From positions 544,001-608,000 of the forward strand of contig CAWBWI010000001.1 in assembly GCA_963792585.1 (NCBI GenBank): DNA of 64,000 nt. Reading direction: 5' to 3'. The position numbers and the translations under genes were made by a program. Numbering within the stretch: the first letter of the stretch is position 1; each line of letters begins with the position of its first letter. Origin of the DNA: Candidatus Eiseniibacteriota bacterium. Its GTDB lineage: Bacteria; Eisenbacteria; RBG-16-71-46; CAIMUX01; VGJL01. Shown one piece after another: positions 1 through 64,000 of this stretch. A model generated the notes under the pieces. It was not told the DNA's origin, ran no database searches, and saw only the letters and a list, made by a program, of their open reading frames with translations.

Positions 1-422
1 TCGGGCAGCCCGCACTCCATGCAGAGCCCCACGCCCGTGAACGGGTGACGGAGGTACTTGCCGCGCGCGCTCTGCTTCGAGGCGCCGGTCTCGTCCTTCT
101 CGTATTCGAGGAGCTTGCCGACGTCGGCCAGGATCGCTCCCGCGATCAAGACGTCCATGTCAACGGGCAGCGCGGCGCCGAAGGCGGCGTTCATCTTCTC
201 GCCCGAGGCGCGCGCGATGTGGACGACGAGCCGCTTGTGCGCCATGAAAGTCACCGTGCAATCGGGGACCAAGAGAGTGAACGGGATCCGCTCGAGATCC
301 GCCGGCGTGAGCGGGGAGTTCTCGAAGGCCTTCACCCAGCAGTTCAGGACCCTCTCCCGGAGCGCGCTGTCGGCGATCCACTCCAACTCGGGCCAGAGCT
401 TCTTCACATCGTCTCGGAGCAT
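1..422 (-). CDS. HD-domain (HDIG-like) protein, 3' end outside window
   Basis: Manual translation from ATG at 422 (GGGAGG RBS upstream): MLRDDVKKLWPELEWI...FMAHKR...GAILADVGKLLEYE...YLRHPFTG; HD-superfamily motif order; not in ORF track because it runs off the edge. Confidence 0.75.
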   Translation of the reverse strand, partial: MLRDDVKKLWPELEWIADSALRERVLNCWVKAFENSPLTPADLERIPFTLLVPDCTVTFMAHKRLVVHIARASGEKMNAAFGAALPVDMDVLIAGAILADVGKLLEYEKDETGASKQSARGKYLRHPFTGVGLCMECGLP

Positions 423-558
423 CGTTCCTCCCATCCTCCCGGCGTCTCGAGGGGTCCTGCGGGGCCAATCCGGCGAGCCAAGGGCGTCGCCTTCCCCGGA
501 AGGGTGGCACAGGGTGGGTCGCACATTCAACCGCCCGCGACGTGGTATAGTCTTTCCC

Positions 559-1203
559 ATGTCGACCGCCAGGCAGACGATCGTCCCGCTCCGCCCCACC
601 CGCTCCCTGCGCTTCCGGCTGTCGATCAATCATGCTTATGCGGGGCTCCTGTTGCTGATCGCGGGGATCGGCGCCCTGCCGGAAGAGGCCCGGCACGTGC
701 TTCCATGGGCCGAGATTCTTGTGGGCGTGGCCGTGCTGACCGCGATCATCATCGAGCTCAGGAAGCCGGAGTTTACAGGGCAGGGGGAACACGAGGAACA
801 CGAGAAGATCCGGTGGGTCGAAGTCATGGCCGGGCTCATGCTGATCGTCGAGGGGTTCCATGTCCGCCATCCGGGGCGTTGGTTCCAGCCGGCGCTCTTC
901 TACTGGATCGGCGGCTTGATCTCGCTGGCGATCGGAATCGGGCTCATTCCCGTCTCCCGGACCCGGAGGATGATCATCGACGGTGAGCGATTCTCGATCC
1001 GGACGTCTCTATTCCGGCGCCGGGAACTCGCATGGAGCGAGATCGCTTCCTATGCGTTCGTGCCAAGGGGTCTGCAGGTCACGACGTCCGCGGGGCGGCA
1101 GCACACGATGCGGCTGAGGAGTGTCGCGAACCGCGACGAGGTGGAGCGGATCTTCGCGGAGCACGCGGCGCGGTACGTGCGCAAGACGGCGAAGAAGCTA
1201 TAG
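559..1203 (+). CDS. Membrane protein with C-terminal PH-like domain
   Basis: About 4 hydrophobic segments then RRELAWSEIASY...RDEVERIF; start chosen at ATG 559 after TGnTATAGT. Confidence 0.6.
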   Translation: MSTARQTIVPLRPTRSLRFRLSINHAYAGLLLLIAGIGALPEEARHVLPWAEILVGVAVLTAIIIELRKPEFTGQGEHEEHEKIRWVEVMAGLMLIVEGFHVRHPGRWFQPALFYWIGGLISLAIGIGLIPVSRTRRMIIDGERFSIRTSLFRRRELAWSEIASYAFVPRGLQVTTSAGRQHTMRLRSVANRDEVERIFAEHAARYVRKTAKKL

Positions 1204-1223
1204 AAGACGCCCCACCCCGGGCT

Positions 1224-2147
1224 CTATTCGACTCTGGCGCCGATGCCGCGTGCCGAGCCGTCCGGGCTCTGCCGCAGGGGCGATTCGGGTCGGAGCCGGA
1301 AGTCCATCCCTTCGAGGTCGCGGAATCCGGGATCCACGGAGACGTTGCCGTCGACGCCAGGCCTGAATCCGATGCAGGCGTTGCCATCACCACCGAAGTT
1401 CCCGTAGACATCGCATTGCGTCACCGATTTCGAGCATGGGTACCCACACTGGAAGGTCGCGCTCTGTCGGTGAAAGGCGATAATCGATCGGGTGACGAAT
1501 GTCCCGGACAGCCCCCCAGCGAATGCGCTCCCCTCAGGCGCGACGTTGCCGACGATTGTGCAATTCTCGACCGCCGCATTTGCGCAACAGCAGAGCGCAA
1601 ACCCGCCGCCGGACTTCCCGGCCTCGTTGCCGGCGATGATGCAATGGGAGAAGGTTGGTCGATCCGTTAGTTCGCAATGGACGCCGCCGCCCTGCTCGTC
1701 CGCCCGATTCCCGCGGAGCACGCAGTTGGTGATGGTCGGGCTGGAGTGCGGCCCGCACTCGATCGCCCCGCCGGTCTCCGCCCGCCCATTCGTGATGCTC
1801 ACGCCTTCTAGCCGGGGGGTACCCATGCGGAACCCACTTGAGAGCGGGCTCACCTCGAAGAGGAACCCTCTGCCCAGCGTCCCGCAGTCGATGATGCAGG
1901 AGTCGGGGTTTCCGGAGATGGAACGGATCGTCAGAGACAACGGGCCGACACGGATGTCGCGATTGCCTTCACCGGTGTAGGTCCCGTTCGCGAGGAGAAT
2001 GGTGTCTCCGGCGGATGCGGCCGCGACAGCCCGTTGGATGGATGGAACGTCACCGTCGCCACCTGGATGGACTCGGACAACCCGCGCGGACGAGGGAAGG
2101 GCATCAACGAGCAGCAAAGACAAACCGACAAGCGCGGCCAAGCGCAT
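1224..2147 (-). CDS. Secreted right-handed parallel beta-helix repeat protein
   Basis: Signal peptide, SIQRAVAAASAGDTILLANGTY, repeated GGAI/NCVLRGN/GGG motifs, GNVSVDPGF...DFRLRPESP C-terminus. Confidence 0.8.
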   Translation of the reverse strand: MRLAALVGLSLLLVDALPSSARVVRVHPGGDGDVPSIQRAVAAASAGDTILLANGTYTGEGNRDIRVGPLSLTIRSISGNPDSCIIDCGTLGRGFLFEVSPLSSGFRMGTPRLEGVSITNGRAETGGAIECGPHSSPTITNCVLRGNRADEQGGGVHCELTDRPTFSHCIIAGNEAGKSGGGFALCCCANAAVENCTIVGNVAPEGSAFAGGLSGTFVTRSIIAFHRQSATFQCGYPCSKSVTQCDVYGNFGGDGNACIGFRPGVDGNVSVDPGFRDLEGMDFRLRPESPLRQSPDGSARGIGARVE

Positions 2148-2334
2148 TCGCAACCTCCGGCAATCTGGAGCGGCTTCGGGGCTAAGAACGATTTGCAGAC
2201 CCGTGAGTTCCCGAGTATCGCCGGGAAACGATAGCATCCGCTCCTGTTCCCTGCCTGCTACAATCGATTGCGGTAACCGGGTGGGTTAGCTGGCGACCGT
2301 TCCCTATCGCATGCCGGGAAGGAGACCACCTCTC

Positions 2335-3078
2335 ATGCGAATCGTGCTTCTCCCCACCGCGATGGGCCTGCTTTTCTTGGGCGCATCGATCGTCCAGTCG
2401 GAACCGACGCTGTTCAAGCTCGGCCCAGGTGGTGTACCCCTGCCGCCCAATCGCGATGTCTGCTGGAGCGAACCGCCGGATCTAGAGGGGATTCTGGCCT
2501 CGTCTGAGGTCATCGGCGAGCATGGTCTCGAAACTCAGGCGGCAAATGACTTTGTCTTCGAAGTAGACCGGACGATTCAGAGGGTTCGGTGGTGGGGCGG
2601 CTATTACTCCAACATCGTGGCATGTGATCCGGGGATGGTCGCGCCGGGGTTTCATCTTCGGTTCTACACTTACGAAAGGGAACCTTGTCGACCGGATGAG
2701 CCCGGCGACGATCCGTACACCGAGTATTTCGTGCAAGGCCCTGCAGGTGAAACACTGGTTGGTTGCATCGGGGACGTGTACCCACTGTACCGATACGAGA
2801 CCGACGTAGTCCTCCCAATCGCGGGAGGTGTCCGATACTGGTTCAGTGCCCAGATGGCGAACCATGACTACCCGCCACAATGGGGCCGTCTTGCCGCCGG
2901 CACGATCACGGGATGCGAGTCCGTGGTCGGTCCGAACGGGTGGCTCGAACAGCCTTGGTGGCAGCACCCCTCGGAGGTGTTTGGATTCCCCGTCGACTTC
3001 AGCCAGGAGTTTGAGTGCGACACGCCCGTCCCGGTGCAACAGACCTCCTGGGGAAAGGTCCGCGCGCTGTACCGGTAG
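2335..3078 (+). CDS. Secreted Cys-rich protein with C-terminal SWGKVRALYR tail (paralog 1)
   Basis: GGAAGGAG RBS, signal peptide, clear similarity to 7055 and 7896 (VCWSEP.DL.G, ANDF, WWGGY, SQEFEC). Confidence 0.85.
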   Translation: MRIVLLPTAMGLLFLGASIVQSEPTLFKLGPGGVPLPPNRDVCWSEPPDLEGILASSEVIGEHGLETQAANDFVFEVDRTIQRVRWWGGYYSNIVACDPGMVAPGFHLRFYTYEREPCRPDEPGDDPYTEYFVQGPAGETLVGCIGDVYPLYRYETDVVLPIAGGVRYWFSAQMANHDYPPQWGRLAAGTITGCESVVGPNGWLEQPWWQHPSEVFGFPVDFSQEFECDTPVPVQQTSWGKVRALYR

Positions 3079-3109
3079 CTGTCCGTCCGAGCCTGCCCCC
3101 GTCCGACCC

Positions 3110-4777
3110 CTACATCCCCACGATCGGCGGCAGGCAGAGGCACGTCTGCCGCAGCTTCACGTCCGCATGCGACCAAGCCTTCGCGAAGCGCTTCTCCACG
3201 TCCCGCTTCTCCATCTCCGCGCCCCTCCGCTCCAGACACCGCGCCAGCCCGAAGAGCGACCACCCGTTTTCCGGGTTCTTGCGCAGGTCCGCGCGGTAGA
3301 CCGCCTCCGCCTCATCGATTCGGCCGGAAGCCAGCAGGACCCCGCCCAGGGTGTGACGTACCGGTTGGATCCAGTCAGGCGCTTCGTTGTACCGGATGGC
3401 GTCCTCCAGTTCTACGGCCCGACGCAGCTCCACGACGGCGGTATCGATGTCGCCGGCCTGGAAGGCAATCTCTCCGGCCATCATATGCCGCGCGATGTCC
3501 AGGATATGACGCGCGGAGTTGTTACCGACGATCATCTCTTCGGTCACCTTTCCTGAGGCATCCTCGAAGAGCGCCTGCTCCGCCCGCGCCTCGGTCAGCC
3601 GATCGGTCGCGGCATATGCCACTGCGCGTGCGAAGTGCCGGTGCGCCGCCGTGATGGGCAGGTACGGTGGGGGAGGCGGCTCCCGCAGGATCTCCTCCCA
3701 TCGGCCGAAGCGCATCAGCGCCTCGATGGCGATCGTCATGTATCCGTCCGCGACAAAGGCTGCTTGTTCGATGAACTCTGGCGGCATACCGCTGATCATC
3801 GCGCGCGCGGATTCGATCGCGATCCGGCTGTCACCCTGCATCATCCCGGCCCAGGACAGGAAGTGATGGTTGTGGGCCATGTAGATCCGATAGAACCCCT
3901 GGTCGGGCCAGTTCCGGCGGTACTCCTCGTCAGCCCGTACGGCGCGCATGTTCGCCTGGGCGGCGTCTTCCCAGCGGCCGACCCGCGAATAGATGTGGGC
4001 GGGCATATGGACGAGATGCCCGGTCCCGGTCACCGTCTTCCGAAGCCGGTCGGCGGCGTCGAGCGCGCGTTCGGGATGGGGAGATGCCTCGACGGTGTGG
4101 ATATACAGGTGGTTGGCGCCCGGATGGCTTGGATCGAGTTCGAGCACCGCCTCGAGCGTCGCGAGGACTTCCTCAGTTCCCGGCTGCGGCTGTCCGTCGT
4201 GCGTCCAGAGATCCCATGGCCGCAGGTCCATCATCGACTCCGCGAAGAGATTCCCGACGTCTGCGTCCTCCATGTGGGTTTGCCATACCCGCCGCATCGC
4301 ATCCGCATACGCCTGATCGAGCGACCTCCGGTCCTCGGGAGGCGGGTCGGCATAGCGCGCTGCGAGGGCTTCGATCAACGCCCTCTCCACCTCGGAAGCC
4401 CCCGAGGCAAGGGCGCGGGCCTGCGTGAGCGCTTCCCACGCCTCCGTGGAGCGATCGGGATCCATGCTCGGGTTGTTGATGTGGGGTCCATTCGCGCAGG
4501 CGATTCCCCACCAGGCCATGGCGCAGTCGGGATCGTAGACCAGGGCCTGCCGGAACGACCGGATCGCCTCGTCATGGTTGAACGCATAGATGAAGATCAG
4601 GCCCTGATCGAAATAGCGTTGGGCTTCCTTGGAGACGGTGGTCACCGCGCGATGGTGCTTCCCGAGTCCCCTGAAAAGGGGCACTTCCGGCTTGACGCTT
4701 CCGCCGATCGCGGAGGCGGCCGGGAACAGGATGGCGGCGAGAACGAAGGCGATGCCGATTCGAACCTTGATGCGCAT
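3110..4777 (-). CDS. Secreted TPR-repeat protein
   Basis: Signal peptide at MRIKVRIG; AQRYFDQGL...FNHDEAIRSF, HPGANHLYIH, GHLVHMPAHIY, NPENGWSLFGL motifs of a widespread TPR family. Confidence 0.85.
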   Translation of the reverse strand: MRIKVRIGIAFVLAAILFPAASAIGGSVKPEVPLFRGLGKHHRAVTTVSKEAQRYFDQGLIFIYAFNHDEAIRSFRQALVYDPDCAMAWWGIACANGPHINNPSMDPDRSTEAWEALTQARALASGASEVERALIEALAARYADPPPEDRRSLDQAYADAMRRVWQTHMEDADVGNLFAESMMDLRPWDLWTHDGQPQPGTEEVLATLEAVLELDPSHPGANHLYIHTVEASPHPERALDAADRLRKTVTGTGHLVHMPAHIYSRVGRWEDAAQANMRAVRADEEYRRNWPDQGFYRIYMAHNHHFLSWAGMMQGDSRIAIESARAMISGMPPEFIEQAAFVADGYMTIAIEALMRFGRWEEILREPPPPPYLPITAAHRHFARAVAYAATDRLTEARAEQALFEDASGKVTEEMIVGNNSARHILDIARHMMAGEIAFQAGDIDTAVVELRRAVELEDAIRYNEAPDWIQPVRHTLGGVLLASGRIDEAEAVYRADLRKNPENGWSLFGLARCLERRGAEMEKRDVEKRFAKAWSHADVKLRQTCLCLPPIVGM

Positions 4778-5025
4778 GGTCGGTTTCTCCACGTGCGGCC
4801 AGTGTCCTTCCTGAAGAGCGAAACGGGGGAAGATATCACCGAAGTTGACGAGGTTCAACGGGTGGATGGAGGACCTCCGCCTCGACGGATCTCCCCCTCG
4901 ACAGATCCCCGCAGAGCCGCCCTGCCCCGTCCGATTCCCTGGCCCGGTGGGACCCAGTGAGGTAGAATTACCCCGGTTCCAATTCGCCTCTGCAGAGGTC
5001 CTCATCGTGACGACCGGAGGATTGT

Positions 5026-6996
5026 TTGAAAGCGTTCCGCCGCGCGCTCCCCGCGACCGTCCTGAGTCTCCTGCTTCTCGCTACATGTTCGAACGATGAC
5101 AACCCAGCCGGTCCATCCGATGGCGTGATGCGGCTCCACGGGACCGTCGTATCGTCGGACGGACCCCTGAGCGGTCTCACCGTCAAGGTGGATAGCCGGG
5201 ACGGGAGTTTGCGGACATGGTTGCTGACGGACCCACAGGGCGCGTACGAGGCCTTCCTTCCGACCGGGCGTTACGTTCTCTCACTGAATTCCGGCCAGGG
5301 CGGCACCGTCTGGTACGCGTCGACAGGTCTATCCTATCGATCGAACAACGCCGAGACTGTCGTGGTCACTGCGGGCCAGAGCGATCTGCGCGCCGATTTT
5401 CGGTTGGGGCATCTCCGGCTCACCCTTCGAACCCCATTCCACGAAGACCACACCTACAGCTCTTGCTCCTTCTATGACGACGTGGGTGGTCTGGAAGTTG
5501 GCCGTGATGATGGGCAAGCGATGGACAGCCTCGTTGTCTTCGATCTTCCGGCCATGGTCCCCGGTCGATACTTCCTGCGCATCGAGATGCAGCAGCGGTA
5601 CTTCTGGTTCCCGCACACGCTGGATTCGGGCAACGCTGAAGCGATCGAGGTGGGCGCCCTTCAGACCTCAACCCAGAGCGACACGCTCGGCGAGCCGGCC
5701 CACGTGAAGGGCGTCGTTGTGGGGCCCTGGATGGACTTTGCAGACCACAGCATCAGAATTGGACTTCTCGCTCCCGACATGCACGACATTGCGATGGCCT
5801 ACCTCGAGGACGACGGCCGGTTCGACATTCCGGTCTTGGCGGAGGGCTCCGTTCGCCTTGTGGTCGACCAGGGCTCGGTGATGATCTGGCTCGGGGGCAC
5901 TGGATTCGCGGATGCCGATCCGCTCCCGGTGACCGCCGGCGCCGTGGTCGATGTCGGCTCGATTCAAACCCACGGCATCGTCTGCCGACTCGTGGGCGAT
6001 CCGCAGTGGCGGATGGACTCCTGGCGGTGCCTGCTCGTGGGCCCGGATCGGCGCGAATTCGTCAACGTGCGCAGGGCCGCAACGGAGGGACTCGGGATCA
6101 TCCCGCTGGAGGCGCCAGGATCGTACCGACTGGAGGCAACCGGGTATGGATCATCGGACTGGAGGCCGCAGTGGTACGACCGGGCGACGTCCGAGTCCAC
6201 GGCGACGGAGATCGTCGTCGATGATGCCGTGGCGCCCGCCGCAATCGATCTCCAGCTGGAGCGCGGCGGATCGATCTCCGGTCGCGTGGTCCTCGAGGAT
6301 GGCTCTCCTGTCACGAACGCGCTGATGCTCGCGCAACTCGAGACATTCTCTGACAACGCACGATGGCAAACGGATGCCGAGGGCGCATTCCGGCTGAGGG
6401 GACTCCCCGATGGGCCGATCCGATTTGCGGTTGTCTACGAAGGGGAGCGCGTCTGGTATCCCGGAACCCTGACCGAAGCGGAGGCCGAGCCGATCGAGAT
6501 CGTCGATGCGGACGACCGGTCCGGCTTCGAACTCGTCGTTCCCCCCCTCGAAACGCCTGCGTTCCTCTATGTCGGCGTCAATGCGTGCAAGCCCTGCCAC
6601 ATGGGGGAAGCGAAGGGACGGATCTGGGAGACGTGGCAGGCGACCGCGCACGCCAGCGCCTATGACGACCTGGATCACGACCATCGGGAGAATCCGAGCT
6701 GCCTCGGGTGCCACACGACCGGCTATGGCGACAGTATCGCCCCCGGCCGGGACTGGTCGGACCTTCTCGCGGTCCAGTGCGAGGCCTGCCACGGCCCTGG
6801 CAGCGAGTACAAGTCTCTGAGTGTCATGAAAGTCCCGGAACGGGCACAGGAGTTGGGCCTCATCCGTCCCAACGAGGGCACCTGCCTGCCGTGCCACACC
6901 TCGACCCTGCCTCGGGACTGCTGGGGCGCCAGCAATGAGCATCCCGTCTTCGATTATGTCCAGGCGCTGTCCGCGATCGCGCACAACATGCCTTGA
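5026..6996 (+). CDS. Lipoprotein with carboxypeptidase-regulatory-like beta-sandwich repeats and C-terminal tetraheme c554-like cytochrome domain
   Basis: TTG start, lipobox LLATC; four CxxCH (CKPCH, CLGCH, CEACH, CLPCH); YVG..ACKPCH and VQCEACHGPGSEY. Confidence 0.8.
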   Translation: MKAFRRALPATVLSLLLLATCSNDDNPAGPSDGVMRLHGTVVSSDGPLSGLTVKVDSRDGSLRTWLLTDPQGAYEAFLPTGRYVLSLNSGQGGTVWYASTGLSYRSNNAETVVVTAGQSDLRADFRLGHLRLTLRTPFHEDHTYSSCSFYDDVGGLEVGRDDGQAMDSLVVFDLPAMVPGRYFLRIEMQQRYFWFPHTLDSGNAEAIEVGALQTSTQSDTLGEPAHVKGVVVGPWMDFADHSIRIGLLAPDMHDIAMAYLEDDGRFDIPVLAEGSVRLVVDQGSVMIWLGGTGFADADPLPVTAGAVVDVGSIQTHGIVCRLVGDPQWRMDSWRCLLVGPDRREFVNVRRAATEGLGIIPLEAPGSYRLEATGYGSSDWRPQWYDRATSESTATEIVVDDAVAPAAIDLQLERGGSISGRVVLEDGSPVTNALMLAQLETFSDNARWQTDAEGAFRLRGLPDGPIRFAVVYEGERVWYPGTLTEAEAEPIEIVDADDRSGFELVVPPLETPAFLYVGVNACKPCHMGEAKGRIWETWQATAHASAYDDLDHDHRENPSCLGCHTTGYGDSIAPGRDWSDLLAVQCEACHGPGSEYKSLSVMKVPERAQELGLIRPNEGTCLPCHTSTLPRDCWGASNEHPVFDYVQALSAIAHNMP

Positions 6997-7054
6997 GGCG
7001 CGCGTCAGGGTCGCGTCTGGGCGCAGGAGATCGCCGAAACGGAGTTACGTCGAC

Positions 7055-7774
7055 ATGAGACCGTTTCTCGTAGCAATGATTGCGGCGGGTGTCGCGCTTG
7101 CTGCACCTGTCCTTGCGGCCAACCCGACCCTCACGGCCGGGGGCGGCGGCACGCCCAACCTCGTCGAGTCCGGCCGCAACGTCTGCTGGAGCGAGCCAGC
7201 GGATCTCAATGGTTTCATTGCGGGTTCGGAAGTGATCAGGACGCTTGGTCTCGAAAGCGAGGTTGCCAACGATTTCACGCTCACCCCCGACGCCACGATC
7301 ATCCTTGCCCGCTGGTGGGGTGGGTACATGAACACGAACGACTGCGACGACACACATGTTGCGCAGACCTGGAATCTCCGCTTCTACGAAGACACGGGTT
7401 GCGTACCGGGCAACGTCCTCGCCGAATACGTCGTTCCCGACTACGCTGGGGAAACATTCATCGCCTGTCAAGGTGGGTGGTACCCGATCTTCATGTACGA
7501 GGGGGCCGTTTCCTTCCCAGTGGCGGCCAACACCCGTTACTGGTTCAGCGCGCAAGCTGGGGATCACACATTCCCGCCCCAGGTCGGGCGTCTCGAGGCG
7601 GGCACCATCATCGATTGTCCCTCAGGGTTCAGGAGCGCCTACTTCTCTTTCCCGGATTGGGTATTTCACGACGATGTCATCTGGGAGGAGCACGACTTCA
7701 GCCAGGAGTTCGAGTGCGGCGAGACTCCGACCAAGGACGCGACGTGGGGCGCCGTCAAGGCGCTATATCGGTAG
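7055..7774 (+). CDS. Secreted Cys-rich protein with C-terminal TWGAVKALYR tail (paralog 2)
   Basis: Signal peptide MRPFLVAMIAAG...VLA; tandem paralog of 7896. Confidence 0.85.
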   Translation: MRPFLVAMIAAGVALAAPVLAANPTLTAGGGGTPNLVESGRNVCWSEPADLNGFIAGSEVIRTLGLESEVANDFTLTPDATIILARWWGGYMNTNDCDDTHVAQTWNLRFYEDTGCVPGNVLAEYVVPDYAGETFIACQGGWYPIFMYEGAVSFPVAANTRYWFSAQAGDHTFPPQVGRLEAGTIIDCPSGFRSAYFSFPDWVFHDDVIWEEHDFSQEFECGETPTKDATWGAVKALYR

Positions 7775-7895
7775 CCGCGTTCTGGTGGTACGCTCGTTCT
7801 CGCAGATTCCGTGGGTCATCGAATTGTGGATCGAACGTGAAAGTGCGCCGGTTGTCCGCGGCAATGATGGTGTCCGCGTTGAAGGGAGCGTCCCG

Positions 7896-8615
7896 ATGAT
7901 CAAACGACTCCTATTGGTGACAGCGACCCTCGTGAGTGTATCCAGTATGCCGACCCTCGCGGCGAACCCAACGAACTCGGCCGGGGGCGGCGGCACGCCC
8001 AACGTCGTCGAGTCCGGCCGCAACGTCTGCTGGAGCGAGCCGGCGGACCTCGAGGGGCTGATCGGTTCGTCGGAAGTGATCGGGCAGTTCGATCTCGAAA
8101 CGGAGATTGCGAACGACTTCGTCCTCAGCTCTGATGCAACCATCACTCTCGCTCGGTGGTGGGGTGGCTACTTCAACAACAACGGCTGCGGTGACGTCCA
8201 TGTCGCCCCGACATGGAATCTCGAGTTCTTCGACGACGGTGGCTGCACCCCCGTAAACGTCCTCGCGGAGTTCGTCATACCCGACTACGCGGGCGAGACA
8301 CTTGTCTACTGCCAGGCTGGCTACTACCCGATCTTCAAGTACGAGGGATCCATCTCTTTTCCGGCGACTGCCGACACCCGGTACTGGTTCGTCGCACAGG
8401 CAGGTGATCACCCCTTCCCGCCACAGGTCGGGCGTGTTGAAGCGGGCTTCATCACTGGATGCGACTCAGGGTTCCGGAGCATCTACTTCTCGTATCCGGA
8501 TTGGACCTTCATTGACGACGTCTTCGAGACGCATGACTGGAGCCAGGAGTTCGAGTGCGGCGAGACACCGACCAAGCATGCCACCTGGGGGGACATAAGG
8601 GCCCTATACCGATAG
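7896..8615 (+). CDS. Secreted Cys-rich protein with C-terminal TWGDIRALYR tail (paralog 3)
   Basis: AAGGGAG RBS, signal peptide MIKRLLLV...TLA; tandem paralog of 7055. Confidence 0.85.
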   Translation: MIKRLLLVTATLVSVSSMPTLAANPTNSAGGGGTPNVVESGRNVCWSEPADLEGLIGSSEVIGQFDLETEIANDFVLSSDATITLARWWGGYFNNNGCGDVHVAPTWNLEFFDDGGCTPVNVLAEFVIPDYAGETLVYCQAGYYPIFKYEGSISFPATADTRYWFVAQAGDHPFPPQVGRVEAGFITGCDSGFRSIYFSYPDWTFIDDVFETHDWSQEFECGETPTKHATWGDIRALYR

Positions 8616-8843
8616 ACGACGGGAATCCCCGTGAGCAAGAGGGAGACCGGTGCCACGAGGCTGAGTTAGGCGCCCCGTGGGGGAGCACCCCTTTCCCAGT
8701 CTCTACAGATCCCGTCCCGCCAACCCGGACGCCCCGGAAGCTCGAACGAGGATTTAGCCCTGGACCTCCGACACTGAAGCCGGGCACCAACCGGCCATGC
8801 CTCCGCCCGCCGCCCGACACGATCACCCCATCCCTTAAAACCC

Positions 8844-8889
8844 TTGCGCGAATATGTGCATATTGCTACGTTCATGCGCATACTATGCG
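8844..8889 (+). promoter_or_regulatory. Sigma70-like promoter of arg operon with candidate ArgR operator palindromes
   Basis: TTGCGC(8844)-17 bp-TACGTT(8867) with extended TG; palindromes AATATG-tg-CATATT (8851-8864) and CGCATA-c-TATGCG (8877-8889) in an AT-rich patch before argR. Confidence 0.6.
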
Positions 8890-8944
8890 GACACCCCCCG
8901 AAGGCACCGGGGGACACTTCCCAACCTATCAGGAGCGCAAGCAC

Positions 8945-9418
8945 ATGCCGAGCGGAACCGATCACTGGCGCGAGCGCCACGCAGCCATCGCGGAGATTCT
9001 CCGCGATGAGGTCATCCACAGCCAGAGCGAGTTGCTGCGCCAGTTGCGCAAGCGCAAGCACCGCGTGACCCAGCCCAGCATCTCCCGGGACCTCGCGGAA
9101 CTCGATGTCGTGAAGGTGGACGGCCGCTACGTTTTGCGGGAGTCGCTCGTTCCCCCCGAGCCGTCCCGTTCGGAGCTCGAGCAGGCGGCGGGTTTCGTGC
9201 GTTCGTTCGAACCGGCCGGTCCGAATCTGGTGGTCCTGAAGACGCCTCCGGGCGCGGCCTCCCAGGTGGCGATCGCGATCGATGGCGAGGGTTGGCAGGA
9301 GGTTGTCGGAACGATCGCCGGCGATGACACGGTCTTCATCGCCACGCGGGGACGCTCCCAGCAGGCCAGGCTCGAGACCCTTCTCAAGCAGGTCATGGGC
9401 GGAATCGTCCATGCTTGA
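8945..9418 (+). CDS. argR: Arginine repressor
   Basis: SQSELL, VTQPSISRDL, GTIAGDDT motifs. Confidence 0.95.
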   Translation: MPSGTDHWRERHAAIAEILRDEVIHSQSELLRQLRKRKHRVTQPSISRDLAELDVVKVDGRYVLRESLVPPEPSRSELEQAAGFVRSFEPAGPNLVVLKTPPGAASQVAIAIDGEGWQEVVGTIAGDDTVFIATRGRSQQARLETLLKQVMGGIVHA

Positions 9419-10613
9419 GACCATCGTCCTCGCCTTCAGCGGCGGCCTCGACACGTCGTTCTGCATCCCCTGGCTGAGGGAGCGCTACGGCGCGGATGTC
9501 GTCACCGTGACGGTGGACACCGGCGGGCTCGACGACGCAGCCCGCGCCGACCTCGAACGACGCGCGGTGGCTCTCGGCGCGGTTTCCCACAGGCTGGTCG
9601 ATGCCCGCCGGTCGTTCTTCGATGAGACTCTCGCGTACCTGGTGATGGGCAACGTGCTGCGCGGCAATTTGTATCCCCTGTGCGTCGGGGCGGAGCGCAG
9701 CCTGCAGGCGCGCGTGGTCGCGGAAGTCGCAACGGAACTCGGGGCACGTGCGGTCGCGCACGGCAGCACGGCGGCCGGGAACGACCAGGTCCGCTTCGAG
9801 GTCGCCCTACGTACCCTTGCGCCCGAGCTCGAGGTTCTGGCGCCGATCCGCGACGAGGGGCTCTCCCGCGCTCGAGAGGTTCAGTGGCTTGCCGAGCGGG
9901 GCGTCGAGTGGCCACACGCGCGTGCCGACTATTCCGTCAACAGCGGCCTGTGGGGCACCACGATCGGTGGCCGCGAGACCAATGACTCCATCGAGTCGAT
10001 TCCCGAGGAGGCGTGGATGCTCACGCGCGGCGCCTTCGAAGCCCCGCAGCCGCCATGCACGATCAAGATTGGTTTCCAGTGCGGGAGGCCGGCCACGCTC
10101 GACGGCACGAGCCTCGACCCGGTGGCGCTGGTGGAGCATCTCAATGCATTGGCGGGGCGCTATGGGGTCGGCCGTGGGATTCATCTGGGGGACACCGTCC
10201 TCGGTCTCAAGGGCCGGGTCGCGTTCGAGGCGCCGGCAGCGACGCTGCTGATCGCGACCCACCGCGAGTTGGAGAAGCTCGTCCTCACCGGTCGGCAGCA
10301 GCGTCTGAAAGACCAGATTGCGCCGCTCTACGGCGACCTCGTTCACGAAGGTCAGTTCCTCGAGCCCGCTTGCCGGGACATCGAGGCGCTCTTCCGACGC
10401 TCGCAGGAGCGGGTGACCGGGGACGTGCGCGTGCAGCTGCGGCCGGGTTCGGCCTTCGTACTGGGCGCGTCCTCTCCCTGGTCCCTCAAGGCCGCCTCCT
10501 CGGGGGTATACGGCGAGGCGGCGGGGGAGTGGAGCGCGGCGGACGCCCGCGGATTCTCGCGCCTCCTCGCGCTTCCGGGGATGCTCCACGCACGGGCGGG
10601 ACGTCGGGCGTGA
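9411..10613 (+). CDS. argG: Argininosuccinate synthase
   Basis: LAFSGGLDTS, AHGSTAAGNDQVRFE, GLKGRVAFEAP. Confidence 0.95.
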   Translation: MLETIVLAFSGGLDTSFCIPWLRERYGADVVTVTVDTGGLDDAARADLERRAVALGAVSHRLVDARRSFFDETLAYLVMGNVLRGNLYPLCVGAERSLQARVVAEVATELGARAVAHGSTAAGNDQVRFEVALRTLAPELEVLAPIRDEGLSRAREVQWLAERGVEWPHARADYSVNSGLWGTTIGGRETNDSIESIPEEAWMLTRGAFEAPQPPCTIKIGFQCGRPATLDGTSLDPVALVEHLNALAGRYGVGRGIHLGDTVLGLKGRVAFEAPAATLLIATHRELEKLVLTGRQQRLKDQIAPLYGDLVHEGQFLEPACRDIEALFRRSQERVTGDVRVQLRPGSAFVLGASSPWSLKAASSGVYGEAAGEWSAADARGFSRLLALPGMLHARAGRRA

Positions 10614-11686
10614 AGCAAGTCCTGCTGGACAAGATCGGCTCCGTCACATCGAACTGCCGGCTCTCGCGCGAAGTCCGGCTGGGCCCCGATATCCCCGTGG
10701 TGGAAGGCGGCGTGATCGCCGTCCGCGTGCTGGGAGCGAAGAGCACCTACAACGAGCTCGAACTGCCCTCGGGGCGGATGTCGAAGGTCAAGCCGGGCGA
10801 CGTGGTGGCGGGCGCCCTCGGTCACCGCAAAGCGCTCCTTGGCTACTCCGGGAGAATGCCGGAGTCCGTCCAACCGGGGGATTCGATCCACATCCTCAAC
10901 ACGGGCGGCGTGCTGGGAATCTGCGACGGGATCAACCCCGATCTCGGACGCCCGTTCGAGTGTCAGGTCCTCGGCCAGGTGCTGCACTTCCCGTACCTCG
11001 GCGAACGCGTCGGCCTGCCGGCCCACATTTCCCAGGGCGCGATCCCGATGGCGGAGACGCTGGATGTTCGCGGTGTGCCGGTGGTCGCGATCGTCGGTTC
11101 GTGCATGAACGCAGGGAAGACCCAGGCCGCTTGCGCTCTGATCCAGCAGTTCGCGCACCGCGGACTCAAGGTCGCGGCGGGGAAGGCGACGGGAGTCTCG
11201 CTCCGGCGCGACGTCCTGGCGATGGAGGATGCCGGCGCACGCCTCACGATGATCTTCACGGACCTGGGGATTGTGACGACGACGCCCGAGGTGGCGCCCG
11301 CAGCTGCGCGCACGCTTCTGACGCGACTCGCTGCGGATCGGCCGGATCTGATCGTCCTGGAGCTGGGCGACGGGTTGCTCGGTCTCTATGGTGTCCAGGC
11401 CATTCTCGGCGACGCGGCCCTGCGCGCGTCGTTCGGAGCGATCGTGCTCGCGGCGAACGATCCGGTGGCCGCGTGGGGCGGTGTGCGTCTGCTTGCCGAG
11501 CGGCACCAGCTCGCCACCACCGTCGTGACCGGTCCGGCGACCGACAACTCCGCCGGTACGCGCGTGATTTCTTCCGAGACCAACGTCCCGGCGTTCAACG
11601 CGCGCACAGACCCTGGGAAACTCGCCGAGGCCGTGCTCGCGAAGCTGCCCGCTATGTTCCGCGACGCGGAGTCGCCGGATGCATGA
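10610..11686 (+). CDS. DUF1611/DgcN-like P-loop protein embedded in arg operon
   Basis: GTG start overlapping argG stop; ELELPSGR, VGSCMNAGKT, GKATG, DAGA...FTDLG, IVLELGDGL motifs. Confidence 0.75.
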   Translation: MKQVLLDKIGSVTSNCRLSREVRLGPDIPVVEGGVIAVRVLGAKSTYNELELPSGRMSKVKPGDVVAGALGHRKALLGYSGRMPESVQPGDSIHILNTGGVLGICDGINPDLGRPFECQVLGQVLHFPYLGERVGLPAHISQGAIPMAETLDVRGVPVVAIVGSCMNAGKTQAACALIQQFAHRGLKVAAGKATGVSLRRDVLAMEDAGARLTMIFTDLGIVTTTPEVAPAAARTLLTRLAADRPDLIVLELGDGLLGLYGVQAILGDAALRASFGAIVLAANDPVAAWGGVRLLAERHQLATTVVTGPATDNSAGTRVISSETNVPAFNARTDPGKLAEAVLAKLPAMFRDAESPDA

Positions 11687-12746
11687 GGGGCGGATCCCGG
11701 TTCTCCTGTTGGGAGGATCCGGCTATGTCACGGGGGAGCTCTTGCGGCTGCTGGCGGCGCATCCACGCTTCGAGGTACGTGCCGTGGCCTCGACCAGCCG
11801 TGATGGTGGGGTGACCGAGGCTTTCCCGCACCTCGCCGGTTCCAGCCTCGACGGTCTCCGCTTCTGCCCGTTCGAGGCTCTGGGGAGTTTCTTTGAGCGT
11901 GGCGCACGCTGCGGGGTGATCGCGGCCACACCCCACGGTGTGACGGCCAGGCTCCTCGATGGTTTGTTGTCGGAAGCGGAGGCGAAGGGCGCGTCTGTAC
12001 GGGCGGTCGATCTCTCCGCGGACTTCCGTTACGCCGATCCGGCGGACTTTGCCGACGTCTATGGCCAAGCGCACGGCGCGCCCGCCCGCGCGACCTCGTT
12101 CGTCTGCGCGGTGCCCGAGCACTTCACGGGTGTGCCCGCCCGGCACGCGGCGCAGCCAGGGTGCTTCACGACCGCGGTCGTGCTCGCCGCCTACCCGATG
12201 TTCGCGCTCGGTCTCGCAGAGCCGGAAGTGTTCGTCGCCGCGGTGACCGGCAGCTCGGGCAGCGGCCGCACACCGTCCGCGGGCACGCACCACCCCGAGA
12301 GAAGGAGCAGCATGTATGCGTACAACCCGCTGACGCACCGCCACGAAACGGAAATGCGGCGGCTGCTGGCGCCGGCCGCGGGGGGTGTCGAGCCGGACGT
12401 GCAGTTCGTGCCGCACTCCGGACCTTTCGTGCGGGGCATCCACGCGACGCTGCGGCTCACCCTGAAGGAACCAATCCCGGCCGAAGACGTGGGGGAAGGC
12501 CTGCGGGCATTCTACGAGGGGGCCCCGTTCGTCGGCGTCACGACGACCCCGCCAAGGTTGACCGAAGTGACCGGGACGAACCGCTGCCGCATCGGCGTCG
12601 CCACGCGCGGGACGACCGTGGTTCTGACCTCCGTCATCGACAACCTCGTCAAGGGTGCGGCCGGGGGTGGGATCCAGTGGCTCAATCGCCTGCACCATCT
12701 CCCTGACGACATGGGTCTAGCCGTCACGGGCCTGGGGTGGTATTGA
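11679..12746 (+). CDS. argC: N-acyl-gamma-glutamyl-phosphate reductase
   Basis: GGSGYVTGELLRLL, DLSADFR, PGCFTTA, IDNLVKGAAG. Confidence 0.95.
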   Translation: MHEGRIPVLLLGGSGYVTGELLRLLAAHPRFEVRAVASTSRDGGVTEAFPHLAGSSLDGLRFCPFEALGSFFERGARCGVIAATPHGVTARLLDGLLSEAEAKGASVRAVDLSADFRYADPADFADVYGQAHGAPARATSFVCAVPEHFTGVPARHAAQPGCFTTAVVLAAYPMFALGLAEPEVFVAAVTGSSGSGRTPSAGTHHPERRSSMYAYNPLTHRHETEMRRLLAPAAGGVEPDVQFVPHSGPFVRGIHATLRLTLKEPIPAEDVGEGLRAFYEGAPFVGVTTTPPRLTEVTGTNRCRIGVATRGTTVVLTSVIDNLVKGAAGGGIQWLNRLHHLPDDMGLAVTGLGWY

Positions 12747-12747
12747 C

Positions 12748-13908
12748 GTGGCGCTCTCGCAGACCGCAACCGTGAGACCGCCGGTGCTCTTCGACGTCTA
12801 CGATCAGATGCCGCTGCGTCCCGTGCGCGGTCATGGGGCTTGGCTCGAGACTGGCGATGGGACGCGGTGGCTCGACTTCTACGGCGGGCACGCCGTGGCG
12901 CTCCTGGGTTACGGCCACCCGCGGCTTCTGGCCGCCCTCGAGGCCCAGGCGGGGACGCTCTTCTTCCAGAGCAATGCGGTCCCACTCGCCGTGCGCGAGC
13001 GCGCCGCCGAGCGCCTGCTCCGCTTCGGCCCCGCCGGGCTCGATCGCGTCTTCTTCGTCAACTCCGGCGCAGAGGCGAACGAGAATGCGCTTCGGCTCGC
13101 CTTTCGAACCACCGGGCGGCGGCAGGTGGTTGCGGTGGAGGGCGCCTTCCACGGGAGGACCGCGGCCACCGCGGCGGTCACCGCTGGGAGCGCAAGGTGG
13201 TACGCCTTTCCCGAGCGACCCTTCCCCGTGACCTTCGTGCCCTTCGAGGATGCGGGCGCGCTCGCCGACGCGGTCTCCACGGAGACCGCTGCGGTGATCG
13301 TCGAACCCGTGCAGGGGGTCGCCGGCGCGCGCGCCATGTCGACAGCGTTCCTTTCCGCCGCCCGTGACCTGACCGCCGCGTGCGGCGCACTCCTGATCTT
13401 CGACGAGGTCCAGTGCGGCATGGGCCGTACCGGGACGCCGTTCGCCGCGCAACACCACGGGATCCTGCCCGACGTGCTCACCGTCGCCAAGGGGATCGCC
13501 GGCGGATTCCCGGCCGGTGCGGTGCTGGCGAGCGAGCATGTCGCGACCTGCATGGGGCGGGGCGATCTCGGCACGACCTTCGGCGGCGGCCCGCTTGCCG
13601 CCGCGCTTGTCGAGACCGTGATCGACATCATCGAATCCGAGGACCTCCTGTCCCAGGTCCGGCGCCTCTCGGAACGGTTGCGCCGCGAGTGCGTGGTCGG
13701 CCCCGTCACCGCGGTGCAGGGGCTCGGCTTCCTGCTCGGTCTGCGCACCACGAGACCCGCGAAGGAGGTCGTGGGTGCCCTGAACGCGCGCCACATCGTT
13801 GCCGGCGGCAGCGCGGACGCGAACGTCGTGCGGCTCCTGCCGCCCCTGATTCTCGAGGACGGGCACGTCGACCTTCTTGTCGAAGCCCTGAAGGAGATCC
13901 CCGCATGA
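12748..13908 (+). CDS. argD: Acetyl/succinylornithine aminotransferase
   Basis: Class III PLP motifs NSGAEANE, FHGRT, IFDEVQCGMGRTG, VAKGIAGG. Confidence 0.92.
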   Translation: MALSQTATVRPPVLFDVYDQMPLRPVRGHGAWLETGDGTRWLDFYGGHAVALLGYGHPRLLAALEAQAGTLFFQSNAVPLAVRERAAERLLRFGPAGLDRVFFVNSGAEANENALRLAFRTTGRRQVVAVEGAFHGRTAATAAVTAGSARWYAFPERPFPVTFVPFEDAGALADAVSTETAAVIVEPVQGVAGARAMSTAFLSAARDLTAACGALLIFDEVQCGMGRTGTPFAAQHHGILPDVLTVAKGIAGGFPAGAVLASEHVATCMGRGDLGTTFGGGPLAAALVETVIDIIESEDLLSQVRRLSERLRRECVVGPVTAVQGLGFLLGLRTTRPAKEVVGALNARHIVAGGSADANVVRLLPPLILEDGHVDLLVEALKEIPA

Positions 13909-14915
13909 AGCAGTTTCTGGACCTCGATGACCTGTCCGACGCGCAGCTCGAGAGTGTGCTGGCGCGGGCCCGCCACCTGGAGGGGGAGCCGCACAGCGAA
14001 GCGCTCCGGGGCAAGGTCGTCGGCCTTCTTTTCATGAATCCATCCCTGCGAACTCTTGCCTCGATGCAGGCCGGGATCGGGCAGCTGGGGGGCACGAGCT
14101 TCGTGATCAGCCCCGGAGCGGGGAGCTGGCTCCTGGAGACGGGCGACGGCGCCGTCATGGACGGCGCGGCGGCCGAGCACATCCGGGAGGCGATTCCCGT
14201 GCTCGCCCAGTATGCGGACGCGCTCGGCGTTCGCTGTTTCGCGCGGGGGGTGGATCTCGCCGAGGACCTGGAAGACGGGGTGATCAAGAAGATGGCCGCA
14301 CTGGCGCCCGTGCCCTTCATCAACCTCGAATCGGCGATCTCGCACCCATGTCAGGCGCTCGCGGACTGGAAGACGCTCGACGATTGCGGGGTCCCACGAC
14401 GCGGCGGACGGTTCGTGCTCTCGTGGGCCTATCATCCCAAGCCGCTCGCCTACGCGGTCCCCGCGTCCGTTCTCGTCATGGCTGCGCGGAGGGGGATGCA
14501 GGTGACCGTGCTGCGCCCGGATGGCTATGAACTGCCGGAATCCGTGATGACCCGAGCGCGCGCTGTCGCGATCCGATCCGGAGGCTCCGTGGAGGAAACG
14601 TCGGACCGGCGCACGGGCATGGCCGGGGCAGACGTTCTCTACGCGAAGTCCTGGGGAGCGGTGAACGCCTACGGTCGGCCCGAGGTCGATGCCCTGCAGC
14701 GGGCGGGGCTTGGGGACTGGTGCGTGAGGGAGTCATGGTTTGCGGGCGCCGCCCCGAACGCCCGGTTCATGCACTGCCTGCCCGTGCGGCGCAACGTCAA
14801 GGTGGCCGACGAGGTGCTCGATGGTCCGCGCAGTGTGGTCGTTCGTGAGGCAGGAAACCGCCTGCACGTCCAGAAGGCTCTCATGATGGAGATGCTGGTG
14901 GAGGAGGCCCGATGA
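13905..14915 (+). CDS. argF': N-acylornithine carbamoyltransferase (AOTCase/SOTCase type, ArgF')
   Basis: NPSLRT, MDGAAAEH, HPCQ, WAYHPKPL, HCLPVRRN motifs typical of N-acylornithine transcarbamylases rather than canonical OTC. Confidence 0.9.
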   Translation: MKQFLDLDDLSDAQLESVLARARHLEGEPHSEALRGKVVGLLFMNPSLRTLASMQAGIGQLGGTSFVISPGAGSWLLETGDGAVMDGAAAEHIREAIPVLAQYADALGVRCFARGVDLAEDLEDGVIKKMAALAPVPFINLESAISHPCQALADWKTLDDCGVPRRGGRFVLSWAYHPKPLAYAVPASVLVMAARRGMQVTVLRPDGYELPESVMTRARAVAIRSGGSVEETSDRRTGMAGADVLYAKSWGAVNAYGRPEVDALQRAGLGDWCVRESWFAGAAPNARFMHCLPVRRNVKVADEVLDGPRSVVVREAGNRLHVQKALMMEMLVEEAR

Positions 14916-15874
14916 TTGGTTCCAGTGATCGCGAAACAACTCTGTTGGGCCTGAGGCGTGCGCTGCCCTACGTCCGGCTGTTCCGAGGCCGCACGTTCGT
15001 GGTCAAGCTCGGAGGGACCGCGTGCGGCGATCCCGAAGTGCTCTCGCGCGTCGTGGAGCAGATCGACATGTTGGTCACCTTTGGGATCCACATCGTGCTC
15101 GTGCACGGGGGAGGCGCCCAGACCACGACGCTATCGCGGAAGCTCGGGATCGAGGCGTGCTTCATCGACGGGCGACGCGTCACACCGCCCGGCGCACTGG
15201 AAGCCGCGGTGATGGCGATCGCGGGACAGGTGAACATGGGGATCCTCGCCGCGTGCCGCGCGCAGGGTCTCCCCGCAATCGGCCTTTCGGGTGTCGATGC
15301 GGCGCTGATTCGCGCCGTCAGGCGTCCCATCAAGTCGGAGGACCGGGGCGCCGGGCCCCAGGCGATCGACTATGGAGAGGTCGGCGATGTCACCGGGATC
15401 GAGGAGAATGTCCTCGTCCGGTTGGTCGATGCTGGGTTTCTCCCGGTCGTTGCCTCGCTCGCGGCGGATGACCAGGGGCATGTGCTCAATGTCAACGCCG
15501 ATACTGCCGCTTCCCGGATCGCCACGGCGCTCGGCGCGGAGAAGCTGATCTTCCTGACCGACACCCCGGGAATCCTGGCCGATCGGGACGATCCGGGTTC
15601 GGTCATCAGTTATGTCGACCTGCAGGGTCTGCAGGAACTCGAGGCGAGTGGGGCCCTTGCCGGCGGGATGCTGCCAAAGACGGATGCCGTGCGCAGTGCG
15701 CTCACCGGCGGCGTCGGCCGTGTGCACGTAGTAGGGCACGCAGGACCGGCGAGCCTGCTCGCCGAGGTGTTCACCAACGAGGGGGCGGGGACGTTGGTCG
15801 TGCGCAGCACCCGCGAGCTCCTTCCTGCCGAGCACGACGCGCCGGGTTCCGCAGTGGCCGGGGGCGTGGTGTGA
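14912..15874 (+). CDS. argB: N-acylglutamate kinase
   Basis: VVKLGG, VHGGG, NVNADTAA, GGMLPK; no fused GNAT domain. Confidence 0.93.
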   Translation: MIGSSDRETTLLGLRRALPYVRLFRGRTFVVKLGGTACGDPEVLSRVVEQIDMLVTFGIHIVLVHGGGAQTTTLSRKLGIEACFIDGRRVTPPGALEAAVMAIAGQVNMGILAACRAQGLPAIGLSGVDAALIRAVRRPIKSEDRGAGPQAIDYGEVGDVTGIEENVLVRLVDAGFLPVVASLAADDQGHVLNVNADTAASRIATALGAEKLIFLTDTPGILADRDDPGSVISYVDLQGLQELEASGALAGGMLPKTDAVRSALTGGVGRVHVVGHAGPASLLAEVFTNEGAGTLVVRSTRELLPAEHDAPGSAVAGGVV

Positions 15875-16962
15875 CCGATACCGAACTTCTCGCGCTTCAC
15901 CGCTCGATGATCGAGATTCCATCCCTATCCGGGGATGAGGGTGCGTTGTGTGGGGCGCTGATCGAGTGGCTTGCGGATCGTGGGCTCGTCGCGAAGCGGC
16001 TCGGCAACAATCTCTTCGCCGCGGTAGGCAGCGGGCCGACGATTGCGCTCAACTCCCACCTCGATACCGTGCCCGCGTCCTCGGGGTGGACCCGAGGTCC
16101 GCACCAGGCGGCTGTCGTGGACGGCAAAGTCCACGGACTCGGCAGCAACGACGCGAAGGCTGCGGCCGCCTGCATGGTCACCGCATTCGCGCGTTTGGCT
16201 CCCAGTGTGACACGGCTCGGCATTCGCCTGCTTCTCACGCTTTCCGCCGAGGAAGAGGTGGGCGGACGCGGCAGTGAGGTCCTCGTTCCGGAGCTGGACC
16301 GACTCGGCCTCGCGCCGGAGGCCGTGATCGTGGGGGAGCCGACGGGACTCGATATCGCGATCGCGCAAAAGGGGCTGCTCGTGCTCGAGCTGCGCACGGT
16401 CGGTCGCGCCTGCCACGCAGCGAACGGCCGGTCCCTCGACGCTCCCAACGCGCTGAGCCGCCTCGCCCGGGGACTGGTGGCGCTCGATGCGGTCGAGTTC
16501 GGCGGGCCGCACCCCCTGCTCGGGCCGGTCACGGTGGAACCGACGATGGTGAAGGGCGGGATCGCCCGGAACATGATTCCGCCCGAGGCGAGTTGCCTGA
16601 TCGATGTCCGCACCAATCCGGCGCCCGACCAGCGCGCGACCTACGAGAGGCTCGCGGCGGTGGTGGCCGAGGGCGAGTTAGTGTTGATCTCCGACCGGTT
16701 GAGGCCCTATGAAATCGACGTCGCCCACCCTCTGCTCGCCGCGGCCCGTTCGGCGCGACCGCAGGCGGCCCTCTTCGGCTCGCGCGGACTGTCCGACCTG
16801 GTGTTCTTCCACGCTGCCGGCATCAAGGTCGGACCCGGAAGGACCGAGCGCTCGCACACGCCGGATGAGTTCGTCTTCGAGAGCGAGGTCATCGAGGGAG
16901 CGCAATTCTATGAGCGGGCCGTTCGCGCCTGGGCGGCTTCGCTGAAGGGGGCGCTGGCATGA
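15871..16962 (+). CDS. argE: M20-family deacylase (acetylornithine/acylcitrulline deacylase)
   Basis: NSHLDTV, GLGSNDAK, EEEVGG, GEPT, SHTPDE; position in arg operon. Confidence 0.85.
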   Translation: MTDTELLALHRSMIEIPSLSGDEGALCGALIEWLADRGLVAKRLGNNLFAAVGSGPTIALNSHLDTVPASSGWTRGPHQAAVVDGKVHGLGSNDAKAAAACMVTAFARLAPSVTRLGIRLLLTLSAEEEVGGRGSEVLVPELDRLGLAPEAVIVGEPTGLDIAIAQKGLLVLELRTVGRACHAANGRSLDAPNALSRLARGLVALDAVEFGGPHPLLGPVTVEPTMVKGGIARNMIPPEASCLIDVRTNPAPDQRATYERLAAVVAEGELVLISDRLRPYEIDVAHPLLAAARSARPQAALFGSRGLSDLVFFHAAGIKVGPGRTERSHTPDEFVFESEVIEGAQFYERAVRAWAASLKGALA

Positions 16963-18143
16963 GCCGCCTGTGGGACCGCGGCGAGCCCCTCGAGCGATTC
17001 GTTCTCTACTACACTGCGGGGGAGGATCACGTCCTCGACGAACGTCTCGTCGCCTATGACGTGCGCGCCTCGGCCGCCCACGCCGCGATGCTCCACACGT
17101 GCGGCTATCTCGACGACAACGACCACGCGGTTCTCCAGCGGGCGCTCGAGGAAATCGGTTCGGCTCATGCGCGCGGGGAGTGGCAGATCGCGCTCGAGGA
17201 AGAGGACGTTCACTCCGCGCTCGAGAACCGTCTGGTCGCAACCGCTGGAGACGTGGGGCGCCGGATCCACCTGGGCCGTTCGCGCAACGACCAGGTGCTC
17301 GCCGCGCTACGCCTCTACCTGCTCGATGCCCTCGATGCGCTGGCCCTCTCCGCCGACGCCGTCGCCGCCGCGCTGGACGACCTGGCGGACCGGCATGGCC
17401 CCCTGCCCATGCCCGGGTACACCCACCAACAACAGGCGATGCCGACGACCCTCGCGCTCTGGTGCGGCGGATACGCGGCCGAGCTGCGCGACGACGGCGA
17501 GGGGCTGCGTTCGGCGCGCCGACGGGCGCAGCAGAACCCGCTTGGCTCGGCCGCCGGCTACGGCGTTCCAGGAATCCAGATCGACCGCGAGGAGACGCGG
17601 CGGGCCCTCGGGTTCGCATCGATCCACCAGCCGGTCACCGCCGTCCAGCTCTCGCGGGGCAAAGCCGAGGCATCGGCGCTCTTCGAGGCGGCTCTCTTGG
17701 GCCAGGACCTCGGACGACTTGCCGCGGAGCTCTGTCTCTTCTCCACGGCAGAGTTCGCATTCGTCCTGCTGCCCCCGGAGCTGACGACCGGCTCCTCGAT
17801 GCTGCCGCAGAAGCGCAATCCGGACCTCTTCGAACTGGCGAGAGGGCGTGGCGGAGAGGCGGTGGCCGCACTCAATGAAGTGCTGAGTGTATTCGCCAAG
17901 CTGCCATCCGGCTACCACCGCGACCTCCAGCTGATCAAGAAGCCTCTCTTCCGCGGGCTCGACGCCGTCGGTGCGACCGCTCACCTCTTCGTGGAAGCCC
18001 TGCCCCGGATCTCCTTCGACTCTGCGCGGCTCGCGGCCGCGATCGATCCGTCCTCACGCATGGCGGAGCGGGCGAACCGAGTGGTCGTCGACGAGGGGAT
18101 CCCGTTTCGGGAGGCCTACCGGCGCGTGAAGGAGGAGGGGTAA
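16959..18143 (+). CDS. argH: Argininosuccinate lyase
   Basis: GRSRNDQV, MPGYTH, TGSSMLPQKRNPD. Confidence 0.95.
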   Translation: MSRLWDRGEPLERFVLYYTAGEDHVLDERLVAYDVRASAAHAAMLHTCGYLDDNDHAVLQRALEEIGSAHARGEWQIALEEEDVHSALENRLVATAGDVGRRIHLGRSRNDQVLAALRLYLLDALDALALSADAVAAALDDLADRHGPLPMPGYTHQQQAMPTTLALWCGGYAAELRDDGEGLRSARRRAQQNPLGSAAGYGVPGIQIDREETRRALGFASIHQPVTAVQLSRGKAEASALFEAALLGQDLGRLAAELCLFSTAEFAFVLLPPELTTGSSMLPQKRNPDLFELARGRGGEAVAALNEVLSVFAKLPSGYHRDLQLIKKPLFRGLDAVGATAHLFVEALPRISFDSARLAAAIDPSSRMAERANRVVVDEGIPFREAYRRVKEEG

Positions 18144-18278
18144 TCCGGCATTGCGTGGAATCCGCGCAGCAGGGCGACGATGGCGTGGGCCTTCTGGACG
18201 GTAGCACCACGTTCCGGGGCTGTGCTATTCTCCGGACTGCCCAGCCAGAGAGCTGTTACCAGGGAAGGTTGGGAGCGC

Positions 18279-18352
18279 GCGCCCGTAGCTCAGCTGGATA
18301 GAGCGTTTGCCTCCGGAGCAAAAGGTCACAGGTTCGAATCCTGTCGGGCGTA
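18279..18352 (+). tRNA. tRNA-Arg(CCG)
   Basis: Acceptor GCGCCCG/CGGGCGT, D-arm TAGCTCAGCTGGATAGAGC, anticodon stem TTTGC-CT CCG GA-GCAAA, T-loop GGTTCGAATCC; CCA not encoded. Confidence 0.97.
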
Positions 18353-18364
18353 CAGAAAACGAAG

Positions 18365-18393
18365 GCCGCCGGTTCTTACGACCCGGCGGCTTT
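18365..18393. terminator. Hairpin terminator between tRNA-Arg and convergent gene
   Basis: GCCGCCGG-10 nt-CCGGCGGC followed by TTT. Confidence 0.6.
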
Positions 18394-18410
18394 CCGCGAA
18401 TTGGCCCCCA

Positions 18411-18866
18411 CTAGCCGAAAATGGCCATGCCCACATAGAAGAGAATCGAGAGGCCGACCAGGGCGTCGCCCGCCAGTCCGAGGACCAGCCCGACATACCG
18501 CGCCTGCTTGCGCGGCACGTCGATGTGGTCGATCGACCGGAGCGGCACCCGCAATGTGTCCGCGCGGCTTCCCGGCACGCCCGGATTCATCACGTCGGTC
18601 TTGAGTACCAGGAGTGACTCCCCCGTGCAGTCATGCCACAGGTAGACACCCTCGCGTCGGACGCCATCGTCAAGGACGAGGGTGACCCTCTGCCCCTCGT
18701 GGAGCGGGTGCCTTGTGCATGCCGGCGGGGGCGTCGCGCGTGCGTAGTGGGTGTCCACCATGCGGCCTGCGCTGTAGCCCAGCATCGAAGCGCATCCGGT
18801 GAGGAGCAAGATCGAGCCGATCGGAACCGTCCGCAGCACAGAAAATGCCCACCCTCGATCCGTCAT
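18411..18866 (-). CDS. Hypothetical lipoprotein/membrane protein
   Basis: Lipobox-like LLLTGC, Sm-like VTLVLDDG...G stretch, C-terminal TM helix; start uncertain (18866 or 18881). Confidence 0.55.
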   Translation of the reverse strand: MTDRGWAFSVLRTVPIGSILLLTGCASMLGYSAGRMVDTHYARATPPPACTRHPLHEGQRVTLVLDDGVRREGVYLWHDCTGESLLVLKTDVMNPGVPGSRADTLRVPLRSIDHIDVPRKQARYVGLVLGLAGDALVGLSILFYVGMAIFG

Positions 18867-18978
18867 CCGTAGATCTCCCATCACCCGACCGCCGGGTCGA
18901 GTATCCTCTGCATCGGAAGGGGATTCCACCCGGATCCCGGCCGGAGCGTCGTGCCGGAAGCACGAAGGAGCGCGCAGG

Positions 18979-19269
18979 ATGCAACGCGATTCCGATCCGT
19001 ACCGCAAACCAGAGCCACGTGGAGCGGAAGCATGGGTCCCACCGCTGGTGCTGGCGGTCGTCCAGGTCGCCCTCGTCGTCTCCCTGGTCGTATTCATTGT
19101 CGTGGCCAGGCCGCTGCAGGGCCGGATCAGCTTGCCATCGTGGACGATACCGACTGCGACCACCTTCTGCGGCTTATTCGCCGGCTACATGCTGTTGCGG
19201 GTGATCGTCAACGTTCGCGCGGCGTTTCGCGGCTATCAGCGAAGGAAAGATCCACCCGCGCGCTTCTAG
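18979..19269 (+). CDS. Small two-TM membrane protein
   Basis: AAGGAG RBS, two hydrophobic helices. Confidence 0.5.
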   Translation: MQRDSDPYRKPEPRGAEAWVPPLVLAVVQVALVVSLVVFIVVARPLQGRISLPSWTIPTATTFCGLFAGYMLLRVIVNVRAAFRGYQRRKDPPARF

Positions 19270-19303
19270 GGCACGTCTCTTGCCCCGCACTCGGGCAGGG
19301 AGA

Positions 19304-20341
19304 ATGCCGATGGAGCAGAACGTGAGCCCGGCGGCGGAGGGTCCCTTCGTCCGCCTCCTACTCGAAACGGTGGACCTCGGCGGCGAAGGGGAGTCCCGTT
19401 CCCGCGAGAGGCAGCTCGCCGAGGCATGTCGCCTCTTCGAGGCGGATGTCCTCTATACGGTGACGCCGGTCGATCGGGGTTGGTGCAAGACCGCCTTCGG
19501 TCCGGACGGAGCCGTTGGAGAATCGAAGACGGACCGCCTGACCGGCATCGTCCGCAACGTCCTGACGCGGCGAAGCGGGTTCCTCGAGTCGCGCCTCGCT
19601 GCGCGGGGCGCCTTCCACCGGCATCGCGACGGATGGCCGGGGATCGACACCGGATCCTACATCGCCGTGCCCCTGCAACGCCGCGGCCATGGCCACGGCG
19701 CCCTCGTCTTGCTCCGCTCGACGCTCCGGCCCAGTTTCGTGGCCGATGACCTTCGCCGGGCGGAGTCGTTCGCGGCCGCACTGACCGTGCGGGCCGATGT
19801 CGCTGAGAAGATCGCCGAACTCGGTCGCATGGCCCGCACCGACCCGCTCACGCGCCTTGCGAACTACCGCTGCCTCCGGGAGGAGTTGGCCCGCGCGTTC
19901 CACACGGGCGACCATCTCGGCGAGTCGTTTGCCATCATCATGGTGGACGTCGACAACCTGCGCCGGGTCAACGATCGATTCGGCCACCTCGCGGGCAGCG
20001 AGATCCTGCGCCGCTTCGCCCGGGTCCTGGAACGCAACGTGCGCGCGGGGGATATGGTGGCCAAGTACGGGGGCGACGAGTTCATCGTCCTCCTGCACGA
20101 GACGACGCGGGAGGAAGCGGTGGCCGTCTCCGAGCGGATCCGGGAGGCAGTCGGTCGGGACGTTTCGGGCGTGAAGCCGAAGGACCGCGTCTCCTGCAGT
20201 TGCGGGATCGCCCTCTTCCCGGAGGATGGGTCCGACTACGCGAGCCTGATCACCGCCGCGGACCGGGCGCTCGTCCGCGCGAAGATGGGCGGACGAGATC
20301 CCGGCAGCGTCGAGGAGCCGGAGCAGAGACGCGCGGCATGA
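19304..20341 (+). CDS. GAF-GGDEF diguanylate cyclase
   Basis: TDPLT, DVDNLRRVNDRFGH, RAGD I-site, intact GGDEF. Confidence 0.9.
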   Translation: MPMEQNVSPAAEGPFVRLLLETVDLGGEGESRSRERQLAEACRLFEADVLYTVTPVDRGWCKTAFGPDGAVGESKTDRLTGIVRNVLTRRSGFLESRLAARGAFHRHRDGWPGIDTGSYIAVPLQRRGHGHGALVLLRSTLRPSFVADDLRRAESFAAALTVRADVAEKIAELGRMARTDPLTRLANYRCLREELARAFHTGDHLGESFAIIMVDVDNLRRVNDRFGHLAGSEILRRFARVLERNVRAGDMVAKYGGDEFIVLLHETTREEAVAVSERIREAVGRDVSGVKPKDRVSCSCGIALFPEDGSDYASLITAADRALVRAKMGGRDPGSVEEPEQRRAA

Positions 20342-20464
20342 CGCCGGCGCCCTCCGGTCTCCGCCCCCGTCCGGTGCTCCCCTCCCGGGCGGGGGCTTTC
20401 CATTTCCATCGCAACTTGCTGTGGTACGATCCTCTGTACGGGGCTCTGCCGGAACGGGGGCCGG

Positions 20465-23400
20465 ATGATGAAGAAGCATAGCCTTGGAGTGGTGCTCGCC
20501 ATGGTGCTCGCGCTCGTGGGAATCGGGCGGGAGGCCCAGGGCTTCGGCCAGAACAAGGTCCAGTACCGCAAGCTCGAGTGGCGTACCCTTCACACGACCC
20601 ACTTCGATGTCTACTTCTACGAGGGGGAGCAGGAGGCCGCGACCGACGCGGCCCGCATGGCCGAGCGGGCCTACAAGCGCCTCTCGACCATCCTCGACCA
20701 CCAGATCCGCGAGAAGGTGCCGCTGATCCTCTACGCGTCGCAGTCCGACTTCCAAGCGACCAACGTCAGCGAGGGCTTGATCTCCGAGGGCACCGGGGGC
20801 TTCACCGACTTTTCCAAGCGGCGGGTCACGATCCCCTTCACGGGCGGCTATGGCGACCTCGACCACGTCCTGACGCACGAGCTGGTCCACGCCTTCCAGA
20901 TGGACATCCTCTTCGGGAGCGGCGACCGCGGCATGGCAAATCCCTTCGGCGCGTACACCCCGCCCCTCTGGTTCATGGAGGGGATGGCGGAGTACCTCTC
21001 CGTGACGAAGGTCGACAACCTGACGCAAATGTGGCTGCGCGACGGCGCGCTGCAGGGCTACCTGATCCCGCTGCGCATCCTCGACATGACCTATGACATC
21101 CGGGTCTACCGCTACGGCCAGTCGATCTTCGGATACATCGGGAAGACCTTCGGAGACGAGCGGATCGGGGACTTGCTCAAGCGTCTCGCGCGCACGCGGG
21201 ACACGAACCGCGCCTTCCAGGACGTCCTGGGCATCAAGATCGACAAGTTCAGCGACGACTGGATGACCGACGTCCGCAAGACCTACCTGCCCCAGATCCT
21301 GGACTACCAGGAGCCGGAGGAGATCGCGCGCAAGCTGACCAACACCGAGCGCGACCTGTCCAGCTATTACCTCGCGCCCGCCGTCTCGCCCGACGGCTCG
21401 CAGATGGTCTCCATCTCGGATCGCTCGCTCTACAACGATCTCTACCTCGCGAGCGCACTCGACGGGAGGGTCGAGCGGCGGCTGATCAAGGGGGACCGCG
21501 CCGAGCAGTTCGAGTCACTTCGATTCCTCAACGCATCGATGGACTTCTCTCCGGACGGGCGCTCGATCACCTTCGCGGCCAAGGCGGGCAAGAGCGACGC
21601 GATCTACATCCAGCGGCTCGAGGACGGGCAGATCATCCGGAAGATCCGCTTCAAGCTGGAGGGGCTCGCGAATCCCTCCTTCTCGCCCGACGGGAAGACG
21701 ATCGTCTTCGTGGGCCTGGACGGCGGCCGCAGCGACCTCTTCCAGTGTCACACCGACGGCTCGGGCTTCCAGCGGCTCACGAACGACCGATACCTTGCGC
21801 AATCGCCCCGCTACTCCCCGGATGGAAAGTCGATCCTCTTCGTGACCGATCAGGACTCGACGACGGACTTCGCGAACCTGATCTTCGCCGAGCCGCGCGT
21901 GGCGATCCTCGATCTGGCCTCGGGCGTGGTCCGATCCTTGCCCAACATGGCGGGGATCAACACCGCGCCGCACTTCTTCCCCGACGGCCGGCACATCCTC
22001 TACATCTCCGACCGCACCGGCATCCCGAATCTCTATATCCGAGACCTGGAGACGCAGCGCGACGCGCGGATCACCAACGTGATGAACGGGGTCAACGGGA
22101 TCATCCCGCTCGCCCCCGCCGCGAGCCTCTCCCGCGACGGCCACCGGGTCGTCTTCTCGTCGTTCCGAAGGGGATCGTGGGACCTCTTCGCGATCAAGGA
22201 CCCCCTCTCTCTTGCGCGTTTCGACGAGCCCGTGATCGCCGCCGCGCCCGCCGAGAAGGCCGTCGAACAGGCCGTCAAGATCGAGCCGAGTCCTCCCGAC
22301 ACCACCGGAGTGGCCGCCCATCGGCGTCTGCTCCTCCCCGCGTCGATCGAAAGCCTCGCCGCGCTTCCTCCGACCGGCGACTTCGCCCTTCTGAGGCATC
22401 CGAGAAAAGTGGCAGAGGCCCCGTCCGCGACCTCGTTGATCGACGAGGATGCCCCGATGAAGGTTGGAGAGGTCTTCCGACTGAATCGCGCGTTACCCGA
22501 TACCGCGGGGTTCACATTCGATCGGTACCACGTTCGGTTCACCGTCGACTACGCCTCGGCCGCGGGCTTCTATGCGTCGAACGTCGGCGTCGCCGCGCAA
22601 ACGGTTCTTTCCTTCTCCGACGTGCTCGGCAACAACAACCTGCTCGTCGGCGCGGACGTCTACGGCTCGCTGTCCGATTCGAATCTATTGCTCCAGTACG
22701 TGAACCGGGCCCGACGGAACAACTACGGTTTCGCGCTCTTCCAGTATCGGGACGACTTCCTCCTCTCGACGGCGGCGAACTCCGATGAGTACGTGAGCCA
22801 GATCTACCGGGGAGTCGATCTGCTCGTCGCCCGTCCGTTCAGTCGATTCCGCAGAATCGAGTTCAACATCGAGGGCCTCTCGGTCGACGAACAGGTCTTC
22901 CGCCAGGCCTACTACGGCGACGGAATCTACGACATCACCCGCACGCAACGGTCGCACCTCTACTTCGTGCGACCGGGAGTCGGTCTGGTCACCGACAACG
23001 TCCTCTGGGGCGTCACCGGTCCGATCAGCGGGGGGAGAAGCAGCTACAGCGTCGACGTGGCGCTCGGCGATCTCCAGAATTCCCGCTGGGTTGCCGATCG
23101 GCGCAGCTACCTCAACATCCGTCAACGGTATGTGCTGGCGTTTCGCGCCATCGCCGCGACGAGCCACGGACGCGATCCCCAGGTCTTCCGGATCGGCGGA
23201 CCGTACACGGTGCACGGCGTCGACTACGGGGACATGCCCGGGAGCAACGTCGCCCTCGCAAACTTCGAGTTCCGCTTCCCGCTGATCGAGACGCTCGAGC
23301 TCGGTTGGCCGCTGCCCCTGGGATTCCGGGGGATCCGGGGCAATCTGTTCTTCGACGCCGGATCCGCATGGCGGAAGAACAGCGCGTGGCGCGCCTTTGA

Positions 23401-23566
23401 CCGTCGTGATGGATGGCGGCTGGGGGACATCGTGGCCTCCTACGGGGTCGGCATGGCGCTGAACGTGGGCATCGCGGTCCTGCGATGGGACGTCGCCTGG
23501 CGGACCGACCTGCGGGACAACCTCGGCGAGCCGCGGGGGACGCTCTCCCTGGGCGGGGATTTCTAG
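20465..23566 (+). CDS. Omp85/BamA-family barrel fused to N-terminal zinc-peptidase-like and TolB/PD40 propeller domains
   Basis: Signal peptide, HELVH...WFMEGMAEY, repeated SPDG motifs, EFRFP...FFDAGSAW, terminal Phe. Confidence 0.85.
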   Translation: MMKKHSLGVVLAMVLALVGIGREAQGFGQNKVQYRKLEWRTLHTTHFDVYFYEGEQEAATDAARMAERAYKRLSTILDHQIREKVPLILYASQSDFQATNVSEGLISEGTGGFTDFSKRRVTIPFTGGYGDLDHVLTHELVHAFQMDILFGSGDRGMANPFGAYTPPLWFMEGMAEYLSVTKVDNLTQMWLRDGALQGYLIPLRILDMTYDIRVYRYGQSIFGYIGKTFGDERIGDLLKRLARTRDTNRAFQDVLGIKIDKFSDDWMTDVRKTYLPQILDYQEPEEIARKLTNTERDLSSYYLAPAVSPDGSQMVSISDRSLYNDLYLASALDGRVERRLIKGDRAEQFESLRFLNASMDFSPDGRSITFAAKAGKSDAIYIQRLEDGQIIRKIRFKLEGLANPSFSPDGKTIVFVGLDGGRSDLFQCHTDGSGFQRLTNDRYLAQSPRYSPDGKSILFVTDQDSTTDFANLIFAEPRVAILDLASGVVRSLPNMAGINTAPHFFPDGRHILYISDRTGIPNLYIRDLETQRDARITNVMNGVNGIIPLAPAASLSRDGHRVVFSSFRRGSWDLFAIKDPLSLARFDEPVIAAAPAEKAVEQAVKIEPSPPDTTGVAAHRRLLLPASIESLAALPPTGDFALLRHPRKVAEAPSATSLIDEDAPMKVGEVFRLNRALPDTAGFTFDRYHVRFTVDYASAAGFYASNVGVAAQTVLSFSDVLGNNNLLVGADVYGSLSDSNLLLQYVNRARRNNYGFALFQYRDDFLLSTAANSDEYVSQIYRGVDLLVARPFSRFRRIEFNIEGLSVDEQVFRQAYYGDGIYDITRTQRSHLYFVRPGVGLVTDNVLWGVTGPISGGRSSYSVDVALGDLQNSRWVADRRSYLNIRQRYVLAFRAIAATSHGRDPQVFRIGGPYTVHGVDYGDMPGSNVALANFEFRFPLIETLELGWPLPLGFRGIRGNLFFDAGSAWRKNSAWRAFDRRDGWRLGDIVASYGVGMALNVGIAVLRWDVAWRTDLRDNLGEPRGTLSLGGDF

Positions 23567-23569
23567 GGG

Positions 23570-25531
23570 GTGGAGTCGCCTCGAATCCAGAGGACGATTC
23601 TTTCACCGATCGCCTGCGCGCTTCTCGCCATTCTCCTGCGCCTCTGGCTCCCGGTTTCGCCGGGGGCCGCCGATCCGTGGCTCGCCGGCGCGAACTCGCT
23701 TCAGGGGATCTCCGTCCCGGGGGAGGGAGGCGCCACGCGCACCGACCTGGTCGTCTCCGTCCCGCTGGTCGTCGTGCAGAACGCTGCGTACGTGATCGCG
23801 CGGGCGACGGGCCGGGCGGAGGGCGTGAGCGCCGGAGCGTGGATTCGCGCGCATACCGCGGCCGGGGAGGTCTTCTTGCGCCTCGTGTGGCTGGTCGCCG
23901 CTGCGGGCGCGGCTTTTCTCGCCGCGCGGGCGATGCGGGGGCCGCGCTGGGCCGCGCTCGCGGGGACGCTCGTCGCGCTTGCGCCCATCGGCCTCGTCGG
24001 CACGCAACGTCTGGAAGGATGGGCGCTCGCCTCGTTCTTCATCCTGATCGGCTTGCGACCCGCGCGAGCCTGGATTGCAGCGTTGAGTTGGAGCATCGCC
24101 CTTTCCCTCTCGCCGCTTGCCTGGATCGCGGCGGTCGCGGGGCTGATCGCCGGGCCCCGCGATCGGCGGCTTCCGATCCTCGTGAGCATTCCCGTCTGGT
24201 TCGCTCTCGCTCCCGCGAGACTGCTCTCTCCTGTCAGTGCCGTCTTCGATGTTCCCAAGCAGATCGCCGCGGCGGGGTGGCCCGGGTGGGGGGACGGCCC
24301 CGCAGGCCGTGGACTGATCGCGGCATGGACGCCGGGTGTGGTGGTCCTCGCGCTGGGCCTCATCCTCTGGCTTCGGATTCGGCGGCGGCCGGAATACCTC
24401 GCCGCGCTCGTTTCCGTCGCCGCGCTCTGGATCGTCCCGGCCGCGGTCGGTGCGCGACGTCCGGAAGCGATCGGCTCGATCGCCCCGGTCGCGATCGTTC
24501 TGGCCGTTCTCGGAGCGCAGGAGGTTTGCGCGCGGGCGCGGCGCGGTCGCACCTGGATCGGCGTCGCCCTGGCCGTCGCCCTGCTCACGCCGGGCTTGAT
24601 CGGCGCGGCCGGCACGGCGCGCGCCCTGTCCGGGAAGCGGGACCGCACCGAGGAAGTCGGACGGCTCATCGCCCGTGAGCTGGGCCGGGATGGCAGGCTG
24701 GCGCGGGATCCGGACGCGCCGGCGCCCCCCGATTCGATCGCCTGCTTCACGCTTCCGAAGAGCGCCGATCGGGTCGACGCATGGGACTTTGCCTGGTGGC
24801 CCGGTTGGTATGCCGACTTCACCCACCTGTTGATTCGCGCGGGCACCATCGAGGCGATCGAGCGCGATCCGGGCGGACGACCCATCGGCCGGGCGATGCT
24901 GGCCGCGCTCTCGAGGCATGCGGAGCGGGTGGGGGCGGTCGGAGATCCGGCCACCGAACGTTCCGCGGTGCTGCTGTTCCGATTGCGGCCGGGTCCTCCC
25001 TGGGATGCGCCGGATCGTGCGGCGGCGTGGACATCGGCGCCGGCGGCGCCCGAGGCGGCGCGCTTCGTCGGAGACCTTGCGGCTTTCCTGAGCGCTCATG
25101 GACGGACGGAGAGCGCCGTCGCCACGTTCCGCTTGGCGCTTCGGTGGGACGACGCCAACCCCCATCTCTGGAACAACCTGGGATCGACTCTTCTCTTGAT
25201 GGATGAACCCAAGGAGGCGGCGGCGGCCTACCTCGATGGACTTCGAAGGAATCCCGGGTCGGTCGAACTCCGGTACGGGCTCGCTCGGGCCTACCTCCAG
25301 GGGAAGATCCCTGGACGCGCCGAGGTCGAGTTGCGAAAGGTCCTCGCCATGAGCCCGAACTTCGCGGGGGCGCACTACGAGATGGCCCGGATCGCGGCGG
25401 CCAATGAGGACTGGGCCGAGGCTGCGAGGGGCCTCGAGGACTACCTCGCGAACGAACCGAATCCCCCCGATCGGGCGGGTGTCGAGGCGGCGCTTGCCGA
25501 GGCGCGTCGGCGGGCGGCGATCCGGCGATGA
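23570..25531 (+). CDS. Polytopic membrane protein with C-terminal TPR repeats (possibly GT-C-like)
   Basis: About 10 hydrophobic helices then WNNLG, RYGLA, HYEMA TPRs. Confidence 0.65.
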   Translation: MESPRIQRTILSPIACALLAILLRLWLPVSPGAADPWLAGANSLQGISVPGEGGATRTDLVVSVPLVVVQNAAYVIARATGRAEGVSAGAWIRAHTAAGEVFLRLVWLVAAAGAAFLAARAMRGPRWAALAGTLVALAPIGLVGTQRLEGWALASFFILIGLRPARAWIAALSWSIALSLSPLAWIAAVAGLIAGPRDRRLPILVSIPVWFALAPARLLSPVSAVFDVPKQIAAAGWPGWGDGPAGRGLIAAWTPGVVVLALGLILWLRIRRRPEYLAALVSVAALWIVPAAVGARRPEAIGSIAPVAIVLAVLGAQEVCARARRGRTWIGVALAVALLTPGLIGAAGTARALSGKRDRTEEVGRLIARELGRDGRLARDPDAPAPPDSIACFTLPKSADRVDAWDFAWWPGWYADFTHLLIRAGTIEAIERDPGGRPIGRAMLAALSRHAERVGAVGDPATERSAVLLFRLRPGPPWDAPDRAAAWTSAPAAPEAARFVGDLAAFLSAHGRTESAVATFRLALRWDDANPHLWNNLGSTLLLMDEPKEAAAAYLDGLRRNPGSVELRYGLARAYLQGKIPGRAEVELRKVLAMSPNFAGAHYEMARIAAANEDWAEAARGLEDYLANEPNPPDRAGVEAALAEARRRAAIRR

Positions 25532-26544
25532 CGCGACCCGCCCTGCTCGTCATTCTGCCCAGCTGGGTGGGGGACGGGGCCCTCGCCGCCCCGAGCGTGC
25601 GGGCCCTTCAGGCCGCTGGTCCCGAGAGAAGGCTCCTTCTTCTCGGGACGCATCGCAGCGCGCCGCTCTTTGGCCGGTGGCCCTCGGATGCTGTGTTGCA
25701 GTGGGAAGGTCGGGGGGTGGGCGCGACGGCGCGGATGGCCTCTCGCCTGCGGTTGCTCGGCGCAGAGGAAGCCCTGATTCTCGCCCCGTCCTTCCGTTCG
25801 GCGCTCGTTGCGCGGCTGGCGGGGATCCCGCGTCGAATCGGCTATGACTCGGACCATCGCGGGTTTCTCCTGAGCGAACGACTGCGGGCGCCGGGGCGCG
25901 ACGCGCACCTCGCGGGGCAGTACCTGACGCTCGCGGTTCGGCTCGGCGCCGATCCGGACTCGCCGATGGATGCCGCAATCCCCGTTGGGTCCGATGAAGA
26001 CGCGCGCGCCGAACTCCGCCTGCGCGCGCTCGACCTCGACGGAGGGTCGACCGTGGCCCTCTGTCCCGGGGCGACCTATGGGGAGACGAAACGCTGGCCG
26101 GTGGAGCACTGGGTGGGCCTCGCGCGCCGGCTTGCCGCGGAGGGGGACTCGCTCCTCGTCCTGGGGGGAGCCGATGAGCGGACGATCGCGGGGCGGATCC
26201 TCGATGCTGTCGGGGCGGCGGCCCGCAGTCTGGCGGGGGATCTCTCGCTGCGGGAGAGCCTCGCGATCCTGGGACGCCTGTCCGGGGCGGTGAGCAATGA
26301 CTCGGGCGCGATGCACCTCGCGGCCGCCGCGAGCTGCCCGGTCCTGGGTCTTTTCGGTTCGACCAATCCGATCTGGACGGGACCGCTCGGCGCCCGCTCG
26401 CGCGCGATCACCCTGCGCCTGCACTGCTCACCGTGCTACGCGAAGAGCTGCCCAACGCAGATCGAGTGCTTGCGCGATCTGGATCCCGCGCGGGTCGCGG
26501 ATGCGTTCAGCATGATCCGCAAGCGAAAGGAGGCGGGCGCTTGA
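25528..26544 (+). CDS. waaF: LPS heptosyltransferase II (GT9)
   Basis: PSWVGD, CPGATYGETKRWP, SNDSGAMHLAAA, FGSTNP. Confidence 0.88.
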   Translation: MTRPALLVILPSWVGDGALAAPSVRALQAAGPERRLLLLGTHRSAPLFGRWPSDAVLQWEGRGVGATARMASRLRLLGAEEALILAPSFRSALVARLAGIPRRIGYDSDHRGFLLSERLRAPGRDAHLAGQYLTLAVRLGADPDSPMDAAIPVGSDEDARAELRLRALDLDGGSTVALCPGATYGETKRWPVEHWVGLARRLAAEGDSLLVLGGADERTIAGRILDAVGAAARSLAGDLSLRESLAILGRLSGAVSNDSGAMHLAAAASCPVLGLFGSTNPIWTGPLGARSRAITLRLHCSPCYAKSCPTQIECLRDLDPARVADAFSMIRKRKEAGA

Positions 26545-27119
26545 CAGGCCTGCAGAAGGCCGTCTTCCTCGATCGGGACGGCACGTTGATCGATCTCGTG
26601 CCCTATCTTCACGACCCCGCCGGAGTGCGCCTCGTTCCGGGCGCCGCGGCGGCGCTCCGCAGGCTGGGCGCGGCGGGCTGGGCCCGCGTCCTTGTGACCA
26701 ACCAGTCCGGCGTCGCCCGCGGCTACTACACGCTCCAAGACGTCGAGCGCGTCCACGCCCGTGTGCTGGAACTCCTCCGCGCCGAAGGGGTCGACCTCGA
26801 AGCCATCGAGATCTGTCCCCACCATCCCGAGCACGGCTCGCCGTGCGATTGCCGCAAGCCCGCCCCGGGGATGCTCACCCGCGCGGCCGCGCGGCTCGGG
26901 ATCGATCCGCGCCGTTCGTGGGTCATCGGAGATCGCTGGGAGGACGTCGCCGCGGGAGCGCCCCTTGGCTGCCGGGGGATCCTCGTGCTGACCGGGTATG
27001 GACGGGAGCAGCTGGCGGATGGCGCGGATCCTGCGCTCGCCGGCGCAACCGCGGTTGCGGAGGATCTGGCCGCAGCCGTGGATCGGATCCTTGTGCTGGA
27101 GACGGCGGGGGGTCCCTGA
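26541..27119 (+). CDS. gmhB: D-glycero-D-manno-heptose-1,7-bisphosphate phosphatase
   Basis: FLDRDGT, TNQSGVARG, CPHHP...CDCRKP, IGDR. Confidence 0.9.
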   Translation: MTGLQKAVFLDRDGTLIDLVPYLHDPAGVRLVPGAAAALRRLGAAGWARVLVTNQSGVARGYYTLQDVERVHARVLELLRAEGVDLEAIEICPHHPEHGSPCDCRKPAPGMLTRAAARLGIDPRRSWVIGDRWEDVAAGAPLGCRGILVLTGYGREQLADGADPALAGATAVAEDLAAAVDRILVLETAGGP

Positions 27120-27125
27120 GCGCCG

Positions 27126-28160
27126 CTAGCGGGGGACGAGCCGGTAGGCCGGCGCCTGGGGGGAGTAGGCCCACCGTTCCTCGGTTCCCTTGGGGACGGG
27201 AAGGCCGGTGGCCTCCAGATCGGCAAGCTGCGCGGGGTAGGCGCCGGTGCGATACCGGTGGACTTCGATCATCCGGCGCAGATCGGTTTCCTCCCAGCGG
27301 GTGCCCGTCTCTCGCCAGGCCGTCTGGTCGGTCTGCAGCCTGCGACCCAGCCAGGAACTGCCGATCCCGATCGCAAGCAGGATCAGCAGGGTGACGAGCG
27401 CCGGAGAGCGGCGCAGCGTCTCGCGGTTGCTCGAGGGAGCGACCGTAGCCGGCCGCATCGACTCCAGAATCTGGATCCAGCCGCTCTCGATTCCGTCGGC
27501 GATCGCCTGATAGATCTCGTGCTCGCCCAGGCGCGTGGCCTCGACGATCTGCGCGATCGTCCTTCGTCCGTCGATCTGGCGCAGGATCGCGCGCCGGAGC
27601 GGATCGCTCGAGATCATGGTCTCATCGGACGCAGCGAGGCACGGCACACTCCCCTCGGGCAGGCTTCCTTGCTTGTACGACGCGAGCTCGTCGAGTCGAC
27701 GCATCGCGTCGATCAGGATCTCTTCGATCGACAGTCCGGGAGAGAAGACCGGCTCGATCGGCTCGGGGGGGAGCATGACGAAGTGGCCCTTCTCCCACAG
27801 CAACAGCCGATCGATCGTCGCCTCCGCGGCGCGGCGGTAGGCTTGCTCACATGTGTCGCGTTCGATGCGGGGAATCTCGAGGGAGACGGTCCATAGGTCG
27901 CGATCGGCGTCTCGGACTTGCTCCGCCAGATGCATCGCGTCGTGGGGCGATATGTGGCCAAGGCCGATCAGCGTCTCCAAGTAAGGCTCACCGACGGCGG
28001 CGTGGCGGCGGTGCGCGGCGCGCATGAGCCCCTCTTCGAAGTGAAGGTGGATCTCCTGATCGCCCGACTCGATTCGGAGCGTCACGGTCTTCCGCTGCGA
28101 GCCGATGAGCTGTAGCACTTCGAGGGCGGAGAGTTCGCGGAGGCTTCCCTGAACAGGCAT
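27126..28160 (-). CDS. DUF4388 (PatA-N-like) domain protein
   Basis: GSLRELSALEVLQLI..RKT, LLLWEKGHF, DAMRRLDE; TM helix near C-terminus. Confidence 0.8.
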   Translation of the reverse strand: MPVQGSLRELSALEVLQLIGSQRKTVTLRIESGDQEIHLHFEEGLMRAAHRRHAAVGEPYLETLIGLGHISPHDAMHLAEQVRDADRDLWTVSLEIPRIERDTCEQAYRRAAEATIDRLLLWEKGHFVMLPPEPIEPVFSPGLSIEEILIDAMRRLDELASYKQGSLPEGSVPCLAASDETMISSDPLRRAILRQIDGRRTIAQIVEATRLGEHEIYQAIADGIESGWIQILESMRPATVAPSSNRETLRRSPALVTLLILLAIGIGSSWLGRRLQTDQTAWRETGTRWEETDLRRMIEVHRYRTGAYPAQLADLEATGLPVPKGTEERWAYSPQAPAYRLVPR

Positions 28161-28170
28161 CCGTCTCCTC

Positions 28171-29997
28171 CTATGCCGCAGCCCGGTACGTGTCGCGCTC
28201 GAAGAAGTGACGAACGCTGCGCTGGCGCGCGACGCGGCGCGCGACGACGAGGGAGGTGCACGCGGACATCACGACGAGCAGCGCGCCGAGACCGCGCAGA
28301 AGCAGCTCGATCCACGCTCCGTCCGGCGAAGGGGCGTACGGCCACGCGGCCCGGGTGAGGAGCACCAATCCGAGGAGGAAGCACCAGGCGAGCAGGGCGC
28401 CCGTCAAAGGCCGCCCGCGCGCAATCAGGCCGAGCCCCGGCGCCGCGTACGTGCCCCACCACCGCGCCCGCTCCACGGGCTGCGTTTCCTCTCCCAGAAG
28501 ACGGCGGAGCATGATCCGGTCGACGTCGCGCTGCTCGAATCCGCCGAGAATGATCGCGCATGGCGGGCAGTAGGCGTGGCCGATCCCGCGCGTGACGCAG
28601 CGGCGGCAGATCGGCGCGCCGCAATGGTGGCAGTCGTGGACCCGCAGGCGTCTGCGCAGGAATGCGCCGACCAGGGCACCCAGGGCGACGGCCAGGATCA
28701 AGGTCGGTCCGGCCGCCGACGGGCGTCCTCCCGGCACGAGCCAGCTGACGATCGGCGGGATCGGCGCGGGGGCACCGCTTGCCGCCCGTTCGATCTCCCA
28801 GAGTTCCGCGGAGGTCAGGAGTCCATCCATGACGTCGAAGGTGGCGCTTGGATCGCCGGTTCTCGAGGCGGCGCGGACGCGCGCGAGATCCAGACGCGAC
28901 GCCTCATCGAGCCGCTCGTCCGCTTCGCGGAACCGGTGCAGGCGCGAGAGGGCGATCGCCAGGTTGTAGCGCGCCTCGAGCCGCGCGCTCGGCGCATCGA
29001 GCACGGACTCGTATTGCTGCGCCGCGCCGGCCGCGTCGTCCTGCCAGAGTCTGAGGTTGCCGAGATTGACCCCCGCGTGGGCGAAGACGAGGCTCGAGTC
29101 GACCGATGCGGCGCGGAACAGCTCGGCCGCCGCGTGCAGGTCTCCTTTGCGCCGATCGAGCATGCCCACCATGAAGGATGACTCGGGACCGGGGCGCGCC
29201 TGCGCGACGCGGCGCACGAGCGACTCGATCTCCGGTGTCGGCACCTCGCGCTGGACACGATCGATCAGCCATGCGGTCTCCGCCGGTTCGATCGGTCGCA
29301 CGGAAGGCTCGATCCAGGTCCAGAGGCTCGGCATGGCGAAGAACCAGAGGAGTGCCATGACGCCGAGCGCACGCTCGCGACGTCCCAGATCGTGGTGGAC
29401 CAGGGATGCGTAGATACAGGCCGAAGCCGCCAGTCCCCACTGCAACATCAGGGGCAGCGCGCAGAGCGCGACGGCCGCCCATCCCGAGCGCCGCGGACTG
29501 AGATGAGGGCGGAACTCCTCCTCGAGACGGTGGGCGTAGCGGCTGATCCGCCGCAGCCCCAGGCCGAATAGGAGGATGACCGCCGCAAGGCTCGTCGCGG
29601 CCCACAGGGGGGGGAGGAGCGCGGTGAGCAAACGGCGTTGGGCCTCCCAGCTTCGCGTCACGGCGGCAGCCGCCCCGTGAAGTCCCTGGGAGACCGCGTC
29701 CGCGTCAGGAAAACCGAGCTTGGCGATGATGAACCAGCCCTCGACGAGGTCGGGATCGAGATTGACCGCCAGCTGAGCATTGGTGAGGGCCGCGGCCCTG
29801 GCGTCCGGTCCCGAGGCGGACCGGGCGAGGAGCAGGTGATGCCACGCTGCGGCGGGGTGCGCCAGGGCGCCCGCCCGCGCCCGCTCCTGAGACGCCTTTT
29901 CGACGTCCGGAGCCGCGCGGACGACCCCCTGTACGCTGCCGAGGGCGATCAGCAGGCAGATCACGATCCGCCCGAACTGACACGGGCGCAATGGCAT
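28171..29997 (-). CDS. Membrane TPR protein with zinc-finger-like Cys cluster
   Basis: TM helices, TPRs (VNLGNL, RYNLA), CHHC..ICRRC...CPPC. Confidence 0.7.
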   Translation of the reverse strand: MPLRPCQFGRIVICLLIALGSVQGVVRAAPDVEKASQERARAGALAHPAAAWHHLLLARSASGPDARAAALTNAQLAVNLDPDLVEGWFIIAKLGFPDADAVSQGLHGAAAAVTRSWEAQRRLLTALLPPLWAATSLAAVILLFGLGLRRISRYAHRLEEEFRPHLSPRRSGWAAVALCALPLMLQWGLAASACIYASLVHHDLGRRERALGVMALLWFFAMPSLWTWIEPSVRPIEPAETAWLIDRVQREVPTPEIESLVRRVAQARPGPESSFMVGMLDRRKGDLHAAAELFRAASVDSSLVFAHAGVNLGNLRLWQDDAAGAAQQYESVLDAPSARLEARYNLAIALSRLHRFREADERLDEASRLDLARVRAASRTGDPSATFDVMDGLLTSAELWEIERAASGAPAPIPPIVSWLVPGGRPSAAGPTLILAVALGALVGAFLRRRLRVHDCHHCGAPICRRCVTRGIGHAYCPPCAIILGGFEQRDVDRIMLRRLLGEETQPVERARWWGTYAAPGLGLIARGRPLTGALLAWCFLLGLVLLTRAAWPYAPSPDGAWIELLLRGLGALLVVMSACTSLVVARRVARQRSVRHFFERDTYRAAA

Positions 29998-30137
29998 CCC
30001 GGATCGCTCTTCGGCTTTTCCGTTGACACCCCATTCCGGGCGCCCGTAGCTTTGAAAGCTCACGATGGATTTCCCCTTTCCCCTCTATCGGTAAATTGAG
30101 CCGGGACTTGAGGGATCAGGGGGGTGGAGGCAACAAG

Positions 30138-31432
30138 GTGCACGGGCCTCGGATCGCAGAAATTGGTGGTTTCGTCGGTCAGTCGGTCGCTCTCCGCGGC
30201 TGGGTCACCCACGTTCGTTCCTCCGGGAAACTCGTCTTCCTGAATCTTCGCGATGGATCCGGCACGATCCAGGCCGTCATCTCGAAGGCCGACGTCCCGC
30301 CCGAGGACTTCGAGCGAGCGCGCGAATTGCAGGTCGAGGCGAGCGTGGAGGTCAACGGCATCGTGCGTGAAGATCCGCGATCGCCGAGCGGCTTCGAGCT
30401 GACCGCCTCCGCCGTGTCATTGATCGGCCCTTCGGTCGAATACCCGATCACACCGAAGGAGCACGGCACCCCCTTCCTGCTCGACCGCCGTCACCTGTGG
30501 CTCCGCTCGAGCCGGACGCATGCAATCCTCTCGATCCGCAACGAGTTCCTGAAGGCCTGCCGGGACTTCTTCTACGATCACGGGTTCACCCTCATCGATG
30601 CGCCGATCTTCACGCCCTCCGCCTGCGAAGGAACGACGACGCTCTTCGAGACCCCCTACTTCGACGAGAAGGCTTACCTGACGCAATCGGGCCAGCTCTA
30701 CATGGAGGCCGCAGCGATGGCCTTCGGCAAGGTCTACTGCCTGGGCCCCACCTTCCGCGCCGAGAAGTCGAAGACCCGCCGGCACCTCACCGAGTTCTGG
30801 ATGCTGGAGCCGGAGATGGCCTTCGCAGATCTCGACGACGTGATGGACGTCGAGGAGGAAATGGTCGAATACCTCGTCGGCCGCGTTCTCGAACGCTGTC
30901 GCGAGCACCTGATCCGTCTCGAGCGAAACCTGGCGCCCCTCGAAGCGGTGCGCCGGCCGTTCCCGCGCATCCACTATGACGAGGCCGTCGCAATGCTTCG
31001 CGCCTCGGGCGCGACGTTCGAATGGGGCGGCGACTTCGGCGCGCCGGACGAGACGCTGATCGCGGGCCGGTTCGATCGGCCGTTCTTCGTCCACCGGTTC
31101 CCGGCGGCGATCAAGGCCTTCTACATGAAGACCCGACCCCATCGACGCGAGGCTCAGCCTCTCGGTCGACCTCCTCGCTCCGGAAGGGTACGGAGAGATC
31201 ATCGGCGGCGGGGCAGAGGGAGGATTCCCTGGAGGTGCTCGAGGGCAAGATCGCCGAGCACGGCCTGCCCAAGGAGTTCTACGAGTGGTACCTCGACCTT
31301 CGGCGTTACGGAAGCGTGCCCCACGCCGGTTTCGGGATGGGGATCGAGCGGACCCTGACGTGGATCTGCGGGCTGGACCACCTTCGGGAGACCATTCCGT
31401 TCCCCCGGATGCTCTACCGGCTCTACCCCTAG
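30138..31432 (+). CDS. asnS: Asparagine--tRNA ligase (frameshifted near 31130-31220, probably assembly error)
   Basis: [68 protein letters not shown]. Confidence 0.93.
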
Positions 31433-31568
31433 ACCCCCGGGCCCTCCGGATGCGCCACCGCATCTTGCGGCGAGAGATTGCCGGAATTGAGTAGCCTTCC
31501 TGGGGAAACCAAGGCCTGCCGCCGCGCGTAAGAGGGCCGGCGTCCTTTCGCGACGGCAAGGAGGAGAC

Positions 31569-32928
31569 ATGACCAAGTTCGCTGATTCCGGGAGACGTTG
31601 GGCGATTCGTGCCGGAGGGGTCATCGCGTGCGCGCTGGCGCTCCTCCCGGGGGGCGCCCCAGCGATGGCGGCGGAGCCGCTTTCGCTCGATCAATGCATC
31701 GACGTCGCGCTGAAGAACAATCCCGGGCTGGCGCAGGCGGGGTGGCAGCTCAAGGGAAGCGAAGCGAACCGGTTGGCGAACATGCAGGCCTTCCTGCCGA
31801 CGCTCGGGTTCCAGATTGCACGGACAAAGAACACGAGCGCCTTCTCCCAGCCGACGATCGATCCCAACACGGGCCAGATCGTCGCGGGAAACGAGAAGGT
31901 GACGGACAAGTACTGGACCGACCAGCTGTCGTTGAGCCAGAACTTGGTGCATCCGCCCGATTGGTACTCGTATGCGGCAAGCAACGCCGACGTCGCCGCA
32001 TCACGCGAGGCGTTCCGGGGCAGTAGAGCAGACCTGATCTACCTGGTTCGCCAGGGCTACTTCGCTCTCCTGGGTCGCATCCTTCTGAAGCAGAACGCCG
32101 AGGAAGCGCTGGCGGTCAGCGAGGAGCAGTTGAAGAGGTCGCAGGCGCTCTTTGATGTCGGGTCGGTCGCCCGCAGCGACGTCCTGCAGTCGCGTGTGAA
32201 CCGCGCGAACGCGGTTCGCGATGAGATCTCGGCCCGCAACGCGGTCGAGCAAACCCGCGCGGCGCTCGCCGTCCTCCTCGGCTTGAACGCCCCGGACCCT
32301 CTCGAAATCCAGCAGGACGTGGAACCGCCGATCGCAACGGAAGTCGATGAAGGCGGCCTGATCCGCGAGGCGCTGGATACGCGACCCGAGGTTCGCCAGG
32401 CGGGCGAGCAACTCCGCGCGGCAAAGCTCCGCTATCGTTCCTCCTGGTGGTCGCACTTCCCGACGCTTGGTCTCACGATGTACTACCAGAAGCAGGCGGG
32501 GACACTGGACCGGACGCTGGACACGGGCCTGATCGATCGCGATGCGCGTTGGGGCTATGCATTCGGCTTCCGGTGGAACATCTTCGACGGGATGTCGACG
32601 TATGGTGCGGTTCGCAGAAACCGCGCGGAGGTCTACTCTTCGCAGGGAGAAGCAACGCCAGGAAGAGCTCAATGCGGGGCTGGGCGTTCGCGAGGCCCGG
32701 ATCTCCATCAACAACGCCAGTGAGGGAATGACCGCGGCCGAGGAGGCCGTCGCCCTGGCCGAAGAGAACTTCAAGCTGCAGCAGGCGCTCTATCAGAACG
32801 GAGCGGGCACGATCCTCGAACTGAACAACGCCCAGGTCGATCGGACCAAGGCAAAGAACGCTCTCGTCGAGGCAACGATCTCCCTCCATCTCGCGAACGC
32901 ACAACTCGATCGTGCCCTCGGCCGCTAG
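31569..32928 (+). CDS. TolC-family outer membrane protein (frameshift about 32645)
   Basis: LSLDQCIDVALKNNP, WNIFDG, YQNGAGTILEL across two frames. Confidence 0.88.
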
Positions 32929-32953
32929 CCGGGACCATCAAGGGGGGAACCGA

Positions 32954-34262
32954 ATGCGTGCTGGAACGAAGCGGATCCTCATCATCGGGGGAGCCGTCGT
33001 TGTTGTCGGGGCGATCATCGTCGCCAACCTGAAGCAGAAATCGGCAGGAAAGGGCACCGAGGTTCGCACGGAGGCGGTCGGGATGCGCCGGATCGAGTCC
33101 TGGGTCCGGGCGCCGGGCAAGGTCCAGCCGGTGTCGAAGGTCCAGGTCTCGAGCAACGTGATGGGCCGCGTGGTGGAACTGGCCGTGCGCGAGGGCCAGC
33201 AGGTCAAGTCGGGCGACCTGCTCCTGCGTCTGGACGACGAACGCTATCGCTCCCAGGTGCAGCAGTACAGGGCGACGATCCTTTCCGCCGAGGCGAGCCG
33301 CACCCTCGCGGAGGCGCAGGCGCGCGAGGCGAAGCAGAATCGCGACCGGAAGGAATCGCTCTCCACGCAGGGGCTCGCATCGACCCAGGAACTCGAGGCG
33401 GCGCGGACGGCCGACGAGGTCGCCGCCGCGCGGGCCGCATCGGCCGCGGAGGATGTCCGCCGGGCCAAGGCCGCCCTCGCGGAGGCCGAGAAGAATCTCC
33501 GGGAGACGGTCTTCATCGCTCCCATGGACGGCACCGTCACCGCGCTCAACGTCGAGGTGGGCGAAAACGTCCTGACCGGAACCATGAACAACCCCGGTAC
33601 GGTGATCCTCACCCTCTCGGACCTGGCCTCGATGGAAGTGCTCGCCGATGTGGACGAGACCGACGTCGTCAACGTCGCGTCGTCGCAGCGCGCGCGCGTC
33701 CTCGTCGACGCGATCCCGGACACGGCGTTCGAAGGCTCCGTGACCCGCGTCGGGCAATCGGGTCGCGGGCTGACGGGGCAGTCGCAGGAGGCGACGAACT
33801 TCGAGGTCGCCGTCCTGCTGAAGAGCCCGCCGAGCACGCTTCCGTCCCGGGATGAACGCGGACGTGGAGATCCAGACCGGCCTGCTCGACAGCACCCTCG
33901 CGGTTCCGCTCCAGGCGCTGACCGCACGGCCGCCGAACGTGGTCGAGCGGTGGAAAGCCAAGCGCGCCGGCACGAAGCTCGCCGATGCCGATACGACGGG
34001 TCCGGATGCCCGCAACCTCGTCGAGGGGGTCTTCATCGACGACGCGGGAAAGGCGAAGTTCATCCCCGTGATCATGGGGCTGCGGGGTGAAACCCACATC
34101 GAGGTGCACGGAGACCTCGCCGTGGGGGCCAAGCTGATCACCGGACCGTATCGCACCCTCCGCAAGCTCTCCGATCAAGAGGCGGTCCGTCTCGAAAAGA
34201 AGAAGGCGGCCGGCAAGCAGAAGAAGGACAAAGAGAGCGACGCGGAGCCGAAGGTCGATTAG
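32954..34262 (+). CDS. MacA-like periplasmic adaptor (frameshift about 33845)
   Basis: [39 protein letters not shown]. Confidence 0.88.
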
Positions 34263-34264
34263 CC

Positions 34265-34980
<716 letters not shown>

Positions 34981-34984
<4 letters not shown>

Positions 34985-36207
34985 ATCTCCTCGAGGCGCT
35001 GCGGCTCGCCCTCGGCATCCTCTGGGCGAATCGTCTCCGGACCTTTCTCACGATTCTCGGCAACGTGGTCGCGGTCAGCTCGGTGGTCGCGGTCGTTGCG
35101 ATCATCGACGGACTCAACCGCTATGTCTCCGACCAGGTTCTGTCGACCGGTAGCCAGGTGTTCACGATCTCGAAATTCGGCTTCGAGAGCGACTACGACA
35201 CCTATCTCAAGATGCTCCGGCGAAAGGACCTCACGATCGCGGACGCGGACGCTCTGGGGCGGCAGATGCAGAACGCCTCGGCCGTTGTCCCGGTCGTCTC
35301 GCGCCGGGAGACCTTGCGCGTCGGCCGATCGCAGGCCACCGGGGCGTCGATCGTGGGCCTCGGCGACGGCTATCCCGAGCTACGAACCCTCGACCTTGCG
35401 GAAGGGCGTCATCTGGCGACGGGAGGACATCCGCGGGCGCGCGGCGGTGGCGGTGATCGGCGATCAAGTCCGGGAGAAGCTCTTCGATCCCATCGACCCG
35501 ATCGGGCGGGAGATTCGCGTGGGCCGGCATCGTTTCCTGATCGTCGGCGTGTTGAAGAAGCGGGGGAGCGGTGCTCGGGCAGTCCCAGGACAACGTCGTT
35601 TGCATACCGGTGACGACCTACACGAAGCTTTTCGGCACGCGAGACATGATGGAGATCAACATCCGCGCGAAGAGCGCCGAGGTGATGCTGGCGGCCGAGG
35701 AAGAGGCGGCTCTCCTCATGAAACTCCGGCGGGGCCTGAACCCGTGGGACGAGCCCGACTTCAACGTCTACACCTCCGAGATGCTCTATACGCTCTATCA
35801 GAACCTCACGAAGGGGATCTACGGCCTCACGATCGGGATCGTGGCCGTGAGCCTGCTGGTCGGCGGGATCGTCATCATGAACATCATGTTCGTCTCGGTC
35901 ACCGAGCGAACGCGCGAGATCGGAATCCGCCGCGCCCTCGGCGCGCGCCGAAGCCGATGTCGTCAAGCAGTTCCTCTCCGAGTCGGTCACCCTCGCCGCC
36001 CTGGGTGGCCTGATCGGGGTGGCGCTCGGCGGCATCGTCGCGATCTGTCCTGCACGCGGCGACTCCATTGCCCGCCACGATTCGACCCTGGTCGGTCGTG
36101 GTCGGCCTGCTTCTCGCCTCTGCCGTCGGGACTCTTCTTCGGGATCTATCCGGCCGCGCGGGCGAGCAGGCTCGATGCCGGTGGAGGCGCTGCGTCATGA
36201 AGTCTGA
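34981..36207 (+). CDS. MacB/FtsX-type ABC permease 1 (multiple frameshifts)
   Basis: [43 protein letters not shown] in successive frames. Confidence 0.85.
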
Positions 36208-37453
36208 GGCGCGCGTCCGCCGCGGCCTTGCCGGCGAGAACGTGCGCATGGCCCTGACGACCCTCTGGTCGCAGAAGCTGCGCTCGGGCCTGACGCTGCT
36301 GGGGATCATCATCGGCGTCGCGACGGTCATCGCCATGGTGAGCCTGATCCAGGGCCTGAACGGCTCGATCGCGACGCCAGATCGGAGCCCTCGGCAGCGG
36401 CGTTCTCTACATTTCGAAGGACGAGGCGGGGATCCACATCGGCGGGATGGAACAGCGGAAGCCACGGAAGGACCTGACCGTCGACGACGCGGATGCGATC
36501 GCGCGACTCTGCCCGGCCGTCGGCGACGGTATCGCCCGAGATTCCGGCAGCGGAAGCGAATCTCCTACGGGCGCGTGGAGACGAAGACGATCTCGGGGTC
36601 GGTCCGGGGAACCGAAGACTACTTCGCGTCGAACAACTGGTCGATCGACGAGGGCGCCCTTCACCGCCGACGACGTCCGGCACTCCTCCGCCGTGTGCGT
36701 GCTCGGCACGTCGGTCGCCGAGCAGCTCTTCCCGTACGGGGGGCGATTGGCGCCAGGAGTCCAGGTCGGGCAGCGAATCTACCGCGTCATCGGGGTCCTC
36801 GTCGCCGCAGGGGAAGTTGTTCGGGCAGGACCAGGACCTGGATCGTCGTCGTGCCGCTGGCGCGGCTTGCGCGGAGCATGGGCTACGGCCGCACCGTCGA
36901 TTTCATCGTCGCCGCGCCGAGCGAGCCCGCGCTCGCCGAGGCTGCGAAGGAGCAGATCGAAGAACTCCTGCGCAGACGCCGCGGCGTGCGGGCCGACCAG
37001 GAGAACGACTTCGGCATCACCTCTCAGGAGAATCTGCTGCAGATCTACAAGCAGGTGACGCAGGGGTTCTTCCTCGTCATGGTCCTGATCTCCTCGATCG
37101 GCCTGATGGTCGGCGGGATCGGCGTGATGAACATGATGCTCGTCTCCGTCCGGGAGCGGACGCGCGAGATCGGTCTGCGGATGGCCGTCGGTTGCCGCCG
37201 GAGGGATCTGCTGGCTCAGTTCCTCGTCGAGGCTTCCGTTCTGACCGGTGCCGGCGGCGTTGTCGGAATCGTCCTCGGGCAGTTGCTCGCCTGCTCGCTA
37301 TCGCACGTTCTGCCCGGTGCCCGGCGGCGGTGAGCCTGCCGTGGGTGCTGGTCGCCGTGGCCGTCTCGGCCTCGATCGGCCTCTTCTTCGGCATGGTAGC
37401 CCGCGTGGCGCGCCTCGCGTCTCGATCCCGTCGAGGCTCTCCGGTACGAGTAG
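36197..37453 (+). CDS. MacB/FtsX-type ABC permease 2 (multiple frameshifts)
   Basis: [46 protein letters not shown]. Confidence 0.85.
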
Positions 37454-37478
37454 CCTGCTCAGCGTGTAAGATCCCCTC

Positions 37479-40342
37479 ATGGACCGAATCGAGATCCACG
37501 GGGCGCGCGAGCACAATCTCAAGAACCTGACCCTCTCCATCCCTCGGGACCGAGCTCACTGTTGTCACCGGCGTGAGCGGGTCGGGAAAGTCGAGCCTCG
37601 CCTTCGATACCCTCTACGCCGAGGGGCAGCGGCGCTACGTCGAGTCGCTTTCCGCCTACGCCCGGCAGTTCCTTGGCCAGATGGAGAAGCCCGACGTCGA
37701 TCGCATCGAAGGACTTTCGCCCGCCATCTCGATCGAACAGCGGATGGCCGGGCACAACCCGCGGTCGACGGTCGCGACGACGACCGAGATCTACGATTAC
37801 CTTCGCGTTCTCTTCGCGCGGATCGGCGTCCAGCATTGCCACCAGTGCGGCAGGAAGATCAGCCGCCAGTCGATCGACGAGATCGTGGAGCGGGTGATGA
37901 AGGAAATGGGGGGCCAGAAGGCGCAGATCCTGGCGCCCGTCGTGAGCGGCCGCAAGGGGGAGTACAAGAAGGAACTCGACGGGCTCGCGCGGCAGGGATT
38001 CCTGCGCGTCCGCGTGGACGGGGAGATCCGAAGTCTCGAGGAGGAGATCCCGCTCGCGAAGACCAAGAAGCACACGATCGAGGTGGTCGTGGACCGGATC
38101 TCGGTCGATGCGGGCCGGCGGCGCAGGATCGCCGACTCGCTGGAAACGGCGCTCGCGGTCGGCAAGCGGACTGCGATCGTGGTGGCGGAGGAAGGGCAAG
38201 AGGCGGTCTTCAGCGAGGAGTCGGCCTGTCCGAACTGCGGGATCAGCTTCGAGGCCCTTCACCCGCGCAACTTCTCGTTCAACAGCCCCTACGGCGCCTG
38301 CGCAAAGTGCCAAGGACTCGGCAACCTGCTCGAGATCGATCCGGAGTCTGCTGATCGCGGATCAGGATCTCTCGGTCGCCGAAGGCGCGCTGCCGGTCTT
38401 CCGTAAGGCGGAGGAGGGCTGGCACGGATCGATCCTGCAAGTCCCTCGCCAAGCGATATGGATTCTCGCTCGACGTTCCCTGGAAGAAGCTCCCGAAGAA
38501 GGCCCGTGATCTGCTCCTCTACGGCACGAAGGGGAGCGAGATCGAGATCGCGCACGTGAGCGAGCGCGGAGAGTTCAAGTGGCGCAGTTCCTTCGAGGGC
38601 GTGGTCGGCAACCTGACCCGTCGCTACCGGGAGACGCAGTCGGAGGAGATCCGGGAGTGGATCGAAGCGTTCATGACCCCGCGTGCCTGCCCGGAGTGCA
38701 AGGGGGCGCGACTGAAGGCGTCGAGTCTCGCCGTGCGTATCGGCAAGCGGAACATCTCCGATCTGACCCACCTCTCGGTACGGGACGGCCTCGCGGCGGT
38801 GGAGGAGCTCGCCCCCGAGGGGCGGGACCACGTGATCGCCGGGCCGATCGTCAAGGAAATCCGGGATCGACTCCGCTTCCTCGTCGGATGTCGGCTTGAC
38901 CTACCTGACGCTCGATCGGGCGTCGGGCACCCTCTCGGGAGGGGAGGCGCAGCGGATCCGCCTGGCAACGCAGATCGGCAGCCAGCTCGTCGGCGTCCTC
39001 TACATCCTGGACGAGCCGTCGATCGGCCTGCACCACCGGGACAACGACCGATTGCTGGCGACCCTGATGCAACTGCGCGATCTTGGAAATACCGTCGTCG
39101 TTGTCGAGCACGACCGCGACACGATGATCGCCGCCGACCACCTCATCGACCTGGGTCCCGGCGCGGGACGGCATGGGGGACACCTGGTAACCGCGGGCAC
39201 GCCGCAGGAGGTGATGGCGCACGCGACCTCGCTGACGGGGCAGTACCTTTCCGGGCGCCGCGAGATTCCGTTGCCCGCGAAGCGTCGGGCGGGCAGCGGC
39301 GAGGCGATCGAGGTCGTCGGGGCCAGGCACAACAACCTCAAGGACATCACCGTTCGCTTTCCTCTCGGCAAGATGATCTGCGTCACCGGCGTCTCGGGAT
39401 CGGGGAAGTCATCGCTCGTCAATGAGATCTTGCACCGCTGCCCTCGCCCGTGCGCTGCACTCCAGCGGGCCGATGCCCGGGCGGCACAGGACCCTGCGTG
39501 GCTTGGAGCACGTCGACAAAGTGATCAACATCGATCAGTCGCCGATCGGCCGTACGCCGCGGTCGAATGCGGCCACCTACACGGGCGCCTTCACGGAGAT
39601 CCGCGATCTCTTCACGCGCCTGCCGGAATCGAGGGTGCGGGGGTACAAGCCGGGGCGCTTCTCCTTCAACGTGAAGGGAGGACGCTGTGAATCGTGCGGA
39701 GGCGACGGGGTCGTGAAGATCGAGATGCACTTTCTCCCGGACGTCTACGTCCGCTGCGAAGTTTGTGGCGGCAAGCGCTACAACCGGGAGACGCTCGAGG
39801 TCGCCTACAAGGGGCGCTCGATCGCCGAGGTGCTCGACCTCACGGTCGAGGAGTCTCTGGCGATGTTCGAGAACATTCCCACGCTGAGACGGAAACTGGG
39901 CGCGCTTCGCGACGTCGGCCTCGGCTACATCCACCTCGGCCAGCCGGCCACGACCCTCTCGGGAGGGGAGGCGCAGCGCGTAAAGCTCGCCACCGAGCTC
40001 TCGAAGGTCTCAACGGGACGGACGGTCTACATCCTCGACGAGCCGACGACCGGACTGCACTTCGAGGACATCCGAATCCTGCTGGAAGTTCTCGGGCGGC
40101 TCGTCGACGCGGGAAACACGGTCATCGTGATCGAACACCAGCTCGACGTTGTCCGCACGGCCGACCACATCATCGACCTCGGACCGGAGGGGGGAGACGC
40201 GGGCGGCCGCGTCGTCGCCACGGGGTCTCCGGAGGAGGTGGCGGGCACGGCGGGCTCCCACACGGGCGTGGCCCTGACGGAGGTCCTTCCAGGCGGGAAG
40301 GCGCGTCGGATCCCGGAGAAGGCCAAGCCCCGCAAGGCCTGA
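37479..40342 (+). CDS. uvrA: Excinuclease ABC subunit A (several frameshifts)
   Basis: [37 protein letters not shown] twice, GRTPRSN, zinc fingers. Confidence 0.95.
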
Positions 40343-40450
40343 ATCCGGATTGCGGCCCCCTGTCCACGGCGGTACAATCAAGGCGCGTTCGATCGCCGAG
40401 CCTCGGTGACCGTCCAAGTCATCAGTAGGTCCCCCCAGGAGACGATCGCG

Positions 40451-41071
40451 ATGAAAGCGATGGCCATCCTTGGTTTTCTGTTTTGCCTGCTTGCGGGTCC
40501 CGCCGGAGCCGACATCGACCCATGGGGCGATTCTCAGTGCACGCTGGACGGTCCCGCCCGCCTCCTCTTGATCCCGGACGGGGATGGCAGCGACGCGCAC
40601 CCACTCGGCGACTTCACGGTGACGATCCACAACGGCATGAACGGGAACCTTCCGATCAACAACGCGATCGTAGAAGTGATCGTCCAGGGACAGCCGGCGG
40701 GGCGCGTCCACCTCTGTCGCGCGTCGGAGCAGCACTACGATCGCACCGGCCCGGACGGGGTCGCCACGATCCACGTGCCGGGTGGCGGTTGTTACAAGGG
40801 GCAGAGTGCGGTCGTCATCCGGGTCAACGGCGTCGAGTTCCGCCGCTATGCCGCCGCCGTCAGCCCGGACTATGCGGGCATCGACGATATCGGCGAGGCG
40901 GGACGGTGGAGCCTGTCGATCACAGCCGCCGACTTCGCCTCTTTCGCAATGGCGTTTCATGGGGGCGGCGCGAGCTGCCACGATTACGACAACAACGGAG
41001 TGACGGGAGCGAGCGATTTCGCCGTGTTTGGCCAGGTCTGGTCGGGCGGTACACGATCCTGCGAACCGTGA
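40451..41071 (+). CDS. Secreted protein with dockerin-like C-terminus (copy 1)
   Basis: Signal peptide; ADFASF...CHDYDNNGVTGASDFAVF; upstream TTGCGG-17-TACAAT. Confidence 0.75.
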   Translation: MKAMAILGFLFCLLAGPAGADIDPWGDSQCTLDGPARLLLIPDGDGSDAHPLGDFTVTIHNGMNGNLPINNAIVEVIVQGQPAGRVHLCRASEQHYDRTGPDGVATIHVPGGGCYKGQSAVVIRVNGVEFRRYAAAVSPDYAGIDDIGEAGRWSLSITAADFASFAMAFHGGGASCHDYDNNGVTGASDFAVFGQVWSGGTRSCEP

Positions 41072-41110
41072 CCAGAGGATTGCCGGAGTGAAATTGCAGG
41101 GAGGTTGAAC

Positions 41111-41713
41111 ATGCGTCTCATTGTCATGCTTTCGATGTGTCTCGGGATCAGCGCGGGGATCGCGGCCGCCGACCTCGAGCTGCCGTGCGTCTCGACGACG
41201 CTGGATGCGTCCCAGCGCCTCCTTCTGATCCCGGACAATGACGGGTCGGACCCGAGCGTTTTCGGCGCCTTCACGGTCACCATCAAGAACAACGAGTGCG
41301 TTCCCATCGAGCACGCCGCCGTGGAGGTATTGATCGCCGGCGGGGAGAAGACGAGGCTGTGCGGGGATGCCGTGAACGTGCAGTACACCGACGCGGCGGG
41401 CGTGGCCACCTTCAACATCCCGGGCGGCGGATGTGTCAAAGGTCGCGACGCGGTCCTGATTCGCGCCAACGGGGTGATCGTCCGCTCCTTCGAGTCGGTC
41501 GTGAGCCCGGACTATGCGGGATGGGACAACGCGGGAGTCCCGAATCGTTGGAGCTTGTCGGTCACGGTCGCCGACTTTGCCGCCTTCGCCACGGCGTTCC
41601 ACAACGGCGGCTCGAGCTGCCACGACTACGACAACAACGGAACGACGGGGGCAGCCGATGTATCGGTCTTCGGCCAGATCTGGTCCGGGGGACAGCGGAG
41701 CTGCTCCCCATAG
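41111..41713 (+). CDS. Secreted protein with dockerin-like C-terminus (copy 2)
   Basis: GGGAGG RBS; paralog of 40451; CHDYDNNGTTGAADVSVF. Confidence 0.75.
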   Translation: MRLIVMLSMCLGISAGIAAADLELPCVSTTLDASQRLLLIPDNDGSDPSVFGAFTVTIKNNECVPIEHAAVEVLIAGGEKTRLCGDAVNVQYTDAAGVATFNIPGGGCVKGRDAVLIRANGVIVRSFESVVSPDYAGWDNAGVPNRWSLSVTVADFAAFATAFHNGGSSCHDYDNNGTTGAADVSVFGQIWSGGQRSCSP

Positions 41714-41806
41714 AGCCCTCCGCGGTTGCCTCGATGTATACAGCGGGGCGCGGGACCTGACGGCCCCGCGCCCCGAACTTCGACGCCTCGAGCCTCTCTC
41801 GAAGCT

Positions 41807-42493
41807 CTAGCGATAGAGCTGCTTCACCCGCCCCCAGGTGGTCGCTGTGACCGGGGTCGAATCCTCGTAGTTCAAGGTCAGATCGTCGATCATCGCGCGG
41901 GGCATGGAGTATTCCCCGCCGAAGGTCGCATAGAGCTGCAGCTGGGTGAAGGCGGGGCCCGTCACCGTGAGGCGCGCGATCGCCGGATTGTCACGGCCGC
42001 CGAGGTCGCTGATCACGAAGGAGGTCGTCGCCACGACCTGGCCCCCGTTGATGGCATCCAGGTGGAATTCGATTCCACCCCACGGACCGTTCTCGTAATA
42101 CGCCAGATCGAGGGTGGCCTCGGTCGCCGGTCCGGCGAGGTCCATGGTGACCGTCGAGAGGGGGCCGATGGTGAGGTTGTCCCCCGGAATGTAGGCGATT
42201 CCGAAGGTCAGCGCATTGACGGGGCTTCCGTAGTCGGGGAAATCGGTGTAGAAGAGGCCCGCGTTCTCGAGGATGAACTCGTCACCCGGCTGGGGGTCGA
42301 AGGTCGACCCGTCGGGGAAGACTCCCGAGACGCCATTGAGATCGTGATAGGTCACGCCCACGTGGGTCAGCGGATCTCCGAGGGGTCCCTCGGTGAGATC
42401 CTCGTAATCGATGACGACCGTCGTGGCGAGGGCCGTCGGCGCCGTCGCAAGGATCGCGACGAAGGCGAAACAGATCGTGGCTGCGAGCTTCAT
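41807..42493 (-). CDS. Secreted beta-rich protein with C-terminal TWGRVKQLYR tail
   Basis: GGAGG RBS, signal peptide, IDYEDL...IDDLT passenger unrelated to paralogs 1-3. Confidence 0.85.
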   Translation of the reverse strand: MKLAATICFAFVAILATAPTALATTVVIDYEDLTEGPLGDPLTHVGVTYHDLNGVSGVFPDGSTFDPQPGDEFILENAGLFYTDFPDYGSPVNALTFGIAYIPGDNLTIGPLSTVTMDLAGPATEATLDLAYYENGPWGGIEFHLDAINGGQVVATTSFVISDLGGRDNPAIARLTVTGPAFTQLQLYATFGGEYSMPRAMIDDLTLNYEDSTPVTATTWGRVKQLYR

Positions 42494-42570
42494 GAAATGG
42501 TCCCTCCGTTAGTCATGCATGGTTGGGGTGGCGTGTATGAGACCGGACTCCGGGATCGCACGGCCGAAAC

Positions 42571-43896
42571 TCACGGCGGTCCGTGATCGGAAGAGGCGCG
42601 CGCGGGCAGATCGTGGCGGATCATGACGGAGGTCGGGATGGGTGGATAGGCGAGGCGAACCCGGTAGAGCTCGAAATCGCCCGCGTCCCAACCGAGACGA
42701 TCGAAGACCCACCGCAGAAGCTCCAGGTAGCCGGGCACCTCGGCCGTGCGGGCTGCGCCCGTCCCGCGGCCCAGGTGATCGAGCGACTCTCCCACCGGCA
42801 GGAGATCTTCCTCGGCCATGGTCACCGGGGAATTCAGTTCGCTGAAGACGCACAGCTGTCGCTTCACTCCGGGGAAGAGGTTCTTGTGAACGAAGTGATC
42901 GAAGAGCAGACCCTCGCTCGGCGTCCGCGAGGCCGCGCCGAAGTGGGCGCGCTGATTCCGCTCGATCGCGTATGCGGGGGCGAGCTCGCGCAGCACCTCA
43001 CCGGTGAAGACCGTCTGTTGGCCGGAGAACCCGACGGGAGTGGGCAACAACTCGTCGTTCAAGAGGCCGTCGTTGCCGAGACGCCGCCGGAGCTTCGGCA
43101 GCGGCTTCGTGCAGAAGGCTGGCAGGATCGGCACGCCGCCCATCTTCCGCGCGGCATCCTCATCGAGGGGATGGCGGTCGGAGGACTCCATGCGCTTGCG
43201 CTCCTTCAGGACCACGGACTGGCTCATGACCCAGTGGACATTGGGTCGGACGCGCTTGAGCCCGATCAGTCCGCGGATCTGGGCGACATCGATCCAGTCC
43301 TCTCGGACGGCCGACCGATGCAGGATGCTGACCGCAAGTTGGAGCTTTGCCTGCGCCCCCCAGATGAAGCTGTTTCCAAGGAAGGCTTTCTCCCGCCACT
43401 TGATCTCGGCGCGCCCTTCCGAACGGGCGAGTTGCGACTGGGCGAGCAGCTCCAGGCTCGTTCGATCGTTCGCATGGGTCGCGGACATGCGGGAGAACGA
43501 GTCCGAGGCCTCCCGCAGGGCGGAAGTGACCGACCGATCGGCCCCTTTTCGTTCGAGGGCGTGGATGAGGGTGTCGATGCCGGCACGGGAGGGCATGAAA
43601 CTCACAGCGCGGAGCGGGGCCGGGCTGTAAGCGACGTTACGCATCTGCCAGGCCAGCTTGCGGTGTACCCCCAGGCGATCGCAGATGGCCGTGATCCCGG
43701 TCGGTCCCTCACCGCACTGGGTTTCGAGGACGCGAACGAGGAGATCCTGGATCGCGGGGATCCTGGTCGCCACGTCATCCTCGAAGCTGACGCCCGAGGG
43801 AGTCCCCTTGGCTGAAGAGCCGGTTTCATCGGCCTGGGTCGTGAGGGACCGAAGGCGTCTCGTGGGGCCTTTCCGCATGCGACAAGGATCCTCCAT
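42571..43896 (-). CDS. Hypothetical protein with N-terminal HTH-like motif
   Basis: ITAICDRLGVHRKLAWQM; long uninterrupted ORF; start uncertain. Confidence 0.7.
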   Translation of the reverse strand: MEDPCRMRKGPTRRLRSLTTQADETGSSAKGTPSGVSFEDDVATRIPAIQDLLVRVLETQCGEGPTGITAICDRLGVHRKLAWQMRNVAYSPAPLRAVSFMPSRAGIDTLIHALERKGADRSVTSALREASDSFSRMSATHANDRTSLELLAQSQLARSEGRAEIKWREKAFLGNSFIWGAQAKLQLAVSILHRSAVREDWIDVAQIRGLIGLKRVRPNVHWVMSQSVVLKERKRMESSDRHPLDEDAARKMGGVPILPAFCTKPLPKLRRRLGNDGLLNDELLPTPVGFSGQQTVFTGEVLRELAPAYAIERNQRAHFGAASRTPSEGLLFDHFVHKNLFPGVKRQLCVFSELNSPVTMAEEDLLPVGESLDHLGRGTGAARTAEVPGYLELLRWVFDRLGWDAGDFELYRVRLAYPPIPTSVMIRHDLPARASSDHGPP

Positions 43897-44034
43897 CGGT
43901 CGCGGGAAGTCAAGATACGGTTTCCGGATTCATTTCGGAAACAGCTCGGAATCGTTTCGCCGATTGTGGTTCGATGATTGCGGCACGCGTGTGCCCGGGG
44001 GCTGTCGGGCGGGATCGCTTGCGGCCGGGCGGTC

Positions 44035-44063
44035 TTGACACCACCCTGGGCCGCGCCTAGATT
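44035..44063 (+). promoter_or_regulatory. Sigma70 promoter of gcv operon
   Basis: TTGACA-17 bp-TAGATT. Confidence 0.7.
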
Positions 44064-44110
44064 GAACGTGTTGTGCCCGAAACGATTACCCTCCCAATGA
44101 AAGGATGCAG

Positions 44111-45208
44111 ATGGGCGCGGAATTGCGCAGGACCCCCTTGTGGGAGCACCACACCAAGGGGGGCGCAAAGATGGTGGGGTTTGCGGGGTGGGAGATGCCC
44201 ATCCAGTATCCGACGGGGCAGCTCAAGGAGCACGAAATCGTCCGCACCGACGCGGGGATTTTCGACGTCTCCCACATGGGCCGCTTCTGGTTCGAGGGAA
44301 CGGGTGCCGTCGCCTTCGTCCAGGAACTGATCACCAACGACATCGGCCGGGCCGCACCCGGTCAGCTCCTGTATCCGCCCTCTGCCACGACGAAGGGGGC
44401 ATGATCGACGACGTGACCGTCTATCGCTTCGACGAAGCGTGCCTGATGGTCGTCAACGCGTCGAACCTCTCCAAGGCTTGGGACTGGATCCACGGCCGGT
44501 TGCGTCCCGGGATCGTTCTCGAAGACCGGAGCGGATCGCTCGGCCCAGATCGCCCTTCAGGGGCCCCGGGCGCAGGAACGTTTCGCGCCGCTGGTGGAAG
44601 GGGACCTCGATCCGATCGGCTACTACCGCCATGGTCGTTTCAAGGTTCGCGGCGTTCCGGACGTCCTCGTCTCCCGCAACGGCTACACGGGTGAGGACGG
44701 ATTCGAGATCTATCTTCCCGCGGCGAAGACGGGCGCGCTGTGGGCCGCGCTGCTCGACCGCGGCGCCCGCCCGATCGGCCTCGGCGCGCGCGACACGCTC
44801 CGGATGGAGATGTGCTACGCCCTCTACGGCAACGAGCTCGACATGGAGACGACGCCGCTCGAGGCGGGCATCGGCTGGACGGTCAAGCTGAAGAAGGACC
44901 GTTTCGTGGGCAAGGAAGCGCTCGTTCGCCAGAAGGAGCAGGGGCTGCGCAAGAGCCTCGTCGGCTTCGAGGTCTCGGGTCCGCGCGCCGCGCGCCACGG
45001 GCAGACGATCCTGCACAACGGCCAGCCGGTCGGCGTGGTGACGAGCGGCGGTCCCTGCCCGAGCCTCGGCAACAGGGGCATGGGCCTCGGGTTCGTTCGT
45101 CCCGACCTGACTGCGGTCGGCACACGGCTCACCATCGACGTGCGGGGAACGCAGGTCGATGCCGTCGTCATCGAGCGGCCGTTCTACAAGAACGCGTCTC
45201 ACCGCTAA
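44111..45208 (+). CDS. gcvT: Glycine cleavage aminomethyltransferase (frameshifts)
   Basis: [35 protein letters not shown]. Confidence 0.95.
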
Positions 45209-45230
45209 GGGGTGGGGGAGGAGGGGAGGG

Positions 45231-45628
45231 ATGATTCCCGAAGGATTGCCGGTACACGAGTGAGCACGAGTGGGTCCGTCCCGACGGGCCGGACCACGTC
45301 AAGATCGGCATCACCGACTTCGCGACGGGTGCGCTGGGCGACATCGTCTTCGTCGAGCTGCCTGGGGTCGGTGCGGTCCTGACCGCGATGGGGACCGTTC
45401 GGTTCGGTCGAGGCCGTCAAGACGGTGAGCGATCTCTTCAGTCCGGTCACGGGTTCGGTGGTCGAGGTCAACCCCGCGGTCCAGAGCGACCCGAGCGTGG
45501 TCAACCGATCGCCGTACGACGAGGGATGGATGATTCGCGCGCGCATCACCAATCCCGCCGAAATCGAGGCCCTGCTGACGCCCAAGGCGTACGAGGAGCT
45601 GGTCGCCGGGCTGGAAGGGGGGCACTAG
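45231..45628 (+). CDS. gcvH: Glycine cleavage H protein (frameshifts)
   Basis: EHEWV, GITDFA...[29 protein letters not shown]. Confidence 0.9.
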
Positions 45629-46981
45629 ATGCCCTACACGGGACTACAGCCCGGAGGAGGAAAAGGAGCTACTGGCCGCAATCGGCGTCGGTCGATTCGA
45701 GGATCTGATCCAGACCCTTCCCGAGTCGCTACGCGCGCGTGGACCGGTCGCGATCCCTCCGGGACAGAGTGAGATGGAGCTTCGGCGTCTCTTCGCCGAG
45801 GCGGAGCGCAAGAACTACGACCCGACACGGACCCCTTCATTCCTGGGCGGCGGACTCTACGACCACGACATTCCCGCCGTCGTCCGCCACATGACCCTGC
45901 GCAGCGAGTTCTACACCGCCTACACGCCGTACCAGGCGGAGGTCGCGCAGGGGACGCTGATGACGATCTTCGAGTTCCAGTCGATGGTCTGCGAGCTGAC
46001 CGGGCATGGACGTCGCCAATGCTTCGATGTACGACGGCGGCTCCGCGGCCGCCGAGGCGGCGCTCCTTGCTGCGAACGCCACCGGACGGCATCGGATCCT
46101 GGTCGCCGGGATCCTTCCACCCGCACCATCGGAAGATCCTCGAAACCTACGGACTTCCCCCCGGTCTCGAGTTCGTCGAACGTTGGCGGCGATGGCCCGC
46201 TCACCGCCGCGCGATCTCGCGCCGCACCTCGGCCCGACCGTGGCGGCCGTGCTGGTGCAGCAGCCGAACTTCTTCGGGCTGGTCGAGGATCTCGCGCCCC
46301 TCGCCGAGGCGGCGCACGCGGCAGGATCGCTCCTGATCGTTTCCGCCGATCCCGTCGCCCTCGGTATCCTCGAGGCGCCGGGGCTCCTGGGAGCGGATAT
46401 CGTGGTGGGAGAGGGACAGCATCTCGGAAACGCCCCGAGCTACGGCGGTCCGGCCTGCGGCCTCTTCGCGTGCAAGAAGGCGCTGATCCGCCGTCTCCCC
46501 GGACGTCTGGTTGCCGAGACCGTCGATGCGGACGGGCGGCGCGGCTTCGTGCTGACGCTGCAGACGCGCGAGCAGCACATCCGTCGAGAGAAGGCGACCT
46601 CGAACATCTGCACGAACAACAACCTCGTGGCGCTGGGCTTCACGATCACCCTCGCGATGCTGGGGCCCGCAGGGACTGCAGCGAGATGGCGAACCTCTGC
46701 CTGCAGAAGGCGCACTACCTCGAGGCGAAGCTCGCGGCGATCCCCGGCGTCCGGCGCGATCCGCAGGGGTCCTTCTTCCTCGAGTTCGCTCTGCGACTTC
46801 CGCGCAAGGCGAAGGATGTGATCGATGCGATCTATCACGGATGCGGGGATCCTCGCGGGGATCGACCTCGGCCGGATCGAACCCGGCCTGGGGCGACCGG
46901 CTTCTCGTCGCGGTGACGGAGAAGCGGACCCGGGATGAGATGGACGCGCTGGCGGCGGCGCTCGGGAGGGCGGTGGCATGA
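45629..46981 (+). CDS. gcvPA: Glycine dehydrogenase subunit 1 (frameshifts)
   Basis: [41 protein letters not shown]. Confidence 0.93.
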
Positions 46982-48475
46982 CAGCACCGACGCAACCTAC
47001 CGGCTGATCTACGACCGCAGCGTTCCCGGCCATCGGGCCTACCGCTTGCCCGCGTGCGACGTCCCCGAGTCGCCGGTCGCAGAGCCTCCTGCCGGCCGGG
47101 GCTGTTCGCACGACCCTCCCATTCTTCCGGAGGTCATCGAACCCGAGGTCGTCCGCCACTACATCCGCCTGTCGACGCTGAACCATCATGTCGACGGGCG
47201 ATCTATCCGCTCGGCTCCTGCACGATGAAGTACAACCCGAAGATCAACGAGGATCTCGTCGCGGCTGCCCGGACTTGCCGGCATTCACCCGATGGCTCCG
47301 ATCAGAGCCTCGTGCCAGGGGCTTCTCGGGATCCTCCACCGCTTCACGCGCGAGCTGGCCGAGATCGTCGGGATGGACGCGGTGAGCCTGCACCCCGCGG
47401 CCGGGCGCGCAGGGCGAGCTCCTCGGCATCCGCCTGATCCGCGCCTACCACGATCAGCAGGGGAACAAGAAGACGACGATCATCATCCCCGACTCGGCGC
47501 ACGGGACCAATCCGGCGACGGCGCACGGATGGTCGGCTACGAGACGATCGAACTGAAGTCGCGGCCCGACGGCCGGCTCGACATCGCCGCGCTGCGCGCA
47601 GATGGTCAACGCCGGAGACCGCGCGGCCTCATGGTGACGAACCCGAACACGCTCGGCCTCTTCGAGAGCGAGATCGAGGAGGCGGCGCGGATTCTCCACG
47701 ACGTCGACGGCCTCGTCTACATGGACGGCGCGAACCTGAACGCGATGCTCGGCCTCGCCCGTCCCGGCGACATGGGCGCCGACATCGTCCACATCAACCT
47801 GCACAAGACCTTCTCGACCCCGCACGGCGGCGGCGGGACCGGGCGCCGGGCCGGTCGGCGTCAGCGCGAAGCTCGCGCCGTTCCTTCCGACTCCGATCGT
47901 CGCGGAGAAGGACGGGACGTACTTCCTGGACGAGGACCGGCCGCACAGTCGTCGGGCGCCTTCATCCCTATCTACGGCAACGTGGGGATCATCCTGCGCG
48001 CGTTCGCCTACTTGCGGTCGATCGGGAGCGACGGGCTGTCCCGCGTCAGCCGCGGAGCGATCGTCAACGCCAACTACCTGCATGAAGAAGATCGAGGCCG
48101 ACTATCCGGTCGCCTATCCCGGGAGCGTGCATGCACGAGTTCGTCGTCTCGTGCACCTGGATGAAGAAGCACGGCGTGAAGAACATCGACGTCGCCAAGC
48201 GGATGCTCGACTTCGGGGTCCACGCGCCGACCGTCAGCTTCCCGCTGATCGTTCCCGACTGCCTCATGATCGAGCCGACCGAGAGCGAGAGCCGCGCGCA
48301 GCCTGGACTGCCTTCGCGGAGATCCTGCGGGAGATCGCGCGCGAGGTCCGTGAGGAGCCCGAGACCGTCACGACGCGCCGCACGACACGCCGGTCCGCCG
48401 TCTGGACGAGGGGGGCGCGGCGCGCAATCTGATCGTGCGCTGGGCAGGCGGGACGCGGAGGTCGGGTGCGGGTGA
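46978..48475 (+). CDS. gcvPB: Glycine dehydrogenase subunit 2 (frameshifts)
   Basis: [40 protein letters not shown]. Confidence 0.92.
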
Positions 48476-48940
48476 GCGGAGCGACGCTGGCGTGGACGAT
48501 CCATCCGGTCGCGGGAACGGTCCACGCCTCGGCGTCCTGGTGCTAGGGATCATTCTGGCGATGTGCGTGGGCAGCTCGTGGTTCTGGACGCAGCAGCGCC
48601 TTCTGGCCGATTCTTCTCGTTCGCCGTCCTGTTCCTCTCGCTCGAGTCGTTCTACTTTCCGACGCGTTTCATGCTCGAGGAGGAGAAGCTGACGGTCATC
48701 CGGCGCTTCTCGCGGAGCGAGCGGGAGTGGGGGATCTTCCGGCGCTGCATCGTGGATCGGGACGGGCTGACCTTGAGCCCGTACCGCAAGCCCTCCTTCT
48801 GGAGGACTACCGATCGATCCGGCTCCGCTGGGGATCGGTGGACCGAGCGCAGGTCGTGGCGTTCGTCCGGGGGCGACTGGCGCCGGATGTCGAGTGGATA
48901 CGAGGATCGAAATTGGAAGCCGGACGCGACGGCGGCCTGA
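48472..48940 (+). CDS. Small membrane protein, hypothetical (frameshifted; ends approximate)
   Basis: [29 protein letters not shown] fragments in successive frames. Confidence 0.5.
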
Positions 48941-49300
48941 CGCCGCCCGCCGGAGGGGAACCCGATCTCGACGAGGCGCTCATCGCGGCGGTCGCGGGGC
49001 GGGTCGTGCGGATGGGACTCGCGGTGCCCGCGGTCTTCTTCCTGGAGTCGACGAAGCCGCTGTCGTTCGTCGGAAGCCAGGCGCTCGTCTTCTTCGAGCC
49101 GTTCGTCAAGGCGTTCCTGAACCTGGCGAGCTATGACGGTTCACGGCGCTGATGGAGGACCGCAAGAACGTCGAGCGGCTGATTCGCAAAGATCGAGGAG
49201 CTGGAGGAGGAGCGCGCGCGCAAGCGAGCGGGAAGAGAAGGCGGCGCGGCGCGCGGCGAAGGGGGAAAGGGGAGGACGATGGTTTCGGCGAAAGCAACTG
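48887..49300 (+). CDS. Conserved hypothetical protein (frameshifted; ends approximate)
   Basis: PAVFFLESTKPLSFVGSQALVFFEPFV...LMEDRKNVERLI. Confidence 0.55.
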
Positions 49301-51165
49301 AACTGGATCCTGGCGACCGACTGCGGGTCGACCACGACCAAGGCGATCCTGATCGCCAAGCAAGGGCGAGACCTACCGGCTGCGTCGTCCGCGGCGAGGC
49401 GCCGACGACCGTCGAGGCGCCGTTCGAGGACGTGACGCGCGGCGTGCTCAACGCGATCATGGAGGTCGAGGAGCTGGCCGGGCCGCAAGATCCTGGACGG
49501 GGAGCGGATCATCACGCCCGGCGACCGCGACGGAGGGGGTCGACATCTACGTCTCGACCTCGAGCGCCGGCGGCGGTCTGCAGATGATGGTGACCGGCGT
49601 CGTGAAGTCGATGACCGGCGAGAGCGCCGAGCGCGCCGCCCTGGGCGCCGGCGCGATCGTGATGGACATCATCGCCTCCAACGACGGCCGTCTCCCGCAC
49701 GAGCAGATCCAGCGCATCCGCGAGCTGCGGCCCGACATGATCCTCCTCTCCGGCGGCATCGACGGCGGGACGATCACGCACGTCGTGGAGATCGCCGAGA
49801 TCATCGCCGCGGCCGACCCGAAGGCCCGCCTCGGGGCCGGCTACGACCTGCCGATCATCTACGCCGGCAACAAGGACGCCCGGCGCGGAGATCGAGGAGC
49901 GCCTCGGCGAGCAAGACGCGCGCTCGTGGTCGCCGACAACCTCCGCCCCGTCCTGGAGCGCGAGAACCTGATGCCGGCGCGCGACGAGATCCACGACCTG
50001 TTCATGGAGCACGTGATGGCGCACGCCCCGGGCTACGACAAGCTGATGGAGTGGACGGCGCCGAACCCGATCATGCCGACCCCGGGCGCGGTCGGCGACA
50101 TCATCCAGACGATCGCGCGAACGCGACGGGATCCACGTGGTCGGCGTCGACATCGGCGGCGCGACGACCGACGTCTTCAGCTTCTTCCAGCGACGTGTTC
50201 AACCGCACGGTGAGCGCCAACCTCGGGATGAGCTACTCGATCTCGAACGTGCTCGCCGAGGCCGGCCTCGCGAACATCCTCCGCTGGGTGCCCTTCTCGA
50301 TGGACGAGGGCGACCTGCGCAACCGGATCAAGAACAAGATGATCCGCCCGACGACGATCCCGCAGACGCTCGAGGAGCTGATGATCGAGCAGGCGATCTC
50401 GCGCGAGGCGCTGCGGCTGGCCTTCGAGCAGCACAAGAGCCTCGCGGTCGGTCTGAAGGGCGTGCAGCAGGAGCGGACGATCTCCGACACCTTCGACCAG
50501 ACGGGCAGCGGGGAGTCGCTGATCAACATGCGCCAGCTCGACCTGCTCGTCGGCTCGGGCGGCGTGCTCTCGCACGCGCCGCGCCGCGTGCAGTCGGCGC
50601 TGATGATGATCGACGCCTTCCTGCCCGGAGGGGGTCACCGAGCTCGCGGTCGACTCGATCTTCATGATGCCGCAGCTCGGCGTGCTGGCCGATGCGAAGC
50701 CGGAGGATCCGCTCTATGAAGTGCGACGCAAGGCGGCGACCGATGTCTTCGTACGAGGACTGTCTCGTCCGTCTCGGCACGGCCGTGGCGCCGATCGGTC
50801 CCGGCAAGGAGGGGGCGCGCTGCCTGAAGGCGACGATCGTCCTGCCCGGGGGCAAGACCGAGGAAGTTCGAGGTGCCCTTCGGGGCGATGCAGCGCATCC
50901 AGCTGGATGTCGGGGCAGACGGCCGAGGCGAAGCTCGAGCCGGCCTCGGCGGCTTCGACGTCGGCGCGGGCAAGGGGAAGAGCCTCAAGGCGACCCTCAC
51001 GGGCGGCGTGGTCGGGATCATCCTCGACTGCCGCGGCCGCCAGCCGTTCGCGCCTGCCGAAGGAGCCGCAGGAGCGGATCAAGCAAGCTCATCGAGTGGT
51101 GCGAGGCCCTCGACGTCTACCCGAAGGGATTCGACCGACGCGGCCGCGTCCGCGCGGTGCGATAG
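49279..51165 (+). CDS. Glutamate mutase L (GlmL)-like actin-fold ATPase (frameshifts)
   Basis: ATDCGSTTTKA, TSSAGGGL, LLSGGIDGG, IMPTP, VDIGGATTDVFS, GSGGVLSHAP. Confidence 0.85.
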
Positions 51166-51180
51166 GGAGGGGGAGCGACA

Positions 51181-52301
51181 GTGGCGCATGCCTATACACC
51201 CGGTCTCCGGGTCACCGAACGGATGCGGATTCTCAAAGTCCGCCGCCTGCCCGCTGAAGGGGAAGGTGGTGGTCAAGCAGGGCGAGACGGTCACGGCCGA
51301 GACCGTCGTCGCGCGAACCGAGCTGCCGGGCAACGTGCAGCCGGTCAAGGCGGCCAGCATCCTCGGAGTCCACCAGCAGGACCTTCGAGAGTTCATGCTC
51401 AAGAAGGAAGGGGACAAGGTCGCGAAGGACGAGGTGATCGCGACGAACAAGTCGTTCTTCGGGATGTTCAAGTCCCACTGCAAGTCCCCCGTCGACGGCA
51501 CGATCGAGTAGCATCTCCGACGTGACGGGCCAGGTGATCATCCGGGAGCCGCCGATCCCGGTCGAGGTCGACGCCTACATCGACGGCGTCGTCTCCGAGG
51601 TGATGCCGAGCGAGGGGGTCGTGGTCGAGTCGGAAGGGGCGTTCCTCCAGGGGATCTTCGGCGTCGGCGGCGAGACGATCGGCCCGCTCAGATGGCGGTC
51701 AAGGAGCCTGCCGAGGAACTCACCGAGGCCCACTTCAAGCCCGAGCACGAAGGGAAGGTCGTCATCGGTGGGTCGCTGATCCGCATCCCGGCCCTCCGGC
51801 GGGCGATCGCGGTCGGGCGTGAAGGCGGTCGTCGTCGGCGGCCTCGACGACCAGGACCTCCGCGCCCTACTCGGCTACGATCTCGGCGTTGCGATCACCG
51901 GACAGGAGTCGATCGGATGCACGGTGATCGTGACCGAAGGGCTTCGGCAGGATGACGATGGCCCGGCGCACGTTCGATTTGCTCCGGGGTCAGGAGGGCC
52001 GGAAGACTTCGGTCAACGGCGCGACCCAGATCCGGGCGGGCGTGATGCGTCCCGAGATCGTGATTCCGGCGCTCGGCCACCAGGTCCTCACGGCGACGGG
52101 AGAGAACGAGGGAATGACCATCGGCAGCCCCATCCGCGTCATCCGGATGCCCTACTTCGGCCAACTTGGGACCGTAGCCGCGTTGCCCCCGAACTCCAGA
52201 TCCTGGAGACCGAGGCGAAGGTGCGCGTCCTGAAGGTTCGGTTCGATTCCGGTGAGGAGGCGCTGCTGCCGCGGGCCAACGTGGAGATGATCGAGTCCTA
52301 A
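51181..52301 (+). CDS. Conserved hypothetical protein with barrel-sandwich-like repeats and KOW-like C-terminus (frameshifts)
   Basis: AHAYTPGL, VKQGETV, KKEGDKV...SPVDGTIE, QGIFGVGGE, GATQIRAGVMRPE, PYFGQLG, PRANVE. Confidence 0.7.
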
Positions 52302-52343
52302 CGGGGGAGCCGACGAGAGATTCCCGGCGGATGCAGCTTGTCG

Positions 52344-52373
52344 TTGACGGGACGAAATGGCTGATGATAAATT
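52344..52373 (+). promoter_or_regulatory. Sigma70 promoter of cold-shock gene with long 5' UTR
   Basis: TTGACG-18 bp-TAAATT with extended TG, about 120 bp before ATG. Confidence 0.55.
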
Positions 52374-52492
52374 CTCTCCCCGAGGCGTTTGATTTGTGTT
52401 TCGTCGTACTTCCAGGTTGTTGAGAGAGCAGGGGGCGTGCGCGGATTCGCGTACGGTCCCTGCACACGCTTTTTCCGAGTAGGGGGGGCAGT

Positions 52493-52702
52493 ATGCCGAT
52501 CGGGAAGGTCAAGTGGTTCAGCGATGCGAAGGGGTACGGGTTCATCCAGCAGGAGGATGGCTCTCCGGACATCTTCGTTCACTTCAGCGCGATCGACGGG
52601 AGCGGTTTCCGGAGTCTGCAGGAAGGCCAGGAAGTCGTGTTCGACGTCGAGCAGGGACCGAAAGGGATGAAGGCGATCGCGGTCCGCCGGAAGGAAGGCT
52701 AG
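52493..52702 (+). CDS. Cold-shock protein (CspA family)
   Basis: [25 protein letters not shown]. Confidence 0.97.
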
Positions 52703-52730
52703 CGCCGACCGGACACCTCCACGAAGAGCC

Positions 52731-52772
52731 CGGGACCGGAGCGGATCGACGCCGCCCCGGTCCCGCTTTTTT
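52731..52772 (+). terminator. Rho-independent terminator
   Basis: CGGGACCGG...CCGGTCCCG followed by CTTTTTT. Confidence 0.8.
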
Positions 52773-52897
52773 GCTCGGCGGAGGGGATGGAAAGTGTACA
52801 GCCGGCGAAGTGACCTGACGAAAACCCCGGGGGGGGCCCCGTGCCGCAACCAGCGGCGGAGGCCCGGCCGGTGGGTGTAATCCCCCAGGAGGTTGTC

Positions 52898-55800
52898 GTG
52901 GATCGCTCTCGCAAACACAACGGGTTCCGTCTCATCGAGGCCGCAGTCGCGGTCTGCGTGATCCTCTTCGGCGGGTGCAGCGACGATTCGCCGACGCGCC
53001 CCACCGCCGATGACGGCGCGTACCGGATCCAGACGTTCCGGGCGGAGGAGCCAACGCTCGTCGCGGGCGAGTCGACGACCGTCTCCGCGCGGGTGCTCAC
53101 CGAGGGGGGTGATCCCGCGAGCGGGGTCACGGTCGTCTTCGGCGAGATGCTCGGGAAACAGTCCGGGTCATGGACCCCGGATCGATCTGTGACCGACGCG
53201 GAAGGCTGGGCGCAGACCACCTTCCTCAGCGTCGTCGGGCTCGACGGCCAGACCACCCTGAAAGCGACCGCCGGCTCGGTGAGCGCCTACGTGGTGCTCA
53301 CCTTGGTCCCGCGCGCCTCGAACGCCCTGAACCTGTCGATCTCCTCACCTTCCGGAGCCGCCGCCCTCGCCGCGGACGGCGTCTCGGGTCTGACCCTCCG
53401 GATCACCGCGACGCGGGGGACGGGGCAGCAGGCCGTGGCGGGAGCCTCCATCCGCCTGATCGCGGGGGACCGTTTCGTCGACAGCGACGGCGACGGGCTC
53501 TTCAGCGCCGGCGATCAGCTCGTGCCCGGTGGGGACGCGAACGGGAACGGCCAGTGGGATGCGCTGGGCAGCGTGCCGTCGACGGTCTCGACCGACCCGT
53601 CCGGAAAGGCCGATTTCGTGCTCCGCTCGGAGTCGAAGACCGGCACGACCTACGTTCGCGCAACGGGGGAAGGGGTGGCGGCGGAGTTTGCGGTGCAGTT
53701 CCACCCGACCTCATTGAAGGTCGTCGTTTCCCCGGCTGTCAGCGAACTGATGGCCGACGGCATCAGCACGACCCTGATCCGGGCGGAGGTCACCGACTGG
53801 AGCGCCAATCCGATGTCCGGAGTGATCGTTCGGTTCATCGCCGGCGAGCCCTTCGTCGACGCCGGCGGCGACGGTGAGTTTACCCCCGATGTCGATACCT
53901 ACACCGACCTGAACAGCAACGGCCATTGGGATACGCGCGGCTCCATCGATTCGTACGTTCTCTCGTCGGATGACGGCAGCGCCACGGCCACCTACACGGC
54001 CGGGGTCGACCCGGGCGAGGTGCGTATCCGGGCGACGGTCACCGGTGGATCCGCTGAGGGGATCCTGAATCTCGTCCCCGTGCCGACCGCATCGCGGATT
54101 CTGCTCGAGGGGGACCTGCCCGACGTACTCGCCGACGGACGGTCGCCCGTCACGGTGACCGTGAACGTCGCGGACGTCAACGGCACTCCGATCGCGGGCA
54201 AGCGGGTGCACTTCGTTGCGGGAGAGCGGTTCACGGATGTCAACCTCAACGGCGTCTTCGATGCCGGGACCGATCAACTCCTCTCCGATCTGGACGGCGA
54301 CGATGCGTGGACCGCCATCGGGACGGTCGACGAGAGCGTCGTGACCGGCGAGGGGGGAACGGCAACGGTGACGTACATGGCGGGGCTGCTGACCGGTGAG
54401 ATCGCCGTCAAGGCGACGGTCGACCGAATCTCCGCCGACCTCCCGATCGTCCTGCGTGCCCTCCCGCCGGCGATGGCCGTGCTGCTCGACCGCACGCCGC
54501 CGGAAATCCAGGTGCACGGGGGCGGAGGAATCGACAACTGCGTGTTGACCGCAACCTGCTATGACGCACTCGGGGACGCGGTGCCGGCCGGAGTGCCGGT
54601 CGAGTTCACGATCATCTATGGCCCCGACGGGGGGGAGCAACTGACCGACGCGGTCGACGGAATCTACGCGGCCCGCACGGATGAGGGCGGGAAGGCCCGG
54701 GCCGTCCTGATCGCGGGCACGAAGATTGGAATCGTCGGCGTCGCCGTCCAGGTCGGGCAGGCGTACCGCTCGATCGAGGTCGCGGTGGCGGCGGGCGGGC
54801 CGCACGAGATCCAGCTCAACGCAGAGAATGCGCGGCTCGACTTCTGGAGCCAGACTCCGGTCACCGCCTTCGTCATCGACATCTATGGCAACCCGGTCCG
54901 CGATGGGACCGTGGTCCTCTGGAGCGTGGATGAGGGGATGATCGAAGGCGACGGCTCACCGGCGAGCAGCGAGACCCAGCGCGGCCAGGCGCAGGGGACC
55001 TACTACAGCCTTGGGCCGGCGTTGGGGACGGACTACATCGCCGTGGTCACGGCCCGCGCCCAGGGAACGACGGCCCTCGGCACACTCGAGATCACGCTCA
55101 ACCTCACGCCGCCCCCGCCGATCGCCTCGATCGCGGTCAGTTCGGATCGGCAGCAGATCGACATCCGAAGCACGGGTCCGGCGCAGACGACCGGGATCAT
55201 CGCCCGCGGCTACGACACCGAGGGACGTCCGGTCGGAGCCGGTTACCCGATCGATTTCTGGATCGAATCGGGTCCCAACGGGGGCGAGAATCTCGACGAG
55301 CAGGCTTGGGGACCGGTCACCGGAATCACGAACCAGGACGGCATCGCTCAGGTGCGTCTGAACTCGGGCCGCCTTCCGGGGCCGGTGCGGATCAAGGCGC
55401 ACGGCGGGACCGCGAACTTCGCCACGGTGGAGGTGCAGATCGTTGCCGGTCCGCCAACAGATCTCGTCTGCTCGGCAACGCCGGAGGAGATCGGATCCGA
55501 GGAAACCTGCGAGATCCGCGCCTACCTCTATGACCTGTATCACAACCCGGTGCAGGACGGCGTGCTCGTCAGCTTCCAGGTGGATGAAGGAATGGTCGTG
55601 GGACTCGACGGTCCCGGTTCGAGCCGGACGGTCGACGGGGTGGCGATCGCGACCTACCACAGCCTGACCCCGCTTCCGGGGGGCGATGGCGTTGCCGACC
55701 TCGTGTGCACCGCCGAGGGCGGGGTTCTCTCCTGCACGACCCACGTGCGGATTCCGATCCTCCCCACAGGACTCTCGGCACTGAGCCTCACCTGCAACGA

Positions 55801-57073
55801 GACCGCCTTGACGGTCAGTGGGGTGGGGGGCACGGAGAGCGCGTCGCTGCGGGTCGTTGCGCGCGGGCCGGGCGGCGGGATCGTTGGCGCCGACTACCCG
55901 ATCCGCTTCGAGATCGACGCGGGGCCCGACGGTGGTGAGAGCCTCGACGGCGTTGTGGGCGGACCCCGACAGGTCGTGACGAACGACGCGGGAGAGGCGA
56001 CGGTGACGCTGCGCAGCGGCCGGACCGCCGGCGCGGCGCGCATCACGGCGCGATCGGGCGGAGTGCAGAGCAACACCATCACGGTCCCGCTGCGGCCCGG
56101 CCCCGCGGATGCCATCCACTGCTGGGCCGGCAATCCCGTGATCGCGGAGGACGACACGACGACGGTCTTCGTGACCGTGCGCGACGCGAATCAGAACCCG
56201 GTTTCCGATTCGACCGTGGTGACCTTCGCCTTCGATGAGGGATGGGTGCTCGGCGAAGCGTACCCGGGGGCTCTCTTCAGCTATACGCTCGGAGGTGCGG
56301 CACAGGGGCTCTACCATTCGCCTGGCGCGGATGCCGGCGGCGACGGGTGGGCCGTCATCGACGCGACCGTCCTCGACGGACCCTCTTGTCGAACCCGCGT
56401 GTCCATTCCGAGCACACAGACGGAGATCGTTGCGGTGATGCTGAGATCGACCGATTCGGAAATCGGTGTGCTCGGCACGGGCGCAGTCGATCAAACGACT
56501 CTGATCGCGACACCGACCAATGCGCAGGGGAATCCGGTGGGGTCCGGCGCGACGGTCGTCTTCACGATCACATCCGGCCCCGGAGGTGGGGAACTGGTGG
56601 ATGGGGAGAACCCGTCCGTGTCGGCGCTCACGCGAATCGACGGCACCGCGCGGGTCACGCTAACCGCCGGCACCCGATCGGGTCTCGTGTCGATCGAGGC
56701 GCGGGCCGGGACGCAAGCCGCCGACCACTGGCCGGTCGTGATCGCAGCCGGTCCACCGACGTTCATCGAGTGCGCGGCGCCCGACTCCGCGGCGTGCGGC
56801 GCCTTCTTCAATGATGGTTCGGTCCGCGCGCATGTCTCGGACACCTACCACAATCCGGTCCGGGATGGCACGACCGTCTGGTTCTCCGCAGATGCCGGCT
56901 TGATCTATGGATTGGATGGACAGGGCTCGACGATGACGATCAACGGCGTTGCGCTCGCGAGCTACTACGCTCCGCTCTCGAGCGAGTGCCTGGGTTGGTC
57001 GAGCGCCGTCCTGACCTTCCGCGTGGCCGAGCTGGTCTGCACGCGAACGGTGGTGAAGAAACTCTCGCCGTAG
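52898..57073 (+). CDS. Large lipoprotein of tandem Ig-like (Big_1/invasin-type) domains
   Basis: AGGAGG RBS + GTG, lipobox FGGC, repeated LxADG, DxxGNPV, TDxxGxA motifs. Confidence 0.85.
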   Translation: MDRSRKHNGFRLIEAAVAVCVILFGGCSDDSPTRPTADDGAYRIQTFRAEEPTLVAGESTTVSARVLTEGGDPASGVTVVFGEMLGKQSGSWTPDRSVTDAEGWAQTTFLSVVGLDGQTTLKATAGSVSAYVVLTLVPRASNALNLSISSPSGAAALAADGVSGLTLRITATRGTGQQAVAGASIRLIAGDRFVDSDGDGLFSAGDQLVPGGDANGNGQWDALGSVPSTVSTDPSGKADFVLRSESKTGTTYVRATGEGVAAEFAVQFHPTSLKVVVSPAVSELMADGISTTLIRAEVTDWSANPMSGVIVRFIAGEPFVDAGGDGEFTPDVDTYTDLNSNGHWDTRGSIDSYVLSSDDGSATATYTAGVDPGEVRIRATVTGGSAEGILNLVPVPTASRILLEGDLPDVLADGRSPVTVTVNVADVNGTPIAGKRVHFVAGERFTDVNLNGVFDAGTDQLLSDLDGDDAWTAIGTVDESVVTGEGGTATVTYMAGLLTGEIAVKATVDRISADLPIVLRALPPAMAVLLDRTPPEIQVHGGGGIDNCVLTATCYDALGDAVPAGVPVEFTIIYGPDGGEQLTDAVDGIYAARTDEGGKARAVLIAGTKIGIVGVAVQVGQAYRSIEVAVAAGGPHEIQLNAENARLDFWSQTPVTAFVIDIYGNPVRDGTVVLWSVDEGMIEGDGSPASSETQRGQAQGTYYSLGPALGTDYIAVVTARAQGTTALGTLEITLNLTPPPPIASIAVSSDRQQIDIRSTGPAQTTGIIARGYDTEGRPVGAGYPIDFWIESGPNGGENLDEQAWGPVTGITNQDGIAQVRLNSGRLPGPVRIKAHGGTANFATVEVQIVAGPPTDLVCSATPEEIGSEETCEIRAYLYDLYHNPVQDGVLVSFQVDEGMVVGLDGPGSSRTVDGVAIATYHSLTPLPGGDGVADLVCTAEGGVLSCTTHVRIPILPTGLSALSLTCNETALTVSGVGGTESASLRVVARGPGGGIVGADYPIRFEIDAGPDGGESLDGVVGGPRQVVTNDAGEATVTLRSGRTAGAARITARSGGVQSNTITVPLRPGPADAIHCWAGNPVIAEDDTTTVFVTVRDANQNPVSDSTVVTFAFDEGWVLGEAYPGALFSYTLGGAAQGLYHSPGADAGGDGWAVIDATVLDGPSCRTRVSIPSTQTEIVAVMLRSTDSEIGVLGTGAVDQTTLIATPTNAQGNPVGSGATVVFTITSGPGGGELVDGENPSVSALTRIDGTARVTLTAGTRSGLVSIEARAGTQAADHWPVVIAAGPPTFIECAAPDSAACGAFFNDGSVRAHVSDTYHNPVRDGTTVWFSADAGLIYGLDGQGSTMTINGVALASYYAPLSSECLGWSSAVLTFRVAELVCTRTVVKKLSP

Positions 57074-57098
57074 TCCGCGACAGCCTTCCCTACTTGTT

Positions 57099-57140
57099 GG
57101 GCGGGATCCCCCAAACCTCGGGGGATCTCGCCCGTTTTTT
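57099..57140 (+). terminator. Rho-independent terminator
   Basis: GGGCGGGATCCCCC-7 nt-GGGGGATCTCGCCC then G and T6. Confidence 0.88.
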
Positions 57141-57177
57141 CGCATTTCCCCATGGGATGAAAGTCACGTCGTGGTCG

Positions 57178-57234
57178 TAACCCCTTGGTACGGCACGGCT
57201 CGAAACGGATGTCCGTTCTGGTATGACCCATGCT
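57178..57234 (+). promoter_or_regulatory. Candidate sigma54 promoter with upstream IHF-like site
   Basis: TGG-tatgaccca-TGCT gives GG-N10-GC (57220-57233); TAA-cccc-TTG (57178-57187) matches the core of YAANNNNTTGATW. Confidence 0.55.
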
Positions 57235-57247
57235 CTATGCCAATATC

Positions 57248-57378
57248 GGAATCCCGCTCATCGGGATTCCACAGCAGGCCCCTGCGAGAAGGGTGCGGAT
57301 ACGTCCCCGGTTCAGATCCGACGGCGCGTGGAGTGATCTAGGCAACGGGAACGGCACCATCGAGCGGGGGCCTTGCTG
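57248..57378 (+). ncRNA. Candidate structured RNA (small hairpin + long rod)
   Basis: GGAATCCCG/CGGGATTCC hairpin followed by four nested helices; no family recognised. Confidence 0.35.
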
Positions 57379-57389
57379 CGCCCTCCGCA

Positions 57390-57418
57390 TTGACCGCCGG
57401 AACGACCGGTGCTACGGT
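57390..57418 (+). promoter_or_regulatory. Sigma70 promoter upstream of porV-like operon
   Basis: TTGACC-17 bp-TACGGT with extended TG. Confidence 0.55.
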
Positions 57419-57617
57419 CCCCCCGTTTATCAGCGATCGATCGGCCTGAAGCCGCCTCCGGGCCCCTGCGCCGGGCCGGGTAGGCCTTTCCCGGGGGCGT
57501 TGTGGCCCCGGGAACTCAATGCTAGACTTCACGGAACCGGGCCTCGGCCCCGGGGGTACGGGTGAGTCTGATTGCGCCCACCCGGGCCGCCGGCGTCGTC
57601 TATGGAGGGAGGGTATC

Positions 57618-58589
57618 TTGAAGCTCCGGATTCTTGTCTCGGCTGGCCTTGTGGCGCTCCTGACCACCGGTCTGGCGACCTGCGCGCTCGCTCAAGGGAC
57701 GAGCGGCGCCCAGTCGCTCAACATCACCCCAGGGGCTCGCGCGGATGGCATGGGCCGGGCGAACGTCGCCCTCTCGAACGATGCGACCTCGAACTGGTGG
57801 AACCCGGCTGCCCTGGCCTTGGTCAACCAGAAGGTCTTTTCGCTCATGCACACCCAGCTCGTCCCCGACCTGGCGGACGACGTCTACTACGAGTTCCTCG
57901 GCTATCACCAGCACGTCGAGGGTTGGGGAGGCGTCGGCGCGAGCCTGATCTTCCTCACCTATGGAAAGAGCATCGCCACCGATGAGCAGGGCAACGAGCG
58001 CGGCACGTTCTCGAGCTATGAGCTATCGCCGTCGCTCTCCCTCGGGACGGAGATCGCGAAGGGATTGTCCGCCGGCGTTTCGCTGAAGTACGTCTATGTG
58101 AACCTGGCCCCGAAGGAGTTCACCCTCGACGGCCAGGCCGGGACGGGGGACACCTTTGCCGCCGACCTCGGCGCCCTGTACGACATTCCCGGGATCGGGG
58201 CGCGGATCGGCGTCAACGTGCAGAACCTCGGTCCGAAGATCTCCTTCATCGACGAGGACCAGAGCGACCCGATCGGCCGCAACCTGAAGGTCGGCCTCGG
58301 CGTCAAGGCGCTCGACACCGGCACATTCCGCGTTCTCGCGGAAGGCGACGTCAACAAGAGCCTCGTTTACTCCGACGAGAAGCCGATCTTGAACGGCGGG
58401 TTCGAACTCTCCTACAGCAGCTACGCCGCGATCCGCGGTGGGTACATCTACGACAAGGATGGGGATATCCGCGATCCATCGTTCGGGTTCGGAGTTCAGG
58501 TCGGTACCCTCGCATTCGACTATGCGAGCGTGCCGCAGGCCCGCGGACTCGATCGGGTGAGCAAGTTCTCGTTGAACTACCGGTTCTAG
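57618..58589 (+). CDS. PorV/PorQ-family outer membrane beta-barrel
   Basis: SLNITPGARADGMG, WWNPAAL, NVQNLGPKISF, terminal SLNYRF; TTG start after GGAGG. Confidence 0.85.
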   Translation: MKLRILVSAGLVALLTTGLATCALAQGTSGAQSLNITPGARADGMGRANVALSNDATSNWWNPAALALVNQKVFSLMHTQLVPDLADDVYYEFLGYHQHVEGWGGVGASLIFLTYGKSIATDEQGNERGTFSSYELSPSLSLGTEIAKGLSAGVSLKYVYVNLAPKEFTLDGQAGTGDTFAADLGALYDIPGIGARIGVNVQNLGPKISFIDEDQSDPIGRNLKVGLGVKALDTGTFRVLAEGDVNKSLVYSDEKPILNGGFELSYSSYAAIRGGYIYDKDGDIRDPSFGFGVQVGTLAFDYASVPQARGLDRVSKFSLNYRF

Positions 58590-58607
58590 GGAAACACGGT
58601 TCGACCT

Positions 58608-61600
58608 TTGAGGCGCCGCGCAATCCGTCTGCTCCTGCTCCTGATCGTGGCGGGAATCCTCCCTCTGTCCGCCATCGCAGGTGCCCGCGCACTGAAGATC
58701 GTATCCGGCATGCGCGCGCCGAGTGCGGGGGGGCGGTGGTCGCGCCGCGGCCGTTCCCGCACCTGCTCACGCGTGGTACGTTCCCTCGCACTACGGAAAC
58801 GGAAGGGCCCCGCAGCGGCAACGCCCGCTGGGCGGAGGCGACCCGCCTTCCCACCGTATCGCGCCAGGCGCCGCGGATGCTGTCCGACCTGGGGGACGAC
58901 CCGGGGAGCGCGCTCCGCGCGTTACGGACCCTGCGCGAGCGGGCAGAGCCCGAAACGGTCCGGATCCTCGCGATCCGGGTCGATTTCCTCGAGGACTCCG
59001 CCCTGGACGAGTCGACGGGCGACGGGCGGTTCGACATGCGCACGGCCGACTCGGCCGAGGTCGCGATCGACGGACCTCCGCACAATCGCGCCTACTTCGA
59101 GGCGCATCTCGAGGCCCTGCGGCGCTACTACGACGTGCAGACCAACGGCGGGCTCGTGCTCGACTACGATGTCTACCCGCAGGAGCCCGATTCCTGCTAT
59201 CACCTGTCGGACACGGCGATCTACGGACCCTGGATCTTCAGCGTCAGCAGCGACTCGATCCTCGCCCGCGCCGATCGGGTCGTGCGAAACTCCATCCACC
59301 TCGCCGACAGCCTCGATGCATCGATCGACTGGAAGCGGTATCAGAGTTTCCTGGTCTTCCATGCAGGCGCGGACTTCCAAGGGGACATCCGCCAGGACAC
59401 GAACTACGACATCCCGAGCTTCAATCTCGGGCTCGGCGACTCCATGGAGGTCGTCGTCGGCGGCGCGGACTCCGTCAAGGTCAACCTCGTCATGGTCGTG
59501 CCGGAGACCGTCTCTCAGGACGGTTTCACGGCTGCCCTGAACGGGGTGATGGCGCACGAGTTCGGTCACCAGCTTGGTTTCTTCGACCTCTACAACGTGT
59601 TCAGCGGACTGCCGGTTGTCGGCGCCTTCAGCCTCATGGACTCCGGTGAGAGCATGTACGGGACCGTCGCCGATCCATACGATTCGACGCAGGTGGTCGC
59701 CGTGCGGGGCATCCTGCCGGCGAGCATCGATCCGTGGCACCGGATGGTCTTCCCATTCTTCAATCTGAATGTCCAGGAGGGGCACGACGGCGATCTCCTA
59801 TCCCTGCCGGGAGTGCTCCAGGGGAACGATCTGCTCTACGTGCCGATCCACCTCGCCGAGTACTACCTCTGCGAGACGCGGCCGATGAGCTACGAAGCCG
59901 ACAGCCTTTGGGCCCTCCGCGCCGATCCGGAGACCGGTGTGGTGCTCGGCCCCGAGTCGGCGACCGGGGACTCGGCGGATGTGATGAGCAGGCTGAATTA
60001 CGACTTCCTCCTGCCCGGCGGCGGCATGCTGATCTGGCACATCGACGAGCTCGCGGCCCAGACGGGGCTGGCGTCTCCGTACGGCAGCATCAACATCTTC
60101 GACGACCGGCGCGGAGTCGATATCGAGGAGGCCGATGGAATCCAGGACATCGGCACGGCATCCTCGGAGTTCACGGGAGGTCCCTACGATCCGTTCTTCC
60201 TGGGGGGATTCTCCTTGTTCGGTCCCGAGACCGAGCCGAGCACGGCAAGCAATGACGGGAGCCCGACCGGCATCTCCTTCAGCGTTCTCGACTCCATCGG
60301 GGTGACGATGCGCGTGCGCGTCGGCGAGCCGCGCGAAGTGCGCGGCTTCCCGATCGGATTCGGTGCGGGGACCGCTGCGGTCAACCCCCTCAACCAGCTC
60401 GATCTGGACGGCGATGGATTCGATGAGATCCTCCTCGCGGCGGGGACGACTCTCTTCGCCGTGACGGTGGACGGGAGGGGATTCGCGAACGACGGAGACC
60501 GGGTCGTCTTCGCATCGTTCCCCGACACGTTGGAGGAGGGACCCGCGATCGGCGATGGGCCGACGATCCTGGCGCGCGCCGGGGGGCAGGCCTGGTGGTT
60601 CGATCCGACGGGCAGCCTGCTGAGCGTCTGGCCGGACGACCCCGCGCGCGTACGCGTCACGGCGGGTCCGATTTCAGCGCCGGGCGGGTTGACGATCGTC
60701 GGGTGCAGCGATGGGGCGATTCGCGGGCTGCGTCCCGATGGGACGACGGCTCAGGTGCTCTGGAGCCTGCCCATCGGCGGACCGACCGACCCGGTGACCG
60801 TCGTTGCGGCGGGCCGAACGAATCCGGAGGACGCGATCGCGCTCGCGGCCGGCTCCGCCGACGGGCGCGTGTTCCGGGGTGGGCTCACCGATGAGAACAG
60901 CGCCCCATTCACGATGCGAGGATGGCCGCTATCGGGGGGCAACGGCCCGGTTCTCGATCTGCTCCTGCTGCGCGCGCCGCTGCGCTCCGCGGAGGAGGCG
61001 CAGGAACTCCTCCTCGTGACGACCGGAGGTGAGCGGGTCGATCTGAAGCTCGTCTCGGGCGCCTCCGTGCCAGGATGGCCGAAGACGCTTCCCGACACGA
61101 TCGCGGGCAGTCCCGCCGTCGGGGATCTCGACGGGGACGGAGTTCTCGAGGTTTCGGTGACCACGCGGGCCGGGGACCTGGAGCTTTGGGATCTTGCGGG
61201 CTCTCAGGAGCCGCACTGGCCGCGTTCTCTCTGGCATCCCGACGCGGGACGCCGGCCCACCTGCATGGCGGGCCCACGCCTCTGGGACCTCGATGGCGAC
61301 GGGACGATCGAGCTGACCCAGATGCGCGGGGATGGGATGATCGTCGTCATCGACAACGACGGCCGGCCCGCGCGTTCGTGGCCCTACGCGACCGGATCGT
61401 ACGCGGCGGACGGCCCTCTGCACATGCTCGCGCCGGACGGCAACGAGCGCTGGTATGCGGCGGACGCGATCAGCGACTCGCTGACGGCGCTGACAGGCTT
61501 GGCCCTGCTGGGCGCGACCGGGGCGACCCAAGACGAGACGCGCGGCTGTTTCCCTGGCCCTCGGGGCGGTCCGGGCCGCACGGGCGTCTATCCGGCCTCC

Positions 61601-61915
61601 CTCGTTCCCACGCCAAAGACGGCGGCCGCCTTCTTCGACCCGCGCTCGCTCATCCTCCACCCGAATCCGGTTCTGGGGGACGTGCTGAAGATCCGGTATG
61701 TCCTGGGGGAGCGGGCGACGATATCCCTCGAGGCGATCGACCTGAGCGGGAGCATCGCGGGTCGAACGGAATGGGAGGGTCATCCGGGCGCAGGGGGGGA
61801 GACGCATGGTTGGGACGTCTCGAACCTCGCGCCGGGCGTCTACGTGATCCGAATGAACATTCGTGGTTCGACCGAGGAGAAACTCCTGATGCGGAAGATT
61901 GCGATCGTCCGATGA
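58608..61915 (+). CDS. M6-like metalloprotease with FG-GAP repeats and T9SS-type/FlgD-Ig C-terminal domain (one frameshift near 58730)
   Basis: Signal peptide in 58608 frame; HEFGHQLGFFDLY, FSLMD, DLDGDG repeats, HPNP...LAPGVYVIR...KIAIVR. Confidence 0.85.
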
Positions 61916-61989
61916 CGGCGCGCTCGGGCGGTCGGACGGATGCATACGGGACTTCCCCGCGGACCTCGCGGCTGGATAGAATCGGACGC

Positions 61990-62871
61990 ATGAAGCTCGT
62001 CTTGGTTGCCGGGTCCTGCATGCTGATCGCCGTCTTCTGTGCTCCGCCCGCTGGTGCCGCCCATGCCTCGTCCGGTCTAGCCGGGACCGGCGGTCCCCTC
62101 CCGTCCCTGGACCAACGGACACATCCCGGTTCCAATCGCGCAATGGCTCGTTCGGAGGAATCGGCGCGGGCCACCGGCGTCTCACGCGCCGCCGTCCGTC
62201 AGGCGTCGATGGCCATGCTCGGGATGACCACGCGGGAAGACCGCGCGGGGCGCGTGAATCCCGGGGTCGCATTCCTCATGAGCGCCGTGCTGCCCGGATC
62301 GGGGCAGATCGCCGAGGGACGCAACCGCGCGTTCGCCTACCTCGGCGTCGAAGCGCTCGCCTGGATCGCCCACTTCTCCTGGCTCGACGCCGGGAACAAA
62401 AAGGAAGGGGAATACGAAAGCTATGCCCGGCATCACTGGGCGCTCGACAAGTGGGACTTCTACGCCGCCGACTCCGCTTGCGCGCTCCCGCCGGGTGTGA
62501 GCTACGCCAATTCGAAAGAGACGATCGAGGGCTTCCTGGAAGCGCAAAACTACCAGCACTACTACGAGGACATTGGGAAACTCGAGGCGTACCGGGCCGG
62601 ATGGGATGACTTCGACTGCGCGCGGCCGAACTCGATGTCCGCGAACCGAAGGCACTATCGCGGGATGCGGGAGGACAGCAACAACTATCTCGATTCCGCC
62701 CGCAACGCCCTGACGGTGATCTTCTTGAACCACGTCATCTCCGCGGTCGACGCCTACCGCACGGCAAAGGGGGCTCACCTGTCCCTCCCCGGTGGGGCGG
62801 AGATGAAGTTCCGTGTCGCGGGGTCCCCGCGGAACCCGAGCGTAGGCTTGCGTGTGACACGGGCATGGTGA
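61990..62871 (+). CDS. Secreted/outer-membrane hypothetical protein (DUF5683-like)
   Basis: AFLMSAVLPGSGQ, QHYYEDIGK, NHVISAVDAY; alternative start 61912. Confidence 0.7.
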   Translation: MKLVLVAGSCMLIAVFCAPPAGAAHASSGLAGTGGPLPSLDQRTHPGSNRAMARSEESARATGVSRAAVRQASMAMLGMTTREDRAGRVNPGVAFLMSAVLPGSGQIAEGRNRAFAYLGVEALAWIAHFSWLDAGNKKEGEYESYARHHWALDKWDFYAADSACALPPGVSYANSKETIEGFLEAQNYQHYYEDIGKLEAYRAGWDDFDCARPNSMSANRRHYRGMREDSNNYLDSARNALTVIFLNHVISAVDAYRTAKGAHLSLPGGAEMKFRVAGSPRNPSVGLRVTRAW

Positions 62872-63614
62872 GGAGGCTCTTCGGTCCCGCCCGCCAAGAA
62901 GGCGCGGGCGTGGGGAGGATGGCCCGAACGGTCGTCGCGGCGACGGTGACGGCACTTCTCGTCGGTTCGCTGGCGCCGTCGCGCTCGCTCGCAAATGCGG
63001 ATCCGCCGGGACGTCTTCGGGTGCTCGGTCTCTCGCTTCTCCTGCCCGGCCTGGGACATCGCGCCCTCGGCTACAAGGATCGATCCGCCGCGCTCATGGT
63101 CGCCGACGGTGCGATCTGGACGAGCTTCGTGACGCTGCGGGTCCAGGGCGGAATTCGCAAGGACGGATACGTCGAAATGGCCAAGACCGGCGCGGGCGTG
63201 GCAAAGGCCGAGGGACGATCGGACGAGTACTACCGGTTGCTCGGATCCTACCCGTCGTCGGACACATACGACGATGAGATCCGCAGAGATGCCCGCGCGC
63301 GCTACCCGGATGATCTCGAGGCGCGCGCATCCTATTTCGACCGCAACCGGATCCCCGATGAACGGCGCTGGGAGTGGGGTTCCTCCGCTGTCTGGCAACG
63401 ATATCGCGACAAGCGGGGCGATGCCCTCCGGTCGAACAAACGGGCCTCGTACATGCTGGGCCTGGCGGTGGCGAATCGGCTGCTGGCTGCCGTCGACGGG
63501 CTCCGTCTCGTCCACAAGCAGGGGCAGGAGCCGAAGCTCGGCTTCTTCCTCTCGGCCGATCCCCTCGACTCGAGCACGCCGGCCTACCTCGGCGTCAACC
63601 TACGACTTCCCTGA
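62865..63614 (+). CDS. Hypothetical protein, DUF5683-like paralog
   Basis: LSLLLPGLGH, WEW, NRLLAAVDG. Confidence 0.7.
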   Translation: MVRRLFGPARQEGAGVGRMARTVVAATVTALLVGSLAPSRSLANADPPGRLRVLGLSLLLPGLGHRALGYKDRSAALMVADGAIWTSFVTLRVQGGIRKDGYVEMAKTGAGVAKAEGRSDEYYRLLGSYPSSDTYDDEIRRDARARYPDDLEARASYFDRNRIPDERRWEWGSSAVWQRYRDKRGDALRSNKRASYMLGLAVANRLLAAVDGLRLVHKQGQEPKLGFFLSADPLDSSTPAYLGVNLRLP

Positions 63615-63622
63615 CGGGTCCG

Positions 63623-64000
63623 ATGGGCCGCGCGCGGCTCGCGTTTCTACTCCTCCTGCTTCTCGCGGGGCGAACCTGGGGCGCAGCGGACTCGCTTTCC
63701 GTGCTCCCTTCCTGGGATCCGACCGATCCCGAGGCGGGCCTTCACCTGACGCCGCACGCGCTCGCGGTCGATCCTATCGGGCGCCTATGGGTCCTGGATC
63801 GATCCCGCGGGCGGATCCTTCGATTCCATGCCGATGGCGCGGGACGATCGCTCAACGTTGGTGGGCGCGAGGGAAGCGCCGCGGCGCCCGTCGCCGACCT
63901 GGGGGTCAGCGGGGCGTTCCTCTACCTCCTGGAGCCCTCCGGGCCCTCGATCGCGCTGCTGGATCTGGACGGGGCGTGGCGGGATCGGGTGGAGCTTGCG
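63623..64000 (+). CDS. NHL-repeat-like secreted protein, truncated by window end
   Basis: Manual translation: MGRARLAFLLLLLLAG...PHALAVDPIGRLWVLDRSRGRILRF. Confidence 0.65.
   Translation, partial: MGRARLAFLLLLLLAGRTWGAADSLSVLPSWDPTDPEAGLHLTPHALAVDPIGRLWVLDRSRGRILRFHADGAGRSLNVGGREGSAAAPVADLGVSGAFLYLLEPSGPSIALLDLDGAWRDRVELA

Follow-up and report, generated by a model that had tools for sequence, protein, structure and literature searches.

The arg operon and its host genome

The window, a 64,000-nucleotide stretch of DNA from a Candidatus Eiseniibacteriota bacterium, carries nine genes in the order argR-argG-X-argC-argD-argF'-argB-argE-argH between positions 8945 and 18143 (Table 1). Pfam and NCBIfam models assign eight of the nine, and X is the one that remains. 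Junction gaps from argR to argH are -8, -4, -8, +1, -4, -4, -4, and -4 nt, such that X is coupled between argG and argC. A preliminary description had reported a coupled operon that encodes no argA, argJ, or GNAT and in which neither ArgB nor ArgH is fused to a GNAT domain. The coupling is confirmed by the open reading frames, the family matches, and the junction gaps, and the same Pfam and NCBIfam models find none of the three enzymes within the window's arg operon and no fusion on either protein.

Table 1. Features of the arg operon and of gene X, in window coordinates
Feature	Position	Strand	Basis or remarks
ARG-box-like palindrome, 3-nt-spacer variant	8877..8889	.	upstream of argR
argR, arginine repressor	8945..9418	+	PF01316 and PF02863 above cut-off
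argG, argininosuccinate synthase	9411..10613	+	TIGR00032, 317 vs 268 bits
X	10610..11686	+	GTG start, 358 aa; ORF, predicted model (pLDDT 96.9), fold search, gene context
Walker A of X, G163-T171, intact GKT	11096..11122	+	G169 and K170 in 77/77; T171 in 76/77 (Ser in 1)
K192 of X, ~ Lys37 of E. coli dethiobiotin synthetase	11183..11185	+	77/77
D201 of X, ~ Asp54 of dethiobiotin synthetase	11210..11212	+	75/77, Glu in 2; weak alignment
E251 of X, Walker B-like, ~ Glu115 of dethiobiotin synthetase	11360..11362	+	77/77; weak alignment
argC	11679..12746	+	TIGR01850, 262 vs 234 bits
argD, N-acylornithine aminotransferase	12748..13908	+	PF00202; PRK01278 338 bits, below 372 cut-off
argF', N-acylornithine carbamoyltransferase	13905..14915	+	PRK04523, 393 vs 288
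argB, short N-acylglutamate kinase, 320 aa	14912..15874	+	AA_kinase alone, no NAT; TIGR00761 above cut-off
argE-like M20 deacylase	15871..16962	+	PF01546/PF07687; below all NCBIfam cut-offs
argH, argininosuccinate lyase, 394 aa	16959..18143	+	TIGR00838 above cut-off; Lyase_1 alone, no GNAT fusion

X has the composition of a coding sequence (GC of 0.72/0.49/0.84 by codon position). A longer frame of 557 aa starting at 10013 was rejected as the gene, as it is an upstream extension over argG and homologues begin at 10610. The sole Pfam match of X is to MobB (E of 7.8e-5, below the cut-off), and neither a GNAT nor an ArgJ domain is present in X by Pfam, NCBIfam, the predicted model, or fold search. 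Upstream of the operon lies a pattern like the ARG box. It is present in front of 32 of 65 argR genes, compared with a mean of 0.125 in base shuffles, the pattern having been devised after the window was inspected. No sigma-70 promoter or terminator was found in 8600-9000. A tRNA-Arg gene lies 3' of argH in the window and is not kept elsewhere (0/42 loci).

The genome that contains the window (5.4 Mb in 7 contigs, 84% complete) carries X in single copy. ArgJ, long ArgA, and a NAT domain or ArgB-NAT fusion were not found in this 84% complete genome, and the long-ArgA model TIGR01890 matches argB alone, below its cut-off. There are 32 GNAT matches in the genome, and none of the 30 that were scanned reached an ArgA-type cut-off, the best being PRK07757 at 37 vs 154 bits. 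Short GNAT synthases are nonetheless hard to exclude in this genome.

Distribution of X and exclusion with known first-step enzymes

X belongs to a large family. Among 8,000 candidates scored, 6,572 are homologues, the best 120 of which are 69-100% identical to X and are nearly all called hypothetical where named; the family forms 1,162 clusters at E <= 1e-10. Clusters in the ESM Atlas are automatically named DUF1611-like or hypothetical and share no Pfam family. Profile scores are bimodal, and we refer to relatives with E <= 1e-100 as core X and to those with E of about 1e-52 to 1e-70 as paralogues, a cut that was set after the split was seen. In a quick tree, 35 arg-operon rows group together and apart from the non-arg paralogues. 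Fusions were of little use: 13 longer forms of X were discounted as mostly joins with neighboring argG or argC, P0136 looks like a frameshifted artifact, and P0181, a single cluster in which an X-family domain is fused to an amino-acid kinase domain (626 aa), was discounted as functional evidence, its relatives being stand-alone proteins.

A scan of GTDB genomes confirmed at least 582 relatives of X, and the best 80 loci, chosen by similarity to X, were examined. They come from Acidobacteriota, Myxococcota, Planctomycetota, Eisenbacteria, Bdellovibrionota, and Gammaproteobacteria. All 80 of these best loci have arg genes, argC lies no more than 400 nt downstream of X in 77, and argG lies upstream in 71; of the three without argC in that range, two are at contig ends and one has argC slightly beyond. 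Linkage of X to arg genes is thus far above chance. ArgB is short in all 62 loci in which it was found. Four Steroidobacteraceae loci among the best 80 (L057, L067, L069, and L076) retain X-argC-argB alone, and locus L194 is likewise reduced; X-argC-argB is the start of the arginine pathway. In the phylum of genome G085, all 12 core loci fetched are in arg clusters of three gene orders, and X is always immediately before argC. Finally, in its degree of conservation X equals the most conserved enzymes of the operon (median identity to the window of 64%, vs 52-64% for ArgB to ArgH, in loci chosen by X similarity).

Known first-step enzymes and X did not coincide wherever both were sought. Three samples together comprise 333 genomes, in which 115 core X and 86 ArgJ were counted with an overlap of 0. 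In the phylum of the window (81 genomes, scored against ArgJ rather than long ArgA or NAT), there are 8 core X, 45 argC, and 30 ArgJ, all 8 core-X genomes have argC, and none has ArgJ. In the phylum of G085 (151 genomes, scored against ArgJ rather than long ArgA, NAT, or GNAT), there are 40 core X and 56 ArgJ, again with no overlap. The sharpest division is in the order of genome G081, for which 101 genomes contain 67 core X, 89 argC, and 23 NAT domains, and neither long ArgA (0/101) nor ArgJ (0/101). None of these 101 genomes has both X and NAT, and the 89 with argC divide cleanly into 67 with X and 22 with NAT. Of the 22 X-less operons, 20 were fetched, and all 20 encode ArgB fused to NAT, in a gene order like that of Xanthomonas. 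The enzymes that X appears to replace, namely, the Xanthomonas-type ArgB-NAT fusion (PF00696 plus PF04768), long ArgA (TIGR01890), and ArgJ (PF01960), supply N-acylglutamate, the product of X's predicted step, but have folds unrelated to X, and no genome searched for them has one alongside core X. Two limits apply. The sampled genomes are kin and therefore represent few independent events; the pattern may reflect a few operon exchanges, and we attach no probability to it. Moreover, core X and ArgJ are both missing from 7 of the 45 argC genomes of the window's phylum, and thus the absence of a known ArgA is weak evidence on its own.

From context and exclusion, we infer that X very likely performs the first step of arginine synthesis in operons that lack a known first-step enzyme. 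The preliminary description had proposed X as a non-GNAT replacement for that step, and the proposal is supported by the 80 of 80 loci and by the exclusion with ArgJ and ArgB-NAT. Arg linkage was conserved among the best 80 homologues, the anticorrelation with argJ was borne out across the sampled genomes, and no canonical argA or argJ came to light in the 84% complete window genome. If the role is correct, X closes a gap in the arginine pathway of many bacteria that are uncultured and of some that are cultured (core X in 115 of the 333 sampled genomes, in three groups).

X might instead act at another step, for example, by transferring the succinyl group from N-succinylcitrulline or cleaving it off in the manner of ArgE or ArgJ, while an unlinked small GNAT makes N-acylglutamate. 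The window genome does have GNATs of no assigned role, and argE was seen at just 40 of the best 80 of at least 582 X loci and is absent from Steroidobacteraceae operons. In roughly half of the loci, the window included, X and argE are nevertheless part of one operon. Moreover, X alternates with the NAT domain in the order sample, where argE is present in 19 of the 20 X-less operons fetched. We consider a role at another step very improbable.

Prior prediction and the acyl group

A first-step role for this family is not new, as it is already a prediction in print. GapMind 2026 predicted that the A0A127FCT3 family is an alternative N-succinylglutamate synthase, and succinyl-CoA chemistry is implied (PMC13759103). 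As described there, the gene for the alternative ArgA has no annotation and lies in clusters with argR, G, C, D, F', B, E, and H, with remote similarity to PDB 7XRJ, a succinyl-type ArgF', and exclusion with other ArgA; the absence of argE from Steroidobacteraceae operons also appears in its S1B Text (PMC13759103). In the passages of that paper that concern the family, exclusion is against Pseudomonas ArgA only, and no ATP chemistry is discussed (PMC13759103). X has the arg-cluster context, the ArgF' Ala92 equivalent, and a genome in which no long ArgA was found. It is 57-63% identical to the X of Steroidobacteraceae records, which occupies the same operon slot, and the quick tree places the two on a branch with support of 100. 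X thus fits the A0A127FCT3 family in every feature tested, with orthology judged by family and context, and the window operon differs from the Steroidobacteraceae operons of GapMind in keeping argE. A literature search for DUF1611 together with arginine found no paper. What the window adds is a further member, set in a complete operon, together with the exclusion between X and both ArgJ and ArgB-NAT and a residue-level case for an ATP-dependent ligase over a DgcN-like transferase.

The acyl group can be read from ArgF'. Ala90 of the window ArgF' (codon 14172-14174) aligns with Glu92 of the Xanthomonas N-acetylornithine carbamoyltransferase in an alignment to 3kzc and 3l02, and the best PDB match of the window protein, 3l02, also has Ala at position 92. 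In the best 80 X loci, position 92 is A in 52, V in 7, and S in 2 of the 61 that were readable, whereas it is E in all 18 NAT loci read. A, P, S, or V at this position marks the succinyl type by a rule cited in S1B Text (PMC13759103). Because residue 92 is A, V, or S, the intermediates of X operons are expected under that rule to be N-succinyl compounds, and X operons thus appear to have a succinyl-type ArgF' where NAT operons have an acetyl-type one. Given a first-step role, the group donated by X is very likely succinyl. An N-acetyl or N-succinyl product had been left as alternatives in the preliminary description; the Ala at the specificity position makes the latter the likely one. By the type of ArgF', the window M20 deacylase is likely an N-succinylcitrulline desuccinylase. 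An N-succinyl product may not pass the acetyl-type enzymes of E. coli, and plain complementation of argA could mislead.

Structure, nucleotide site, and chemistry

X was modeled by AlphaFold with a pLDDT of 96.9 and a pTM of 0.93 as a mostly beta N-terminal domain followed by a P-loop alpha/beta domain. Searches by sequence do little to place it. No PDB sequence matched X at E <= 1, profile searches returned P-loop-level matches alone, and the BioD (dethiobiotin synthetase) family models AAA_26 and TIGR00347 did not match. DUF1611 (PF07755) has no Pfam match in X and none at E <= 0.01 across the window genome, and its 25-bit cut-off was barely passed by 2 of 63 X homologues (25.1 and 25.5), over about 37 P-loop residues only. 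The preliminary description had called X DUF1611-type, and in an HMM search that yielded no PF07755 match and MobB only below its cut-off, that assignment was overstated.

Fold search of the P-loop domain was led by two DUF1611 proteins, TM0796 (2g0t) and Ava_3511 (2obn), at Z of 16.8 (rmsd of 2.8-2.9, 180-182 residues aligned), followed by BioD (1a82) at 16.0, CTP synthase at 15.8, the D-glutamate N-acetyltransferase DgcN (7xrj) at 15.6 (rmsd of 3.0, 181 aligned), and formyl-THF synthetase at 13.4. The DUF1611 proteins, like X, have a C-terminal P-loop fold. At 12-15% identity, DUF1611/DgcN and dethiobiotin synthetase are effectively tied as structural matches to the predicted model. Foldseek ranked SRP GTPases and BioD at the top, and SRP GTPases, HypB, UreG, and ApbC, with Z of 12-15, might suggest that X is a noncatalytic or accessory NTPase, such as a regulator, a metal or cluster chaperone, or a scaffold, that travels with operons of this type. 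X is, however, conserved to the same degree as the operon's best-conserved enzymes, and the 67 genomes with X in the order sample would all be left with the first step unfilled. We regard an accessory role as very improbable.

The residues of the nucleotide site set X apart from DUF1611. Conservation was counted over 77 X-family sequences, down to 27% identity (Table 1). In weak alignments, K170, T171, K192, D201, and E251 of X correspond to K15, T16, K37, D54, and E115 of BioD, such that each of the five BioD residues is kept. These site residues of BioD have catalytic roles. Gly8-Thr16 of the BioD P-loop is described as binding the nucleotide phosphates and Lys37 as forming a salt bridge (PMC8659263). 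Where X has GKT in Walker A, the residue after GK was K in 13, R in 11, and M in 5 of 29 DUF1611 proteins (from 31 loci) and Ser or Thr in none; DgcN 7xrj has Met after the Walker A Lys and Arg at the position of K192.

The N-terminal domain is less telling. The DUF1611 N-terminal domain is Rossmann-like, whereas residues 1-150 of X are predicted to be mostly beta. Predicted alone (155 aa, pLDDT of 86.9), the domain matched none of 48,161 chains at Z >= 5 (best Z of 3.2) with no DUF1611 chain listed, a result that shows neither a new nor a different fold, and Foldseek returned none at E <= 0.001. X and BioD are themselves only 15% identical, with different substrates and an extra N-terminal domain of 150 residues in X. 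The predicted homodimer of X with ATP and Mg scored 0.34, short of the mark of 0.42, and does not enter the case.

How X makes its product can be read in two ways. In the first, to which we assign a probability of roughly 0.5, X would be an ATP-dependent succinate:L-glutamate ligase that makes N-succinyl-L-glutamate; with the first-step role granted, ATP-ligase chemistry is moderately likely. X would use ATP to convert free succinate into succinyl-phosphate and would then couple the succinyl group to the glutamate amino group, giving N-succinyl-L-glutamate. Conversion of this product to N-succinylcitrulline would fall to ArgB, ArgC, ArgD, and the succinyl-type ArgF'. The M20 deacylase would split N-succinylcitrulline into citrulline and succinate, and X could reuse the succinate. 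In the second reading, X would be a DgcN-like succinyl-CoA:L-glutamate N-succinyltransferase with a P-loop that grips the phosphates of CoA. The second reading shares the evidence of context and exclusion with the first. DUF1611 structures top the fold search, in both X and DgcN strand 2 is followed by an A-T-G stretch and Walker B has a Glu, and X matches the DUF1611 profile at E of 5e-4 (probability of 30%) vs 0.013 (3%) for one BioD sequence. DgcN reportedly uses acetyl-CoA, and glutamate N-acylation would be common to it and X if the predicted role holds. Moreover, to our knowledge, all characterized ArgA enzymes use acyl-CoA, and known first-step enzymes use either acyl-CoA or acetylornithine. 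Against transfer from succinyl-CoA, two residues that X retains, the Walker A Thr and K192, are replaced in the DUF1611 set examined, and X has no Pfam DUF1611 match and an N-terminal domain predicted as almost all beta rather than Rossmann-like. A DUF1611/DgcN-type acyl-CoA transferase, the reading implied in the preliminary description, thus failed the Pfam test, was tied by BioD in the fold search, and is at odds with the retained Thr, and we hold it possible but rather doubtful.

We rank the ATP-dependent ligase above the succinyl-CoA transferase because the BioD-like residues are kept and the BioD class uses acyl-phosphates: dethiobiotin synthetase, CTP synthase, and formyl-THF synthetase form a group that makes C-N bonds in this way. 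The better match of the DUF1611 profile than of BioD, the lead of DUF1611 in the fold search, and the sharing of the residues by paralogues count against the ligase. In its fullest form, which we put forward tentatively, X would be a CoA-independent member of the BioD class with a beta-rich N-terminal domain of its own that feeds free succinate into the first step of arginine synthesis and takes up again the succinate set free by the deacylase, in lineages of at least six phyla, and its paralogues would form a wider family of ATP-dependent N-acyl ligases. If true, ligation driven by ATP would be a reaction new to a core pathway of amino-acid synthesis, and the ligase would give a lead on function for the large unannotated P-loop family to which X belongs.

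The paralogues bear on how the residues are read. Those outside arg operons retain the same P-loop residues, and therefore the residues may characterize the family as a whole and not point to the reaction. None of the 14 paralogue loci fetched is in an arg operon, and they adjoin ABC exporters or an M20 peptidase. One M20-adjacent locus also contains a glutamyl transpeptidase and a gene like glutamate-cysteine ligase.

Flanks and layout of the arg operon

The arg operon of the window is followed by a gene for tRNA-Arg(CCG). A tRNA search of the 42 other X loci found tRNA-Arg in none of them, and thus its placement after argH is probably coincidental or marks an insertion boundary. On the other flank, an ARG-box-like palindrome precedes argR, and a pattern defined after inspection of the window was present in 32 of 65 argR upstream regions, compared to a mean of 0.125 in base-shuffled controls. 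We note that the paralogous secreted-type proteins encoded in tandem next to argR have both N-terminal and C-terminal stretches in common. The large-genome operons (L188-L193) read argF'-B-E-H-G-X-C with argR divergent and have no argD within 19 kb.

Features and their coordinates
Feature	Location	Setting	Evidence
Tandem pair of secreted-type proteins	window 6935-8615	just 5' of argR	
ARG-box-like palindrome	window 8877-8889	5' of argR	pattern search
tRNA-Arg(CCG)	window 18279-18353	same strand as argH, 135 nt 3' of argH	tRNA prediction
tRNA with anticodon CTA (tRNA-Pyl)	L065:1337-1417	Thermoanaerobaculia locus	ARAGORN
Canonical ornithine carbamoyltransferase	L208:4481-5428 (G000:C1, about 848.5-849.4 kb)	window's genome	PRK00779, 420 vs 306 bits (cut-off)

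Arginine genes without core X and outside the operon

Core X and ArgJ are both missing from seven argC genomes of the window's phylum. By a crude gene call, their arg clusters (L099-L105) contain no obvious first-step gene, leaving that step unassigned there. In the order of G081, no separate GNAT was seen beside the ArgB-NAT fusion in the X-less operons (L107-L126); a nearby argD was detected for just 1 of these 20. The window's genome also encodes a canonical ornithine carbamoyltransferase, separate from the arg operon and adjoining hslU, with dapF nearby; given this gene, free ornithine may be used as well.

X paralogues and a natural fusion

Three loci (L203, L206, and L207) encode a distantly related paralogue of X that is coupled with genes for an M20 peptidase and a flavin-reductase-like protein; in L206, gamma-glutamyl transpeptidase and GCS2 ligase genes are also coupled to it. 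Possibly, these coupled genes form a make-and-break module for N-acyl amino acids or peptides. Other paralogues adjoin ABC exporters (L093, L095, L200, L201, L204, and L205), and those loci also encode phosphate-selective porins or secreted carboxypeptidase-regulatory-domain proteins. The tRNA-Pyl prediction in L065 may be a false call. Finally, one cluster, found on 4 contigs, is a natural fusion of 626 amino acids (P0181) that joins an X-family domain to an amino-acid kinase domain.
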